DNA from: a virus
Taxonomy: Duplodnaviria; Caudoviricetes
Reading direction: 5' to 3' (one strand)
Virus record (IMG/VR): IMGVR_UViG_3300032290_001036
Span: 2,510 to 66,509 of that record
Length of the DNA stretch: 64,000 bases
This document shows positions 1 to 64,000 of the stretch, piece after piece. The position numbers and the translations under genes were made by a program. How positions within the stretch are numbered: position 1 is the first letter of the stretch; each line of letters opens with the position of its first letter. The notes beneath the pieces are model-generated. The model did no database searches. It was not told the origin of the DNA and was given only the letters and a program-made list of their open reading frames with translations.

Positions 1-19
1 TGAGAAAATTATTAGTAGT

Positions 20-397
20 ATGGCAGCAACAAGTGCTTGCAAATCAGGTTGGGATAAATTAGAAACGACAGTAAGTCAGTCAAATATAGTTACGTTGTCA
101 TGGCCAGCGTGGAAGTTAAAGATTATTTCGTTTAAGGTAGATAAACATGATTATGAAAACTGCAATTCAATAGAAGAGTTCTCATTAAATATTGATGCAT
201 TAGATAATATCTACGACATATTTGACGATTTTGTGTGGAGAACAAATCGAAACCCGGCAGAGCATGAGTGGGATAAATATCAAAAAGCCAAAGTGGTAGA
301 TCTAGTAGATGCATTTCTTGCAGGTGAATGGACTCCGCCTTGGAAATGCGGTCATTGCGCATCTCGAATGGCAGGTAAATATAAACCACGGTTTTAA
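20..397 (+). CDS. hypothetical phage protein
   Basis: 125-aa ORF, TAATG-coupled to the next ORF; no family recognised. Confidence 0.6.
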   Translation: MAATSACKSGWDKLETTVSQSNIVTLSWPAWKLKIISFKVDKHDYENCNSIEEFSLNIDALDNIYDIFDDFVWRTNRNPAEHEWDKYQKAKVVDLVDAFLAGEWTPPWKCGHCASRMAGKYKPRF

Positions 398-963
398 TGT
401 CTAATTCTAGAAAGGTATACAACACACCTGTTGCTTATCGAGTATCTAAAGATAACGACGTTGTGTATGTTTCAAATAAACACACTGCAATTCTTGTGTT
501 TGATAATTGGGCTAATTTATGTGTAACTCAATCATCTAGCGCGATAATTTCAATATACGCAGTTATGCCTCCCACTCCTTGGCCAACATGGAGTAGGAGG
601 CACATTATCAGTTTGCTTAATGGTTGCTGGCATAAATCGCTAGTAGCCTATCGTAAATTTGAAGATGGCATTCCTGTTTCAGTTAAAGATTTTCGTAACG
701 TAAAATCGTGGGTAGACAACTACGAATATCTAACTGAAAGCATTTATGAAACATTAAATGTGAATGAACGAACTGCGTTAAATAACGCACTGATGTATCC
801 ACAGATACTTCAACATATACTTAGAAGCCCACATCCATCAGTTGCAATCATTGCATTAAAAATTGATGGACTAAGTACGTATCCCGACGGAACATCCTCA
901 TTGAAGCATTTACCTAAAATATGGAAGTATTTGAAAGTAGATTGCAGTGCATTTAAAAAATAG
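397..963 (+). CDS. hypothetical phage protein
   Basis: 188-aa ORF overlapping the previous stop; no family recognised. Confidence 0.65.
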   Translation: MSNSRKVYNTPVAYRVSKDNDVVYVSNKHTAILVFDNWANLCVTQSSSAIISIYAVMPPTPWPTWSRRHIISLLNGCWHKSLVAYRKFEDGIPVSVKDFRNVKSWVDNYEYLTESIYETLNVNERTALNNALMYPQILQHILRSPHPSVAIIALKIDGLSTYPDGTSSLKHLPKIWKYLKVDCSAFKK

Positions 964-1017
964 TCCTCTTGTTAAAGCTGTGATTTTTGTATTGGTCATC
1001 GTGATACAAATATTGCT

Positions 1018-1446
1018 ATGCGTATCCATAAGTCACATTCATTAACAGAAAGTCAATTACAGAAAACGATTGTCTCTTGCCTTTCAAATTTAGGCTACCA
1101 AGTCATGGAGACTGGCAAGGGGCGATCAAAAACTACCTGTAAAGCATGCGGTGCGAAATCATACGCAACTGGATGGCAGGGAAATACAGTGGGTATTCCT
1201 GATTTATATATACATAACAAGTCATGGAGTATTCCAATTGCAGTACCAGTTGAATTAAAAACAGCAACTGGAGCTATTAGAAAGGAGCAAATGTTTTTTG
1301 AACAAATAAAGATTACAACAATATGTAGATCGCTAGAGGATGTATTACGGTTACTTCAAAACATAGAACTACAAATCGGTAGTGAGCTAACTAAAACAAA
1401 ATTACGTAAATTTATGGAGAGTGAATGGGCAGTAATTAATGACTAA
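1018..1446 (+). CDS. VRR-NUC-like PD-(D/E)XK nuclease / resolvase with a CxxC insert
   Basis: GIPDLYI...VPVELKTATG...EQ motif, N-terminal LQKTIVSCL helix, TCKACG insert. Confidence 0.8.
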   Translation: MRIHKSHSLTESQLQKTIVSCLSNLGYQVMETGKGRSKTTCKACGAKSYATGWQGNTVGIPDLYIHNKSWSIPIAVPVELKTATGAIRKEQMFFEQIKITTICRSLEDVLRLLQNIELQIGSELTKTKLRKFMESEWAVIND

Positions 1447-2143
1447 GTTTGACGATTTATTTCCAGTACAAGTTGAGTACTACGACTATGTATTACCCAT
1501 GTATTCGTTTGATGTACTTTGGGCTTACATTGCATCGGATCCTGATCAATACACATTTTTAACGAAAACAAACAAGATGTGGTCGTTCTGCGTGACGTCC
1601 ACAACAGAGGATGAACTAATGAATATTATTGGCGATGCCAAGAGTGATGATTTTAAAGCTGTACCAGTAAGTGTCAAATCATTGACAAACACGTTCAGAA
1701 CAATAGAGTTGAATGGTCAAAAAATGTTTATAAAAGGAGGTGTTGATTTTGTTTGCACATCACTGCAAACACACAGTAACGGTCCGTTATATCCAAGTGC
1801 AGATATATTGTGCTTAGTTTTATTACGCGCTAACACATCAACAGTAACTAATCCAGACGCGTTTACAATTACATCAGATGGCAAAGAATGTGTATTAATA
1901 CATGATGACCCACATGCTTTGTTTTTAATCACTAATATTCACAATGCGTGGAAAGACCCAAATGAAGCGTTGTATTTAAGTTATGTACCAATGCAAGTGT
2001 TGGCTGATAAATACGAATATGCAATGTATGAAACAACCGTATACAACCTAAGCAAAGCTATTGCGTTGTCTGCGTCAAGTTTAAGAATCATGTCTGATGA
2101 CTACAAACAAAAAATTAACGATGGAGAAGAACATGTCTTTTAA
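1439..2143 (+). CDS. hypothetical phage protein
   Basis: 234-aa ORF overlapping both neighbours. Confidence 0.7.
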   Translation: MTKFDDLFPVQVEYYDYVLPMYSFDVLWAYIASDPDQYTFLTKTNKMWSFCVTSTTEDELMNIIGDAKSDDFKAVPVSVKSLTNTFRTIELNGQKMFIKGGVDFVCTSLQTHSNGPLYPSADILCLVLLRANTSTVTNPDAFTITSDGKECVLIHDDPHALFLITNIHNAWKDPNEALYLSYVPMQVLADKYEYAMYETTVYNLSKAIALSASSLRIMSDDYKQKINDGEEHVF

Positions 2144-2720
2144 TCCCAAAGATCATTTCATCAACCTTAAAGGCAAGCAATACTTGCCTGTTGCTGCACG
2201 TATTGCATGGTTCCGAGAGGACCATCCAGACTGGACAATTAAAACGTATGCAGTGCCCGAACTTTCGGGCGCTGATTACTGTACTTTTGCTGCCGAGATT
2301 CTTGAGCCATCAGGCAGACTTATTGCTAAAGCTCACAAGACAGAACACGAGAAGCACTTTGCTGATTACCGAGAGAAGGCAGAAACGGGCGCGATTGGGC
2401 GAGCATTAGCCTTGTGTGGGTATGGCACACTGTTTGCTCAGGAGTTAGAGGAACCTATTACACCAGCAGGTGACATGCGTATTGTAGATACACCACAACC
2501 AGTAAAGACTCCTACTCTTACACCGGGCAAGCAGTTTGCCTTTGAATGTAAGCGTATATGGGGAGCTGGCATTACCCCATCAGATATGAAGCGTGTGTTT
2601 GCTAAATTGGCTGGACATACAGACACAAGTGATCACAACCTACGTTTAGTCATAGAAGTACTAATGGGATTCAATACACCGGAAGAAGCAGAGTCGGTGT
2701 TCTTGGCAGAGGAGGAATAA
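2133..2720 (+). CDS. single-strand annealing protein, Sak/Rad52/Erf-like
   Basis: LKGKQYLPVAARIAWFR...EKAETGAIGRALALCGYG resembles phage annealases; ATG 2133 follows GGAG. Confidence 0.7.
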   Translation: MSFNPKDHFINLKGKQYLPVAARIAWFREDHPDWTIKTYAVPELSGADYCTFAAEILEPSGRLIAKAHKTEHEKHFADYREKAETGAIGRALALCGYGTLFAQELEEPITPAGDMRIVDTPQPVKTPTLTPGKQFAFECKRIWGAGITPSDMKRVFAKLAGHTDTSDHNLRLVIEVLMGFNTPEEAESVFLAEEE

Positions 2721-2721
2721 A

Positions 2722-3282
2722 TTGGACTTGAGTAAATTTGACATCATCGGTGATAGTTACTACGAGATTGAGACCGGCGAATATGCCGGTCCAGTTGATG
2801 GTTGGCTAGGCGATGAACTTAAAACAGAAGAAGACGTTCTTTTAGCTTTACAGCGTTTACTAAAATACGAGACGGAACTTAAAGCAGAACAGCTTGCTAT
2901 GCAATCTGTTGTAGATAGATATAAGTCAATGGTCAAAGACAAAGAACGAAAAGTGCAATGGCTTAAAAGTCGATATGGCGATCAAATAGCAGACTTTGCA
3001 GAAAAGCAACTGGTTGGTAAAGCCAAGACATGGAAGTGTCCATGGGGTCAAGTTTCTTTTCGCACGGTTGCACCATCTTTCACTATTTTAAATGAAGAAC
3101 AGGCAGTTATGGTTGTCCCACTTGAGGCAGTAAAAACTGAGCATCGAATACTTAAAAGTAAAATAACTAAAGAGATTCAACTCACACTTGTTGATCAGTA
3201 TCCTGACTTGTTCTGTATTTCTGGATCTACAGAAAACGTAACAATCAAATCATTAGTAGCAAGTGAGGCAACCGATGAGTGA
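2722..3282 (+). CDS. Mu Gam / Gp157-like host-nuclease inhibitor
   Basis: Coiled coil then KTWKCPWGQVSFR; TTG start after GAGGAGG; next to the annealase. Confidence 0.65.
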   Translation: MDLSKFDIIGDSYYEIETGEYAGPVDGWLGDELKTEEDVLLALQRLLKYETELKAEQLAMQSVVDRYKSMVKDKERKVQWLKSRYGDQIADFAEKQLVGKAKTWKCPWGQVSFRTVAPSFTILNEEQAVMVVPLEAVKTEHRILKSKITKEIQLTLVDQYPDLFCISGSTENVTIKSLVASEATDE

Positions 3283-3838
3283 TGAACTAGTACGTTTTAG
3301 CAGCTTGCCTGACAGTATTGTTGTTAGCACAACAGGAATTACATTTACTGGAGACCTTGACTACGATGAGTGGTCAAGGTTGATGGTTACAATGCAGCGC
3401 CTATATACATCATTCCAATTTGGACTTGGTGACGTGCTCAATTACGGAGAAATAAAACACGGAGAGAAATATGCTCAGGCATTAGACTCTACAAATTCTG
3501 CGTACCAAAGCCTAGCTAACTATTCTTGGGTGGCAAACGCTGTGCCTATTGAAAACAGAGTTGAAGGACTGTCGTGGACGCATCACAGAGTAGCTGCTTC
3601 ATTACCTGTTGACCAACAACGACGAGTGCTCAATGAAGCGTTAGCTAAGCAGATGACAGTGGCTGACTTAACCAGATTAATTAAAGGTGAACCAGACACA
3701 GTTCCTGAAAAACTACCGATGGTAACAGTGCCGTCAGGCATGACAGTGGAAGAAGCAATCGAACGATTGCAGTGCCCTGTTGAAAATCCTACTGTAATTT
3801 TTCAGAGATGTCCTGAATGTAGACACAGTTTCGAGTAA
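3275..3838 (+). CDS. LmbU-like DNA-binding protein with C-terminal Cys knuckle
   Basis: GITFTGDLDYDEW...FGLGDVLNYGE...YAQA...YQSLANYSWVA...LSWTHHRVAA follows the LmbU pattern; ends CP...CPEC. Confidence 0.65.
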   Translation: MSDELVRFSSLPDSIVVSTTGITFTGDLDYDEWSRLMVTMQRLYTSFQFGLGDVLNYGEIKHGEKYAQALDSTNSAYQSLANYSWVANAVPIENRVEGLSWTHHRVAASLPVDQQRRVLNEALAKQMTVADLTRLIKGEPDTVPEKLPMVTVPSGMTVEEAIERLQCPVENPTVIFQRCPECRHSFE

Positions 3839-3844
3839 TAATAG

Positions 3845-3871
3845 GGTCCCGTGAAAGCGGGACCTTTTTTT
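3845..3871 (+). terminator. intrinsic terminator
   Basis: GGTCCCGT-GAAA-GCGGGACC followed by a 7-T run. Confidence 0.85.
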
Positions 3872-3886
3872 GTTGAGGAGGACAAA

Positions 3887-4603
3887 ATGATAACGGTGTT
3901 TAACGGCAAGTCTTTTGGCTTGTCTGGCGATAAGTCATCTGGATTTGTGCAGATAGACAGATTGCTAGTTGGTCATATAACAGACTTTACGCCGTCAGGC
4001 TTTGTGGTTTTTATGGCCATTGTCATGCATGTTGACAATGAAGGATACTGCTGGCCTAGTATCAAGAGGCTGACTGAGTGTACTGGTTTATCTGAGGCAA
4101 CAGTCAGGAACGCACTAAATTACCTTACAGGTATGAAAATTAATGGGAAGCGATTACTTGAAATCAACGGCAGAACTTCTCCTAGTGGGAGAACAACAAG
4201 TAATGGGTATAAGTTATTCCCTGATTCGATTGATCATAACCCTGAGACAAAAGTGACATCAGTTAAACCACAGAAGAGGGATGAACGACCGGATGATGAC
4301 CCTGCGTTTATCCTGTACAAGCAATTTAAGGTAGCTAGATGGAATCTGCAAACTCTTGAGTTACTAACCATTACTGATAAAGAATGGAAGGATGTGCGAC
4401 TTATTATTTGGCAAATGCATAAGGCTGGGGTGACAAGTGACGATGTGTATATTCGCACAAAAGAGTTACTAGGTAAGTGGAAACCAGAAATGGTAACTGT
4501 GCGTTCTCTATGGAAACATTGGGACACATATGCGTCACCATCGTATGCAAATACAACAACATCAGTAAACGTGGAGGATTGGTTCAATGACAACAACGGA
4601 TAA
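3887..4603 (+). CDS. phage replication initiator with N-terminal winged HTH
   Basis: MHVDNEGYCWPSIKRLTECTGLSEATVRNAL; upstream of loader and DnaB; SD GAGGAGG. Confidence 0.8.
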   Translation: MITVFNGKSFGLSGDKSSGFVQIDRLLVGHITDFTPSGFVVFMAIVMHVDNEGYCWPSIKRLTECTGLSEATVRNALNYLTGMKINGKRLLEINGRTSPSGRTTSNGYKLFPDSIDHNPETKVTSVKPQKRDERPDDDPAFILYKQFKVARWNLQTLELLTITDKEWKDVRLIIWQMHKAGVTSDDVYIRTKELLGKWKPEMVTVRSLWKHWDTYASPSYANTTTSVNVEDWFNDNNG

Positions 4604-5021
4604 ATTACTAGCGATTCTTTCTCAGCTCCCTAGTTCCATATCTTGGAATAGCACCAGCGAGACTGTATATCGAGTGGCGATTAATGGACTGACAGATGAA
4701 GACATACTTGCTGGAGCACAGCGTATTCTTACACGGTGCAAGTTTAGACCTACACCATCAGAGGTTCTGAATTACGTTGCCGTCGAAAAGTACGGAGATG
4801 CTCAACCACACATGGTTACGCACGATATTAGCGAGGGAATCAGGGTAGGCACTGACCCTAATAAACTTCATCCTACGGTTGTGTTAGTCTTGAAGAAGAC
4901 AGGTGGATATAAAGCTTGGCGGGTAGAGCCACCGCTTAAGGGGCAGCAATTACAGGACGTAATCAATGAAGTACACATTGTTCGGCTAACGGAATACATC
5001 AATGAACAAAGAAGCAAGTAG
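4587..5021 (+). CDS. putative helicase loader (G39P / lambda P-like)
   Basis: LTDEDILAGAQRILTRCKFRPTPSEV motif; between initiator and dnaB. Confidence 0.6.
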   Translation: MTTTDKLLAILSQLPSSISWNSTSETVYRVAINGLTDEDILAGAQRILTRCKFRPTPSEVLNYVAVEKYGDAQPHMVTHDISEGIRVGTDPNKLHPTVVLVLKKTGGYKAWRVEPPLKGQQLQDVINEVHIVRLTEYINEQRSK

Positions 5022-6384
5022 AAGCTTAGGCTTTAATATCGAGATTCCATCGGATGTTATGAGTGAGCAATCACTCATAGCATCTGTTCTTCTTGGTGGC
5101 CGCAGGTTATTTAGGAATCTAACACACATCAATAAAGGGATGTTCTACAGGGTCTCACACAGCTTAATTTGGGAAGCATACACGGCTATTGATTCACTTG
5201 GTCAAGACATTGACATTGTGACTGTAAATGAGGAACTAACAAAGCGTAACGCACTAGAAGCATGTGGTGGATTAGGATACATCATGCAATGCGCTGAGCT
5301 TCTACCTAGCACATCTAACTATGAGAGTTATGCAAAGCTGGTCATTGACTATCATAGACGCAGAGAGATTATCTTTTCGTCTGAGTTAGCAAGCAAGAAG
5401 GCATCCGATTGCGACACAGACATTGACAAAATTATAAGTGACCTAAATAACTCTGTTTCATTTACCAGTACCGGAAACACTACTGATGATTTATCTGAAT
5501 TGATTTCAGCTGCATCTGTTGCTGCAATTAATCGAACGGAAGATGAAATTGATTTTAGTGTATCTAGCGGTTTTACTGACATTGATCAGATGACTGGTGG
5601 ATGGAGAGACGGAGAACTAATCATTGTTGGCGGGCGACCATCTATGGGTAAGTCAAGCCTAGGCTTACAGTATGCGTGGAATGCAGCATTGCACATGCGT
5701 ACATTAGGTGAAAAGACAGGCGTGTTAATTGTAAGCGCAGAAATGTCTAAGGCGATGGTCACTGCTAGGATGCTAAGCATTTACAGTAAGGTAGATAGCC
5801 AGAAAATACAGAACAGGAAGCTATCATCCTATGAGAAAGACATGCTCGCTGAGGCAACACGAACTTCAAAGACGTTGAACATACGGGTAATGGCAGATCA
5901 ATCTGTCACATTACAATCTATCCGCGACGCAATTAAGAACATGCAGAAGACATGCAAAGTTGGATTGATTGTTGTTGATTATCTACAGATGATTGCAATG
6001 CCATCAAACGTAAAGTCTGAAAACAGGACGCGTGACATCGGCGTAATTAGTCGTGGCTTAAAAGACATAACTCGTGAGTTTGGCTGCCCATTAATTGCAT
6101 TATCGTCTTTGTCACGTGCTGTTGAACAGCGACAAGATAAGCGACCAATGATGTCTGATTTAAGAGAGTCTGGTGATATTGAGTCTGATGCAGATGTTAT
6201 TCAGTTTATTTATAGAGCTGGATACTATGAGCGTAAAGACACAGGCGATGACACAGATGAGACCGATAAGGCTGAAATCATTACTGCTAAAAACAGAAAT
6301 GGGCGTACCGGGGTTTCATTACTAGAGTTTGAATCCCGATACGCCAGATTTAATGAGTTTAGTTTAGGTGCTTTTGACCTTTAG
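5002..6384 (+). CDS. dnaB: replicative DNA helicase DnaB
   Basis: Walker A GGRPSMGKS, VVDYLQM, LSSLSRAVEQRQDKRPMMSDLRESGDIESDAD, AKNRNGRTG. Confidence 0.97.
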   Translation: MNKEASRSLGFNIEIPSDVMSEQSLIASVLLGGRRLFRNLTHINKGMFYRVSHSLIWEAYTAIDSLGQDIDIVTVNEELTKRNALEACGGLGYIMQCAELLPSTSNYESYAKLVIDYHRRREIIFSSELASKKASDCDTDIDKIISDLNNSVSFTSTGNTTDDLSELISAASVAAINRTEDEIDFSVSSGFTDIDQMTGGWRDGELIIVGGRPSMGKSSLGLQYAWNAALHMRTLGEKTGVLIVSAEMSKAMVTARMLSIYSKVDSQKIQNRKLSSYEKDMLAEATRTSKTLNIRVMADQSVTLQSIRDAIKNMQKTCKVGLIVVDYLQMIAMPSNVKSENRTRDIGVISRGLKDITREFGCPLIALSSLSRAVEQRQDKRPMMSDLRESGDIESDADVIQFIYRAGYYERKDTGDDTDETDKAEIITAKNRNGRTGVSLLEFESRYARFNEFSLGAFDL

Positions 6385-7137
6385 ATAGACCTTCTTTTGA
6401 TCACTGCTGACAATGCAATCAAAATTAAAACTGTTAGCAAGATCTCTGATTGATGCATACGATTTACCATCTCGCACAATGCACTGAACGGCCAGTGGCT
6501 TCCCATCATACACTGGCCCATCTTCCCAACCGAGTAAAGCGTCATTCCCAACAACAAGCCTAACAAAATCACGCACAGGCGCGTAGGTTTTACTGTTATG
6601 CAACAAGGCAACAATGTGGTTGTCTCCATAAACGATTTTCCAATTATCTCCCTCCTCTATTAGCCCCCATGGATGAATAAAGAAGACGTTATCTTTATTC
6701 CTGCCAGAATAAAGGTTGTTTCGTTTGGCAACCATGTAGCCATTACGACTACCATCGTTATTACTATTACCTTCTACGGAAACTAATGTTCCAGCTTCAG
6801 AGTAACCTGTGACAATACCGATATGATAAGCATCATTACCAGATACAAGAAGAACAATGTCACCCGGCCTACCTTTTGCTGAAATACATTTATTCTTCCG
6901 TGCATTAGCGAGCCAAACGTCACAGTCAGCACTAATACACAAAGGCCAATCTTTCCCACTTTTCGCCTCCCACTCCATTGCAATTGCACTTACAAATGAA
7001 GCGCACCAAAAACTCCCAACAGGTGCATGAGCATTTGTGTTCCAGCGATCAATTAATGGTCCGCGATTAGAACCAACAGGATTTTCGCTTACGCCTACAT
7101 ACTTTTCAGCAATTTCAACAAATAAAGAATTACTCAT
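6364..7137 (-). CDS. endolysin: CHAP amidase/peptidase plus C-terminal copper-amine-oxidase-N-like binding domain
   Basis: NRGPLID, FWCASFVS (Cys), PGDIV, HIGIV (His), VEGNS; C-terminal TYAPVR...SYASIRDLA repeats; ATG 7137 overlaps the upstream stop. Confidence 0.85.
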   Translation of the reverse strand: MSNSLFVEIAEKYVGVSENPVGSNRGPLIDRWNTNAHAPVGSFWCASFVSAIAMEWEAKSGKDWPLCISADCDVWLANARKNKCISAKGRPGDIVLLVSGNDAYHIGIVTGYSEAGTLVSVEGNSNNDGSRNGYMVAKRNNLYSGRNKDNVFFIHPWGLIEEGDNWKIVYGDNHIVALLHNSKTYAPVRDFVRLVVGNDALLGWEDGPVYDGKPLAVQCIVRDGKSYASIRDLANSFNFDCIVSSDQKKVYLKVKST

Positions 7138-10100
7138 TAGACTTCTTCTTCTTTTCCTCAACACCAAATTGTCGTTCAAAGTCTTTCATCATTAACGTCC
7201 AGAACGATGGTTTGTTTTCTGCGCGTACATTTCCGTATGCTGCAGCTTTGTCTTTACCAAGCGGCAATACAGGATACTCAATTGGCTGAGCAAGCTCGTA
7301 AGAACCCGCTCCGGGTAATCCGTAAGGTTGACCAGCACTTTCTTCAACGCCGTAACCTTGCCATATAGGTCCATACCCTTTTTTCCTGACTGTTTCTGCA
7401 GCGCCTGCCCAATCAAATAATTCATTTCGCAATAGATATGACCATCGTTGAAGTGTAGCTCGCATGCCAGAATTTTCTTCAACTTTTTCATTTGCCGTTT
7501 TAATTTGTTCGGGTTCAAGAAACACTGTAAATCCAAGTCGCCTTGCATTATCTAACTCATCCAATTTCTTTACATCTTCTTGTGTTAGCACGGGAATCTC
7601 ATCAACAGTAACATCGCCAAGCCATCCATGTAAAATGACGTTTCGTCGCATATTACCTTTGGCTGCAGCCAGCATCTGTGCGTCTCTGTAATAGGGTTTT
7701 GCAGATACCAAATTAAAGTGATTTGTTACAAAACCGCTTTGAGTAGGCAGTAATAAACTAGATGGCGCATATTCATATCTATGCTTAACGTTACTAGCTT
7801 TTAATATTGCTGCTCCATAATCTGTGTCAAAAGAAGGCGCTCCAGAAAAATCGTGACCGCGCATCAATTCTGTAGCTATTGACATTAAATTTCCATAACG
7901 AGATTCAACCCACGTTTTGGTGGCCGATTTTGCAAATGATTCAGCTTTGGCTTGAACGGTTGGCTCATTAGGTGACATTAACGATATAAATGGACGCAAT
8001 ACCCTAAATGGTTTTGCTACTGGCAGCATTTCAAATACAACATCTTTTCCGATCTTTTGATAACCAATTTGTTTTTTCGTCACGTTAAGGTAATCATTAT
8101 CTGAAAACGCTATGTTACGTTTATTGGGATCTTGTTTATGATTAAAGTAATTCATAGCAGTTGTCATTGCTAAAATTCCAAGTCCTCCAAACAAACGCGC
8201 AAACATACGACCTTCCTGTTTTTGACGACCATATCCAGTTTCGTGCTCCAAAAACCTGCGTTCCCAAGAAACATCATAAACATCTCCGTCAAATAATCCA
8301 CCTCGTAAGTTTTTAGTCATTTTGCGATAAGGAGTATTAACAAGTGTGTCTCTAAAAAACAAACTAGCATGCCTTAGCCACGGATTAGCGTTTATAAAGT
8401 TACGATGAAACGACGGAGCATTTTGAGTAAAATTGCTAACGGTATTTATGGCCTTAAAAATCGGTGCTTGCCCAGCAAGGTCACCAAATGTTTGCAATCC
8501 AAAATCAAGATTACAGTTACGCATTTCATTGTGTAGATCACGCACAATGTCAAAAGGTTTTTTTGCAACCTGATTATTTACATTGCGCATAACATCCATT
8601 CCGGATTTTAAAGCAAATAAATCACGAATTAATAACCTAGTTTGATCAAATCGTTTTGCATACGGAACAAATTCACGTAAAATTCCGCGAGACAGTGTCT
8701 CATCCGATGGATCGAATGGAGTGTCTGTAATCTTTTTAAATTTGTGTGGAGATCTATTTTGATTCTGAGTATGCTCGCGACGCCATTGAGAATACACAGA
8801 GTTCCACCCATATTTTTCAAGGTCGGAAAAATCGTAATTAGTTTTGTAAAAGCGATTGTAGAATTGACGAGCTGTTTCCATTGACCAGTCGTAATGCCAT
8901 TCTCCAAAATTTCCCCAATTAATACCTTTTGACCTTAATGCTCGATCAATAGCCATGCCAATAAAGAAAGGAACGTCCTCTCTGTTTGGCATTAACATAC
9001 CAACTCCTCCAGCAAGTAAACTTGTTATTCCGCCTAATGGGTCAGTAATGGTGCGCCCAATCATCTGAATACCAAACGTACTTAAGTCGCATCCTAATAT
9101 AAATTGAGCATCATTTTTAATACAGCTTAAAAAATCACGGGCAAATTTTGCAGCCCCTGTAGCATTTGTCTTTGGTTTAATATATGGACCAGACGGAGCC
9201 AATGGTGATGCAGTTGGAGCTGCAGTTGTTTTAGCTGTTGCTACTGGCGTTGATGAATTAGATGGAGGAACAGAATCAGAACCTAAAATGTAATCATCTT
9301 TTGGCAAACCCGTTTCGTAATCATACATTTCTTCTGGAAGGTACACAATTTGTGTGTTTCCATCCTGACCAAGTCCAATAGTGTCTTTTAAAGATGCGTC
9401 CGGAACATATACTACACTTTCAGACTTACGAGCAGCGTATTGCTCACCTCTGATCATTGTTGCAGCTGTTGCCCAATCAACAAAGGCTTCAGGGTCTTCC
9501 TGAATGTTTTTAGGGGGCAATAATGTGTATTGACCATCAGGGTGAAAATCTTCAAAATATTCTGCCTCGTGAGGTGAAGCTGCAGAATACCATGTTCGTC
9601 CTGTCCCTAAATTACCAACATCATTTAACTGAAGGCGAGGAGACGTCTGCAATAATTGCTTGTCATTAATGCGTTCAGGAATTTTGAATTTCGGTGCGTC
9701 CTGCATTTGATCCCGCATTAATAATAATCGCGCAATGTGATACGCCTCTCCATACACTACTCTGTTGGCTACATCAGTACGCAATTGAGGTGACGCATTT
9801 TGCATTTGCACACCTATCAAATCTTGAAGATTTTGCGTTTCGTAATCATTATTAGTAGCCCACCAATCATTAGTTCGTGCAACTACCCAATCTGTTGCAG
9901 ATTTATCCCAAGTTAATTTAAAGCCTACTAATCCATCATTTGAAGTCAATGACTTTGGTCCACTGGTAGATGGTAAGAAAAATACTGCAGATGAATCTTT
10001 ATTAAGTCTAACGCGATCAAGGATGTCTCTAGTTACTAGCTGAGATACTATGCTTTCTCCATCTTGACCGGGAAATAAATCCTTTAATGACATGCGCGGG

Positions 10101-13100
10101 GTGTTTCGTTTTGTTGAAAAACTACTAAACATATCCATCTTGCGTCTTACGCCAACAGCTAAAGCTTTAAACGCTTTATCTGCAGTTGTAATGGAAACAT
10201 ACCGCTCCCTGATTCCATCACGTCGGTATTCTTTTACTTTTTGCACATAATCAATAGCACCCGTTGACAAATCAACACGCATTAATGCACCGCTTTGCTT
10301 GTATTTTCCGCGTATCGCAATGTCTCTGGAAGGAGCATTTAAAATTACAGTATTGCCATCAACTTCTTCAATGTTCCATTTACGCCAGTTTCGTAATGCA
10401 GTACGTCGCATTTGGCTATCAGCAGCCATTATGTGACGCACACCGTTAAAAATATTGCGAGCAGTTATTGTTTCAGCTTGTCCGGCAGCAGTGTCTACGT
10501 CGCCAGCAAATAACGCATGTAAATACCTTGCCTGTTCTTCTGGAGTAGTAAAGATTTTAGTAAGCACGTGGTTCAATGCAGATCGATTTACGTGATCCAG
10601 CGTAACGCGCTGTGACAATGGCGCGTATTCTCCCGTCATAACCTGCTGCAATCCAAGAGCAGTGCTTTGAAGTTCTTGTACTGTTAAGGACGGATCAAAT
10701 ATTCGCTCAAATAATGATTCAACGTTTACCTTTTTTGTGCCAACTTGAACTGTAAAGTCTAAGCCAGTTGATGACAAATCAAGTAATCCGCCAGTTGCTG
10801 CAGCGGTTTGCCACGCTGTCAGCATTTTGGTTAATGATGCGCCAACATCGTCCTGATTTCTTAGCCATTGATTAACTAATGCGCCTCTAAATTCATTTTC
10901 ATTTTTTGCTTCAAGTGGATTTCCGCCTATTATTAATTGATGTGGTGTGCCTGTAAACTCCTTGCGTAATTTTCCTTCCCCATCAAGTAATGCTCCACGA
11001 CTTTGTTCAATAAAGTCATCCAGTTGTTCCATGACAACGGCGCGTACATTTTCGTCTGGGAAAACTCGCATAAGAGTTTGTGTTAATTGCCTACTATTTT
11101 CAATAGTTCGTGGCCAACCGCTAATTTTTGCTGAAGTTATTGCTGCTGAATCTTGAGAATTAACCGCTGCTAGGCGCTGACTCATATCTCCATTTAAACC
11201 AGCAGTTACGTCATCAATAGCTTGATAGTACTGATCAATACTTGATGAATCTCCACCATATTTTTTTGCCAATGCATCTTCTAAGTCCAGTTGATGTTGG
11301 TAATCAATTTGTCCATTTTTGTTAATTAAGGCTTGACTTACACGGCTAATTGCAGAATAAATCACTTCGCTAAAAACGGGGTTAGCGTGATTACTAGATC
11401 CTAATCCGTGAACCCTATTATCAACTATTGCATCATGAGGAACAAGATATCGATACGACACATTGGAGTACGTTGACGGGCTAGGTTTACCGCCTTCAGT
11501 AGGACCAGTATTTCTGTTGGCAACTTTATACTTAGGCTTACCAAACGCCGTTAATCCATCAGCTTCCAACAACTGAGCAGTCCCGACGGCCTCAACAACG
11601 TATGCGTAATCAGATCTATTTAAATTAGCAACACCATATTGTCCACCCTTACTATTAAATGGCATGTTAGATTGATACCAACCATTATCGTCTTGCCGAC
11701 TCTTCATTACCCATAATCGTCGATTACCGTTAGAATCTATGCGCCAACCAATTGGCGTAAATTCTGAAGGTACTTCTAAAGCATTTTGAAAATTACTGGC
11801 AAATGCTAATCCAACAACTTTTCCGGAAGCAACATATCCGCGAGATAACGGATCATAACTATTTGGGTCTTGTTTTTTATACGCTCCGGGTATGAATTGA
11901 AAAATCAACTCTCGTTTCTCAATTGCATCCAAATCACTTGCGTTATTTAAAATAGTTTCTAACTCACGACGAACTGCTGGGTCAGGAATCATATCCAAAG
12001 CACCGCTATAAATTTCTTTGCCTGTGTTTAAAAACCCCATAACTGTACTTAATGGGTTCGTTATAGCTCCTCCACCTGCTACAGAAGGATTAACAGGAGT
12101 TGTAAACTGTACGTAACTGTTGTGCTTTAATGGATAAAATAATCTCTGATTTCCAGCGTCTCCATAGGAAGAACCTATTTTAACGGGATTTAATGAATAC
12201 CAGAATGCATCTAATGGACCACCATCGCTAATAATAACCGCGTTTTCAATGCGCTGACTTTTATTGTATGAATTGTATGAATCGCGTAGTCGTACAGATA
12301 ACTCTTGTAATAATCCAACAGCATGATTATCTACGGTGCTGGATTCGCGAGATTGCACAATACCTCCTGACATTATAAAGTTAGTCAAGCCAGTTGTGCT
12401 CATTTCGTTGTTGTATTTACCCCAATCCCATCCAGCAGGTAGCTTAAAATCCAAATCGTGTTGACGATTTGCTGGATCCTGTAATTTACGTGCTTTATCC
12501 CATGCCGTATACAACTTGACGGCTTCACGCATTTGATCAAAGCCCTCGCGAACAGCGGGTTGAATTTGCGCTCCCTTACCCTCTTCTGAATCAAGAGTTC
12601 CGTGTAAAGCTTGCATCCATCTAACTTGCAAATGATCAGGTAAAGAATGAAAAAGGTAATGCCCTATTTCATGTACGCTGACGTCGCCAGCTTGACGTAA
12701 GCCTAAAATATTTAGATGTAAAATTCGATCATTGCGGTTTTCAAACCGTTGTAAAAATCCGCGATATCCCTTAGGTGCTTCGTGCGTGTCTTTCATCATA
12801 AAAAATGATGAAAAATACAGTGGATTTTGACTTCTGTACCAATCCTGATGCAATTGAGCTAGTCGCAATGATTGCAACTCCAAAGTCTGTTGAGAAGTTA
12901 AGAGGGGACCTGCGTAATCCCCAATAGCCTCTGGAGACAGCAGTTGACCAACGGATGCATTCATCGCAAACATTTGCTGCAATACGTCATGTGGCATACC
13001 TGCAGCTAACGCTAAAGCAAAATATTTTTCTCTATTCGCATTTGAATGAATGTCGTAATCAAGTCGTCGATGTGCATCGCCCATTGCAAATCGATCAACT

Positions 13101-16100
13101 AATGCTCCAATTCCAAACGCGGTGCGCTTTGCGGAGTTAATATCTTTTGTAACGTTTACGACGTCATTTGACGACGTGTTTTCCGTTGTTGCGTCCGTTA
13201 CGTTTATTAGTTTACTTAATTTGGCGTGGGTCTGCCGCAACACCTGTTCTTCATCTGCCGTGTATGTGTCGTTGTTGTTTATTAACCATCCGTATAGTTG
13301 TCGCAATGAATCCGCAGTTGCACGTGACATTTCGGTTTTAATTTGCGGGTTGTCCAACAATTTGTTTAATGAAAAAATATCTACATGCGTTGCAATCAAT
13401 GCTGGCAATTTGCGCAGATTAGCACTCTTAAATGACGCACCGTATTTTCCCGTAGGGATATCACCAGTAGTTAATATGTCGTTCCCAATTAAACCTGCAA
13501 TAATACTATTAATTCTGTATGGTATTGCCTCTTTAGAATCAGCTCCTATTGGACCAGTAAATCCTTTACCGCTGTTATGTGCTGGTAAAACTTCTTCAAT
13601 GTTGACGCCATATTTTTTTGCAAGTGCGATGATATCTTCGTATGACACAACCGCAGCTTCTTTATTTTTTGGTGAGCTGTGCAATAAATCTTTAACGTCT
13701 TTTGATAAATTAGCTTTACTTTTCTTTGTCCCTGACGCAATTGCTTGATAAATCTGATCAAAAATTAACTGCCCAGTCATTGCCTTATTTTCAATGCTTG
13801 GATCTAAGTTGACATCAACTTCACCCACATTGTCGGGATGCAATGCAACTAATAACGTTTTGCTTTTTGTTTTGTTTAAATATGACGAACGCAAGCCAAC
13901 AGCCATGTTGTTGGCTTCTACATTTCGCGCATAAACATTTGACGTCTCATCATTTGCAGCGTTAGTTAAACTGTGAACGTCAATTTCACCGTGCTGATTA
14001 CGTGCCTCAGCCAATAAGTGCAATTGCAATACACGCTCTAAACCAGCTCGATTGTACACTCGCGCTAAAATAGCAGGGTCGTTATTAAGTGCCACAATGT
14101 CACGTATTTTTTCGACCTGTACGCGCATAGCTTGCGCTGATTCTGGATTGTCAGAATCGTAGGCAGTTCCTGTAGTGTTGATGTGTTGTAACACTTTAGC
14201 AATTTCAGACGCCTTCTGCTTAATGGACTCCCACAATTCAATAGGTCCTACATCATTTGTTGCTACTTTGTCAGACACTTCTGATATAGAACGAGGAATG
14301 GCGTCTGGATCAAATTCATGTCCTAAAAAATTAGTACCATTAGCAGCCCCTGCTTTAATAGCCGCGTCAAATTGCTCAAAACTTTGCTGTAATTCAGTAG
14401 CGAGTGCACTTGTTCGCACCTGCTCCTTAATTCGGATTGCGTTTTGTTGAGTATTGCGCAAGATAGTGTTTGTAGCGTCATTGTTAGATATTCGACCAAT
14501 GTTTTTAGCAAGCGCTCTGTTCAGCTGAGCTAAGGCTAAAGTTGACCAAGTCCAAGCACGCATTTGCGTGAGGCCTTTTTCATTTTCAGGTGCACTTGCC
14601 TCATCAGCTTGCATGCGCTCAATTAATTTATTGGCAATATGTTCTATTGGCGTCAATCGAGCCAAAGCAGCTAATGCAGTGTTGCGAGACGTTTCAAATG
14701 TTCCTAAAGCACCAGTGGCTCCAGCTTCTCTTGCCGCGCGAACATCTGCGTCTTCGTTTTGCAGTGCCGCCTTTTTCCGGGCAATGTCAGATGCTGCCAT
14801 CATAAATCGATCGTATTGACGATCGTCCTCAAACAAATATTTCATGGACTCGTGTTCAGTATTGGACTGATACAACGCTAATATAAGATCGTCCATTGCT
14901 TCAGCTGTACCAACTGTAGCAATTGCTCGAACAGAGTCAATGATGGCTTTCATTGCTCCGTGATACACCATCATTTTGCTTAACAACTCTGGGCTTAATT
15001 GTGTGGCCAATGTCAAGGCTTCTTGTGCATCTGCATCAGTTTTAGATATTTGTTTTGTTCGCGCTACAGCACCGCCTATGTCATCAAATGAATGAACCAT
15101 AGCCGCGCCCATTAATCCCTCGGTGCTAACTGCGTCTTTTAGGTCGATAGTTTGATTTACTAAACCGAGTTCTTCACGAGCTTTCTGTAATGTTGCAAGA
15201 GCACCCGTTTGTCCCTCCGCATCCGGAATTATAATCGCTGGCAAATTTGCTTCATCAGCCATTGATACAGCAGTAACCAAATTTCGCAATGAAACACCTT
15301 CGCCTCTGGCAATAGTGTCATGCATGTCAACATATGCTGCAGATGCGCGTTGCCTATACGTGTGAACTAATGACTTAATAGCATCATTTTTAAACGCGCG
15401 TGCTTCATCAAGTCCGCTATGACTTCTAAGCCGGGCGCGAACACTAGTTCTGTTGTTTACCGCTTCTTTATTTGCTGCGTATTCATACAAAAAGCCAAGT
15501 CCGTTATCATATAGCAGCCGCCTTGTGGTAGATGAATTTGGGTCAACGCCATTATTAATTTCTGATTCCAATAAATCAGAAATATGCGCAACGGCTTTTT
15601 CAAATCCTTGTTCTGTTCCATAATTGTCAATGACATCGTTTCCAGTTTTACCTTTAGCAAAACCCCCTGTTGCGTCGCGCTCAAGTGTTAATGCCTCAAG
15701 CTGCATGTCGGCTGGCAATCCAGAAACTTTGTCAACAAACCATGGTGCAATTGAGCCATCCATAATCATTTCGTGCATTAATGGATGTACTGACCGTAAA
15801 AAACCAGCAGTCCGTCTTACTTTTTGAGAAAATTCGTTAATTTCATTTTGATCTGTAATGCCTAATTTTTTAGCAATCTTGGCTAATTGCTTAGTAACAA
15901 TGCGGTCATTAATACGCGCACTGCTGAATAAAAGATTATTCAATTGACGCGCGTGAGCATATAACAAAGCCCTGCTGTCGCGCATTGATGGAGACGATGC
16001 TGAATACAAACTGTCTATATTAACTACGTCTGATTCTAACCCGCTAAGTATAGCGCTGCGTTCGGCTAAATAAGCTATGTCTGATTGAAATTTACTGTCT

Positions 16101-19100
16101 GTAGCAGCAATCAATAATCTAGTCAATGGCATAAATCCATCAACAGTTGTATTTGCTAATGTTTTAGCTAATGCTCCATCCAGAGCCATAGCAGCAACAT
16201 CAGCACCATCCGGATTTTTTGCCATCCATTGACGTAATGATTGCAAAACACTAGCACTTACATTAATGTCATTGTTTTCTGCTCTTGCAAAACGGATTAA
16301 CTCTGTAGATAACGTTCCAGAATCAGCATTTACAATCCCATCATCAACAACAACGTTGCCATTTCGGCGCCCCATGTTGATCATTGCATTAAAAAATTCA
16401 CTGTCAAACTTATAATTAGAGGGTCTGTCAGCATTAGGGTCAATGCCGACAAACTGGCTGCGGTTTTGGTGAATTCGCATTAAAGCGTCACGATCTGTTT
16501 GTCGTTTTACAGTAACGTCATTTGCATTAGCCCAATAAGCGGGGGAGTCAACATTATCGATAGGTTTAACTAACACTCCACTGTTAACTGGGTTTGTCAA
16601 AACAATAAATTTTTGATCTGGATTGTCATCAAATGTTACAACGTCACCAATTTGTGGTTCATTAGCGCCATCTTTGGTTTTCCAAATACCTTCTGCTGTA
16701 AGTGCATTGTTTAAAACAGCGTCTATTCCATCTTGAACGCCTTCTGCTTCTTCCGGGTTGGAAAACAAATCGTGCAATGCGCGTACATGTTCTTCCGACA
16801 AACGAACTACAAATGGTATTTGACCTCGTCCGTCGCTAAATAACGGTATTAAAAAATATCCAGATCCTTCTGTTCCATGAGCTAAAATTTGTTCACGTAA
16901 TGGCAAATGCCAATTTGCAGGTACGTGTTTTTTTGCGTCAGTGACTACATTTCCATCTGGCATTGGAGGGTGCACGCCTCTATCTGCTGGCGCGGTCTCT
17001 CTAAATATTAAAGACCCGTCTTTAAGTTGATATATAGCAACGCCATCTTCCGAATGTATTAAACGTCCGTAAAAACTTTCATCATTACTAACGTCTAATT
17101 CACTAGTAAAATCTAAATCTGCCGCGTCAAGATCACCTTTGCCAGACGCACTAACGGGAACAGATGCATCTATTGGATTTGCTCGACGTAATGATGCCAG
17201 CCAATCTAAAGCATCTAATTCCTTGCGACTAAAATCTCCAGTTGACAATACATCTTGCCGAGGAACAATAACAACAGATTTACCAACAGGATTATTCCTA
17301 GAAAGAATAATCTCTCCATTTGGAGTTACGCCTTGAAAGACATATGTGTCAACACCTTCTTCGTCTGGTCCGTGTAACTCTTGCCCTAATAATTGTTGCA
17401 GTCCCTCAGCGTGTTTTTTTGCTCCACCTACAGCACCTGAAATGCGCTGACTTGGCTCACCAACAAATGCACCTGTATATGGATCAATAACTTGAATGTC
17501 TTTATGTTGACCATCGGGATTAAAATCTTTATATTCAGCCTTTATAATGCGTCTTACGGTGAATCCTTTGTCTATCACTAGAAAGCTGCCATCACCATAA
17601 TCTACGCCATAATATTGTTTGCCTTCCGGTAAAGCTTCGGGTTTAAAAGCATCGCCTTTCATCTTGTCGCCAAGTATTAAACGTTGAAACGCTGGAAGTA
17701 ATTCTAAAGTGCGACGTTTAATTTCAGCTTTGGATTCAGCTCTGTCAGTTGTATATCTGCCAGTTAATTTAATTAAGTCTAACGGGTTATTAATACTATC
17801 TTTTGCCTTAAATCGAGCTGCTCTAATTGATGGGAACAATTCATTAAACTTTGACTCAAAATGCTCAAGTCCTTCCCAATTGTTAGTTCTGTGAGCTTCA
17901 ATTAATTTCTTTATGAGAGTCGTTGTACTGCTAAATGCTTTGGGTAATCCAGTAGGGTCGCCTTCATGACTAAGGATCTTTTGTGCTGCTTGGTTGTTTA
18001 CTTCTTCAAGCCCTTGCACAACGCGTTTTACATCATTTTTATCTGGTGTAATTTTTAATTCACGCGCAGCTTGAAGCTCAATCATTGAAGCTGGGCGGTC
18101 CATCTTGCCGTGAACAGATTCATATGCTCGGCTATATGCCATGCTATATGGATCAAGACGTGCTAGTGGATTTGCATGAAAAGCGGCACCCATTGCTTTA
18201 GATGGACGCGCTGCAAACAGCCCACCAATAATAGATGTTGCCCAATCTTGAGGTTTGGGCGCCATGTCAGGTTGATTTTGCATATCGCTAACAACCTGCT
18301 GTGCAATAGTGTTTAATACACCACTTGCACCAAAAGCTACTTCAGTGCCAACTTGTCTGGCGAGCATGCTTCGCCCAGTTAAACTCAATGCACCAGTAGC
18401 TGCTGTAATAGGACCTCTAGAAGACAACCGGTTAAATGCGCGTATTCCTTCACGAGCTATATTTTGACTGTCTTTAAGTAGGCCAACCGCCCCACCGCCA
18501 AACATTGCCATACTTGCCAAGGTGTGTACACTTTTAGAGTATTCACCGCTTGGATCTGTTTCTGCAGTGCGACCTCCCATTTGTTCATTAGCAGTTACTG
18601 CACGCAATTTTTCAGCAGGGTTTGTGACCCATGCAACAGCATCACTTATGTTGTGTTGATTTGGAGCAATTTTTTGTTGAGCAATCTCGGCAAGCAACGG
18701 AGCGCCTACATGAGCAAAAATACCTAATCCTCTACCAAGTGATTCTTTGCCAATACCACTAAGTAACCGACCGCCGATAGATCCGGCGACGTTCATTCCC
18801 GCAATACCTGTAGCTGCTGCAAATGGAGCAGTTGCAGCAATATCTCCAGCAATTAAACCTCGTCCATAATCTGCATTTCCCGGATATTTATTTGCTACGT
18901 CAGAGCGATACGTGTCTGCTGTTGATTGTTGTAAGGCATTAGACCATTCAGGGTTGTTGTAAAGTTGTCTGATATTACTTACGCCGGGTGTCTTTTCAGC
19001 AATGTTTTGAACACCAGCATATGCGCTTCCTGCTCCACCATAAACACCTTCTTGAAAAGCCTTTATTCGATCGCCGTAGCTATCCCCTAATTGTTCTGGA

Positions 19101-19828
19101 GCATCGTAATATGGGTCGGTTGGTAAATCAAGCGCCCTGTCAATTTCATTTCCAGCTCGGCTTATACCCTCAATTACTGCTTTTCCCGTTCCTAATACAG
19201 GAACGGACATATCCTTAAATAATTCCTTGCCAGTGGCAGGTGATATCCAATCGTTAGTTGCTTTAGCTATACCTGTAGATGGCTTAGGAGCTTTCTTAAT
19301 TTCTTGCATGCGCGATTCGCGCAATGAAGCATTGTATTTTCCTAATGCTTCAAACTCTTCTGCGTTAGCAGGATATCCAGCAAATCGTACATAAGGTGAT
19401 TCGCCGGGTTTGTTTCGCAAGATTAAGTCAGCGCCAGTTGCAGCACGATACTTACCATCTGGTCCAGCAATTTCTACAACATATTCTTTGCCATCAACAT
19501 TTTGTACTAATTCTTTAGAGCGCAAGTCGCGAACTAGTTTTGTATATTGATTAGCAATTTTGCTATACTCAACGTTACTCAAATACCCTACGGATTTGGC
19601 ATACTTTGCGTGATCAAGCAATCGCGAGTCATACGCTGTGGCATCTCCTGCATTTAATTTTGCTAACCACGGATTTAAATATTGCGTTTTATATTCATCT
19701 TTTGTTATGTATGTAGTTTTGCCTTTATCCGACGATATTGCCATCGGCGGTAATGGCTCTACACCACCTTGACCCCAATAGCTATTCTGATATCGCTTAC
19801 TTTTTGGAGAACGTGAATTTTGAGGCAT
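7130..19828 (-). CDS. giant (4232 aa) internal virion / ejection protein, polyvalent-protein-like, with zincin HExxH motif
   Basis: Uninterrupted ORF with AAGGA RBS; last of three ejection-type genes after the nozzle; HEIGH at 12659-12673; G/A-rich hydrophobic N-terminal segments. Confidence 0.75.
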   Translation of the reverse strand: MPQNSRSPKSKRYQNSYWGQGGVEPLPPMAISSDKGKTTYITKDEYKTQYLNPWLAKLNAGDATAYDSRLLDHAKYAKSVGYLSNVEYSKIANQYTKLVRDLRSKELVQNVDGKEYVVEIAGPDGKYRAATGADLILRNKPGESPYVRFAGYPANAEEFEALGKYNASLRESRMQEIKKAPKPSTGIAKATNDWISPATGKELFKDMSVPVLGTGKAVIEGISRAGNEIDRALDLPTDPYYDAPEQLGDSYGDRIKAFQEGVYGGAGSAYAGVQNIAEKTPGVSNIRQLYNNPEWSNALQQSTADTYRSDVANKYPGNADYGRGLIAGDIAATAPFAAATGIAGMNVAGSIGGRLLSGIGKESLGRGLGIFAHVGAPLLAEIAQQKIAPNQHNISDAVAWVTNPAEKLRAVTANEQMGGRTAETDPSGEYSKSVHTLASMAMFGGGAVGLLKDSQNIAREGIRAFNRLSSRGPITAATGALSLTGRSMLARQVGTEVAFGASGVLNTIAQQVVSDMQNQPDMAPKPQDWATSIIGGLFAARPSKAMGAAFHANPLARLDPYSMAYSRAYESVHGKMDRPASMIELQAARELKITPDKNDVKRVVQGLEEVNNQAAQKILSHEGDPTGLPKAFSSTTTLIKKLIEAHRTNNWEGLEHFESKFNELFPSIRAARFKAKDSINNPLDLIKLTGRYTTDRAESKAEIKRRTLELLPAFQRLILGDKMKGDAFKPEALPEGKQYYGVDYGDGSFLVIDKGFTVRRIIKAEYKDFNPDGQHKDIQVIDPYTGAFVGEPSQRISGAVGGAKKHAEGLQQLLGQELHGPDEEGVDTYVFQGVTPNGEIILSRNNPVGKSVVIVPRQDVLSTGDFSRKELDALDWLASLRRANPIDASVPVSASGKGDLDAADLDFTSELDVSNDESFYGRLIHSEDGVAIYQLKDGSLIFRETAPADRGVHPPMPDGNVVTDAKKHVPANWHLPLREQILAHGTEGSGYFLIPLFSDGRGQIPFVVRLSEEHVRALHDLFSNPEEAEGVQDGIDAVLNNALTAEGIWKTKDGANEPQIGDVVTFDDNPDQKFIVLTNPVNSGVLVKPIDNVDSPAYWANANDVTVKRQTDRDALMRIHQNRSQFVGIDPNADRPSNYKFDSEFFNAMINMGRRNGNVVVDDGIVNADSGTLSTELIRFARAENNDINVSASVLQSLRQWMAKNPDGADVAAMALDGALAKTLANTTVDGFMPLTRLLIAATDSKFQSDIAYLAERSAILSGLESDVVNIDSLYSASSPSMRDSRALLYAHARQLNNLLFSSARINDRIVTKQLAKIAKKLGITDQNEINEFSQKVRRTAGFLRSVHPLMHEMIMDGSIAPWFVDKVSGLPADMQLEALTLERDATGGFAKGKTGNDVIDNYGTEQGFEKAVAHISDLLESEINNGVDPNSSTTRRLLYDNGLGFLYEYAANKEAVNNRTSVRARLRSHSGLDEARAFKNDAIKSLVHTYRQRASAAYVDMHDTIARGEGVSLRNLVTAVSMADEANLPAIIIPDAEGQTGALATLQKAREELGLVNQTIDLKDAVSTEGLMGAAMVHSFDDIGGAVARTKQISKTDADAQEALTLATQLSPELLSKMMVYHGAMKAIIDSVRAIATVGTAEAMDDLILALYQSNTEHESMKYLFEDDRQYDRFMMAASDIARKKAALQNEDADVRAAREAGATGALGTFETSRNTALAALARLTPIEHIANKLIERMQADEASAPENEKGLTQMRAWTWSTLALAQLNRALAKNIGRISNNDATNTILRNTQQNAIRIKEQVRTSALATELQQSFEQFDAAIKAGAANGTNFLGHEFDPDAIPRSISEVSDKVATNDVGPIELWESIKQKASEIAKVLQHINTTGTAYDSDNPESAQAMRVQVEKIRDIVALNNDPAILARVYNRAGLERVLQLHLLAEARNQHGEIDVHSLTNAANDETSNVYARNVEANNMAVGLRSSYLNKTKSKTLLVALHPDNVGEVDVNLDPSIENKAMTGQLIFDQIYQAIASGTKKSKANLSKDVKDLLHSSPKNKEAAVVSYEDIIALAKKYGVNIEEVLPAHNSGKGFTGPIGADSKEAIPYRINSIIAGLIGNDILTTGDIPTGKYGASFKSANLRKLPALIATHVDIFSLNKLLDNPQIKTEMSRATADSLRQLYGWLINNNDTYTADEEQVLRQTHAKLSKLINVTDATTENTSSNDVVNVTKDINSAKRTAFGIGALVDRFAMGDAHRRLDYDIHSNANREKYFALALAAGMPHDVLQQMFAMNASVGQLLSPEAIGDYAGPLLTSQQTLELQSLRLAQLHQDWYRSQNPLYFSSFFMMKDTHEAPKGYRGFLQRFENRNDRILHLNILGLRQAGDVSVHEIGHYLFHSLPDHLQVRWMQALHGTLDSEEGKGAQIQPAVREGFDQMREAVKLYTAWDKARKLQDPANRQHDLDFKLPAGWDWGKYNNEMSTTGLTNFIMSGGIVQSRESSTVDNHAVGLLQELSVRLRDSYNSYNKSQRIENAVIISDGGPLDAFWYSLNPVKIGSSYGDAGNQRLFYPLKHNSYVQFTTPVNPSVAGGGAITNPLSTVMGFLNTGKEIYSGALDMIPDPAVRRELETILNNASDLDAIEKRELIFQFIPGAYKKQDPNSYDPLSRGYVASGKVVGLAFASNFQNALEVPSEFTPIGWRIDSNGNRRLWVMKSRQDDNGWYQSNMPFNSKGGQYGVANLNRSDYAYVVEAVGTAQLLEADGLTAFGKPKYKVANRNTGPTEGGKPSPSTYSNVSYRYLVPHDAIVDNRVHGLGSSNHANPVFSEVIYSAISRVSQALINKNGQIDYQHQLDLEDALAKKYGGDSSSIDQYYQAIDDVTAGLNGDMSQRLAAVNSQDSAAITSAKISGWPRTIENSRQLTQTLMRVFPDENVRAVVMEQLDDFIEQSRGALLDGEGKLRKEFTGTPHQLIIGGNPLEAKNENEFRGALVNQWLRNQDDVGASLTKMLTAWQTAAATGGLLDLSSTGLDFTVQVGTKKVNVESLFERIFDPSLTVQELQSTALGLQQVMTGEYAPLSQRVTLDHVNRSALNHVLTKIFTTPEEQARYLHALFAGDVDTAAGQAETITARNIFNGVRHIMAADSQMRRTALRNWRKWNIEEVDGNTVILNAPSRDIAIRGKYKQSGALMRVDLSTGAIDYVQKVKEYRRDGIRERYVSITTADKAFKALAVGVRRKMDMFSSFSTKRNTPRMSLKDLFPGQDGESIVSQLVTRDILDRVRLNKDSSAVFFLPSTSGPKSLTSNDGLVGFKLTWDKSATDWVVARTNDWWATNNDYETQNLQDLIGVQMQNASPQLRTDVANRVVYGEAYHIARLLLMRDQMQDAPKFKIPERINDKQLLQTSPRLQLNDVGNLGTGRTWYSAASPHEAEYFEDFHPDGQYTLLPPKNIQEDPEAFVDWATAATMIRGEQYAARKSESVVYVPDASLKDTIGLGQDGNTQIVYLPEEMYDYETGLPKDDYILGSDSVPPSNSSTPVATAKTTAAPTASPLAPSGPYIKPKTNATGAAKFARDFLSCIKNDAQFILGCDLSTFGIQMIGRTITDPLGGITSLLAGGVGMLMPNREDVPFFIGMAIDRALRSKGINWGNFGEWHYDWSMETARQFYNRFYKTNYDFSDLEKYGWNSVYSQWRREHTQNQNRSPHKFKKITDTPFDPSDETLSRGILREFVPYAKRFDQTRLLIRDLFALKSGMDVMRNVNNQVAKKPFDIVRDLHNEMRNCNLDFGLQTFGDLAGQAPIFKAINTVSNFTQNAPSFHRNFINANPWLRHASLFFRDTLVNTPYRKMTKNLRGGLFDGDVYDVSWERRFLEHETGYGRQKQEGRMFARLFGGLGILAMTTAMNYFNHKQDPNKRNIAFSDNDYLNVTKKQIGYQKIGKDVVFEMLPVAKPFRVLRPFISLMSPNEPTVQAKAESFAKSATKTWVESRYGNLMSIATELMRGHDFSGAPSFDTDYGAAILKASNVKHRYEYAPSSLLLPTQSGFVTNHFNLVSAKPYYRDAQMLAAAKGNMRRNVILHGWLGDVTVDEIPVLTQEDVKKLDELDNARRLGFTVFLEPEQIKTANEKVEENSGMRATLQRWSYLLRNELFDWAGAAETVRKKGYGPIWQGYGVEESAGQPYGLPGAGSYELAQPIEYPVLPLGKDKAAAYGNVRAENKPSFWTLMMKDFERQFGVEEKKKKSNE

Positions 19829-19837
19829 TTTTTATCC

Positions 19838-21613
19838 TTATGGTTTTTTTATTGCTCGTAATCGAATAGCGCCCGGTGTGCCAGATCCACCTGCATTACC
19901 TGTCATATTTGGAGGCTCAGTATTTGATCCTGCATTACCGCCGTTTTGTTGAATTTCCGCGTCTGATGCAGTAGATGGTGGCGCAATATTTCCAAACACA
20001 GACTTAAATTCTGGTTTCTGCATCTCTTTAATGATTGTTTGGATAGATGCCTTACCCGGATTTGCTGAAGCTTGTAAATACAAACCAAAGATTGTTTGTG
20101 CTTGAACCCACGAGAATGCAGCTTGCTGTTGTTTGTCTAATTTACCTGCTTTATACAACGTTTCTAATTTTGGAATTAAAGTCTCAAGCATTTCCGCATT
20201 AACGTTTGCTTCTTTTAAACGTTGAGCCGCTGTCGCCCGTAAGTTGTCAATTGTTTTCTGCATCGCAGTAGAAAATGAATTCCAGCCAGCTTGTGCCATG
20301 GCAAGAGAGGCTTTATACTTCTCGGCTTCAGCCATTCTCCCAGTAGCCGAACTGCCAAATAATCCAGCAAGAGTAGCCAGTCGTTTATCAAATGATTCTT
20401 GTCTATTTTGTATAATAGTCTGTTGGTCTTTTGTTAATGGTGCTGAAGCTAATTTTTTTGTTAACGCCACATGCAATGGATTTTCTACCAGTTTTCCATT
20501 TTTCATTATTTGAGGCGGTACAAATTGATTATTATAGTGAGTTCCTTCTTGAATACTAGGAACCCCAGACCATTGTGACAATATGCTATTAACGTCATTT
20601 CCTGTTGCGTAGGCAAGTTGACTTATTTGTGGCATAAATCCAGTAGCTAAATATCGTCCAACATGCTTGTTATTTAACGTGAGTCGCCCATCAGTAACGT
20701 CACCCTTATCATCTATCGACGGAAAAGTCTCCGTCAAATCCTGCAGTGGGTCAAATAAACTGTGAGCAGAGGTACCAAGAGTATCAAATAGTGATGCAAC
20801 AGATGGATCATTTAACGTGCCAATAGGTATTCCTTTTCCTGCATTTGGAAAAGCTTTACTAAAATCAAAATTACCCGCTGCCGGATCCTGTTGATAATAT
20901 TGACGCCAAACGTCAACAGGCACCCCTTGTATCTTTGCCTCAGATGCAGCTTCCGCCAATGCTTGTTGACCAGCTGAATACGCAGCTTGAGCATCCTGCC
21001 ACGCTTTCATCCTCTGTGGAAATGGCGTAGTTTTGTTATTAGCAATAGCCATATTATTTGCATAATCCGTTTGTGCTTTGTAATACGCAGCTCGTGTTGG
21101 ACGCATCCAAGCGTTTTGTAATTCACGTCCTTGATTAGACAATCCAGCTATGTCTAAACTTTGTCTTGTGCCTTGTGTTCCTAAAGCATGTTTTGCTTCG
21201 CCAACTTGAAATTGGTGTTGCATTGGTAGCAATGTTTCTCGATTGCCTAACTCTAAATCGTCCAATTTGAATAAACGAGGTTGATTATTTAGATTGTGCT
21301 TTGCTACACCTGCGTTGAGTGCCGACGTATCAACCATGGCCTGTCCCTCATTGGGAGCAGCTTGTTTTTGATATCCATGTAATATTTTTGCAAGTTCATC
21401 GGAACGTTGTAATCCACCTAGATTCAATGCGTACAATGCGTCTTGTTGCGCCTGCACAACATTTTCGCGTTCTTGTGTACGCTGACGCTGCCTAAGCATG
21501 TCCTGAAGTTCAACACCCTGCTGCTTCATGGCGTTTATTTTGTTGCTAGTCTCTTCGTTTTTTGAAACAAATCCTTGCAACCCGCCCAATAATGCTAAAG
21601 GATTAAAAGCCAT
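19838..21613 (-). CDS. internal virion / ejection protein (T7 gp15 position)
   Basis: 591 aa, Q/A-rich helical composition, located between the pilot-like and giant genes. Confidence 0.6.
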   Translation of the reverse strand: MAFNPLALLGGLQGFVSKNEETSNKINAMKQQGVELQDMLRQRQRTQERENVVQAQQDALYALNLGGLQRSDELAKILHGYQKQAAPNEGQAMVDTSALNAGVAKHNLNNQPRLFKLDDLELGNRETLLPMQHQFQVGEAKHALGTQGTRQSLDIAGLSNQGRELQNAWMRPTRAAYYKAQTDYANNMAIANNKTTPFPQRMKAWQDAQAAYSAGQQALAEAASEAKIQGVPVDVWRQYYQQDPAAGNFDFSKAFPNAGKGIPIGTLNDPSVASLFDTLGTSAHSLFDPLQDLTETFPSIDDKGDVTDGRLTLNNKHVGRYLATGFMPQISQLAYATGNDVNSILSQWSGVPSIQEGTHYNNQFVPPQIMKNGKLVENPLHVALTKKLASAPLTKDQQTIIQNRQESFDKRLATLAGLFGSSATGRMAEAEKYKASLAMAQAGWNSFSTAMQKTIDNLRATAAQRLKEANVNAEMLETLIPKLETLYKAGKLDKQQQAAFSWVQAQTIFGLYLQASANPGKASIQTIIKEMQKPEFKSVFGNIAPPSTASDAEIQQNGGNAGSNTEPPNMTGNAGGSGTPGAIRLRAIKKP

Positions 21614-21618
21614 TGGTG

Positions 21619-22425
21619 TTATCCCTTCTTTTCATTTGGATCGCCATCAGATTTACCATCAGATGCAGGAACGCTACCTGAAGCTCTAGGCCCATACATA
21701 TTCATCCATTGTTGCCATGCGTTAATCTGCTTGGCAACCTGACTATTTTGATTCTGTTGACCCCAATATCCTTGCAGTAGATTCATAAACTGTCCATGCT
21801 GTTGCTGTGCTAAGTTTTCGGCATTCATCTGCTGCTCACCTAAACTTTGCATATCGCGACCATAGGAATCCCAAGTGCCCTGCGCTCCACCGATGCCTTG
21901 GGTCATCATTCCAGTGCCTTGACCTGCCATTCCACTTGCAAGTTGAGTAGCATTGTTTAAACGATTGCCTTGATTGTTGTACCAATCGTTAGCAAACTGG
22001 CCCATCGTTCCAGCAATTGATGCGTCCATTGCTGCGTTAGGATTGTAACCAGTACCTACACCGGCGCCATTAGGTCCATATAAACCACGCTGTGATGCGG
22101 AGTTTGCGACGTTTGCATTAACCTGATCACCTTGTCGCTGGAGCATTGATGTCACTGGACTTACACCACGAAACACATCTGTTTCTGTCAATGGTTTAGT
22201 AGCTTGCTCAATACCCATGTTTGCCATTTTTTGCGCTTGCGGCAAAAACATGTTTTGTTGCTTTTGACCTTTGTTGACAAGGTCATTAAAGTATGGAACG
22301 TAAGATGCCTTCCTGTCGGCAGCCATCTTCATGCGGTCCATATATGGATTATTCTTTGGCTTAAATAATCCACCTAGAAGCTGTCCGCCAGCCTGTGTTA
22401 ATAACGCACCTGTAATTGGATCCAT
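21619..22425 (-). CDS. DNA pilot / ejection protein (T7 gp14 or P22 gp7 position)
   Basis: G/Q/M/N-rich 268 aa starting MDPITGALLTQAGGQLLGGLF. Confidence 0.65.
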   Translation of the reverse strand: MDPITGALLTQAGGQLLGGLFKPKNNPYMDRMKMAADRKASYVPYFNDLVNKGQKQQNMFLPQAQKMANMGIEQATKPLTETDVFRGVSPVTSMLQRQGDQVNANVANSASQRGLYGPNGAGVGTGYNPNAAMDASIAGTMGQFANDWYNNQGNRLNNATQLASGMAGQGTGMMTQGIGGAQGTWDSYGRDMQSLGEQQMNAENLAQQQHGQFMNLLQGYWGQQNQNSQVAKQINAWQQWMNMYGPRASGSVPASDGKSDGDPNEKKG

Positions 22426-22440
22426 AGTACCTCCAGTTTA

Positions 22441-22896
22441 CTACACAACGACCTTATTCATCATGTTGAGCCATCCGGGATTACCAGATGAATCAGGCAT
22501 TGCAACTAACGTAACCGATTCATATTGTTTACTCAAAGATACAAACCCTGAGTTTGTCCAAAACGTGTCAGGTGCTTGTGCTGTCAAAGTTACAGTGTTA
22601 GCTCCAACGTCAAACTTAATGACAGTTATCTGCTTGCCAAAAAAAGCACCGGCGATTGGCAACGTCAGTGTTACCGCTCCGCCACTGGCGTCAACTACAA
22701 CTGTTATTGGTGCAAATTCGATATTAGAGGTTGCTGTAACATATTGTATCTGAGACACCCAAGGCTGATACGGCACTGGAGGCATTCCTGCAAATTTACT
22801 CTGCTCGAAAATAGCAGTAGATTTTCCGGGACCAACAAATGCCTTTACTCCGTCTTTGCGAACCTGATTGTCAACAGGAACAACTGGTGTGGCCAT
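22441..22896 (-). CDS. small tail-associated beta-rich protein
   Basis: ATG 22896 with AAGGAG; VVVDASGGAVTLTLP...GKQITVIKFD motif typical of phage fibre domains. Confidence 0.6.
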   Translation of the reverse strand: MATPVVPVDNQVRKDGVKAFVGPGKSTAIFEQSKFAGMPPVPYQPWVSQIQYVTATSNIEFAPITVVVDASGGAVTLTLPIAGAFFGKQITVIKFDVGANTVTLTAQAPDTFWTNSGFVSLSKQYESVTLVAMPDSSGNPGWLNMMNKVVV

Positions 22897-22897
22897 A

Positions 22898-25800
22898 TTA
22901 TCTCCTTGGTGTATTACCTTCTGTTGTAGTTGTGTGTAGCGCGTATAACTTCCACTTTTTTGAACTAGTTCCACTTAAAGTAATAGAGAAAGTCTGTTGA
23001 TCTGCTGTTCGGCTAATACTACGCAAACTTACTACTTTGTCGGATGAAGCATCAAACTGGAACGAACCTGCTGTTGAGTATCCTTTTTGCCCTGTAATTG
23101 ACCAGTTAACGCCAAGTGCGCTCGTGTCTTGATTTGCAATATGCAAGTTTAAACTGTGTATTTTATTGGCGCTGTAATACACGTAACTTTCTGTGTACGA
23201 TTGCCCATATTGCCTTGTAGTAATCACCCACGGGATAGCCGTGTACGTTCTATTAGGTGGGTTTGCCCCATCGCTATACACGCCATCTGCAAATCTGTCA
23301 AACTTATAGAGTTTTCCATCTCGACCACCGGCGTACAAGTCTTGAGTGTCGTCAGTTGTTTCAACTGCTACTAAGGATGTAAACGCAATTGGATTATTCC
23401 AATTGACCCATCCGCCATTAATAGGCGAGTTTGTGCGTGGGTTAAAACCTTCTGTTCTTGTGTCATAAACATACATTTTTGTATTAGTTGCATTTTCTGT
23501 TTCTCCAGATGCTGGAGCCAATACAAGTAGTCGTCTATCATGCACACACATCGTAATGTTTGCGTACGACGCTGCTGGAACAAACGCGTACTGACCATTA
23601 ATGTAATCTTGACTACGTGGGTTTAAAACTCCTTCAAGTTGCAACCCTTTAGCAGTCAACTTAGTGCCATCCAACTGCATGATTCCGTTTGCAGTCGTAA
23701 TAATCAAACGACCCATCAATACAGCTGATCCCCGCTTGGCAACTAAGCCACTGCCAGACCCCTGTAAAAATCCTTGATTTGCAAAATTGTGTGGACTATC
23801 TCCCGTAAGGAGATATGTTGAATGCTCTCGCATAATGACTAATGCAGCAGACGTGCTGTTGTCACGCATTAATCCGTCGCCCTGAATACTCTGCATCCCC
23901 ATTATCTGCTCTTCATCATTTTGATTACTAAGCGTAAAGGTGGCTCCCTTGATAGCGACTTCAGGGTCTAGTGGATCAACTATCGCAGTTGTATACAGGC
24001 CGTATTCATTGTTTGTGTTTAATGACCAGCTGGCATAAATAGTGTTTTTCTTTGACGCAAATAACCGTTGGTTGTAAACGGCTATGCAGTCGCATCCTAC
24101 TGGGTATTGATCTTTCCCAATTCTGTATCTGTACCCACGTGTGCCCGGACCGTTATCAAATAATAATTGTGAATCTGGAACCTGATCTACGACTGTTAGG
24201 GCTGTTCCATTATAACTTGATGTGAAGCCTTCCCATTTACTTCCGTCTACGTATGCTAATCCTGTGTCTAAATCAACAAGCCCAATAAGGCGAGACATGT
24301 TGTCTCCGGTTAATAAATTCCTTCTGTACACGCAAGCGTATTTGTAATAGAAGCCGTTTGCGCTGGCATTTAAGTAACTGGCAGATAACTCAATAGTTAC
24401 TTTATTGACGGCCTCAGTAATGACTACATCCGTACTATATTTTGATGCATTTGTTTCAAACCCATCTTGATTTGGTGTTTCTGGCACTGGAGTAAACGTA
24501 TTTGCTCCGCTCGTCACATCAGATGTAAATGCAAATGTACTCCCAGCTAATGTTGAATCCGTGGTGATAATAAACGACGTAGTTGTTAAAACGTCTTTTA
24601 TGTAATATGTAGTCCCAGCTGTTAAACCACCAACGCCATTGGTCGCTATTAACCGTTTTCCAACACCTAGGTTATGTGCCGTAGCAGTGTTGACAACTGT
24701 CGTTGACGTACCAGTCGTCACAGTAAAATTAAACGTACTCCAGTATGGCATTGTTACAGACGTTGGCTTTGTATAAGGTGTCCATAACGAAAATGAGTAA
24801 GCGTATTTTGTCTGCGGTGTTAAAGCCCCTTGCTTTGTAACCTCACCTAAACTAATTACCCATTCGTTGTCATAAAACAATTCTAAGTCGTAATCAAATT
24901 GAATATATATTGCAGATACAACCGCACGATTAGTAGTTGTTATTGGATATAAATCAAACGTCAAGTAACCTAATGTTTTGTCATATCGGCATTGACCTGT
25001 GAATTGAGTCTTGTTGTTGTATCTGATACCTAAACTAAAAGGCGGGACAGACTGATTAATCTTTTCCGAAAATGATGCACGAATACTAATAGATTGCGTA
25101 TTCCTGAAATCAAAGTATTGAGTATATGTGTTTGCTCCAGATGTAACTGCAGCCGTAAACACAAAATCTGCTGATGCTAACGTGCTGTCAGTCGTTACAG
25201 TAAATGTCCCTGTAGTTGGAGTCGTCTTTACATAATAACTAGTAGACGTAACTACGCCGCCAATCGTATTAGCAAATTGTATAAAATCACCAACCTCTAA
25301 CCCATGTACGCCACCATTGTCAACACAAGTAATAAGTGATGAATTAATCGGCACAGTAAACTGTGTTGCTTGACTTAGGTTAATTTTAACCGCTTCATTT
25401 TCCAAGTAATTTGCAAATGGATCGACTGGTGATGTGTCAGTAATAAACGTTTGGTTAGCTTGCCTTGCAACTAATTTAGCAAGTCCTTTAGCATCGTCTT
25501 GTGTACCTACCTCAAGCTTTGAGTTTAAAGCATAAAGCGAAACGTCATCTAATAAAACCCAGCTGTCTCCACCACGCATAAATGTTGGCGCAAAACGAAT
25601 CTGTATGCCTGTTAGTATTTTGTCGTACTGTCTAAAGTCAACTAGTACTTGAAATTTATGCCAGTCTCCAGCGTTCTGCCCTGCTGCTGGTTGAGCATTA
25701 AAATAAACTTCAGCTCCACCTATCCTGTTGTTTGAAGAAAAGGCGGTTGTTCCAGTTTGTGTATATCCGTCAATCGTGACGTCAATTGTATTTTGGCTGA

Positions 25801-27034
25801 CAAAGTTAGCTATGTCATCTTGGTTGTACACGTAAAATGTCAAAGCGTACAACCCAGCATTGTGCTGAATTATTATCTTGTTTGCACCAGATGTTACATT
25901 TGACGTAAATGTAAACGCCGTGCCTGATGTGACTGTTGATGATGTAGTAATTGTTACAACGGTGTCAGACACAACCGACTTTACATAATAGGTAGTACTT
26001 GTCGATGTGCCACCAGTCGTGGTCGTAAATTTAATTGCTTGACCTATAGATAAACCATGGCCAGCGGATAACGTCATGTATGTTGGGTTGACTGTAGATG
26101 ACGCTGTAAACACTAATTGCGCCTCATCATATGTAACAGTAGTGTCTCGTACATCGATATCCTGATAGAGGATGTCTTGAATTTTGTCAACTTTAACACA
26201 AAATCCAGAATTACCATCTCTTGTCGCAACAAAGTTGTCAGCGTTTTTTGCTGAGTTGGCAAACGTTTTATATATTGTTGCTCCAACTGTTTTATTGCCA
26301 CTAGTCAAATATTCTACATTTGACGTGTTGTAATTCCACTCACCAAATCCAGTAGCAACATTACTGTTAAACGTCGGATTATTCACTTTGTTTGTAAGCA
26401 CAGACGGCGCTGAACTAAAACCACTAACATCAATGGGTGTTGTGTACGTTGATCCTAACTGTTTATTACGCATGACTGTCAGTGATGATGCCGTTGCTTT
26501 TGGCGTGTACTTTGTAAGATCGTCAAGTACGGGTAGCGTTTCAGCTTCTGGTATCTGCCCGTTCATGCGCAATCTGAATAAACTACCTGCTCCATCGACA
26601 CCATAGACATATCGCCCAAACATTGTCATTCGGACATTTTTGCTATTAGGAAATGCAAAACTTGCATTGCTGTTAGACCTATTAAACACCTCTGCATATA
26701 GGTTATTTTGCAAGCCATAAGTTGATGTGTCGTAGTAATACAACTTTCCATTAGATGTAAATGCAACTTTACTTTTAACTCCACGATCTTTCAATGTCAT
26801 TAATTCATATATTGGGAATCCGGTACCGGGGTTGTATGTGGCAGTAGTTGAATGCCAGCAAGTTGACCATCCGTTACGTGGTTGTAGCGCATTGCCGTAG
26901 ACGAGCATGTTTTGTAAGCTTTGGAAGTACCCATCAACAAGTCTATTAGGAGCTGTGTATGTGTCAATTCCGACAAATCCGCGATCGCCTAATTGATATG
27001 AGTGTGAAGATGGAGTAGATTTCTTTGTCGGCAT
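22898..27034 (-). CDS. tail nozzle / stabilisation protein (P22 gp10 or T7 gp12-like) with inserted domains
   Basis: N-terminal GFVGID...LQNML...LQPRNG, propeller-like C-terminal half, position before the ejection genes; three internal repeats. Confidence 0.75.
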   Translation of the reverse strand: MPTKKSTPSSHSYQLGDRGFVGIDTYTAPNRLVDGYFQSLQNMLVYGNALQPRNGWSTCWHSTTATYNPGTGFPIYELMTLKDRGVKSKVAFTSNGKLYYYDTSTYGLQNNLYAEVFNRSNSNASFAFPNSKNVRMTMFGRYVYGVDGAGSLFRLRMNGQIPEAETLPVLDDLTKYTPKATASSLTVMRNKQLGSTYTTPIDVSGFSSAPSVLTNKVNNPTFNSNVATGFGEWNYNTSNVEYLTSGNKTVGATIYKTFANSAKNADNFVATRDGNSGFCVKVDKIQDILYQDIDVRDTTVTYDEAQLVFTASSTVNPTYMTLSAGHGLSIGQAIKFTTTTGGTSTSTTYYVKSVVSDTVVTITTSSTVTSGTAFTFTSNVTSGANKIIIQHNAGLYALTFYVYNQDDIANFVSQNTIDVTIDGYTQTGTTAFSSNNRIGGAEVYFNAQPAAGQNAGDWHKFQVLVDFRQYDKILTGIQIRFAPTFMRGGDSWVLLDDVSLYALNSKLEVGTQDDAKGLAKLVARQANQTFITDTSPVDPFANYLENEAVKINLSQATQFTVPINSSLITCVDNGGVHGLEVGDFIQFANTIGGVVTSTSYYVKTTPTTGTFTVTTDSTLASADFVFTAAVTSGANTYTQYFDFRNTQSISIRASFSEKINQSVPPFSLGIRYNNKTQFTGQCRYDKTLGYLTFDLYPITTTNRAVVSAIYIQFDYDLELFYDNEWVISLGEVTKQGALTPQTKYAYSFSLWTPYTKPTSVTMPYWSTFNFTVTTGTSTTVVNTATAHNLGVGKRLIATNGVGGLTAGTTYYIKDVLTTTSFIITTDSTLAGSTFAFTSDVTSGANTFTPVPETPNQDGFETNASKYSTDVVITEAVNKVTIELSASYLNASANGFYYKYACVYRRNLLTGDNMSRLIGLVDLDTGLAYVDGSKWEGFTSSYNGTALTVVDQVPDSQLLFDNGPGTRGYRYRIGKDQYPVGCDCIAVYNQRLFASKKNTIYASWSLNTNNEYGLYTTAIVDPLDPEVAIKGATFTLSNQNDEEQIMGMQSIQGDGLMRDNSTSAALVIMREHSTYLLTGDSPHNFANQGFLQGSGSGLVAKRGSAVLMGRLIITTANGIMQLDGTKLTAKGLQLEGVLNPRSQDYINGQYAFVPAASYANITMCVHDRRLLVLAPASGETENATNTKMYVYDTRTEGFNPRTNSPINGGWVNWNNPIAFTSLVAVETTDDTQDLYAGGRDGKLYKFDRFADGVYSDGANPPNRTYTAIPWVITTRQYGQSYTESYVYYSANKIHSLNLHIANQDTSALGVNWSITGQKGYSTAGSFQFDASSDKVVSLRSISRTADQQTFSITLSGTSSKKWKLYALHTTTTEGNTPRR
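24495..26078 (-). repeat. three ~65-aa repeated domains inside the nozzle (about 25875-26078, 25122-25330, 24495-24690)
   Basis: Each reads H(G/N)L..G.......GG....T.YY(V/I)K......(F/V)..TT.ST......F.FT..VTSGAN. Confidence 0.9.
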
Positions 27035-28551
27035 TATTCACAACCTTTTCTTGTAAATTGATTAGTAAGTGTCACAGTATTATTGTACACACCTGTTAAA
27101 TCCGAACTGTGCGTAAACTGGTCAGGTAATGTTTCTGTAATAACATAATTTCCAGATAACGGTGTACTTGCAGTTGTCCAAGCGCAAACGTCATTATCTG
27201 ACACTATCCATGGTGGGCAAGTACACAGTACGTTGTAGGTAGCATTGACATTTAAATACGCCTTACCAGTCATCGTGACAGACGATGGGCCGATGGGGCC
27301 ACCAGTAACTACTCCTGTTGACCCAATTGTAGCAAAAGCACTTAATGTTGTAGAGGACGTACGTGATGCGTTTATCCCGACTGTAGCAAACGCAGATATC
27401 GCTGTTGACTCACTGCGATTAATAGATGACGCAAGCGATGCAAATGCAGACAATGCGCTGTCACTTTGTCTATTAACAGTAGAGGACAAAGTTGCAAATG
27501 CGGAGATGCTAGTACTTGATAGTTGCGACGCTGAACTATTGACAGAAGAAAATGCGCTTAATGTAGAGGATGCATTTCTAGTAGGAGTAGTTGTTACCGA
27601 CGCAAACGCAGACATACTACTAGATGAAGCAATAGAACTTGAAGTAGATACTGCAAGCGTTGCAAACGCAGATTGTGTACTAGATACGGATATTGTCGGT
27701 GTTGAACTAGTGCTTGCAAATGCAGATAAAGTACTGGCTGAAAAAACTGTGACAGTCGCGGATGATGCTGTCGTAGCAAATGCTGATTGTGTACTACTAG
27801 CCGAAATTGTTATTGTTGATGATGTACTAGCAAATGCACTAATTAAACTGTCTGCTGATACAGAGGTTGAAGTAGATGATGCAAGTCTTGCAAATGCAGA
27901 CTGTGTGCTAGATGCAGATGTTGTAGGTAATGAACTAACGCTTGCATATGCAGATAAAGCACTCGCCGAAAAAATTGTGACAGATGCAGATGACGCCGTT
28001 GTTGCAAATGCTGATTGTGTACTACTAGCCGAAATTGTTATTGTTGAAGACGTGCTCGCAAACGCAGACTGCGCACTACTAGCTAATCTTGCAATATCTG
28101 ATGATGTCGTTGCAGATGCTGATAGCGTACTCGATGCAGTAGATATTGTTCCTGCTGATGACGCCAATGTAGCAAACGCTGATTGTGTACTGCCAACTAA
28201 TCTTGTTGCAGTGGTAGACGTACTGGCAAATGCAGACTGCTCACTACTGACCGATCTAGTTGTTGATGACGATGTGGTGGCAGTTACAGATTGTGTACTG
28301 CCAACCGATATAGTTATTGATGACGATACAGTAGCATTTGCAGATTGAACGCTACTTGATGGTTTAGTTATTGATGATGACGCTGTAGCATTACCAGACA
28401 AGGTGACACTGACAGATCTTGTTGCCGATGAAGATACTGTAGCAAAAGCACTAAGGCTTGCCGATTTATTACCTCCAGTTACTGGAGGAGCAGCAAGCCT
28501 TACACCAATAAATATCGCTGTTATATAACCAGCGCTATTTGGTATTGCCAT
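27034..28551 (-). CDS. Ser/Ala/Thr-rich repeat fibre protein
   Basis: About 21 SAFA-type units of 18 or 20 aa, then a short Cys-containing C-terminal domain. Confidence 0.75.
   Translation of the reverse strand: MAIPNSAGYITAIFIGVRLAAPPVTGGNKSASLSAFATVSSSATRSVSVTLSGNATASSSITKPSSSVQSANATVSSSITISVGSTQSVTATTSSSTTRSVSSEQSAFASTSTTATRLVGSTQSAFATLASSAGTISTASSTLSASATTSSDIARLASSAQSAFASTSSTITISASSTQSAFATTASSASVTIFSASALSAYASVSSLPTTSASSTQSAFARLASSTSTSVSADSLISAFASTSSTITISASSTQSAFATTASSATVTVFSASTLSAFASTSSTPTISVSSTQSAFATLAVSTSSSIASSSSMSAFASVTTTPTRNASSTLSAFSSVNSSASQLSSTSISAFATLSSTVNRQSDSALSAFASLASSINRSESTAISAFATVGINASRTSSTTLSAFATIGSTGVVTGGPIGPSSVTMTGKAYLNVNATYNVLCTCPPWIVSDNDVCAWTTASTPLSGNYVITETLPDQFTHSSDLTGVYNNTVTLTNQFTRKGCE
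27320..28452 (-). repeat. coding tandem repeat (54/60-nt units) containing a 44-nt exact duplication
   Basis: 27776-27819 is identical to 28004-28047 (228 nt apart). Confidence 0.9.
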
Positions 28552-29054
28552 TAGTCTAAGCGGATATCAATACCCGTGTTGTTTGGGAATGTAATTGTCT
28601 GGCCAGAACCAAGCGTTACAGATCCTCCCGTAATATCGCCATAGAAAAGAATTGTCCCGTCAGTTGAAGCAGTAGCGCTAATTGTAGCACTTGTACAAAT
28701 ACCAATTCCAGCAATCGTAATACTTGCACCTGTCGCAGTAAACGACACTGCGTTGATGTTTGTCAATGGACCGGGTGTTGCTGTGGAAGCTGCTGTGTTT
28801 GCACCACCAACACCAAATTTAGCATCAGTAGCGGCACTGGCGCCCGTTGCTAATGGAATGCGGGTGCTATACCCGGCAGTTCCGGACGCATTTTCAGCTA
28901 ATGTTGCATCTGACGCCACATTGGTCATCAAAGCTAACCATAATTGTGTGCCAGTTGTTCCATTCGCTCCAAATGGACCAAATGTTGTACCGCGCAATAA
29001 ATGATTTAAGAGGCTTGCCTCTGTTGCGTTTGTAAACGCCGTTGTTGTTGCCAT
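28551..29054 (-). CDS. conserved phage fibre-associated structural protein
   Basis: EASLLNHLLRG...LWLAL...GY...N..AVSF...GTILFYG...GQTITF...IRLD pattern of a widespread phage family. Confidence 0.75.
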   Translation of the reverse strand: MATTTAFTNATEASLLNHLLRGTTFGPFGANGTTGTQLWLALMTNVASDATLAENASGTAGYSTRIPLATGASAATDAKFGVGGANTAASTATPGPLTNINAVSFTATGASITIAGIGICTSATISATASTDGTILFYGDITGGSVTLGSGQTITFPNNTGIDIRLD

Positions 29055-29055
29055 A

Positions 29056-29958
29056 TTAACCTACCTTTACAATCGGATCTGCAAGTGCGGTTGTCAAAGG
29101 TAAACTCCAAACAACCACTGTTCCTGCTTCATTGTACACATCAATAGTTGCTCCTGTTGATGCGTCAACTTTGTTTCTTAAAATGCGTAATGCTTGACGT
29201 ACAGTTCTGTCAGTTGATGCTGATGTATATGCTCCGTTTGCAACAGATTCATTACCACTACTATCTAACTTACGTGCAAGAATACCATCGGCAATTTCTT
29301 CTATCGCGGTTGCGTTTAACGCGTTTGCATCAATAGCACCTGTTGCAAAATCAGCAGCAACAATAACTCCCGGTTGCAGTTCATGTACGTCAGCAGCTAT
29401 GTGGAATGATCCAGTAATGGTAACTTCATTAGACGGGGACGTTGACCTTGTCCTTACAACTCTTGCGCCAAACGAGTTTGCTGTTGTGTATGAAGCAAGT
29501 AATGCATTCCACACAGCAGCAGCTGTGTTAGTTTGTGCTGTAGTTGCAAGAGATCCAACTGTTACCTCACCGGAAGCGTTACCAGTTGGTAAACCACCAC
29601 TTGCTCCTGCAGCTGCATTTGGCAAAGCGGTAAGACCAATTCTGACTGCGTCAAACGGATCATATGCCATGATCTGAACTATAGAATTATAGTCGCGACT
29701 GACGGTAGCTTTTTCAATATTCAATGACACCCAGCCAAGCGTGTCCACTTCACCGGTTGTGAGCTGGTAATAATACTGACCATTGCCAATCTCAACCCAA
29801 GTGCCAGCACCAGCCGCTGGAGTTGCACCATTCTTACTGACATTGATGGTGGGAGCAGTCACGCCAAGTTCTGGCGTAAACCCGTCTGTAATGTCTACAA
29901 GCAGTACAGGTATACGTCTATGTGCTGCATCTGCATCACTTTGTTTTATTTGAAACAT
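29056..29958 (-). CDS. virion structural protein with N-terminal Ig-like (BppU-like) domain
   Basis: RRIPVLLVD.TDG...VSKNGA...WVEIGNGQYYYQL. Confidence 0.6.
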   Translation of the reverse strand: MFQIKQSDADAAHRRIPVLLVDITDGFTPELGVTAPTINVSKNGATPAAGAGTWVEIGNGQYYYQLTTGEVDTLGWVSLNIEKATVSRDYNSIVQIMAYDPFDAVRIGLTALPNAAAGASGGLPTGNASGEVTVGSLATTAQTNTAAAVWNALLASYTTANSFGARVVRTRSTSPSNEVTITGSFHIAADVHELQPGVIVAADFATGAIDANALNATAIEEIADGILARKLDSSGNESVANGAYTSASTDRTVRQALRILRNKVDASTGATIDVYNEAGTVVVWSLPLTTALADPIVKVG

Positions 29959-29964
29959 AATTCA

Positions 29965-31026
29965 TTATCCCTCAATCTGGCTAAACGATGCAGGTAAAGA
30001 GTAAACAGGTGCGCCACCTGTTTGTGTGTATTCAATTCCACTAAACTCTAAATAACCTTGCGGACAAGATGTTAATGTCTCAGTAAATGTGGTTCCATTA
30101 AAAGTAGCTCTATTTGCAACAACGCCGTTTCTAACATCTGTCATTAACTGGGCTGATGGCTGAACACACATTCGCAATAATGGGCTAGTGCCTGTTACTT
30201 GTTGCAACATAATGTAATATTTAGTACCGGCAACTAAAGTGACATCATTGTCTAAAACCTGTCCCATAAAGGTGCCTGTTGCAAAATCTCCATCTAACGT
30301 ACTAGAGGCAAGTAGTGTTCCGGCAGTGTTCCTTACGCCTATTCTGTAAACTGTACCAAGACCAATTGTAGTTATATATAAACTAACCTTTCGTAGAATA
30401 TAATTAGGCCCAGCTGCTGGAAACGTAACTGCAAAACCGACTTCATTTGGCGCTGTAACTGCTACTTCAGATCCTGAAACTGTATACATTGATGGGCCAT
30501 AATATTTTGTACCACTGTATAACCAAAAATTACCAGCAGGGCGAATTTGAGAAGTTGTCCAAACTCCCGATGTTCTCGTCGATGCTATGTATGTTTTATC
30601 ATTAGCACTCGACCGACAGCCGACTACCACAGTGACACTACCTGTGTAACCACTAGTCGCGTTACGCACAACAACGTAATATTGAGTACCAGCAACTATT
30701 GATAATCCAGAAACAGTTACCGTTGCAAGTCCTGAACCAGATGCAGGGCAAGTCCAAGTACCAGATGATACAAATGTGCCATTAGGCATACCGGTTGTTG
30801 CGTCAAAGCCTTGAATGCCAACGTCAAACGTATTTGGTGAGGGTGCAGTTGTAACTGCATACGCAAATAATATCTGAGTTAACGTAAAACTTTCAGGTGC
30901 CACCCAAGGAAATGCTACTCCGCCATTACTTCCGGCAATAGCAAAACTTGCACTTCCGTATCCGAATGTATTAAACCCGTCTAATGCAAAATACATTTTT
31001 TGTGTAGGAATAGTTATCAGGGCCAT
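29965..31026 (-). CDS. beta-sandwich virion protein (paralog A)
   Basis: 353 aa, T/G/S-rich, two similar halves, starts MALIT. Confidence 0.65.
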   Translation of the reverse strand: MALITIPTQKMYFALDGFNTFGYGSASFAIAGSNGGVAFPWVAPESFTLTQILFAYAVTTAPSPNTFDVGIQGFDATTGMPNGTFVSSGTWTCPASGSGLATVTVSGLSIVAGTQYYVVVRNATSGYTGSVTVVVGCRSSANDKTYIASTRTSGVWTTSQIRPAGNFWLYSGTKYYGPSMYTVSGSEVAVTAPNEVGFAVTFPAAGPNYILRKVSLYITTIGLGTVYRIGVRNTAGTLLASSTLDGDFATGTFMGQVLDNDVTLVAGTKYYIMLQQVTGTSPLLRMCVQPSAQLMTDVRNGVVANRATFNGTTFTETLTSCPQGYLEFSGIEYTQTGGAPVYSLPASFSQIEG

Positions 31027-32117
31027 TAGTGAAAGCCCCCATTAAACATTGGTGAGGAATCGTAATATCCGCCAGATCCACCAGAATCATTAAATCTTAT
31101 TTTGCTTGTATTTATTGAGGTCGGGTAAAGAAAACTAGTGTTTTCAGTAAACGTACTTCCAGTTTTTGATACATACCATTGAGACATAGAGCCATTTATA
31201 TTTTGATATGCCGAGCTTGTTGGTGTGAGGAACCACGTTGGCGTATTTGTAAATGTGCCAGACATTGCATTCATTATGTAATATTTTGTGTTAGGCTCAA
31301 GCCAAATGTCGGTGCCTGTAGAATTCCAAAACATTTGTGAAAGCACAACAGTGTTATTACCTATTCGGTCTGTATCTTCAGAGTCAAACGTATACAATAG
31401 CGTTCCGGAATCATTGTATATTTTACAACTAGTAATCATTCCGGGATTTCCTGTAGCACTGTTATTAAGAGGGTTACAGATTGTTATGCTTTTTAATTGA
31501 ACTGCTGGATGATTTGCAGGAAAAATTATAGCGGATCCATATTCGGAAGATACAGAAGGTGTAAAGGTTGTTCCTACTGGTAAAACTGCCATATCATCGG
31601 CATACCACGTAGTTCCTACTTTATAAATAACATTTGATGTATTGCCAGATCTGATCCAGTTACTAGCCAATCTTGTTGCGCCCGGAAAGTTATTAGATGG
31701 CGTTTGTCCAGCACGTTGAGCGGTAAGTAAAGATATATTCCCAGTAAAGGAAGCATTTGGCCTGACTGCCAGCCAGTACACCGTACCTCTTGTAACAGAG
31801 ACTGAGTTAGTTAAAACTATTTCAGTTAATGAACTACCTTGCACAGCTATAGATAACGTATTAGGAGTTGCGGCATATGTGTTATCCGGAAGATTCCCGG
31901 CTGCATTTGACCCCATTATGCCAACGTCAAGATTTGTAACTGCCGTTGTAACCGAATTGATAGGTAAAGCAATGTGTGTGATGCTTCCTGTAATTTCAGG
32001 AATAAATGGGTAAGCATAGCCTGTTGCAGTACTACTTACTGTCGTACCTGTACCAGTAAGGTTATTGGCGTATTCATACCCAAATTGCAAGGGCATATTT
32101 ACTGTAATTAATGCCAT
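31026..32117 (-). CDS. beta-sandwich virion protein (paralog B)
   Basis: 363 aa, starts MALIT, same two-domain layout as the downstream gene. Confidence 0.65.
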   Translation of the reverse strand: MALITVNMPLQFGYEYANNLTGTGTTVSSTATGYAYPFIPEITGSITHIALPINSVTTAVTNLDVGIMGSNAAGNLPDNTYAATPNTLSIAVQGSSLTEIVLTNSVSVTRGTVYWLAVRPNASFTGNISLLTAQRAGQTPSNNFPGATRLASNWIRSGNTSNVIYKVGTTWYADDMAVLPVGTTFTPSVSSEYGSAIIFPANHPAVQLKSITICNPLNNSATGNPGMITSCKIYNDSGTLLYTFDSEDTDRIGNNTVVLSQMFWNSTGTDIWLEPNTKYYIMNAMSGTFTNTPTWFLTPTSSAYQNINGSMSQWYVSKTGSTFTENTSFLYPTSINTSKIRFNDSGGSGGYYDSSPMFNGGFH

Positions 32118-32386
32118 TAAACAATCCTAACAATGTTTCCATTAGGCTCAGATAAATCAAAAACCATCTTTTTTCCAATTAACGATTGTCCGCCAAAGTG
32201 AGCACAGTAACATGTAATGTATTTGCGTAAGTTTTCAATTACTTCATTATCGTACTGTGTACAATCTTGGTCAAGTGTAAGTTCACTTGCGTAAAAAAAT
32301 GAAACGCTATCGTCAAATACTATTACAATTTCCCCATCCGGCAACACTGTGTATGACGCTAACGCTAACTCAAAGTACTCGTTCAT
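32117..32386 (-). CDS. hypothetical protein
   Basis: 89-aa ORF coupled to its neighbours. Confidence 0.6.
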   Translation of the reverse strand: MNEYFELALASYTVLPDGEIVIVFDDSVSFFYASELTLDQDCTQYDNEVIENLRKYITCYCAHFGGQSLIGKKMVFDLSEPNGNIVRIV

Positions 32387-32387
32387 T

Positions 32388-32672
32388 TTATTCAGTCATC
32401 TTTCGCACTTGTTTTTCGATAAAAATATTAATAGCCTGAACAGTCCTTAAGCCTAACGTGCCAAGTAAAAAAGAAAGCCCAAGCATTTGCTCAGGCGTAG
32501 TCCATCCTAAATTACGTGCAACTAGCGGAGTGAGATAAAGAGCCGATACTGTCCCGATGAAGACAGTTGTTAAACCTTGCGTGAGCGTTTTGATCTTAGG
32601 CCAATCAGTGCCAGCAATTGCGCCAGCTAGTCCTGCTAGAAATTGATTAAGGTCAATATGCATCTTATCCAT
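32388..32672 (-). CDS. holin-like membrane protein
   Basis: Three hydrophobic segments, basic C-terminus, M-D-K-M start. Confidence 0.7.
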   Translation of the reverse strand: MDKMHIDLNQFLAGLAGAIAGTDWPKIKTLTQGLTTVFIGTVSALYLTPLVARNLGWTTPEQMLGLSFLLGTLGLRTVQAINIFIEKQVRKMTE

Positions 32673-32961
32673 CGATGTGCCTCGTCGTTTCACTGACTTT
32701 TTTCACCTCCGGCAATGTTATTGAAAACATTGGCAGCGCAGTGTCTTGTCTCATAAAAAACGCAATCAACGCAGTTGCCATAGCAGGTATACCAGCACGG
32801 ATGCCTTCAATACCAGAAATTAGTAGTGCCTTAGTTACCATTCCATAATTTGCATTATCGGATATGTTAAACGCTTTCCAAGCAGCATCAAACTCAGGAA
32901 CAGCACTAGTTAAAAATGCTGCAAGAGCAACTAATATTAATCGGCTATATGCTATTTTCAT
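32665..32961 (-). CDS. small membrane protein (second holin or antiholin candidate)
   Basis: Two hydrophobic segments; directly upstream of the holin-like gene. Confidence 0.5.
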   Translation of the reverse strand: MKIAYSRLILVALAAFLTSAVPEFDAAWKAFNISDNANYGMVTKALLISGIEGIRAGIPAMATALIAFFMRQDTALPMFSITLPEVKKVSETTRHIDG

Positions 32962-33650
32962 TTACCTGTAGCCATAACTGGAGGCGTTGCAAATGGACCT
33001 CCGGGCATTCGCAAGCTAAGATCTAGCTGCAACCATAAGTTCATGCGCACAGTGTCGTACCAATCTTTCCAGAAAGCACGACCAATTAATGATGGGTCAT
33101 CAAAGTTCTTTAAAGCTAATTTAGCTGCCACGTACGAAGGTATTGCTTTTAGTAAGATGTCGTCCGGAGCAAATGTAAATTCACCAGAACCAGTACTAAT
33201 AGCCTCAGGTATAGATGCCCCAGTTATGGTCAGCTGTGCGGAAACAGTAGGGACTGGATAAAGTCCTACGTTCCATTCACCACTCCTGTACCAATTGGTT
33301 GGAGTTCCAGTAACAGACGTGTAGCTTAAATCGTATACGCGTAATTCTTGTTCACCGCAGTGTGTTAACGTCACGCCAGATCTGCTTACGACGAGTGGGA
33401 ACCAAACAACTTGATCGGCAAGTGTAGTTAAACGAGCAGTGCTTCCTGTGGGTGTTACTGTTGATTCTAGTAACACGCAAGACCTGCACATTTCTTTAGC
33501 TGCTTCATTTATATAATCTAAAATTGTGCTATCAGATGAAACCGTTGCTGCTGATCCTAGCCCAGTGGCTAATTCGCCAACTACGGAAGTATTTGTTTCG
33601 TTTAATAGTTTTAGTGCCTCATTGCGCAAGGTTGTAAAATTAGCTGCCAT
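32958..33650 (-). CDS. head-tail adaptor / tail tubular protein A-like (second copy)
   Basis: FTTLRNEALKLL...ILDYINEAAKEMCR...GTPTNWY...LYPVP pattern. Confidence 0.7.
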   Translation of the reverse strand: MAANFTTLRNEALKLLNETNTSVVGELATGLGSAATVSSDSTILDYINEAAKEMCRSCVLLESTVTPTGSTARLTTLADQVVWFPLVVSRSGVTLTHCGEQELRVYDLSYTSVTGTPTNWYRSGEWNVGLYPVPTVSAQLTITGASIPEAISTGSGEFTFAPDDILLKAIPSYVAAKLALKNFDDPSLIGRAFWKDWYDTVRMNLWLQLDLSLRMPGGPFATPPVMATGK

Positions 33651-34297
33651 TAAACTGTTCTCCGTGCATATGTTGCAGCAAACCCTTCAACTTCACCAAG
33701 CCGGTTTAAGTATTCACCTTTAAATATCGCAATGCCGTCTTTATCCCTAAGTTGCAGACATCGCGTATACAAAACACCATATACCAAACAATCATGCGCA
33801 ACTTCAGGTAACGGGCATTCCGTTGCATCTGTGTTGACAAGCGCGGTTCCAGTGGTGTCATAAGCCCAATTGTCTCCGGGTTGAGCGTACCCCTCTACTA
33901 ACAATGCGTTATCGACATCGGATGATGGAGTTGGATATAACGAAATACCATTCATCCCGCGCATTGCTGCAACTAGAGGATACGTATCAGGTGTCTGTGA
34001 GCGCCAACGGTCAATAACTTGATTACTGTAACTAAAGAGTTTTACTTGTACATACTCTCCAGCCTCGTTAATCATTTTCAATACACGAATCTTATAAATG
34101 TCTGGAGCGCAATAATCGGCTTGCCCTTCAACCAGTGATAAATACCGACGACCAACAAGACAATCCGTTTTACGGGCTATCTCATTGGCCGTCTCTAAAA
34201 TAATATAATCTAGGCCAAATGGATCACGATCAGACTCGGAGCCAAAATAATGGCGACCCATCATCCGAACCTTTTGTTTTATTTGACCTAGATTCAT
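33650..34297 (-). CDS. head-tail adaptor / tail tubular protein A-like (first copy)
   Basis: MNLGQIKQKVR...IILETANEIAR...LYPTP...LPEVAHDCLVYG pattern. Confidence 0.7.
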   Translation of the reverse strand: MNLGQIKQKVRMMGRHYFGSESDRDPFGLDYIILETANEIARKTDCLVGRRYLSLVEGQADYCAPDIYKIRVLKMINEAGEYVQVKLFSYSNQVIDRWRSQTPDTYPLVAAMRGMNGISLYPTPSSDVDNALLVEGYAQPGDNWAYDTTGTALVNTDATECPLPEVAHDCLVYGVLYTRCLQLRDKDGIAIFKGEYLNRLGEVEGFAATYARRTV

Positions 34298-34301
34298 ATC
34301 A

Positions 34302-35234
34302 TTACCTTACTACGCCAACACGGGAGTTCTGGATGTAAGCACCACGGATAACTCCATATCCACCTGCACTAGCTCCACCGTATGCAGCAATACGCAGATA
34401 TGGCTTAGCGGATGGTGGCAGTGGGATGTGAATCTGCTGTGATACTACAACAGGTACAACACCTGAGTTAGTATTAGCACCCGGACCAACAATAGTAAAT
34501 GTTGGAGTTGCCGTTGTAGCACCAGTAGTCATAGTAACAGCGGACGCTACTAAGTTATTATTCTTTAGAGTTGTTCCGGGATATCCGGGAACCTTAAGAA
34601 CTAAAGTAGTAGCGGAAGGTACAGATGCAACTTCAAAAAGCTGTCCAACTGCAGCAGCAATGCTTTCACCTGCAACATTAAACGTAATGTTAGTACCTGC
34701 GGCTGTAACTACTAATAAATCACCAACCTTAGCATAATGGCTTGCAGTAGTTGTAATTGTCGAGTAGGTTGTCGAGACAGCAACAGTACATGTCAATGCT
34801 GTTGGGGTAGTAACAGCAGAACCTAACAATGTAGTTTCACCAGTGCCAACAGTTGTCCAAGTCAGTGCATCGCTAGACGTTTGCGCTACAAATGTATGCG
34901 CTGTAGTTAACGTAGTGGCTGCAATCGCATCAATAACAACAAACATGTCATTACGATTGCTATGACCAGCAAGGGTATCAGCTGGATAAATTGGCACATC
35001 TTCAGCATACGCTGGACCAATTCCGCCAGCAGTACTTGTAAATCCACCCCATGCAAGAGGACAACTAAACATATTGTTAGTCACAGAGTTATCTGTTGGA
35101 GCAGCAGTTCCAGTCCTACCAGTAAACGATGTAACCATCGACGTGATGCCTGTGCCGGGTACGCCGACAATGCCACCAGAGGAACCGTTTACGCCAGTGC
35201 CAAATCTAAATGTAAGCTTATAATCTTTAGCCAT
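34302..35234 (-). CDS. capsid decoration / cement protein with inserted domain
   Basis: Directly after the MCP; T/A/G-rich; ends KPYLRIAAYGG; insert HYAKVGDLLVV...FEVASVPSATTL. Confidence 0.6.
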   Translation of the reverse strand: MAKDYKLTFRFGTGVNGSSGGIVGVPGTGITSMVTSFTGRTGTAAPTDNSVTNNMFSCPLAWGGFTSTAGGIGPAYAEDVPIYPADTLAGHSNRNDMFVVIDAIAATTLTTAHTFVAQTSSDALTWTTVGTGETTLLGSAVTTPTALTCTVAVSTTYSTITTTASHYAKVGDLLVVTAAGTNITFNVAGESIAAAVGQLFEVASVPSATTLVLKVPGYPGTTLKNNNLVASAVTMTTGATTATPTFTIVGPGANTNSGVVPVVVSQQIHIPLPPSAKPYLRIAAYGGASAGGYGVIRGAYIQNSRVGVVR

Positions 35235-35244
35235 TATTTTCTCC

Positions 35245-36339
35245 TTAGTTGATCTTCACGCTGACACGACCAACTGCACGAACGTGAGGAATCCACAAAC
35301 CACAACCCCAGTCAAACAGAATGTTGTGCATGATTCCGTTTTCCTTACTGAGTCCTAAATACTGTGGCTTAAATGGACCAGACTGCCATCCAGAAACATA
35401 ACCGTCGCCGTAACGAACAGCAAAAATCTGGCCAGTTGCCGCACCGTTGTTAGCCAGTGAGCTAGTTCCCTGATAAGACTGTTGTAAAGCACCCGTGTTG
35501 ACGTTAGTGATAACTTGGGTGTTAGAAATAACTGGTGTTAAACCATCAGCCTTACGTCCAACGACTCGAACAGTTGCATTCTTGTACTTTTCTACAGGTC
35601 GATCAAAGCTGTCTTGAGTAATATCAAAACCAGCACCAATGCCCATAGCACGAATGGCCATTTCAAGCTGACGCTTCATCTGTTCAGAACAATAGAACAC
35701 AACTCCATCACCATCAGGTGAGTTCATTGCATCAAGCAATGATTGAATGTCAGCAATCAATCGGTTTGCAGCACCAGCTCCAGCATATGCACTAGAAGCA
35801 GCAAGCAGGTTATTGATAGACGCATCAGCCTGACTATAGACATTTAAGTCAGTTGGAATATCAAACTGTGCTGGGTTGTTTAGGCGATATGACAGACCTG
35901 GGAATGCATCTGCGCTGTTGCCGGGAGCAGTGCTTGTAGGGTCGTTATTAATGAACTTGTCATTAAAGTCGTAAGCAAAACCCTCTAGGAACATTTGGAC
36001 CTGTGCTTCAACAGGATCAATAATGTTGTTAGGCTGGTCAAGCAATACATGGTCAACCGTAATCTTATTACGGAGCAGATACATCTGCTCTTCATACGAC
36101 TTTGGCTTACCCTTCACGGCAACTGGCTCAGAGTTAATTCCAGTCCAGTTTGGAAGTGGAATACCACTGTTGACATAACGCTGTCCAATTTGACGCAGCG
36201 ATGGGGACGTCTTAAAAGGAATGTCTTTGATTGCATTCCAAGTCTTGTGAAGACTCTTAGTAATCTCTTTTACAAGAGGGTCATTAGACAAAATTGCTTG
36301 ATCGGCAAGCGTCAATGCTCCATTAAAATCAATAGCCAT
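35245..36339 (-). CDS. major capsid protein (BPP-1 / epsilon15-like HK97 fold)
   Basis: LTLADQA...DP.VKEI...AIKDIPF...LPNWTGINSE pattern; 364 aa; follows the scaffold gene. Confidence 0.85.
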   Translation of the reverse strand: MAIDFNGALTLADQAILSNDPLVKEITKSLHKTWNAIKDIPFKTSPSLRQIGQRYVNSGIPLPNWTGINSEPVAVKGKPKSYEEQMYLLRNKITVDHVLLDQPNNIIDPVEAQVQMFLEGFAYDFNDKFINNDPTSTAPGNSADAFPGLSYRLNNPAQFDIPTDLNVYSQADASINNLLAASSAYAGAGAANRLIADIQSLLDAMNSPDGDGVVFYCSEQMKRQLEMAIRAMGIGAGFDITQDSFDRPVEKYKNATVRVVGRKADGLTPVISNTQVITNVNTGALQQSYQGTSSLANNGAATGQIFAVRYGDGYVSGWQSGPFKPQYLGLSKENGIMHNILFDWGCGLWIPHVRAVGRVSVKIN

Positions 36340-36349
36340 TTACGGACTC

Positions 36350-37255
36350 CTATAGTGAATTAGGGTTTCTGCCAATACCAAGTAAACTCGTGATGCGTCC
36401 AAATCCATTTTGTTTTTGCGGATTAGGTTGCGGAATTACAGGCTGCGCAGATAACGAAGTGTCGATGGGAGTAGGCAAAGATCGCTGTTGGGCAATCATT
36501 GCTGTGATCTCCGGGACCAAACTCTCGGTCAAGTTAACAATTTGATTATGCACAATTTCTGCTGCTGAGACTGGATCAACGCCAGACTTAATAAGATTGT
36601 CAACAACCATCTCGCCTCTGCGAGCATAAGGGAATTGCGACAACGCTTGCTCACGTTGATTTGTCCGCATGTAATCAGACATTGTTGAAACCAAACTGTC
36701 GTAACGTTGACGTTGAATTTCAACTTCAGCTTGCGTTTGTGCTAGTAGTGGATCTAGGCCAGTACTAGTGGCATGCTGTTCGTACTTAGCTCGAATGTCA
36801 TTTTCTTGTTGTTGCTGCGCTTGTTCACGCAACGCACGATTGACATCTTCTGCGGATTGATAACCTTGTTCCTTAAGGCGTTCAATTACATCGGACCATT
36901 TACCGTAATTTTCAACTGCCTCTTTACCTGCTTTTGCTTGCTCATTGACTTCCCGGAACCTGTCATATGGAACATTAGCAACTTCATTAGTGTTGCTGAT
37001 TGAATCCAATAAGCGTTGCCTGATATCTACGTCAGGACTTACTGTTTCTGAATCACTAGAGCTGCCGAGGTATTCATCAATCCACTGTAAATCATCTTCA
37101 TATGCCGGGTCTGACTCTTGACTATTTAACGTCGTGTCGTCAATTGAATTCGCGACGTACGAATTACTGTCATCCTGCAAATATATGGAAGATATACTTC
37201 CCTCCGTCGCTACTGCTGGTGAATCAGTAGTTCGCATCACCATCTCGTCGGACAT
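36350..37255 (-). CDS. capsid scaffolding protein
   Basis: Acidic N-terminus, VPYDRFREVNEQAK motif, coiled coil; between portal and MCP. Confidence 0.75.
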   Translation of the reverse strand: MSDEMVMRTTDSPAVATEGSISSIYLQDDSNSYVANSIDDTTLNSQESDPAYEDDLQWIDEYLGSSSDSETVSPDVDIRQRLLDSISNTNEVANVPYDRFREVNEQAKAGKEAVENYGKWSDVIERLKEQGYQSAEDVNRALREQAQQQQENDIRAKYEQHATSTGLDPLLAQTQAEVEIQRQRYDSLVSTMSDYMRTNQREQALSQFPYARRGEMVVDNLIKSGVDPVSAAEIVHNQIVNLTESLVPEITAMIAQQRSLPTPIDTSLSAQPVIPQPNPQKQNGFGRITSLLGIGRNPNSL

Positions 37256-37262
37256 TTAAATA

Positions 37263-39476
37263 TTACCCCTTATTTTCTTGCATGCCAATACTTGGCTGCA
37301 TCTCACTCATAACTTGTTGTTTACCTAAATCTGTCATTGCCATATCCTCATTCATCTGGGATTCAATTCCAGCCTTTGCTGTTTCTAGGGCAATGTCAGC
37401 TTCTAATTTAGACGAAATTTCGGCTTTCTTTTTGAGAATGTCTAATTGCGCCTTGTGCTCTTCAGCTTGGAAATCGTACTGATTTTTTTGCTGTTGTTGA
37501 GCTAATGCAGCTTGCTGCTGCATTTCCATTTGCTGCTGTTGCATTTCCAATTGTTGTTGTTGCGCAGCAGCCATTTTTTCATTCTGAATATCTAAATGAT
37601 CTAAAATCCTTGACGTTTCTGGCATATTTACTAATTCCACAAACAGTTTATTTGTTTCAGGATCCATCGGGTCGCCAAATACACCCATTTGACGCAATGC
37701 TGAATATTTTTGCAGTCTAGCCTCTGGTCCGTCATCCATAGTAGAACCCGGTACGTAAACAATACGATAGCGACCTCCATTACGTATAGAGTCAAACCGC
37801 ATGATTCCTTGTTTGATTTGGTCTCTAGGAAGCATTCCACCTTCAACGTTTCCGACAAATGGAACAATAGCAAATTGTTGAATTAAGGCTACTTCCCATT
37901 CTTTGATTTTTGCGTTACTAATTTCAATGTCAGACCTAACATACGAATGCTGTGTGTTGTCGGCTTTTTGCAGCAATCGCACTGATTCGGCTGGTGTACC
38001 TGCTTGCGCCATACCTTGACTTACGTCGTGTAAACCAGCAATGTCGGCCATATCCTTTTCAAGAAATTGCAGCAATGGAAATAAGTCACTTCCAATTCCG
38101 GGAGCGCGCTGTATGGCTGGAGGATGCGATCCGCGATCATAATAAACCTTTCGGTAAATCCTATTTTTGTCCTCAATTGTGTCGCTTTCTTTATCATATG
38201 CATCTGCGCCAATATTGGACAACCGCTCAACCATAATGTAATCTTTTTGACCTTCAAACTGTTCTAGCAACCTAGAATAAATGCGGTTATAAGTTTGCTG
38301 CAAACTGCATAGGTCAAATCCTAGTGAATATCCGTAAGGGGTACCAGCGCGTGGTTGCCATCGCAATGGAATAAACGGAAACTCATCCTTTTTTTCGTAA
38401 GGCCAGTTTCCTGCGTACAGCAGTATTTTTTCAGTTGTTACAATGTATCTTCCATTTGGATACTGGGCGGATGGCTTCTCCCAGTACTCATAAACAACTG
38501 CAGCATTTTTACGTTTGTCAGCATTATTTAGGTGAGTAGAACTAGGAGGGATCCATCCGCGCCCTCCTCCATTTGTACTGTCTAAATAAGCGTCAACATA
38601 ACCGCTGTTGTGACCCATCATAGCGTCGGCCTGTACTGCCTTGCCGACCTCACCATATGAATCAACAAACCAGCTTAATGGTTTAATCATTGCATGTATC
38701 ATCCAACGGACGTCATCGTCGCGTTTTGCAGATGGGTCTACATATACATCAAACGCTGGCAGTATCTGTTCAACAATGTCACCGACAGGCATCTCTTTAT
38801 GGCCCAACACAGTTTGACCATCTGGAGCTAATTGTGGAACTACTTGATTTCTTTTACTATCCCAGAAAATTTTTAAATACGATGTTCCGCAAACACATGC
38901 CCACCTAACTCTTTCTTTTGTTTGCGTTTCTCGATTAAACTTTCTGTTGTAATGCTTGACAATAAAGTTTGCCTCATCCGCAGCTGCGCGGTCGTGTTCA
39001 GTCTCACTCAATGGAACTGCACTTGCATCCGGAGAACATTGCGTTAACTTGCCAACAACACCATCTATCAAAGGACGTATTTTATTTACCGTCATATAAC
39101 GGTTTGGTTCATGTGGATTTTGAAGCTGCACCAAATTTCGTGATTGACTAGAAATTCTAAACCATTGACGTCCTTCAAAAAATGCGGTTGCTAAACCCCA
39201 TTCCAATTCCATTTCCTGCCGAGATCGTTGCCCAACTTCAAACTGCTTAGATACATAAGCGGCAATTTTTGCAGCTTCTTCTGGTTGTGTTTTTGGATTA
39301 ACGCTCCAATCTTTTGGATTGTGATCCAGTTCTAGATTCTTTTTGTCTATTAAGGTCAAGTTTCCAGTGGGAAATGAACCTATAGTTCCAGCACTCTCTG
39401 GTTTTTGAAACGCAGTCATTTTAGCTGACGACTGTCCACCAATAACGTTTTTGATTAGTTCTTGTACAGGATCCAT
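37263..39476 (-). CDS. portal protein (P22-like, long Q-rich C-terminal helix)
   Basis: AFFEGRQW, NKIRPLIDGVVGKL, ERVRWACVCG, PYGYSL, DIAGLHDVSQG. Confidence 0.9.
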   Translation of the reverse strand: MDPVQELIKNVIGGQSSAKMTAFQKPESAGTIGSFPTGNLTLIDKKNLELDHNPKDWSVNPKTQPEEAAKIAAYVSKQFEVGQRSRQEMELEWGLATAFFEGRQWFRISSQSRNLVQLQNPHEPNRYMTVNKIRPLIDGVVGKLTQCSPDASAVPLSETEHDRAAADEANFIVKHYNRKFNRETQTKERVRWACVCGTSYLKIFWDSKRNQVVPQLAPDGQTVLGHKEMPVGDIVEQILPAFDVYVDPSAKRDDDVRWMIHAMIKPLSWFVDSYGEVGKAVQADAMMGHNSGYVDAYLDSTNGGGRGWIPPSSTHLNNADKRKNAAVVYEYWEKPSAQYPNGRYIVTTEKILLYAGNWPYEKKDEFPFIPLRWQPRAGTPYGYSLGFDLCSLQQTYNRIYSRLLEQFEGQKDYIMVERLSNIGADAYDKESDTIEDKNRIYRKVYYDRGSHPPAIQRAPGIGSDLFPLLQFLEKDMADIAGLHDVSQGMAQAGTPAESVRLLQKADNTQHSYVRSDIEISNAKIKEWEVALIQQFAIVPFVGNVEGGMLPRDQIKQGIMRFDSIRNGGRYRIVYVPGSTMDDGPEARLQKYSALRQMGVFGDPMDPETNKLFVELVNMPETSRILDHLDIQNEKMAAAQQQQLEMQQQQMEMQQQAALAQQQQKNQYDFQAEEHKAQLDILKKKAEISSKLEADIALETAKAGIESQMNEDMAMTDLGKQQVMSEMQPSIGMQENKG

Positions 39477-39478
39477 TG

Positions 39479-39619
39479 TTACACCCACTTTTCAATATCA
39501 ACTATACGTTTAATTTCAAATCGCTGCTCTTTAATCTCGGTTATGACATTAAGGATGCGATACAAAATCACACATATGCACATAAGAAGAATCAATCCAA
39601 TAATTGCAACTACACCCAT
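39479..39619 (-). CDS. 46-aa single-TM protein absent from the ORF track
   Basis: MGVVAIIGLILLMCICVILYRILNVITEIKEQRFEIKRIVDIEKWV; fills the terL-portal gap exactly. Confidence 0.7.
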   Translation of the reverse strand: MGVVAIIGLILLMCICVILYRILNVITEIKEQRFEIKRIVDIEKWV

Positions 39620-41355
39620 TTATCATCGTCACTTTTCTTCAGCCATGATGGCCGACGTTGATTTTCTATGTTTTTTTGTTCAACAATCTCTGGACAACGA
39701 ACAGGAAACTCACGCCACATAACGCCATACCTAAAACTATCAATGGCGTGATCATTACGGGTTCCATTGTCAATTTCGTCTGCATCTTTTGTGTGACTCA
39801 TTGTGTCAGTTAATTGCTTAATAAGGTTAGGGCATGTGTTCCGCACAATTTGCAATTTTGGTTTTAATGACCCGCCTGCAAATTCTGTTGCGCCAAGCCA
39901 TTCCTTAACGCGCGACCAACCCGCTTTTCTGTCTTTGACTGCTCGTACCGCAGGTAAGTTTTTTTCCCACCAACACTCAACTGGATATTCACCGATTCGT
40001 TCCTCTACTTTTTGCGGTGGGAAAGTATTGGCCCAGTCGAAAGCGATAGCCTCAATCTTTGAATTCCAAGGGCCATGCCTATCTTTTTGATTAATTGGTT
40101 GCGCAATTTTGTATTTCTCTAGAAACTCGCAAACACCTTGTGCTTGCGCAGATGATGGTTTACCAGCTTCATACCATTCTCCAAGAACGTATATGTTTTC
40201 TCTGTCATCACTTGCGTATAGAAGAAAACATGCAGGAGCGTTAGTACCATAGTCGTGACTAGCCCAAAACCTCCACCATGGTTGTACATCTACATGGTCA
40301 ACTACATGCCACGGATTACCGTCTTTGTCGTATTCTCTAAACTCAGGGAAGAACCGTCCGCCAACACCAACATCATGCTGGCACTCGCGCAAAAAAGATA
40401 TTAATCCAAAATCCTCAATTTCTCGCTGGCAGATTTCAATACTTTTATGTGCCCAAGTTGCAGTTCCTTTTGTAATCTTCCAACTAGTTCTTCCGTTTTC
40501 TTTTTCAACTGGCACGTATTCAAGTCCAGTAATAGCTGGAACAATTGGAGATTGAATTCTGTTTTGCAGCATATCCAATTCACCACTCAACACACGAGAC
40601 ATAACACTGTTTGAGTGAATTCTGTTTTGCACAAACACTATTGCGCAATCAACGCTTTTTGCTGGCAAGATAGTCGCGGTGATCGTTTCTATCTTTTTTT
40701 CTACTCTATTTACTGAGTCATTTAATTCATCGATGTCATCAAGAATAATCATGTCAGGTCGAAGATGGTCAAGCTTAACGCCACGAGCACCAGTATCAAG
40801 GCCGAAAGCAAGTACATTAAACCCATTAGCAGTACGAAGTTTACTAGCATTCCAACCTTTACTAAAACCATATTGATTGACTGCTCGCTCAATTCCGCAT
40901 CGCTCCATAACTGACGCAATATCACCTACGTGCCTGTTGGCTGCATCTTGCGTAGCGCACACATACAATAGGAATCGACGTGTAGCCTTAACTGCAATGC
41001 GACTACTAATCAATTCCATTGTGGTTGATTTTCCACCGCCACGAAACCAACATTCGATAAGTGCAGGTGGAATAGTTCCAGACCCAATAGATTCGGCCCA
41101 ATTCCACGCTCGTTTGTGATGATCTCCCATTGCTGAACTTGTTGCATGCGGAGCATGTATCTTCAACCATTGTTCATAAGGTAGTTCTGACCCCGGCAGA
41201 GCTACGGCTTTACCACTATCGTAATCTCCAGTTTCTATTACGTTAGTTAGTTCTCCTGATAGTGCCTCTAGTAATGCAAGTGACAGATCTTTGTCTGGGC
41301 GAACATATTGCTTAAATTTACGCGGTACGGTCTTGTTACTATTCAGGGCTGGCAT
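39610..41355 (-). CDS. terL: terminase large subunit
   Basis: Walker A FRGGGKST, Walker B IILDDID, nuclease SHDYGTNAP and DHAIDSFRYG. Confidence 0.95.
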   Translation of the reverse strand: MPALNSNKTVPRKFKQYVRPDKDLSLALLEALSGELTNVIETGDYDSGKAVALPGSELPYEQWLKIHAPHATSSAMGDHHKRAWNWAESIGSGTIPPALIECWFRGGGKSTTMELISSRIAVKATRRFLLYVCATQDAANRHVGDIASVMERCGIERAVNQYGFSKGWNASKLRTANGFNVLAFGLDTGARGVKLDHLRPDMIILDDIDELNDSVNRVEKKIETITATILPAKSVDCAIVFVQNRIHSNSVMSRVLSGELDMLQNRIQSPIVPAITGLEYVPVEKENGRTSWKITKGTATWAHKSIEICQREIEDFGLISFLRECQHDVGVGGRFFPEFREYDKDGNPWHVVDHVDVQPWWRFWASHDYGTNAPACFLLYASDDRENIYVLGEWYEAGKPSSAQAQGVCEFLEKYKIAQPINQKDRHGPWNSKIEAIAFDWANTFPPQKVEERIGEYPVECWWEKNLPAVRAVKDRKAGWSRVKEWLGATEFAGGSLKPKLQIVRNTCPNLIKQLTDTMSHTKDADEIDNGTRNDHAIDSFRYGVMWREFPVRCPEIVEQKNIENQRRPSWLKKSDDDKWV

Positions 41356-42085
41356 TTCCGTCTATTACCTCTGCGTCAATAATGTCGTCATTTGAGCGGT
41401 AGACATTTATTAATTTTAAAACACCAGTATTAATTGCATTCATGGAATCTTGGTCTTTTACATTTGTCTGTATTACTTTTAACACTTGCATTATTAAACT
41501 AAATGCTTGATCAACTTCCAATGTATAAGCTTTACTCTGCATTACTTTTTGTTCTGTTTCAATTAAATCAGAACGCTTTTCAATTAAATCTAAAACATCT
41601 TTATTGGCATTAAATAAATCAATGCCTTCATCAAGCATGTTGCCAAGTGCTTTAAATTCATCATTAAATTCTGGTGTAAATAACAAGCTTTTGCATATAC
41701 CATACTGTGATTTTAAGTTATTGTAATGCTCGACACTTATGCCCTCGCTTGCTGCTTCAGCCCTGATTTCCATTAATGCCGTGATGTACGCAGTGTCATC
41801 ACGCAATGAAAACAAGTCTGGATCGTCACGTAACTCATCGATTTTAGACAACAACGTTGGAGCAACATTTGCAAACCGTCTGCGCTGCGCTGACCAAAGC
41901 CCTGTTTTAAACGACGGGTGATCTATTCCAGTTAATGCCTTTCCGCCGTGATGGCGACAAAATTTTCTTCCTTTAACGATAATGTTGTTACACAAATTTC
42001 CGTCATTAATTACAGCATTGCACAATGGCGTTTTTGAGCCTTTTGGAGTAACCCTATATCGTTCCTCTTCAATATGTGTGTTCAT
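41339..42085 (-). CDS. terminase small subunit-like protein with HGGxSTG-type Cys/His domain
   Basis: CNA...C...FCRHHGGKALTG...KTGLWS; immediately upstream of terL. Confidence 0.7.
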   Translation of the reverse strand: MNTHIEEERYRVTPKGSKTPLCNAVINDGNLCNNIIVKGRKFCRHHGGKALTGIDHPSFKTGLWSAQRRRFANVAPTLLSKIDELRDDPDLFSLRDDTAYITALMEIRAEAASEGISVEHYNNLKSQYGICKSLLFTPEFNDEFKALGNMLDEGIDLFNANKDVLDLIEKRSDLIETEQKVMQSKAYTLEVDQAFSLIMQVLKVIQTNVKDQDSMNAINTGVLKLINVYRSNDDIIDAEVIDGNASPE

Positions 42086-42984
42086 TACTTCTTTCTATAC
42101 TTACCATTGCTGCCAGACAATGCTGTGGTGCCATAATCTTGAAAGTCTTGCTTAGTAATTTTATTAGCAGCTCTAACACCATCCTCAATTGCTCGCATTA
42201 ATTCTGGATTAAAATATCCTCTAACAGCTTGTTGTAACCCTGTCTGTAAAGACGTCTTGCCTTTTAAAGCATCAGAAATTGGTTTTACAACTTGTCGCAA
42301 ATCTGATGCCTTGCCTTTTTCCTGTGGTTTTTTTGATGTCCACTCTTCTCGCAATGGGTCTACAATTTGCGGTCCCGGATGTTTTGACAATTGATCTTGC
42401 GCCCATCCGGTAATATTAGCATCAACAGTATTTATACCGTGGTGTGCCATAGTAGACATTACGCCACGCGCTGTTGGATTTTTGGTAATTAATCCCGTCA
42501 AATCCTCTATTGTTGGCATTCGTCCTCCAATATTTAATTGTTTTATCCAATCATACACATGCGGATCCAGTTGATCACTTTGCACAGCGTCTTTAATCAA
42601 GCCAACATATGGAGCAGCAGCCTTTGCTCCTGCATATACAGGTGGGCCTAAAGAAGGATTAATACGTGCTGCACCAGCACCAGCAAGAGCTGGCATTCCA
42701 TCATTTATTGCTGCGTCTGTCAATAAATTTGTGCCCTCATTTGCCAACGCAGCAACTCCTGCGTTTACTTTGTTGCGGATGCCCGGCTCAGATAACGCAT
42801 TTAATATTTGCGGATATCTATTATTGTAAAACGATGCTCCTTCTTTCATTTTAGGATTACCAAATAACGACACAGCGCTAGATGCTAACAGCTTATTGTT
42901 CGCATTTTGATCTATGGAATTAAGTTTTTCAGGTGTAAGCCCAAGTAAATTCAATAATGCATCAACGGGTAATTTTGGTTCCAT
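42085..42984 (-). CDS. hypothetical protein, possibly virion-internal
   Basis: ATG 42984 with GGAGGA; A/G-rich hydrophobic middle segment. Confidence 0.7.
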   Translation of the reverse strand: MEPKLPVDALLNLLGLTPEKLNSIDQNANNKLLASSAVSLFGNPKMKEGASFYNNRYPQILNALSEPGIRNKVNAGVAALANEGTNLLTDAAINDGMPALAGAGAARINPSLGPPVYAGAKAAAPYVGLIKDAVQSDQLDPHVYDWIKQLNIGGRMPTIEDLTGLITKNPTARGVMSTMAHHGINTVDANITGWAQDQLSKHPGPQIVDPLREEWTSKKPQEKGKASDLRQVVKPISDALKGKTSLQTGLQQAVRGYFNPELMRAIEDGVRAANKITKQDFQDYGTTALSGSNGKYRKK

Positions 42985-42986
42985 TA

Positions 42987-45900
42987 TTAATCCTCCGTCA
43001 ATCCGCTCCACCATTTTTTAGTGCCCGTAATCATAGCGGCTAAAGTTGCCATAAATATATTACGAGATACTACTTGTTTGTTACCTTTTAGTGGCTGCTT
43101 CTTTTCACCCGGTTTCATTTGTTTGGAGTCATCATGTGGCATAGCCTGATCAATCATTGCGCCAGCAACTCTAACATTTTCAGAAGTAGCATGATGCCCA
43201 GTTGCAAAAAGTATAACTGGGTGTTTGCTTTTTTCTTCTTTGTCAGTAATTCCACGCGTAGTTGGTTGAGTTATTTTTGTTTTCCACCATTCGGTATTTC
43301 CAAAGAATTTTTCATAAGCTTTATACGCGTTACTGTTACGGTCAACACTTGTACCTGCTTTTTTCTTTAATGACTCTTTATGGATGTCCGATATTGGAAG
43401 AGAATCAAAATCAACTTCATCCAATCTAGGCAACCTAACAGGACCATCTGTAGTTTCAACTCGTGTCTGCGCAGGTCGCGTTACTACTTTTTCTGCAATA
43501 TTAGCTTTGCCACCAGCTAAAGTAGAAAGTATTTTCCATATGTGTCCATCTTTAGGAACAAGCTTTCCAGCATATTCTGCAAGAGGGTGGTTAGGCGATA
43601 TGCCTAAAGTTTTTAATGCTGGTATTCGCATAAGTTGCGATCCTTTTCCGCTGGTTGCATCAACAACCTCCAGCGCTGTTCTTACACCACCAGCACTCAC
43701 GTGATATGCACCATTCAGTCGCTCTGGCGTTTCTTTTAATATGCGCTGTAAATCTGATCCTTTTTCATGAAATAATCCACCGGGATCATCTTTTGTTGGA
43801 GGTATAAATACATATGAACGCCCCGGAGAACTTACCCATTTACCTTTAACTATATGCGCTACGGGAACAGATTGTGATTTAACACCTTCTACAATTAACG
43901 CTTTTAAGTCTGAGTTTAATGGTTTTCCAGCCTTATGCAACCGTCTTGCTTGCCGTAATACAGCTTTCCATTCATCGCTGTTATATGCAATATAACGACC
44001 CTTTGGAGAAACAAAACCATCAGCATCAACCGTGCCTTCACTGATATTTGCACTACCGAGTCGCCACGTTCGTGGATTTAAATTACGCAATGAAATTACG
44101 GCCTCAGGCAAACCAGCTGCCCGCAGTCGTTTTTGTAAATCAGCCTCGTCTTGTAAGCGAATACGTTCATTTCGCTTAGCAATATCTTCATTTGAAGACA
44201 ATACGTTTGTTCCACGAGCAGAGGCTTCTTTTCTGTAATGTATGTCTAAAGCTTTTTCATCACGTTCTCTTAATTGATCATATGTCGCTCTATCTTCAGC
44301 TGATAATACGCCAAATCCCACATCATGTTGCTTACTTACGTCAGCAATGTGAACACCGCTTTTTGCTGCATCTCTAAATATATTCCAATATCTTGGGCCG
44401 TGTTCCTGAATTAAGTTATATACATCATTTATTGGATTCTCTTTACTTACAGTAACTGGCTTACCATCTGGCAAAGTATAGTCAGAATTGTTAATCCAAT
44501 TAGCCAAATGACCATAGTCTGTTGCTAATTCTTTATTACGTTCTGTTACTTTAGCTCCAATACGCTTGTCGAATTCTTCAAAGCTTAAACCGCCCCACTC
44601 TTGTACTCCACCTCTTGTGTATCCAACGTGTGGCTTACCTCGCGTAAATGCTTTGTCGCCAAGAGTTTCCCACAACATGCGTGGCTCATCTGCTAGTAAT
44701 GCATACCGGCGTCTAATTTCAGCAACTATAGCAGGAGTGGTTTGTTTTCCCCATTTAAAATGTTTATCTTCAGGAAGGTGTACTGCTTTGGGGTATTCAA
44801 TATCACGCAAGTTATCTGCCAAAGATTTTGCAAGTTTTCCTAATGCCTCTTTATTATTAGGATCTGCAATTAAATTGCGAATATGCGTTGTTGATGACCT
44901 AGCGTCATTGTTACGAACCAAGTTTTTGGCAGCAACAGCTCTTTCAAATCTTACTGTTTCTTCTTGCTGTAGCCCATTTAATCTTCCCGCAACAGATTTG
45001 TTTGTTTTTCCAACTACTTTGTATTTTTTCATCAAAGTATTTAAATCGGCATCACTGGCAGGATTTAAATCTTTGTTTGCATCCAAATGTTTTTGCCATG
45101 CATCTGGATTTTCTTTGATGTCTTTTTGCTTTAAGGTAGTAAGTTTATTTCCAATGGCCTCAATTTTGTCCACCATTGGCCTAAACTCATTAAGTACAGT
45201 ATTAATGTTTTTCTTAAACGTTTCTACTACTGGCACAACTTTTGTTGCTTCAGTTTGATTTAATAGCCCCATTTGTTCGCGAGTTTGATATCTTCTGCTA
45301 TTTATGTCGCGTAATTTTGCAACAAGGTTTTTATCGCCTAATTTTGCAAGAGCTGCCTCATACGCAGCCTGTTGTTTCGGAGTTGCGTCATCCGGCAATT
45401 GTGGAAAACTTTCAAGGAACACCTCTTGACGCGCAGTTACACGTCCCGTATTATTGACTTCCTCGGCCCAATAATGAACTTGGCCATCACTGTCCTTTGT
45501 CTTTTTTAATTTTACGTTAGGGTTAATTTTTCCAGTTGTAGGGTCAATAAGCGGAGGCACTTCCCTGCCGGGTGCATCAACCGTTTTTGTAACAAATTTT
45601 GTCGAGTCTTTTGGATCTGGCACTTTAACGGTTGTAGTCGTTCTCGACCATCCACCTGCCAAAGCATGTTTTGTTCCGTCATATTCTTCACCCGAAAATT
45701 TGACATCGCTTGGGCCATAATCTTGAACCCTAATTGGGGTAGTTGGCTTTTTACCTTCTCGCCATTCCTTTTGAACCCGCTCGTAATAATTACGTTTTGC
45801 TTCTGGCGATAAATTATTCCAGTTTGCAAAAGCAAATGGATTTGACCGCTGTAATTTGTCGTTATAATCGCCCTCTGTCATTGGTCCGCCATGATCCCAC

Positions 45901-48900
45901 GATGTTGACGGGTCTCGCAATTTACGTATTTGAGCAACGTTTAATTCAATTTGATTTTGCGAAGTTTTAATTCGACTATCAACTTGCTCTAGTTGGCGTT
46001 CCAGTTTTTTCAAATACTGACGTTTTTCTGCAGGCGACTCAGTAACTACACCAGACGCTGACAATACTTGTGCAGCATTACCTCGTTTTACATTAGCAAT
46101 CTTTGTCAATAGTTCACGTCGTGCTTGAACTAACGGACCCTCACCACCATTTGCTAAAATACTCTTTAACGTATCAGCTTCATCTTCAAGTAACGTTATT
46201 TTGTCCTTGTGCGCTTGAGTTGGGCGCGTTAAAGCTTTAAGCCTATTTAATTCATTTTGTACAGTAGCTAATCTATTAGATTGTTCATAGCCAGCAATAC
46301 TAAGTGAATGTGTTCCAATCCGAGTGGCAAGTTGTTGGTGTTGAACATAATTAAGACGATCCCATTCATTTGCACTTTCACCGGGCGCTGATGTATCAAT
46401 ATGCCGCGCATCCAAAATGCTATCGCCTTCTCTAAAAGCTGCATTATCAGTTATGCCAGAGGAACGCCTATCGTCTGTTTTTTGTTGTCCGTTTTGAGGT
46501 TTAACTATTATGTTTTCGTCCAACGTTTGAGCTTTTATTGCAGCCTGTCGGGCTTTTTGTTGCAACGCTTCATCATCTGGATTTTGCAAAGCTTTCATTT
46601 TTGCCCATGCATAATCAATAATTGCTTGCTTAGCCGCTCCAAAACGTGAATCTGGATCGCTTGGTAGTTTTAAATCTTCTGGTATTTCGGGAGAATTTTT
46701 TTCTTGAAAATGTTTAGCAAAAATCTTATCAACGTGTTTACCAATGCTGTCAGTAAACGTACTCATGACATCGTTAATGTTTGTTGTTGGCTTGCCGTTT
46801 GCATCTGTGCCAACATTAATTTTTTTTGCAGACTCTTCAATTATGCGTTCAATTGGGTCAAATAAAAGTGCTTTAGGATCTTGATTAACGACCTTCTGCG
46901 CTTCACCTGCCTTAAAATTACGTTGATTTCTAACAGGAGCTACGCCAACTGTTTTACGTACTGTTGCTACGCCATGATTGCCAGCAATAACACTACTAAT
47001 ACGACGTAGCTTTTGAGGACCTTCTAACGCAACCTCGGCTAATTGGCGAATAAATTTACTTTTATCTGATTCATCTAGGGTAGTTATACCCATACTCTCC
47101 AAATACTGCCTAACCGTTGGGTCTTCATCTGCAATGTTATATAAATGACGTGCTGTTTGTTCAAATTGTGTTCTGAATTGTGATGGACTCATATTAATAT
47201 CAGTAACAACTTGATCTTTTACTGCCGTTGTGTTTCCGGGATCATGAGTATCGCGAATGTTTTTAAGCATTTTTGCGATCTCGCTACGGTATTGTGAATC
47301 TTCCGCTGCAAATCCAAACATTTGTCCAATTTGCACGCGCTTGCTTTCATTAGACGCATGCAATTTTGTTGGTGACCACCAGTTTGGCGTCCCATCACTA
47401 CCTAACGCAAATGGAGTCCATGAATCGGCAAAATTACTACCGGATGTTGATGCGCGACGTAATCCTTGTTGTGCAGAACCTAAATAATCGCCTAATACGG
47501 TACGTCTACTAGCAAGGGCACGTGATACATCTGGATTTGTTGTGAATGTTTGATTTTGAATTTCAGATAATTTGTCAAACAGTCGCGTAACAGAACTCAT
47601 TACAACTCCACCTAATGTGGCTGTATTTTTTCTGCCAGTAGCTACAGGCACTGTATTGCCATTTTCATCTACATCAATGACTTTTGTGAGTTCGCCAAAG
47701 CGCATTAATGCACCTTGAACGTTAGCACCAGCTGCGGACATTCGCGCAGCATCTTTAAATTGCTGTATTTGTTGCGGTAATTTAAATCCAGCTTCCGACG
47801 CAAGCGCATTTAAATCTGCGTCAGATAAATTTAAACCAGCAAGTAATGTTCCTGTAAATGTAGGGCGATTTCCAAAGCTACCATATCCTTTAACTCTGTT
47901 ATTTGATTGGCCTTGTGTTTGATCTATTTCTGCTTGCGATAATTGTCCCTCACCTGTTACGGATGGCTCAAATGTGTGTTGTCCATATTCTCCAGCATAA
48001 CTAACAGGCGTCTTACTTGTGGCACCTAAAAACGTCGCTAAAAATTTTGGACTAGCATGAATGCCCATTTCCTCCGCTGCTTTTTTTACTGTTTCTGCAT
48101 TAACGTCTCCACCAGATTGACGAATAGCTTCAACAAAATTTTGCATAACGCGAGCATACGCATTAGTGTCTTTTGTGTATTGACCGCGTTCTGCTGCGCT
48201 TCCGCGTGTTTCACTTTTTAATGGAATTCCGCTAGGCCTTAATGCTGATTGAACGTACTGACCAACATTAAATAATCCACCAAAGTTACGTGTATCGTCG
48301 TCAGTAAGACCGCGATTTCGTTCATCTAAATCTGATTGAGCATTACGTAAAGCTGTTCCATATTGATCTCGGCGTGTTGTTACTGCTGGATCTTCTCCTT
48401 CTTGTGGAGCACCAATTCCAGCTAATGTATCTCTTCCACGAGTAACTCTGTCGGTCAATTCTTTTGTGTCGGTTGAATGTATTCCAATTCGACGCAAAAA
48501 TTCTTTTCCTTGATCGGTATCCCAAGCACCAATGGAATCTAATTTGTCATTTAATGATTCAACTAAACTCCGACCAACAGGACTGTTCATAAATTCATCA
48601 AGAGTTATTTCTGATGGGTTTTTCCCAACATAACCCTGTATTTCCATTAATAACTTATGTGCTGCTGCTCCAGTGCGTTTTGGGTCCTGCGCAATACTTG
48701 ATACATTGCCATATTCTCTATCAAAAAACGATTTGGCTAATGTTCCTACTGCTCTGCGTTTACTCTCTGCATTTTGCTCGCGAGTTTGTCGTGCACCAGC
48801 TTCTGGTGTCTCCGTGTAATCAGTTGTTGCTTCTCGCCATCCTTGCCGACCTCTGTGTAATTCACGCTTAATTTGATCGTGCTCAATACCAAAATCAACA

Positions 48901-49523
48901 AGGTTGCTATCGTTGCGTGAATTAGCAATTTTTGTTGCTAATTCAGAAGACCGTCTAATTGCATCGGCTTTATCTTGTGCGGTTAAAAATCCTTTTTGAC
49001 CTACACCAGTTGCCGTTGCCCTTGCGTATAATTCGACTGCGTCATGAAACGCTTCTTTAAGTTTTGGATTAGTTAAACTTGCTCCTTTATGTATTAACTT
49101 TTCAATAGGAGTCAAACTTTCGCCTAATGGCACCTCGCGTGTACTTTGACCTCCAATAATGCCAGCCATTGTTTTGCCAGACATTAAACCTTGCAAAATT
49201 TCTTGGGCTTTAGTCTTACTTGCTTGCCACCCAGACTGCAGAGACTGTTGGTCAATCGGTGCTTCTAAATCTTGTTTAAACTGTTCATTTTTTTGCTGAA
49301 ATGGATCCGTGACTACTGGTTGTGGCGTTGCAGTACCTAAATGTGAAAACGTACTAAATAAGTCTTGGATATTACTAACATCAGGACCACCAGCTGGCCG
49401 TGCAACTGGTGGAATTGACGGAGGCGTTACACTAGGTGGAGAAGGCTGAGCTGGCTTCTTTTTATCTGGTGGGGCAATACCAGCTATACCACCCAATAAT
49501 AAACTACTTAAATTTGATGCCAT
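42987..49523 (-). CDS. 2178-aa orphan protein
   Basis: Uninterrupted ORF with GGAGG RBS; charged helical composition; no catalytic motif recognised. Confidence 0.8.
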   Translation of the reverse strand: MASNLSSLLLGGIAGIAPPDKKKPAQPSPPSVTPPSIPPVARPAGGPDVSNIQDLFSTFSHLGTATPQPVVTDPFQQKNEQFKQDLEAPIDQQSLQSGWQASKTKAQEILQGLMSGKTMAGIIGGQSTREVPLGESLTPIEKLIHKGASLTNPKLKEAFHDAVELYARATATGVGQKGFLTAQDKADAIRRSSELATKIANSRNDSNLVDFGIEHDQIKRELHRGRQGWREATTDYTETPEAGARQTREQNAESKRRAVGTLAKSFFDREYGNVSSIAQDPKRTGAAAHKLLMEIQGYVGKNPSEITLDEFMNSPVGRSLVESLNDKLDSIGAWDTDQGKEFLRRIGIHSTDTKELTDRVTRGRDTLAGIGAPQEGEDPAVTTRRDQYGTALRNAQSDLDERNRGLTDDDTRNFGGLFNVGQYVQSALRPSGIPLKSETRGSAAERGQYTKDTNAYARVMQNFVEAIRQSGGDVNAETVKKAAEEMGIHASPKFLATFLGATSKTPVSYAGEYGQHTFEPSVTGEGQLSQAEIDQTQGQSNNRVKGYGSFGNRPTFTGTLLAGLNLSDADLNALASEAGFKLPQQIQQFKDAARMSAAGANVQGALMRFGELTKVIDVDENGNTVPVATGRKNTATLGGVVMSSVTRLFDKLSEIQNQTFTTNPDVSRALASRRTVLGDYLGSAQQGLRRASTSGSNFADSWTPFALGSDGTPNWWSPTKLHASNESKRVQIGQMFGFAAEDSQYRSEIAKMLKNIRDTHDPGNTTAVKDQVVTDINMSPSQFRTQFEQTARHLYNIADEDPTVRQYLESMGITTLDESDKSKFIRQLAEVALEGPQKLRRISSVIAGNHGVATVRKTVGVAPVRNQRNFKAGEAQKVVNQDPKALLFDPIERIIEESAKKINVGTDANGKPTTNINDVMSTFTDSIGKHVDKIFAKHFQEKNSPEIPEDLKLPSDPDSRFGAAKQAIIDYAWAKMKALQNPDDEALQQKARQAAIKAQTLDENIIVKPQNGQQKTDDRRSSGITDNAAFREGDSILDARHIDTSAPGESANEWDRLNYVQHQQLATRIGTHSLSIAGYEQSNRLATVQNELNRLKALTRPTQAHKDKITLLEDEADTLKSILANGGEGPLVQARRELLTKIANVKRGNAAQVLSASGVVTESPAEKRQYLKKLERQLEQVDSRIKTSQNQIELNVAQIRKLRDPSTSWDHGGPMTEGDYNDKLQRSNPFAFANWNNLSPEAKRNYYERVQKEWREGKKPTTPIRVQDYGPSDVKFSGEEYDGTKHALAGGWSRTTTTVKVPDPKDSTKFVTKTVDAPGREVPPLIDPTTGKINPNVKLKKTKDSDGQVHYWAEEVNNTGRVTARQEVFLESFPQLPDDATPKQQAAYEAALAKLGDKNLVAKLRDINSRRYQTREQMGLLNQTEATKVVPVVETFKKNINTVLNEFRPMVDKIEAIGNKLTTLKQKDIKENPDAWQKHLDANKDLNPASDADLNTLMKKYKVVGKTNKSVAGRLNGLQQEETVRFERAVAAKNLVRNNDARSSTTHIRNLIADPNNKEALGKLAKSLADNLRDIEYPKAVHLPEDKHFKWGKQTTPAIVAEIRRRYALLADEPRMLWETLGDKAFTRGKPHVGYTRGGVQEWGGLSFEEFDKRIGAKVTERNKELATDYGHLANWINNSDYTLPDGKPVTVSKENPINDVYNLIQEHGPRYWNIFRDAAKSGVHIADVSKQHDVGFGVLSAEDRATYDQLRERDEKALDIHYRKEASARGTNVLSSNEDIAKRNERIRLQDEADLQKRLRAAGLPEAVISLRNLNPRTWRLGSANISEGTVDADGFVSPKGRYIAYNSDEWKAVLRQARRLHKAGKPLNSDLKALIVEGVKSQSVPVAHIVKGKWVSSPGRSYVFIPPTKDDPGGLFHEKGSDLQRILKETPERLNGAYHVSAGGVRTALEVVDATSGKGSQLMRIPALKTLGISPNHPLAEYAGKLVPKDGHIWKILSTLAGGKANIAEKVVTRPAQTRVETTDGPVRLPRLDEVDFDSLPISDIHKESLKKKAGTSVDRNSNAYKAYEKFFGNTEWWKTKITQPTTRGITDKEEKSKHPVILFATGHHATSENVRVAGAMIDQAMPHDDSKQMKPGEKKQPLKGNKQVVSRNIFMATLAAMITGTKKWWSGLTED

Positions 49524-49535
49524 CTCAGCCTCCGA

Positions 49536-49796
49536 TTACCTACCGCGATACGCTTTCGTTGCAACCATATGTTGCTTTTTTGACGGTTGAGCAACTAAAC
49601 CGTTTGCTCCTCTGTGCTCAATAGCCTCAGCTCGTCGAATTTTACTTATTGAAGGTTTACCCTTTAAGTTGTGCTCTTTCATTTCCATTGCAGGTAATGA
49701 TTTTGCGCTTACTTTTTTATGGCCCTCCTTTTTTTCAACACGCAATAAATCACGCATAGACAACGAATTAATATGTTTATTCATTCGCCCTAGCAT
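49536..49796 (-). CDS. small basic protein
   Basis: K/R/H-rich; three S-x(5-7)-E-x2-E(G)H units. Confidence 0.6.
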   Translation of the reverse strand: MLGRMNKHINSLSMRDLLRVEKKEGHKKVSAKSLPAMEMKEHNLKGKPSISKIRRAEAIEHRGANGLVAQPSKKQHMVATKAYRGR

Positions 49797-49798
49797 AA

Positions 49799-50011
49799 TT
49801 ACATCATTCCCATAGGAGGCATTCCACCTCCGCCCATCGGAGGCATTCCACCACCACCCATAGGAGGCATAGGCTTTTTTGCCATTACCTTCTTTGTAAC
49901 TTTTCGTGGGGCTGCTTTGCGCTTTACAGGAGCTTTTGCTCCACCCATCATACCTAACATAGCCGACAATGACTTTGCGTTAACTTTTCTTGCTGCCATA
50001 ACATTCTCCAT
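49799..50011 (-). CDS. small K/M/P/G-rich basic protein
   Basis: GGAG RBS; KAPVKRKAAPRKVTKK then MPPMGGGG repeats. Confidence 0.7.
   Translation of the reverse strand: MENVMAARKVNAKSLSAMLGMMGGAKAPVKRKAAPRKVTKKVMAKKPMPPMGGGGMPPMGGGGMPPMGMM
49811..49870 (-). repeat. 24-nt coding tandem repeat (MPPMGGGG, 2.5 copies)
   Basis: cataggaggcat / catcggaggcat / cataggaggcat at a 24-nt period. Confidence 0.9.
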
Positions 50012-51543
50012 TATCCTTTATAAGGATATGCTCCTTGGATTTGCCGCAGCTTTGCTTTTTGTTCCTGTGAAAGGCCGCTGCTGTCTATGCTTCTGCGTAC
50101 GTCATTAAAACTTTTTGCAGCAGCCGCATACTGTTTTACCCCTTTTACGGAGTCGCTTTTAATTTTATCCGTTTCATTAATCTTATGTATATATGACGTT
50201 AATGCAGTGTTGTTGGGTCTGTTTTCAGGTTTATCTGGCAATGTTGGCACTGCTGATCGTACTGTTTCTGTAAGTGAAGATGAAGCAGATGGTATTGCTA
50301 TTGATTTACTTGTAGGTTGTCCCGTGCGTACAACTTGGCTTAAACTTTTTGATTCGCCTGGCGGTACTTGTGAGTTAGATAATTCTGGTGCAGGTGATAT
50401 TGACGGTCTATTTTCGTTGACTGGCTTACCAATTGTAGTAGCAAAACTACGTTGAGAAAATTTTGGTGGATCAACTGCAATCTGTGCACCAACATCAGAT
50501 AATCGTATTTCTTTTGACGTAGGTGTCCCGGCATTACCAAATTCATTATTTACGGCATTTGACGAACGCATTTGATCTGCATTAGGCAGATTAATATTAT
50601 TTTGCGTATTTTGCACTTGTGGTTCAGCAGAATTATTTGGTTGCAATTTTCCAGTTGGCGTCAAATTTGTAATCATTTGATCCATCATGTCTGATGCCCA
50701 CTGACCCCATTGTCCATTAATTTTCTTTTTATGTACCCAATATTTAACAGCTTCTTTAATTTGAGCTACATCGCTACGGCCTTTTTCCCAGCCGTCTGCA
50801 GTTTTATACGCATTGTTTGCTGCTTCATATGCTTTATCCACATATGCTTGTGCGTATGTTTGGTCCCACCCTTGAAAAGCGTTTGGATTTTTATTGCCAA
50901 GTTTTCCGTTTTGTCCATACAGCTGCCCAACGTTTTTGTAATGATCTACTACTGCATAAAATGCTTTGTTTTCTTGTGTTGTTTCTGGTGGTAATTTTGG
51001 CGTTTTAATCGCAGCGGGTGCTACTTTTTTAGTGGCAACATTATTTTTTACAGGAATCGATACTTGTTTATTGTCAAGTGTAGTTGCAGTAGCTACTTTT
51101 TTGGAATGATTGGCAACATCATTTAAATACGCTTGCGGAGGTGTTTTATCTGTTGGTATTTGATACGACGCAGGAAAAACGTATACCTGCACAGATTTTC
51201 GGCCCCACGCATTTGCTTTTTTTTCGGCTTCTGGATTATGCGCTGTTCCTGCAGCATTTACACCGCCAAATGCTAAATCAATACGGTTACCGCGAATTGC
51301 TCCGCCGTGATCTCTAGCTACTCCCCAGCCATATCCGGGAATATATATTTTGCTGCCTAATGGAATATTAGATGGGACGGCAATGTCGCCCATGCCAACT
51401 CGATCTCCAGCAGCCGTAGTTGGTCCACCTTCCATTCTGTATTTTCGGCGCAAAGTAGCTGTTTTTGCAGCAGATGGTTTAGGTGTTCCGTAATATCCCG
51501 TCGCAACAACATTCCAGCGACGTCCAGTACTAGGATTTGTCAT
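50011..51543 (-). CDS. 3D-domain (MltA-like) lytic transglycosylase fused to a long low-complexity tail
   Basis: ATGY...TAAG...IAVPSNIPLGSKIYIPGYGWGVARDHGGAIRGNRIDL. Confidence 0.85.
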   Translation of the reverse strand: MTNPSTGRRWNVVATGYYGTPKPSAAKTATLRRKYRMEGGPTTAAGDRVGMGDIAVPSNIPLGSKIYIPGYGWGVARDHGGAIRGNRIDLAFGGVNAAGTAHNPEAEKKANAWGRKSVQVYVFPASYQIPTDKTPPQAYLNDVANHSKKVATATTLDNKQVSIPVKNNVATKKVAPAAIKTPKLPPETTQENKAFYAVVDHYKNVGQLYGQNGKLGNKNPNAFQGWDQTYAQAYVDKAYEAANNAYKTADGWEKGRSDVAQIKEAVKYWVHKKKINGQWGQWASDMMDQMITNLTPTGKLQPNNSAEPQVQNTQNNINLPNADQMRSSNAVNNEFGNAGTPTSKEIRLSDVGAQIAVDPPKFSQRSFATTIGKPVNENRPSISPAPELSNSQVPPGESKSLSQVVRTGQPTSKSIAIPSASSSLTETVRSAVPTLPDKPENRPNNTALTSYIHKINETDKIKSDSVKGVKQYAAAAKSFNDVRRSIDSSGLSQEQKAKLRQIQGAYPYKG

Positions 51544-51558
51544 GGGCTTATACGTAAA

Positions 51559-51810
51559 TTATTTACAATTCCATGCTCGCAATGACTTATTAATTCGCGA
51601 GGATGGATCATTTGCAGTTGCTGCAGATGTACGTTTCTTTTTCATGCCTTCCATTCTTGCGCAAAATGAGGCACGGCGTCCTGCGTCGGCTTTAGTTTGA
51701 GGATTTGGAGCTGGAGGCTTCAAATTTGATCCAGTTGTATTATTAAAATGTGCTCTTCCAGCAGCGTTTAATCCACCATTTGGATTTTGATATTTCTTTA
51801 CAACTCCCAT
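51559..51810 (-). CDS. DUF6321-like conserved small phage protein; first gene of the late block
   Basis: GGLNAAGRA...LKPP...RRASFCARM.GM...SRINKSLRAWNC. Confidence 0.75.
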   Translation of the reverse strand: MGVVKKYQNPNGGLNAAGRAHFNNTTGSNLKPPAPNPQTKADAGRRASFCARMEGMKKKRTSAATANDPSSRINKSLRAWNCK

Positions 51811-51855
51811 TTTGCACCTCAATACATCATACTATATCTATTTATTGAATAAAAT

Positions 51856-51870
51856 TACTTACGGTACAAT
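51856..51870 (+). promoter_or_regulatory. motif copy 1 (TACTTACGG + TACAAT -10)
   Basis: 6 nt upstream of the LuxR-type ATG. Confidence 0.7.
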
Positions 51871-51876
51871 ATCTTT

Positions 51877-52083
51877 ATGTTACACCTATCTAATCGTGAG
51901 CGCGATGTAATAAAGCGCGTTGGCAGGAACATGACATCAAAAGATATAGCTATTGAATTGAAAATAAGCCCTCGTACTGTCCATGCTTGCCTTGAAAACA
52001 TTTATTTCAAATTAAATGTATCAGGATACGGAGCGCGTATGAGAGCTTATAACGAGGCAGTTAAATTAAACCTTATTGATTAA
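51877..52083 (+). CDS. stand-alone LuxR/GerE-type HTH regulator
   Basis: LSNRERDVI...MTSKDIAIELKISPRTVHACLENIYFKLNV. Confidence 0.9.
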   Translation: MLHLSNRERDVIKRVGRNMTSKDIAIELKISPRTVHACLENIYFKLNVSGYGARMRAYNEAVKLNLID

Positions 52084-52466
52084 TCTGCGAATGGATCGTC
52101 AATATCATCTACCTGTAATTTTCCTGCTGGCTGTGGGTTAGGTGGTGAATCTTGCTCTTTACGTGAGTCGAGTAAAGACCACTGGTCAACAAGTACTTTA
52201 ACTGACTGTCGCTTTACGCCATCTTTATCAGTGTAGTTATCGAGTTGAATCTTGCCAACAATTGCCACTAACCTACCTTTGGTTGCATACGTAGCAAGCG
52301 CATCACCAGTTTGGCCAAACGCAGTACAGCCAAAGAAGTCAGTTTCCTTCTCTCTGCCTTTGCGATCCACAGCAATACGGATATTACAAACAGACTTTCC
52401 ATTTGGCGTATTTCTTGTCTCTGGATCTGCAACAAGCCTTCCAATTAATGTAACATGATTAAGCAT
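52080..52466 (-). CDS. ssb: single-stranded DNA-binding protein
   Basis: MLNHVTLIGRLVADPE...TDFF...KGRLVAIVG..., acidic tail DDIDDPFAD. Confidence 0.95.
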   Translation of the reverse strand: MLNHVTLIGRLVADPETRNTPNGKSVCNIRIAVDRKGREKETDFFGCTAFGQTGDALATYATKGRLVAIVGKIQLDNYTDKDGVKRQSVKVLVDQWSLLDSRKEQDSPPNPQPAGKLQVDDIDDPFAD

Positions 52467-52485
52467 AACGGCTCCTCCAATATGC

Positions 52486-52500
52486 ATTATACCGTAGGTA
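52486..52500 (-). promoter_or_regulatory. motif copy 2 (TACCTACGG + TATAAT)
   Basis: Upstream of the ssb RBS. Confidence 0.7.
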
Positions 52501-52511
52501 ATAGGTGAAAC

Positions 52512-52670
52512 ATGTCTACTAAAAACATTAAGCAGCTTCTCCCGTCAGGAATGAAGCACGGAATGAAGAAGGGTTTAAAGAAGGGATTTTATCGTGGAAA
52601 AGATCGCGGTAAAGAGCCAGAACCAACCTGTCCTGATTGTGGCCAAAAAGCCAGTAAGTGCGGCTGTTAA
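52512..52670 (+). CDS. 52-aa basic peptide with CxxC-x6-CxC, absent from the ORF track
   Basis: MSTKNIKQLLPSGMKHGMKKGLKKGFYRGKDRGKEPEPTCPDCGQKASKCGC; AGGTG RBS; hairpin downstream. Confidence 0.65.
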   Translation: MSTKNIKQLLPSGMKHGMKKGLKKGFYRGKDRGKEPEPTCPDCGQKASKCGC

Positions 52671-52674
52671 ACAA

Positions 52675-52704
52675 ATAGGGAGAACGCTTACGCATCCTCC
52701 CTAT
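52675..52704. terminator. hairpin between convergent genes
   Basis: ATAGGGAG...CTCCCTAT inverted repeat. Confidence 0.5.
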
Positions 52705-52751
52705 CATTTGGTTGTTGTTGTCCCTGTTTGATATGGTGTCAGGGTTCGTTA

Positions 52752-53057
52752 TTATAGCTGTTTTTGCTTAAATAGTCTTGCCTTTTCACATTCAGGGCAA
52801 GGGCATTTATCATTATTTTGCATAGGCTTTAATGTAACGCCAAGTGTTGCTACTATCTTTTCACACATATTTACGTCTGATGTCAACTCATAAACAAGAT
52901 ACCAAATCGCTTTTAATAAGTCTTGTTCAGTAGAGTTATTCTCTTTGCGCCCTCTACGCTGAATATATTTTAATACGCTAAATAATGGGCCAGAAAGATT
53001 CCAATCTTTAGCAATATCTACAGTTTGATACCGATTTCGATAATGTTCAAAACGCAT
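52752..53057 (-). CDS. DUF3310-like protein
   Basis: HY...DIAKDW...VLKYIQRRGRK...QDLLKAIWYL. Confidence 0.75.
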   Translation of the reverse strand: MRFEHYRNRYQTVDIAKDWNLSGPLFSVLKYIQRRGRKENNSTEQDLLKAIWYLVYELTSDVNMCEKIVATLGVTLKPMQNNDKCPCPECEKARLFKQKQL

Positions 53058-53521
53058 TAATAGTCACCAGTGCTTCCAAATCCACCGTCTTTTCGCTCAG
53101 ACGGAATATCAAACAATACATCGTCTGCTACAGCGACGATCTCTGGTAATGCAACAGGAGCAATGACAAGCTGCGCAACGGCCATCCCGCGAAGAATGAC
53201 TCGGTTTTCGCTACTACCGTTGTAAAGTAAGACAAGTAATTCCCCTTGATAGTCTCTATCTATCGTTCCGGGGCAATTTTGCACCCATACGGACTGCTTG
53301 TAAGCCATGCCGGACCTAGATCGAATCTGGGCCTCATAACCTTCAGGGATTTTTACTTTCCATCCAGTTGAAATAATGGCGTTTGCACCCGGCTTAATCG
53401 TAATCGGCTTAGCGTTATAGGCTTTTAAATCAACGCCAGATGACAAAGGCGTCTTTCTGACAGGCAAGAAGGTGCGATAGTCATCTTCTGGTTTACCGCA
53501 CCATTCAAGCTCTAATTTCAC
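53057..53521 (-). CDS. dut: trimeric dUTPase
   Basis: SGVDL, RSRSG, GTIDRDYQGE, AQLV, RKDGGFGSTG. Confidence 0.95.
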   Translation of the reverse strand: MKLELEWCGKPEDDYRTFLPVRKTPLSSGVDLKAYNAKPITIKPGANAIISTGWKVKIPEGYEAQIRSRSGMAYKQSVWVQNCPGTIDRDYQGELLVLLYNGSSENRVILRGMAVAQLVIAPVALPEIVAVADDVLFDIPSERKDGGFGSTGDY

Positions 53522-53751
53522 GCTAGTGAATCCAGCGCCATTTTAGCAAACGTAACAACAAACCTACTTGGGACCTTGACATCCTTGTTGTCAATTGATC
53601 CACACAGCCACTTTGCAACAGCAACTACGTTACCACTGACGACTTCAGCGTCATTCATTGAAACGGTAAACAAAATGTTGTTACCATCTGTAAAGTCCAA
53701 GGTTTGATCTACGGAAATATTACATCCGACTCCGGGTTTAATTAGGTTCAT
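53518..53751 (-). CDS. hypothetical protein
   Basis: 77 aa; GTGA overlap with dut; motif copy 3 lies 7 nt upstream. Confidence 0.6.
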   Translation of the reverse strand: MNLIKPGVGCNISVDQTLDFTDGNNILFTVSMNDAEVVSGNVVAVAKWLCGSIDNKDVKVPSRFVVTFAKMALDSLA

Positions 53752-53983
53752 GTCTATTAGTATACCGTAAGTAATACTCTTCTATTGCACGTTGCTGAAA
53801 TTCTATAAAGAACCTACATGGAACTTTGGCTCCGTGTATCATTTTTAAATAAATTACTGTGCATGCAGTGCCAATGTCTGGGCTACTGTACTTATGCCCG
53901 TGTAGCGTGATTGTGAAGGCTCCTGATGGCAGTTCTTCTACCCTGATGTCAGAGTCAATACCCGTATCAATTAGTAGCGTCAT
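53738..53983 (-). CDS. hypothetical protein
   Basis: Likely start MTLLIDTG, overlapping the thyX end. Confidence 0.55.
   Translation of the reverse strand: MTLLIDTGIDSDIRVEELPSGAFTITLHGHKYSSPDIGTACTVIYLKMIHGAKVPCRFFIEFQQRAIEEYYLRYTNRHEPN
53759..53773 (-). promoter_or_regulatory. motif copy 3 (TACTTACGG + TATACT)
   Basis: Lies inside the 3' end of the upstream ORF, 7 nt before ATG 53751. Confidence 0.65.
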
Positions 53984-54623
53984 GCTTTGGCTCCATATAG
54001 TGTGTTTCAAAAGCCTCAGTTGTAATTGGAAGAACTTCTTCCAGTACGTTCCAACAATCTGTGGCTATTAATCTGTGTTCTTCTTGAGTGTGGTTGTCCA
54101 TGCGTACCCGGCAGTAATGTAGCCAGTCGCGCACTGTCCCCTTCATGTATAGACGCGTTCCTACACAAAGCGGTAGCACCATTCGTGCAGATTCAAGCGC
54201 TACACCACTAGACACTAAATCGTTGTATGTCCGAACAGCAAAAAGGATTGATGCCATACCCTTGTTGTCCATGATTAACTGTGTTTCAGGATCCTCGTAC
54301 GGAAGGCTTCCTTGTCGGTTATTGCTGCCTTTTCTCCGCATGTTAGGAATGTCCATTTCAATCTTGGACGGATCTGCATATCGTTGGCTGAACTCTTGGA
54401 AATGGAAGCTCCTGTGTCGCAAGATTTGTGCAGATACAGCTCTAGATGTATAGATTTCCATGGTTACGTCAACCATTTCAAAAACAGACCAGTGACCTTC
54501 ACGCATACAAAAACGTAACAACCGTTCATATTCAGGGTTTTCATCGTTACTAGAAGAGACTCTAGCAAGGTGAATCATAAACTTCTCTGCGTCTGGTTGT
54601 ATGTACTTAAGTGTGGCTGCCAT
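53967..54623 (-). CDS. thyX: flavin-dependent thymidylate synthase
   Basis: GHWSVFE and ThyX signature RHRSFHFQEFSQRY. Confidence 0.95.
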   Translation of the reverse strand: MAATLKYIQPDAEKFMIHLARVSSSNDENPEYERLLRFCMREGHWSVFEMVDVTMEIYTSRAVSAQILRHRSFHFQEFSQRYADPSKIEMDIPNMRRKGSNNRQGSLPYEDPETQLIMDNKGMASILFAVRTYNDLVSSGVALESARMVLPLCVGTRLYMKGTVRDWLHYCRVRMDNHTQEEHRLIATDCWNVLEEVLPITTEAFETHYMEPKHDATN

Positions 54624-54633
54624 CTTTCCTCCA

Positions 54634-54714
54634 TGCCTCAGACGGGACTCGAACCCGTACGTCTTGCGACAACGGATTTTAAGTCCGTCGTGTCTACCAT
54701 TTCACCACCGAGGC
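54634..54714 (-). tRNA. trnL: tRNA-Leu (UAA), CCA not encoded
   Basis: Acceptor GCCTCGG/CTGAGGC, anticodon loop CT-TAA-AA, long variable arm, GGTTCGAGTCC. Confidence 0.95.
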
Positions 54715-54723
54715 TGATGCAGG

Positions 54724-54738
54724 ATTATACCGTAAGTA
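54724..54738 (-). promoter_or_regulatory. motif copy 4 (TACTTACGG + TATAAT)
   Basis: 9 nt upstream of tRNA-Leu. Confidence 0.75.
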
Positions 54739-54820
54739 AGTATGGTATTATGTATGCACAACGCGATGAAAACTTAAAAGTCCGCCCATCATGCCTAGAG
54801 AATTTTAAGTCGAGCGAAGT

Positions 54821-54848
54821 AAAAAGCCCCTTCACAGAGGGGCTTTTT
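54821..54848. terminator. bidirectional intrinsic terminator
   Basis: AAAAAGCCCCT-N6-AGGGGCTTTTT. Confidence 0.85.
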
Positions 54849-55259
54849 CTATTCTATAACTGGGTTACCTTTAACTATTTTTCTGTTAGGTAGGATTTTT
54901 GACCAAGCAGCTTGTTTATTGCCACCTGAGTATGGGACAGCTAACCCATCACGAACCAACTGTTCGTTAAGCGTGCAAGAGGCCTTGTCTGTCGTCACAC
55001 GGACCAACCTGCGCCCATACTTGTCTGCCTTGTGTTCTACTTGGATTGAGAATTTTTCGAGTCTAGAGGCGGCGTCTTCAAACCAGAACTTGGCTTCAAG
55101 GATGCATTTTTTACCTTCTGCTGTATCCTTCTCCGGCGTATCAATTCCGTGGAGCCTACAATGCTGATCCACAAGCCATATACCAAAACCGAGATCGATA
55201 TCGCAAACGAAAGTGTCGCCATCAATAGTTCTTTTATATTTGATTCCGTATTCATACAT
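54849..55259 (-). CDS. thermonuclease (SNase-like) family nuclease
   Basis: IDGDTF, RLHGIDTPE, DKYGRRL, LNEQLVRDGLA. Confidence 0.9.
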   Translation of the reverse strand: MYEYGIKYKRTIDGDTFVCDIDLGFGIWLVDQHCRLHGIDTPEKDTAEGKKCILEAKFWFEDAASRLEKFSIQVEHKADKYGRRLVRVTTDKASCTLNEQLVRDGLAVPYSGGNKQAAWSKILPNRKIVKGNPVIE

Positions 55260-55273
55260 GTGCGCATTATAAC

Positions 55274-55303
55274 AAAAAAGACCAGTGTGGCTGACTGGTC
55301 TTT
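55274..55303 (-). terminator. intrinsic terminator abutting an extended -10 (TGTTATAAT) for the nuclease gene
   Basis: GACCAGT-CAGCCAC-ACTGGTC-TTTTTT on the - strand. Confidence 0.8.
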
Positions 55304-55362
55304 CTTTGTATGCAGAGTATGAGTATGTCGGGCTAGAAGAGGAGGTTTCTAGACTTTCATAG

Positions 55363-55593
55363 CTAACCTTTCGGTTGCAGGTAAGTTATACCACGTGCTG
55401 CTATAGCGTCAAGTACTTTTTTGTGTTCAGCACGAGCCTTTGCTCTTTGTATGCGTAAACTCCACCTATCACCGTTTACAATGCGACTTACATTCTGTTG
55501 AGTAGTACCAAACTTCATTGCTAAGTATGCTTGTTTCATACCAGACTGATAGAGTCTACGGATTTCAGATGCTTGGTCTACTGTTAACTTCAT
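55363..55593 (-). CDS. small HTH DNA-binding protein (HNH-associated-type HTH); in-frame upstream ATG at 55668
   Basis: KLTVDQASEIRRLYQSGMKQAYLAMKFGTTQQNVSRIVNG..W. Confidence 0.75.
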   Translation of the reverse strand: MKLTVDQASEIRRLYQSGMKQAYLAMKFGTTQQNVSRIVNGDRWSLRIQRAKARAEHKKVLDAIAARGITYLQPKG

Positions 55594-55674
55594 AACGTTA
55601 CACCCCGTGGGAGAAAGAGATGAAAGGCCCACAGGGTGCAACGCTATCCCCAGTGCGTTTACATACATGGGGGA

Positions 55675-55746
55675 CTCCTACTGTTGGGATCGAACCAACG
55701 ACCATCCGGTTAACAGCCGGAGGCTCTACCGCTGAGCTAAGTAGGA
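55675..55746 (-). tRNA. trnN: tRNA-Asn (GUU), CCA not encoded
   Basis: Acceptor TCCTACT/AGTAGGA, discriminator G, TAGCTCAGCGGTAGAGC, loop CT-GTT-AA, GGTTCGATCC. Confidence 0.95.
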
Positions 55747-55765
55747 ACATACCGTAAGTATACCA
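55746..55765 (-). promoter_or_regulatory. motif copy 5 plus extended -10 TGGTATACT for tRNA-Asn
   Basis: ATGGTATACTTACGGTATGTT directly before the tRNA 5' end. Confidence 0.65.
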
Positions 55766-56036
55766 TAGTGAGTGGATGTGATAGGAGGTTGGAGAGTGTC
55801 TTCTCCGTAAGGAGAAATAGTATAGAGGAGGTTGAGAATATTGGTTTTGGAGTCCCACTGATGTGAACATTCCGGGGGCAGGGGCTTGCCATGCCACCCT
55901 AGGCTTGGGGTACGGGGGGTAGGGACTGGTGGTAAATTTCCGGGCATCTAATACTGGTGTTCGGGAAGCCCGCTGGGCTGGCTGGACGGCTGGAAAAACA
56001 AACAACCCGGCTAAAACCGGGTACTGGAGAAAAACA

Positions 56037-56501
56037 ATGGCAACAAAACGACCTGACGCACCGTCACCCGCACCGACACCCGACGCTCCTGCGCCGGAGG
56101 TCAAGGTCAACCCCTTCGCGGCGATGATTGCGTTGAAGAAAGCGAACACTAAAAAGTTCGCCGTCCACTTCGAGAACCTTATCGAAGCGGTCAACACTGG
56201 TTACGATTGCAAGATTGCAATCAGTGTGGCGAGCCTTGACTGGGCTACGCTTACATCGGCTTCATCAAGCCGTGAAGCAAAGTTCCAGTCACTTTCACGC
56301 CTAGCGTTGCCTATGCACCGCGAAGCGATGCAAGGGCTATACTCCGCAGACGCAGTTCAGACGTTTGTGGAGTCGGCAGGTTCGATCATCAATAGCGTCG
56401 AGAACGCCGCAACCATACCAGTGGAGGCAGATGCCTCTGCTGCGTGGGTGAGGCGGCTGGTAGCTACGACCAAGGCGAACGGGACAACCGTAAGCCTCTA
56501 G
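56037..56501 (+). CDS. first gene of the + strand early-type block; unknown function
   Basis: GGAG RBS; P/A-rich N-terminus; own terminator; visibly GC-richer than the rest. Confidence 0.75.
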   Translation: MATKRPDAPSPAPTPDAPAPEVKVNPFAAMIALKKANTKKFAVHFENLIEAVNTGYDCKIAISVASLDWATLTSASSSREAKFQSLSRLALPMHREAMQGLYSADAVQTFVESAGSIINSVENAATIPVEADASAAWVRRLVATTKANGTTVSL

Positions 56502-56505
56502 TCGG

Positions 56506-56543
56506 ATCCCATCACGTACACAATGCGTGGTGGGATTTTTTAT
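56506..56543 (+). terminator. intrinsic terminator
   Basis: ATCCCATCACG-N9-CGTGGTGGGAT followed by a T run. Confidence 0.75.
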
Positions 56544-56695
56544 TCTTCTCTACCCTAATATGACGTCGAGTTGTTATTGGTTTGCACTCTCTGTCTGGTG
56601 ACAGCATACGGTTTACCGTATGGAATAGGATCGTAACCATTAGAGTGCGTTTGTATGGTAGCTGGCACCTAGAAGCCAAGCAGAGGAGGTTTGAG

Positions 56696-56863
56696 ATGGT
56701 TCAAGCGTTAGCGTTCATCACGCTTGCCAATGCGATATTGGCATTCGTCATTGCATTTTGCTACTTGGTTGTTGGTGAGTTTAGATGGTGTGTGTTCTAC
56801 ACCATCGCTGGCATCATGTTGATTGGTGCTCACATTGCGGTTACGACTGAAGGTACTAAGTGA
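56696..56863 (+). CDS. 55-aa two-TM membrane protein
   Basis: GGAGGT RBS; almost entirely hydrophobic. Confidence 0.7.
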   Translation: MVQALAFITLANAILAFVIAFCYLVVGEFRWCVFYTIAGIMLIGAHIAVTTEGTK

Positions 56864-57024
56864 AGCGCTCAGCCCTTATGGGCTGGGCGTTTGCCCTTGT
56901 ATTGTTGATGCTTGCTGTATATCAGCAATCAGTGATTCAACGCGCTTACTTTAAAGCGAACGTTGCAGAGAAGTTAATGGAGCGTTCACAAGACGCTCTG
57001 GTGAATAAGGAGGTTAGTGAATGA
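56860..57024 (+). CDS. 54-aa single-TM protein absent from the ORF track
   Basis: GTGA and ATGA overlaps at both ends; (M)KRSALMGWAFALVLLMLAVYQQS... Confidence 0.7.
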   Translation: MKRSALMGWAFALVLLMLAVYQQSVIQRAYFKANVAEKLMERSQDALVNKEVSE

Positions 57025-57500
57025 AAGTGCAAACAGCGTACGTTGTAACGTACAAGGAGGTTGATGACTACGGTGATTCAATCACTGAAGTCAAGGCGAT
57101 GGGCACAGACAAGGAAGAGGTGTTCAATGCCTACCTTGACTTGCTTCCTAGCAAGGTAATGCATTGGTCAATGCGTTACGACTACTGGACGCAAGAAACA
57201 TTGGACAAATTCCTGTCTATTGTCCCTGACATGGACAAGCGCCCACATGTAGTTATCGCTGAATGCTACCCTTACGGGTTCTGTGATGAAGATGAAGGCA
57301 AGCCAGAGTTCAAGCGCTTTCACCTTGACTACGATTATGACCGTGAAGATCTCGACCCAGTTGATGAACCACGGCTCACTCGTGAGCAAAAGAAAGCACT
57401 TTCCGAACTGTTTGGTACACACTGGATGCCAAGCAGGCGCACATCGCATGAGTACACCTTTACCAAGGTGGCACTTGTGCCCATCGAAGAGAACAGGTAA
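57021..57500 (+). CDS. hypothetical acidic protein
   Basis: AAGGAGG RBS; 159 aa. Confidence 0.75.
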   Translation: MKVQTAYVVTYKEVDDYGDSITEVKAMGTDKEEVFNAYLDLLPSKVMHWSMRYDYWTQETLDKFLSIVPDMDKRPHVVIAECYPYGFCDEDEGKPEFKRFHLDYDYDREDLDPVDEPRLTREQKKALSELFGTHWMPSRRTSHEYTFTKVALVPIEENR

Positions 57501-57551
57501 AGCTGGTGCTAATCCGGGGTTCGATTCCCCGGTTACCCTTACCCGCAAGGG
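57496..57551 (+). ncRNA. tRNA-like element (T-arm plus short acceptor-like stem, no anticodon arm)
   Basis: CCGGGG-TTCGATT-CCCCGG, with GGTAA/TTACC closing the structure. Confidence 0.45.
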
Positions 57552-57593
57552 AACAATGGCTGGTATCCATAAACTACCGCAGAGGAGATTGGT

Positions 57594-58145
57594 ATGGTTA
57601 TTAATTACGGGTTCACAAGCCCAGTTCGTTACACAGAACCTAAAGCGGAGCTGGTTCTGGATCTTGAAGCAGCGTTTACACGTGTACTGCACAAGCGCAC
57701 GTATTTCGACTCAATCGTAAAAGGCATCCCTTACGAAGATAGTTATGCGACCACTGACGCTCGCATGTATCTGCAGGCTGCTTTTGCATGCAACGAGCTT
57801 GGTAAGCATGCTGAAGCACTCGCGTGGTACAGAGCGGCTGACGTTGTGTTCTGCGGAGAGCAGAACTCGTCCTCAATCGTTGGGCATGACTTGGATGTGC
57901 ACATGCAAATCATGGACACTGACAACCCAACGACATGGCACATTATCTGCGATGCGTTGGTTACAACACCGTACGGAAACCGCCATGAGGACATCATCCT
58001 CGGAACCGTTGAAGCAACAACTTTACCCAATGGACAGGCGTTCTTTGACAGGTTAGGTGAACTGAGGGATTACTGGTTTGAACGTACAGAGGAGGCGCAA
58101 GCCACCTACAAGCATCTCAACGAGTCGTTTAAATACGACAACTAA
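57594..58145 (+). CDS. hypothetical protein with a TPR-like helix pair
   Basis: GAGGAG RBS; YLQAAFACNELGKHAEALAWYRAA. Confidence 0.7.
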   Translation: MVINYGFTSPVRYTEPKAELVLDLEAAFTRVLHKRTYFDSIVKGIPYEDSYATTDARMYLQAAFACNELGKHAEALAWYRAADVVFCGEQNSSSIVGHDLDVHMQIMDTDNPTTWHIICDALVTTPYGNRHEDIILGTVEATTLPNGQAFFDRLGELRDYWFERTEEAQATYKHLNESFKYDN

Positions 58146-58153
58146 ACACACAA

Positions 58154-58177
58154 TGGGGAGGCAGAAATGTCTCCCCA
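58154..58177 (+). other. GAAA-tetraloop hairpin just before an RBS
   Basis: TGGGGAGGCA-GAAA-TGTCTCCCCA. Confidence 0.6.
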
Positions 58178-58189
58178 AAGGAGAAACAA

Positions 58190-58723
58190 ATGACACCGAA
58201 ATCGTTAGTTCAAGCAATACGCTTGGGGTTTGGTAAATACATTGCCAACACAACAGAGAAGCTAATGGCAAAAGCATACGTGCGACAATGCCAAACGCTT
58301 GCAGGTGATGACGAGATGAAACTCGCCGACTACATGAAACCAAGCATGGATCCAATATGCTTGTGGAGCAGCGTTGAGAAGATAAACGACAAAGGCCAAG
58401 TAGAACTTGGTGACTTTGTTGTTATTGTCAACGAGTTCCAAGAGCATTGGATTCTTGCTTTTGACGATTACGTCCATGCCCAAGAGATGGCCGATTTATA
58501 CACTGAGATGACAAAAGAAGCAGTGTTCATTCACCCAACAAGTGCAATATGCATCTTCACGCAAGAAGCACCTGTTATGGGTGCTCAATGTTGCAAGACA
58601 GATGGAGCAGTCATTGAGACACCAAAGAGTGTGTATCGCACACTCTATCGTCACTTTCTCAAAAGGCAACGAAAAATAGAGTTGCAAAAGAGATTGGCAC
58701 AACAGAAAGAGGAAAGCAAATGA
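58190..58723 (+). CDS. hypothetical protein
   Basis: AAGGAG RBS; 177 aa. Confidence 0.75.
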   Translation: MTPKSLVQAIRLGFGKYIANTTEKLMAKAYVRQCQTLAGDDEMKLADYMKPSMDPICLWSSVEKINDKGQVELGDFVVIVNEFQEHWILAFDDYVHAQEMADLYTEMTKEAVFIHPTSAICIFTQEAPVMGAQCCKTDGAVIETPKSVYRTLYRHFLKRQRKIELQKRLAQQKEESK

Positions 58724-59055
58724 AAGTCAGCATCAACACACGTAAACTCACCGAGTCGCAGATCAAGACCTTGGTTCGCCAAGGCATTCTCGACAAGTCG
58801 CACCTCCCACAAGAAGAACTCAACCCTACTGCCATCGAGGCAATGCAGTTCTTTCACCGTCATTTTCAGAATGACGAACTGGCTGCAATGGCTGGCAAAA
58901 CAACTGCGGCTTGGGTGTGGAATGTTGCTAATGGCAACACAATCAAGATGTACAAACTGCTCATTGAGCGGCTAAACATCACTCCAAGTGAGTTGCTGAT
59001 CATCCAGTCAGCATCCAAAGTACTCACCAATATTCAGTTGAGAAAGCCTGAGTAG
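58720..59055 (+). CDS. putative Cro/XRE-like HTH protein
   Basis: QNDELAAMAGKTTAAWVWNVANGNT...LIERLNITPSELL. Confidence 0.5.
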   Translation: MKVSINTRKLTESQIKTLVRQGILDKSHLPQEELNPTAIEAMQFFHRHFQNDELAAMAGKTTAAWVWNVANGNTIKMYKLLIERLNITPSELLIIQSASKVLTNIQLRKPE

Positions 59056-59121
59056 GGAGGGTCTAAATTTTAGTACCCTCCCAAAAATTGTAACCGGGAG
59101 GGTCTAAATATTACTACCCTC
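59055..59121. repeat. two tandem imperfect palindromes, 41-nt period
   Basis: GGGAGGGTCTAAATTTTAGTACCCTCCC and GGGAGGGTCTAAATATTACTACCCTC. Confidence 0.9.
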
Positions 59122-59166
59122 ATTACATTGAACAACAATTACTTTAACAATAAGATGGAGCATCCA

Positions 59167-59400
59167 ATGACAAGAGAGAAAGCCTTAGAGGCATTACGCG
59201 TTTACTGTGAATGGCAATATGACACAACCATGGAGTTGTGGTCAGCGCATTCACGAGAAGGATTCATGGATATTGCAATGACAGGATTGCAAAAATTAGA
59301 TGACAAAACATTGTCAACCATTGGCAAAGATGCAGTTAAACGCATGCAAAATCCAGTTGGCATGTTAGTACAGCAATTGAGGGAGATGCAAAATGCTTAA
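59167..59400 (+). CDS. hypothetical protein
   Basis: ATG 59167 after GGAG. Confidence 0.65.
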   Translation: MTREKALEALRVYCEWQYDTTMELWSAHSREGFMDIAMTGLQKLDDKTLSTIGKDAVKRMQNPVGMLVQQLREMQNA

Positions 59401-59701
59401 AGTCGGTCAAAGAGTTCGCAATGTACGCCGACCCAATGTGGTCGGCGTTATTGTTTCACTAGACGCACCGAACAATCAATGGGCTACACGTCCACAGGAC
59501 TTCCGTGTATTGGTCAAATACCCGCGATTGACCAGATTGTCTAACGGCAAGTGGAAAGGAGGCATATTAGACGAATTACCAGTAGACCTCGTAAAGACTG
59601 GTACTGAAATTCACGAAGCTTTTCAGGTTAAAGGTCAAAGAGGAAAAGAAGGTGGCGTCATTGCAAGAATTGGCGCATGGGACAAAAAGAGGAATAGCTA
59701 A
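59393..59701 (+). CDS. hypothetical protein, SH3/KOW-like
   Basis: LKVGQRVRNV...VGVIVSL. Confidence 0.65.
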   Translation: MLKVGQRVRNVRRPNVVGVIVSLDAPNNQWATRPQDFRVLVKYPRLTRLSNGKWKGGILDELPVDLVKTGTEIHEAFQVKGQRGKEGGVIARIGAWDKKRNS

Positions 59702-59817
59702 TGATTATTGTTGTATGCATCTGCATCGCATTATCATCAATCATTTTTTTGATTGCATGGTTTTTCAACACAATTGAAGTAGCTCAACGAGAGATTGATA
59801 AAAATGACACTGAGTAA
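59701..59817 (+). CDS. 38-aa single-TM peptide absent from the ORF track
   Basis: MIIVVCICIALSSIIFLIAWFFNTIEVAQREIDKNDTE; TAATG coupling. Confidence 0.6.
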   Translation: MIIVVCICIALSSIIFLIAWFFNTIEVAQREIDKNDTE

Positions 59818-60178
59818 TCATTACATAGCACCACAAAGCGCTGCTGTATTAATATACGCACACGCTAGAAGTAAATACACACACGCATTTACTCGTTTAG
59901 GTATGCGCAGCGGCATAACGAGTTTTGACAAAAATAGTACGTATGCTTTGTCTCAAACATTGAGGGTTGAGTTAGAAACATATGAGCCGTATCAAGCATA
60001 TCAATTTACTGTTGACTGTGACCTCATTGATAAAACAGAAGGTCAAATCAGAATTCATGGAGCACACTTCAATGAGGTGTATGTATTTGAAAGTGATGCA
60101 GATGCCATCGAGGCATGGCTTACGCAATTCAGAATGTGGTTGAGAGCACAAATGAAAGAGGACAAAAACAATGACTAA
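59804..60178 (+). CDS. hypothetical protein
   Basis: Overlaps both neighbours. Confidence 0.65.
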   Translation: MTLSNHYIAPQSAAVLIYAHARSKYTHAFTRLGMRSGITSFDKNSTYALSQTLRVELETYEPYQAYQFTVDCDLIDKTEGQIRIHGAHFNEVYVFESDADAIEAWLTQFRMWLRAQMKEDKNND

Positions 60179-60482
60179 ACACTACAAGATTCTTATATTG
60201 CGATTCGCCTATCTCCATATCCATCCGGGTGGAGGTTTTGAGAAGCTCATCAAGCTTACACCGCAGTTTCAACAGTTCCTTGATAAAGAAGCACGTATGT
60301 TTCTTACAGAGATCCTTGACTTTGCAGATGCTCACGTGCCGCATGACACTCGCAATGTCATGGGCTTTGACGACTGGCTTGGCGATGAGCCTACTCGTGA
60401 AGAGCATCTATTGTTTGATAAGTGGATGGCAACACTGCAAGAAATGCCTGTGCATCCAGCAGGCTGGGAGATTATTGACTAA
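60171..60482 (+). CDS. hypothetical protein
   Basis: GAGG RBS; coupled. Confidence 0.65.
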   Translation: MTKHYKILILRFAYLHIHPGGGFEKLIKLTPQFQQFLDKEARMFLTEILDFADAHVPHDTRNVMGFDDWLGDEPTREEHLLFDKWMATLQEMPVHPAGWEIID

Positions 60483-60754
60483 TGGCAAACTATCCATACT
60501 GTTACACCAATCAGTGTTATGACTTTGAGGGCCGAGAATTCGGCCCTCCTACTCTTTATAGGGATGGGAAAACCGCTAAGATGATGGCTCGCTACAGAGT
60601 CATCATCCAACAAGATTCCACACCTGTAATGCAGGTGCGGATAACACGGCGTCGTAATGGAAACAGGCTGGACGAGCCGTGGATGCTTGTTTGGTTTGAT
60701 GACAAAACCGGACAACCAACACAAACACAAAAGAAAGAACACTTAATTAAATGA
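60482..60754 (+). CDS. hypothetical protein
   Basis: TAATG coupling. Confidence 0.6.
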   Translation: MANYPYCYTNQCYDFEGREFGPPTLYRDGKTAKMMARYRVIIQQDSTPVMQVRITRRRNGNRLDEPWMLVWFDDKTGQPTQTQKKEHLIK

Positions 60755-61005
60755 GATTTGTACCTGAAGTTTTATATGGAACTCTTGTCGTTGAGCATCT
60801 TTTATCAATCGAAATGATAACAAAAGATCATTACGATGAGTGTTGGAAGATGTTTAAAGACATTTCTGATCCAGTTAATTACGTTTTGATTGATCTTTCA
60901 CAAATTCTTACTGAGCGTGATGATTACAATCGAGACAATGCTATTAACTACATTATAAAAGCTGAAAATCTTATAGATTTTTACAACACCAAGCTCGCCA
61001 TCTAA
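60751..61005 (+). CDS. hypothetical protein
   Basis: Overlaps the previous stop. Confidence 0.6.
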   Translation: MRFVPEVLYGTLVVEHLLSIEMITKDHYDECWKMFKDISDPVNYVLIDLSQILTERDDYNRDNAINYIIKAENLIDFYNTKLAI

Positions 61006-61011
61006 TGTTTT

Positions 61012-61043
61012 ATGTGAGGGGTGCGTCTCACTAAAAACGCACA
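61012..61043 (+). ncRNA. intergenic H-type pseudoknot element, copy 1
   Basis: GTGAG-GG-GTGCGT-CTCAC-TAAAA-ACGCAC. Confidence 0.6.
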
Positions 61044-61058
61044 GAAAGAAACAAACAA

Positions 61059-61550
61059 ATGTCACTTCCAATCTACACAAACTATTTCGTTGAGCGCCTT
61101 ACCGCTAACCACACTCGTCTTCAAGAAGGCACACTTGGTCGCTATGAATACTATGAGTCTTACTCACATGACAAAGAGATGAATATCAATGATTGTCGGT
61201 TTAAACTGACATACAAACTGCGCTTTGAGATTGCTGACAAAGAAAGCAATGCTTTGCCAGTACCTAATGTCATTATTGGAATAACTTTTGAGGCATACGA
61301 GGACAAGGATGTATCAACCCTTAGTCCATCAGCTAGTAAGACTACTGACTATAACGTCACCCTTACGAAAACTGAGTTCCTTGAACAAGTTGCTGAAGCC
61401 ATTGAGCGCTACAAGGCGCTCATTGAAGACTTTCCGATTCCACAGCTTGATTTTGACTTCTGGCCACAAACAGCCAAGTTGATGAAGCAGTTTGATAAGC
61501 AGACTTCATCAACTGAGCGTGACAACTCAGACTTCCTAATAAAGAAGTAA
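61059..61550 (+). CDS. hypothetical acidic protein flanked by direct repeats
   Basis: 163 aa; A-rich leader. Confidence 0.75.
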   Translation: MSLPIYTNYFVERLTANHTRLQEGTLGRYEYYESYSHDKEMNINDCRFKLTYKLRFEIADKESNALPVPNVIIGITFEAYEDKDVSTLSPSASKTTDYNVTLTKTEFLEQVAEAIERYKALIEDFPIPQLDFDFWPQTAKLMKQFDKQTSSTERDNSDFLIKK

Positions 61551-61554
61551 TCAC

Positions 61555-61586
61555 ATGTGAGGGGTGCGTCTCACTAACAACGCACA
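61555..61586 (+). ncRNA. intergenic H-type pseudoknot element, copy 2
   Basis: GTGAG-GG-GTGCGT-CTCAC-TAACA-ACGCAC. Confidence 0.6.
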
Positions 61587-61609
61587 CTACACAATACAAA
61601 GGTAACACA

Positions 61610-61873
61610 ATGAAATACACAATTGAAACGTTCCGCGCACTCGTTGACAGGATGATGGTCAACAGCGTTGGGTTGACATCCAGTGACCTGCCAGACGTAA
61701 GTCTATGGGATTACTTTGACACAGACACAGACTATACAAAACAAGAGATAACCGAAACAGCAAAAGACGCAATCGCAGACATTCTCATGGAAGGTGATTG
61801 CCCATCTGATGTCATTGATGACACTATGACCCACATTGGAATGACACTTTACCAAGGAGTTAAAAATGACTAA
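61610..61873 (+). CDS. hypothetical acidic protein
   Basis: 87 aa; VGLTSSDLPDVSLWDYFD. Confidence 0.7.
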   Translation: MKYTIETFRALVDRMMVNSVGLTSSDLPDVSLWDYFDTDTDYTKQEITETAKDAIADILMEGDCPSDVIDDTMTHIGMTLYQGVKND

Positions 61874-62105
61874 ACGAGATAAAGCACATATGGATGCAGT
61901 TCTCAAGCACTGCAACCTCGACGTATTCACATATAGCCCCGGCGATGGCGTTACACGCTATAAGTTTGCACCCAAAGGTATGTATGGTGATTACTTTGTA
62001 GCCGACTCTGGAGCACGAGCCTGTGGATTTAGCGAGGCTATGACATGGCTGTATGGCTATCAACAAGCACTTATCGATCATCACATGAATGGAAACAAAA
62101 TCTAA
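61866..62105 (+). CDS. hypothetical protein
   Basis: AAGGAG RBS; YSPGDGVTRYKF. Confidence 0.7.
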   Translation: MTKRDKAHMDAVLKHCNLDVFTYSPGDGVTRYKFAPKGMYGDYFVADSGARACGFSEAMTWLYGYQQALIDHHMNGNKI

Positions 62106-62344
62106 TGACACGAATCGCTTTAGTATCAGTACCAATGTTCAATGCACCCGGCATGTTGCGTTGGGCACGTCACTATTACCGCATGAAGAATGCATCCAAG
62201 AAAGATAAGAAGTACTTCCTTGGAATCCTCAAGGCTTGGGTCAACAGCGAGAAGCGAGCTAAGTATTGTCTTGAATGCGATGACTCAATGATTGAGTGGG
62301 AAGATGATGTCGTCACCATCACAATAGATGAGGAAAAAAAATGA
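62105..62344 (+). CDS. hypothetical protein
   Basis: TAATG coupling; MTRIALVSVP start. Confidence 0.65.
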   Translation: MTRIALVSVPMFNAPGMLRWARHYYRMKNASKKDKKYFLGILKAWVNSEKRAKYCLECDDSMIEWEDDVVTITIDEEKK

Positions 62345-62658
62345 GTTTTGAATTTACACCTATCAAATACACATTCTGGAGCACGTTCGGGGATAACACC
62401 CCGAATGACTTCATTGCTTGCTACATTGAGCCACACTACGGTAATCCATGTGCCATCAAAATAAGGCGCAGACTTGGACGTGAAATTGGATGTCTTGGGA
62501 TACGACGTGGTGTTGAGTGGTATTGCCATGACACAAATTACAGCATGTACAGTGAGCGTCATTGCATGGTCGGTTTTGCTGAAGTCCTTGCACCTGTAAC
62601 TGTTGAGTCTAAAGCACAAGCTCTATCAGTGTGTGAGTTTATGGAGTTAAAACAATGA
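62341..62658 (+). CDS. hypothetical protein
   Basis: ATGA overlap. Confidence 0.65.
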   Translation: MSFEFTPIKYTFWSTFGDNTPNDFIACYIEPHYGNPCAIKIRRRLGREIGCLGIRRGVEWYCHDTNYSMYSERHCMVGFAEVLAPVTVESKAQALSVCEFMELKQ

Positions 62659-63038
62659 GTGAATGGTTTAGCTTAGAGGACAGAAACTACTACCATGACC
62701 ACCGCGTACAAGGTGGTCGTGATCGTTGGTGGATAGACATCAATGAGCGAAAGATGTTAGCAAGGCACAAGTATGACACTGAAGATGACAAACAAGTTTG
62801 GTACAGGTTCAAGTATGAGACGTGCGACACATGCGATGGTAAAGGCCATCATGTTAATCCTTCTGTTGATTGTAATGGTCTGAGTTACGAAGATTTATAC
62901 GACGATGGCTATGCAGAAGATTACTTTGATGGTGTGTATGACGTGGATTGTTACAAATGCCATGGCAACAGAGTAATGCCAGTCAAGTTTGGTAAGCCAA
63001 TATACATAGAAGTTAAAGAGGATGATGACGATGAGTGA
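62655..63038 (+). CDS. protein with DnaJ-type CxxCxGxG zinc finger
   Basis: CDTCDGKG and CYKCHGNR. Confidence 0.7.
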   Translation: MSEWFSLEDRNYYHDHRVQGGRDRWWIDINERKMLARHKYDTEDDKQVWYRFKYETCDTCDGKGHHVNPSVDCNGLSYEDLYDDGYAEDYFDGVYDVDCYKCHGNRVMPVKFGKPIYIEVKEDDDDE

Positions 63039-63432
63039 TAAAAGCATCTTTTTACAAGCATGGGACGAGATCATTGAAGATAGTGAGGTAGTACAAGAGT
63101 GCTACCTTTCTCTTTATGAGAACGTGCCTTACTACGGTGGACCAGAAGAAGGAGGATGGTGGGGGTATTTACAGATACTCAAAAAATATTGCAAGTGTTC
63201 ATCATATGCACAAGCAGAAATGCTGATGGAAAAATTGCGTGGTCACTGCGAAGAACTAACAGAAGCAGCAAAGAAAGCTGATGGTAATGATTGTTTACGT
63301 CACATGCACCGCGCTGATCAACGTGGTGAAGATGTTGATGATGATGGATATGACGGACCATCAACGTATTACATGCAAATCGAGTCGATGCCCGGACAGC
63401 ATCAAAACACAACGAGGAGTCATTATGAATAG
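63022..63432 (+). CDS. hypothetical acidic protein
   Basis: YLSLYE..PYYGGPEEGGWW motif. Confidence 0.7.
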   Translation: MMTMSDKSIFLQAWDEIIEDSEVVQECYLSLYENVPYYGGPEEGGWWGYLQILKKYCKCSSYAQAEMLMEKLRGHCEELTEAAKKADGNDCLRHMHRADQRGEDVDDDGYDGPSTYYMQIESMPGQHQNTTRSHYE

Positions 63433-63808
63433 AAGATACCCAGAGTACTACTACTATCAGGCAGCAGAAATCATCATGAATGCTGCGGCACAGATATGGG
63501 AGTTACAGTGGCATAACAGTGAATGGAAAGACTGCCCAGTTAATGCACATCGTACATACAGCATCGATGTACTTGATGATGATGAGGATGTGTATGACAC
63601 ATGGAAGTTTCGCATTGAGTGTGGCTTTGCACTTGATTGTAAAGGAAAGAAGTGCAAAGGCGAATGCGATGACCTAAGCACAGTCAATATAGACATTGGC
63701 TGGGCTGGCATCAGTAAGGAGGATGCGTTTTACATATGTGAAATCATTGACAAAGACGACGAAAGATTTTCAGTATTTTGGTTTTGGAATGACGGAGTAA
63801 CAAAATGA
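63425..63808 (+). CDS. hypothetical acidic protein
   Basis: ATG 63425 after GAGGAG. Confidence 0.65.
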   Translation: MNRRYPEYYYYQAAEIIMNAAAQIWELQWHNSEWKDCPVNAHRTYSIDVLDDDEDVYDTWKFRIECGFALDCKGKKCKGECDDLSTVNIDIGWAGISKEDAFYICEIIDKDDERFSVFWFWNDGVTK

Positions 63809-64000
63809 CAGCAAGAGAATATCTAAACAAGTTTGGCATGGATCCAAATCCAGCCCTTTTCACTAACGTACACAATGGCAAGCACATGAAACCTAAGTAC
63901 AACTCATACTGTATGTACACAGGATGGTCACAGCTTGACCCACGACACAACATCATTGCAGTTATGTCTAACTGTCAGACTAACAACGAGGACTACAACA
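63805..64000 (+). CDS. hypothetical protein, truncated by the window end
   Basis: ATGA overlap; MTAREYLNKFGMDPNP... stays open to the end. Confidence 0.55.
   Translation, partial: MTAREYLNKFGMDPNPALFTNVHNGKHMKPKYNSYCMYTGWSQLDPRHNIIAVMSNCQTNNEDYN

Follow-up and report, generated by a model that had tools for sequence, protein, structure and literature searches.

The DNA analysed here (the window) was a stretch of 64,000 nucleotides that spans bases 2510-66509 in a virus record which is 66,509 bp long and has terminal repeats. The phage encodes a P22-type portal and a large terminase, a DnaB helicase, a Mu Gam-like protein, an HTH_36 protein, ThyX and a dUTPase, and about one half of the genes have ribosome-binding sites of GGAG type. 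Searches of Pfam, PHROGs and PDB sequences revealed neither an RNA nor a DNA polymerase; two giant ORFs of 4232 and 2178 aa were also matchless in these searches, and a divergent virion RNA polymerase may be conceivable there. Two 32-nt repeats lie on the plus strand, at 61012-61043 and 61555-61586, in a block of small ORFs and on either side of a 163-aa gene here called gene X (Table 1). Gene X, which had no Pfam or PHROG match, is restricted to this phage family, where its orthologues are 23-86% identical and always bracketed by two of the pseudoknots described below. Its model (pLDDT 89) comprises a helix, four long strands and two helices, for which no convincing fold relative was found (Foldseek best E 5e-3 at TM 0.3; VIA best Z 6.4).

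The two 32-mers differ at a single loop base (A at 61035, C at 61578). A search with up to 3 mismatches gave 2 matches against 0.00 expected from shuffles (n=100), and no third copy was found in the whole 66,509-bp genome. A first-pass annotation of this DNA, made from the sequence alone, had read them as two near-identical H-type pseudoknots (hereafter, knots) differing only in the unpaired loop 3 (L3), and both their coordinates and their anatomy proved to be as claimed. It was also correct in placing them 6-8 nt past a stop codon and before leaders of 16 and 24 nt with weak motifs of the Shine-Dalgarno (SD) type. Its description of stem 2 (S2) as 6 bp with no nucleotide in L2 held in part: five pairs were borne out, while the sixth, U13-A24, was not conserved. 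Since position 13, the junction base, is U, C or A in the own phage family and any base elsewhere, S2 is given here as 5 bp with an optional sixth and L2 as 0-1 nt. In the wider family introduced below, the consensus consists of 4-5 complementary pairs of stem 1 (S1) closed by G5-C14, GG, GUGCG, one free base, the 3' arm of S1, an A-rich L3 with a terminal AA, and CGCA(C/U). Both window copies fit it exactly, and they are likewise intergenic, in sense orientation and a few nucleotides past a stop. An unfiltered run over the whole window of covariance model R1, built on 70 diverse family members, scored copy 2 at 47.8 bits and copy 1 at 45.9 bits, the next match reaching 13. Both kinds of spacer recur in relatives, AGAAAGA-type for copy 1 and ACUACACAAUACAAAGGUAACACA-type for copy 2. 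An A/C-rich stretch at 60700-60750, ending in AAAGAAAGAACAC before the ATG at 60751, resembles the AGAAAGA-type spacers and has no knot before it.

Table 1. Features at and around the two pseudoknots, with the giant ORFs of the phage and the tRNA-like elements of other loci (positions are those of the window unless a locus is named).
Feature	Position	Strand	Remarks
Giant ORF, 4232 aa	7130-19828	-	No Pfam, PHROG or PDB sequence match
Giant ORF, 2178 aa	42987-49523	-	No Pfam, PHROG or PDB sequence match
84-aa ORF ending ...KLAI*	60751..61005	+	TAA stop 61003-61005, 8 nt before copy 1; conserved upstream partner of slot B
Pseudoknot copy 1 (slot B)	61014..61042	+	From sequence; same slot occupied in relatives
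Copy 1, S1	61014-18 / 61027-31	+	GUGAG / CUCAC
Copy 1, L1	61019-20	+	GG
Copy 1, S2	61021-25(26) / (61037)61038-42	+	GUGCG(U) / (A)CGCAC
Copy 1, junction base	61026	+	U
Copy 1, L3	61032-36	+	UAAAA(A)
Spacer, 16 nt, copy 1 to gene X ATG	61043..61058	+	Purine/A-rich AGAAAGAAACAAACAA; weak SD-like GAAAGA; ATG 61059
Gene X, 163 aa	61059..61550	+	Knot on each side; TAA stop 61548-50, 6 nt before copy 2
Pseudoknot copy 2 (slot C)	61557..61585	+	Same stems as copy 1; L3 UAACA(A); from sequence and relatives
Spacer, 24 nt, after copy 2	61586..61609	+	A/C-rich; AAAGGU 8 nt before ATG 61610
87-aa ORF after copy 2	61610..61873	+	Variable slot; five gene families there in relatives
tRNA-like elements	L209:4339-4410; L191:3049-3115; L146:2291-2365		Also in L170, L278, L306

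The exact-stem pattern was found in 29 IMG/VR contigs, mostly of 60-66 kb, and relaxed searches gave 2-3 copies in each genome, without exception on the coding strand and in the same block of small ORFs, so close together that two or three fall within 1.6 kb. Many relatives carry a copy ('slot A') about 1 kb upstream that the window does not have. Over 73 unique-context instances of this family, 21 of the 29 positions were invariant and the flanks were free to vary; the surrounding proteins were strongly diverged in the relatives. As to the changes that do occur, pair 1-18 was G-C in 71 instances and C-G in 2, the outer S2 pair 8-29 was G-C in 47, G-U in 14, A-U in 12 and A-C in 0, and L3 positions 19, 20 and 22 were variable. 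The stop codon preceded the knot by 5-11 nt, and the knot end preceded the next ATG by 14-27 nt.

The element extends far beyond these relatives. IMG/VR scans (n=2) that left S1 free and were anchored on GGGGTGCG...AACGCAC gave at least 212 unique-context matches. When the five bases before the anchor were compared with the five after the junction base, 96 of the 212 unique-context matches listed had complementary arms at 5/5 positions and another 51 had them at 4/5, the chance of 5/5 being about 1% by estimate. The S1 claimed for the two window copies thus covaries across phage contigs, over at least 38 distinct arm combinations in IMG/VR, such as ACGAG/CUCGU, CGCAG/CUGCG, AAGUG/CACUU, GGUAG/CUACC, CCCAG/CUGGG and CUGUG/CACAG. 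Among 69 distinct sequences, the inner S1 pairs 2-17, 3-16 and 4-15 each occurred as 4-6 pair types with 0-2 mismatches. In an alignment of 70 sequences (A4) the S1 covariation score was 0.405 against 0.096 when shuffled, and 0 of 500 shuffles reached 0.405. Sliding the 3' partner of S1 by 1 to 3 columns lowered the pairing in A4 from 95.7% to between 17% and 61%; because the rows of A4 were selected at ≥4/5 pairs, the percentage paired is inflated, the count of pair types being unaffected. The window repeats are members of a very widespread family of pseudoknots at phage gene boundaries, present in hundreds of unrelated phages.

The covariance evidence for S2 was mixed, its outer pair co-changing between G-C, G-U and A-U and its inner four pairs being invariant. 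These inner pairs showed no variation in a descriptor search over 4.2 Mb that allowed any S2, and no inner covariation was found in an S2-free IMG/VR scan anchored on the S1, L1 and L3 of the own family, which returned 41 stretches, all already known, with the arms GUGCG/CGCAC (50), GUGCG/CGCAU (17) and AUGCG/CGCAU (14). Since the inner four pairs never vary, the support for S2 is limited to the outer pair, complementarity and geometry; its pairing rests on the complementarity of the arms, the path of changes at the outer pair, the tolerance of L3 length and the geometry of the fold. In this regard, the register was kept at L3 lengths between 4 and 10 nt, and the outer S1 pair was open in 18 of 25 sequences with an L3 of 4 nt and closed in 36 of 40 with one of ≥6 nt (Fisher 4e-7, relatedness ignored), as would follow if L3 has to cross the groove of S1 with S2 in place. 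Stem cells held 24 G-U and 0 A-C pairs, and G-U without A-C indicates that selection acts on the sense strand and so on the RNA. From this asymmetry, the covariation and the geometry it follows that the element acts as RNA on the coding strand and not at the DNA level only; with the covariation placed in S1, the same evidence upholds the H-type fold that had been proposed. Nested folding reaches only -7.2 kcal/mol, while the stacked, quasi-continuous 11-bp helix amounts to about -23.5 kcal/mol before loop penalties, and we infer a net energy of roughly -13 to -16 kcal/mol for the pseudoknot after estimated loop costs. The repeat is an RNA pseudoknot under strong selection, regardless of the downstream gene, the phage proteins or the translation style of the host.

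The second well-sampled group of carriers comprises AT-rich phages of roughly 29-32 kb, each carrying one copy. Their promoters are of the TAnnTTTG type and SD sites are nearly absent, a pattern resembling that of Bacteroidota, and in them the knot lies 4-5 nt after the first small ORF of the operon and 17-19 nt before the next ATG, often that of an ERF recombinase. When all the window ORFs were compared by tblastn with five of the 30-kb carrier genomes, no shared protein was found except for one weak HTH match. Given that the carriers have no detectable protein in common, a phage repressor of the SSB type is unlikely. They differ also in promoter types and in translation-start signals, which include SD-rich and Bacteroidota-like starts.

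In all carriers the knot was intergenic and in sense orientation, and the borders that it marks are ORF/ORF, ORF/tRNA and tRNA/ORF. It was located 9 nt before a tRNA-Met (L168, L288), 3 nt before a tRNA-Thr (L254), 50 nt after an array of eight tRNAs (L207) and 23 nt downstream of a phage tmRNA with the tag AKSNVIPFPVRRPAVLQAAA (L303:2788-3172, minus strand). At the tRNA-like loci of Table 1 it stands 1-3 nt before an element with covarying acceptor-like and T stems, with a DUF669 gene upstream and a DUF3987 ORF 80-114 nt further on. ARAGORN made no call at this element and Rfam gave only a weak mascRNA-like match (15.7 bits). It has an acceptor-like stem, a D-like loop containing GG and a perfect GGUUCGAUUCC T arm, and its middle part holds a CCUCC that could pair with the SD of the next gene. 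Knots of the CGCAG type (L184:400-452, L157, L232 and relatives) are preceded by a long imperfect hairpin bearing CCUCC and followed, 13-32 nt after the knot, by AGGAGG and an ATG; an anti-SD/SD arrangement could enclose the knot at these loci.

With respect to its neighbours, the knot stays in its own phage family with the end of the upstream gene and not with the downstream gene. Among the own-family instances with ORFs on both sides, 81 of 87 knots followed one of three upstream gene families. The gene ending in ...LAI (upstream cluster 0, 33 instances) was always followed by gene X, gene X was followed across its knot by five different families, and a gene ending in ...HGIVVIP by two; orthologues of the window genes 60171, 61866 and 62045, none of which directly follows a knot here, do so in relatives. 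Across the 38 S1-arm classes the upstream stop was 4-12 nt away in 22 and the downstream ORF start 13-36 nt away in 24, and there were also upstream gaps of 30-55 nt and, in several lineages, 59-141 nt to the next ORF. As both gaps are short in most lineages, spacing alone cannot assign the knot to either neighbour. The genes beside it belong to at least 10 families in the own phage family, and elsewhere ERF, DUF3987, DUF932 and tRNAs were found. The first-pass annotation had taken the knots for translational enhancers or operators in the leaders of early genes. That reading is weakened by a downstream gene that changes while the upstream one stays constant (81/87), and also by the knots that adjoin tRNAs, tRNA-like elements or the tmRNA and by carriers without a common protein.

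The suspicion that the element was undescribed agrees with its absence from Rfam 15 and from the literature searched. No Rfam 15 family was found at the motif in scans of 8.5 kb and 71 nt at E up to 10, in which only an 11.5-bit chance match to Cyano-1 appeared, and full-text searches for the core 10-mer and for the topic found no description. The closest architecture is presumably that of the compact H-type knots of luteovirus/enamovirus type that stimulate -1 frameshifting (BWYV, PEMV-1, ScYLV). These resemble the phage knot in their size of about 28 nt, their S1 of 5 bp and L1 of 2 nt, their single unpaired junction base and their A-rich L3 of AACAA type, which could line the minor groove of S1. 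In contrast to frameshift sites, the phage knot has no slippery heptamer and a stop codon at that position, its -1 frame ends at the UAA of L3 and another frame at the UGA of S1, it follows a stop or lies near tRNAs, its S2 is of 5-6 bp with an invariant GUGCG/CGCAC, and its carriers are DNA phages. The T4/T2 gene 32 operator, which had been offered as an analogy, is likewise an H-type knot of phage mRNA, intercistronic and upstream of an unstructured leader. However, the present knot is tied to no single gene or SSB, at least 10 gene families as well as tRNAs following it; in one lineage it comes after, not before, SSB-like DUF669 genes, and no autoregulator is common to its carriers. The comparison with gene 32 by Rfam gave no match at E up to 10, in a library that perhaps holds no gene 32 model. 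A gene 32-type operator in the leader of its own protein was rejected on gene specificity.

Likenesses to elements that govern message ends were also considered. The xrRNAs of flaviviruses and plant viruses, and coremin, are small conserved pseudoknotted folds at the boundaries of RNA units with invariant core nucleotides, like the phage knot, and are proposed to halt exonucleases and thereby set the ends of RNAs, but they need a ring or knot topology round the 5' end, and coremin requires a second hairpin (PMC11702639, PMC10321173), none of which is evident here; moreover, the enzymes facing the phage knot would be bacterial. With the MALAT1/MEN-beta 3' triple helix and mascRNA it shares, in several lineages, the order of an ORF, a knot with an A-rich loop, 1-3 nt and a tRNA or tRNA-like element. 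In this order a protective structure immediately precedes a site of RNase P type, which in the phages is putative. The knot differs in being a pseudoknot, not a U-rich clamp on an A tract, and the window copies have no adjoining tRNA-like element. Intercistronic stabilisers such as the early RNase III sites of T7 and REP hairpins are also repeated structured elements between cistrons and serve differential message stability; compared with them, the phage knot has an invariant core instead of a long hairpin, is too short for RNase III and is found across host phyla.

In attention to the above, it is very probable that the repeats, in a polycistronic early mRNA, are compact H-type knots of a widespread and uncatalogued family. 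For their role we propose tentatively, with somewhat less than even confidence, a boundary element that acts in cis to protect the ends of processed messages, each step of whose mechanism we infer. The knot would lie just beyond a ribosome at the upstream stop and just beyond the next ribosome-binding site and, being outside both ribosome footprints, would stay folded during translation of both neighbours. Endonucleolytic processing would follow, either through RNase E-type cleavage of the AU-rich spacers or through RNase P/Z at knots with a tRNA or tRNA-like neighbour. The knot would then cap the 3' end of the upstream message, a task for which bacteria usually employ plain hairpins, and perhaps the 5' end of the downstream message too, slowing exonucleases or 5'-end-dependent RNase attack. 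Gene X, with a knot on both sides, would be the best protected message. No phage protein would be needed, and the invariant core may represent tertiary contacts or the site of a conserved host partner; the invariance of the inner S2 is easier to reconcile with recognition by a partner than with a block that is purely mechanical. A 5' exonuclease block, one of the roles first suggested, calls for caution, given that simple H-type frameshift pseudoknots do not stall Xrn1 (PMC10321173) and that known xrRNAs require a ring topology (PMC10321173, PMC11702639). It is possible, though doubtful, that the knot is a phage counterpart of programmed nuclease resistance, in the joint sense that a self-sufficient module of 27-30 nt, serving in hosts of different phyla, stops host RNases (or ribosomes) at defined points, that long transcripts are so cut into individually stabilised messages, often with tRNA or tRNA-like processing signals, and that the GG/GUGCG/AA core encodes a specific fold with a triple helix or else a point of contact for a universal host machine.

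Other roles were weighed against the shielding of message ends. It is unlikely that the knot serves translation of the downstream gene as an enhancer, standby site, insulator or operator that borders the 30S footprint on its 5' side, acting at the next AUG and possibly through ribosomal protein S1 or a repressor. Distances to the ATG of 14-27 nt in the own family and of 17-19 nt in most Bacteroidota-type phages would suit such a role, as would the weak SD-like motifs and A/C-rich leaders found here in a phage with strong SDs at about half of its genes, but it leaves out the knots directly before tRNA genes or tRNA-like elements and those of several lineages with 59-141 nt to the next ORF. Furthermore, the knot does not travel with the downstream gene, no repressor candidate is common to the carriers, and in other lineages a strong AGGAGG follows the knot. 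On the upstream side, a termination-coupled element would meet the ribosome at the stop codon and affect termination, recycling or re-initiation. The spacing of 4-8 nt between stop and knot in the two best-sampled groups speaks for it, since with the stop codon in the A site a knot at this distance is located at the mRNA entry channel; we nevertheless hold it to be quite improbable, as there is no slippery site, the other frames close in the knot (UGA in S1, UAA in L3), upstream gaps reach 30-55 nt and some copies follow tRNAs or the tmRNA without an upstream ORF. Recoding by readthrough or frameshift fusion was discarded, the frames closing inside the knot.

Little credence can be given to a co-transcriptional element that acts on RNA polymerase in the manner of HK022 put RNA, by pausing or processive antitermination. 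A conserved host machine would suffice for it, in keeping with the invariance of the sequence across phyla, and the roughly 30-kb phages carry their single copy after the first small ORF of a TAnnTTTG-promoter operon. The two or three copies within 1.6 kb in the own family do not fit it, no recurrent terminator was noticed by inspection downstream of the knot in the sequences inspected, and the tight packing at tRNA 5' ends would be left unexplained. Mimicry of the NusB/NusE boxA (GUCUCACUAACAA against UGCUCUUUAACAA, 9/13) and of an SD (GAGGGGUG) were both noted by eye and judged not significant; they were set aside because the segment is paired and S1 varies elsewhere. Also improbable is an aptamer-like, high-affinity site for a conserved host protein or a small ligand, in which the variable S1 would be the scaffold and GG, GUGCG/CGCAC and the terminal AA the recognised core. 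A variable helix beside an invariant second helix and loops is what such a site would show, and the architecture, as we take it, resembles that of preQ1-I aptamers. Against it, the neighbouring genes have no common function, the junction base is free to vary, S2 is stable without ligand, and there is neither a visible expression platform nor an Rfam match. A preQ1-I or other small pseudoknot riboswitch was rejected on the absence of an Rfam match, a junction base that may be A, U, G or C, and the unrelated neighbouring genes. Finally, a signal at the DNA level, be it a phage RNA polymerase promoter, an N4-type hairpin promoter, an operator or a recombination boundary of cassettes, is hardly credible. 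Its basis would be the resemblance of CTCACTAA to T3-type promoters, CTCACTAAA being presumably a match to the T3 promoter core, together with the mosaic gene content downstream of the knot and the 4232- and 2178-aa giant ORFs of unassigned function. However, S1, including CTCAC, is freely swapped for other complementary arms, G-U occurs and A-C never does, no RNA polymerase is detectable, host-type promoters lie upstream in the 30-kb carriers, and the mosaicism may be a by-product of a conserved 29-mer. A T7/T3-type promoter was thus rejected, its CTCAC core being replaced by many pairing arms and no RNA polymerase being found by Pfam, PHROGs or PDB sequence search. Promoters of the N4 virion RNA polymerase are hairpins of 5-7 bp with a 3-nt loop at the genome end of a phage that encodes the enzyme; this type was rejected as well, the loops here being of 8 and 10 nt, not 3, and the element lying in mid-operon in the 30-kb phages.

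If the knot is indeed a boundary element that shields message ends, it would be among the commonest cis-acting RNA modules of phage operons and would provide a simple rule for the stability of single messages inside long transcripts in phages of many hosts, as well as a 29-nt insulator or stabiliser ready for synthetic operons. With an invariant core beside a stem that covaries freely, it is well suited to structural work and to a search for the host factor, if any. In annotation, it can be used to mark true gene ends and to separate small ORFs in the genomes of uncultured phages.

In bacterial chromosomes 11 matches were found, against about 30 expected from a rough chance guess that uses an approximate collection size. 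The knot was not found in 301 cyanobacterial genomes, where the matches were plain GUGCGUUA...UAACGCAC hairpins. The chromosomal exception is one orthologous intergenic site of Microcystis and Crocosphaera (L097:1501-1530 and L098:1501-1527, respectively), which may be a real chromosomal member of the family or due to chance. The spacer at this site separates a gene for a large secreted protein from an ORF of 177 aa, and its sole conserved island is a knot-like UUGAGGGGUGCGACUCAU-AAAA-CGCAC; the C-terminal tail of the 177-aa product is hydrophobic and basic and appears PEP-CTERM-like by eye.
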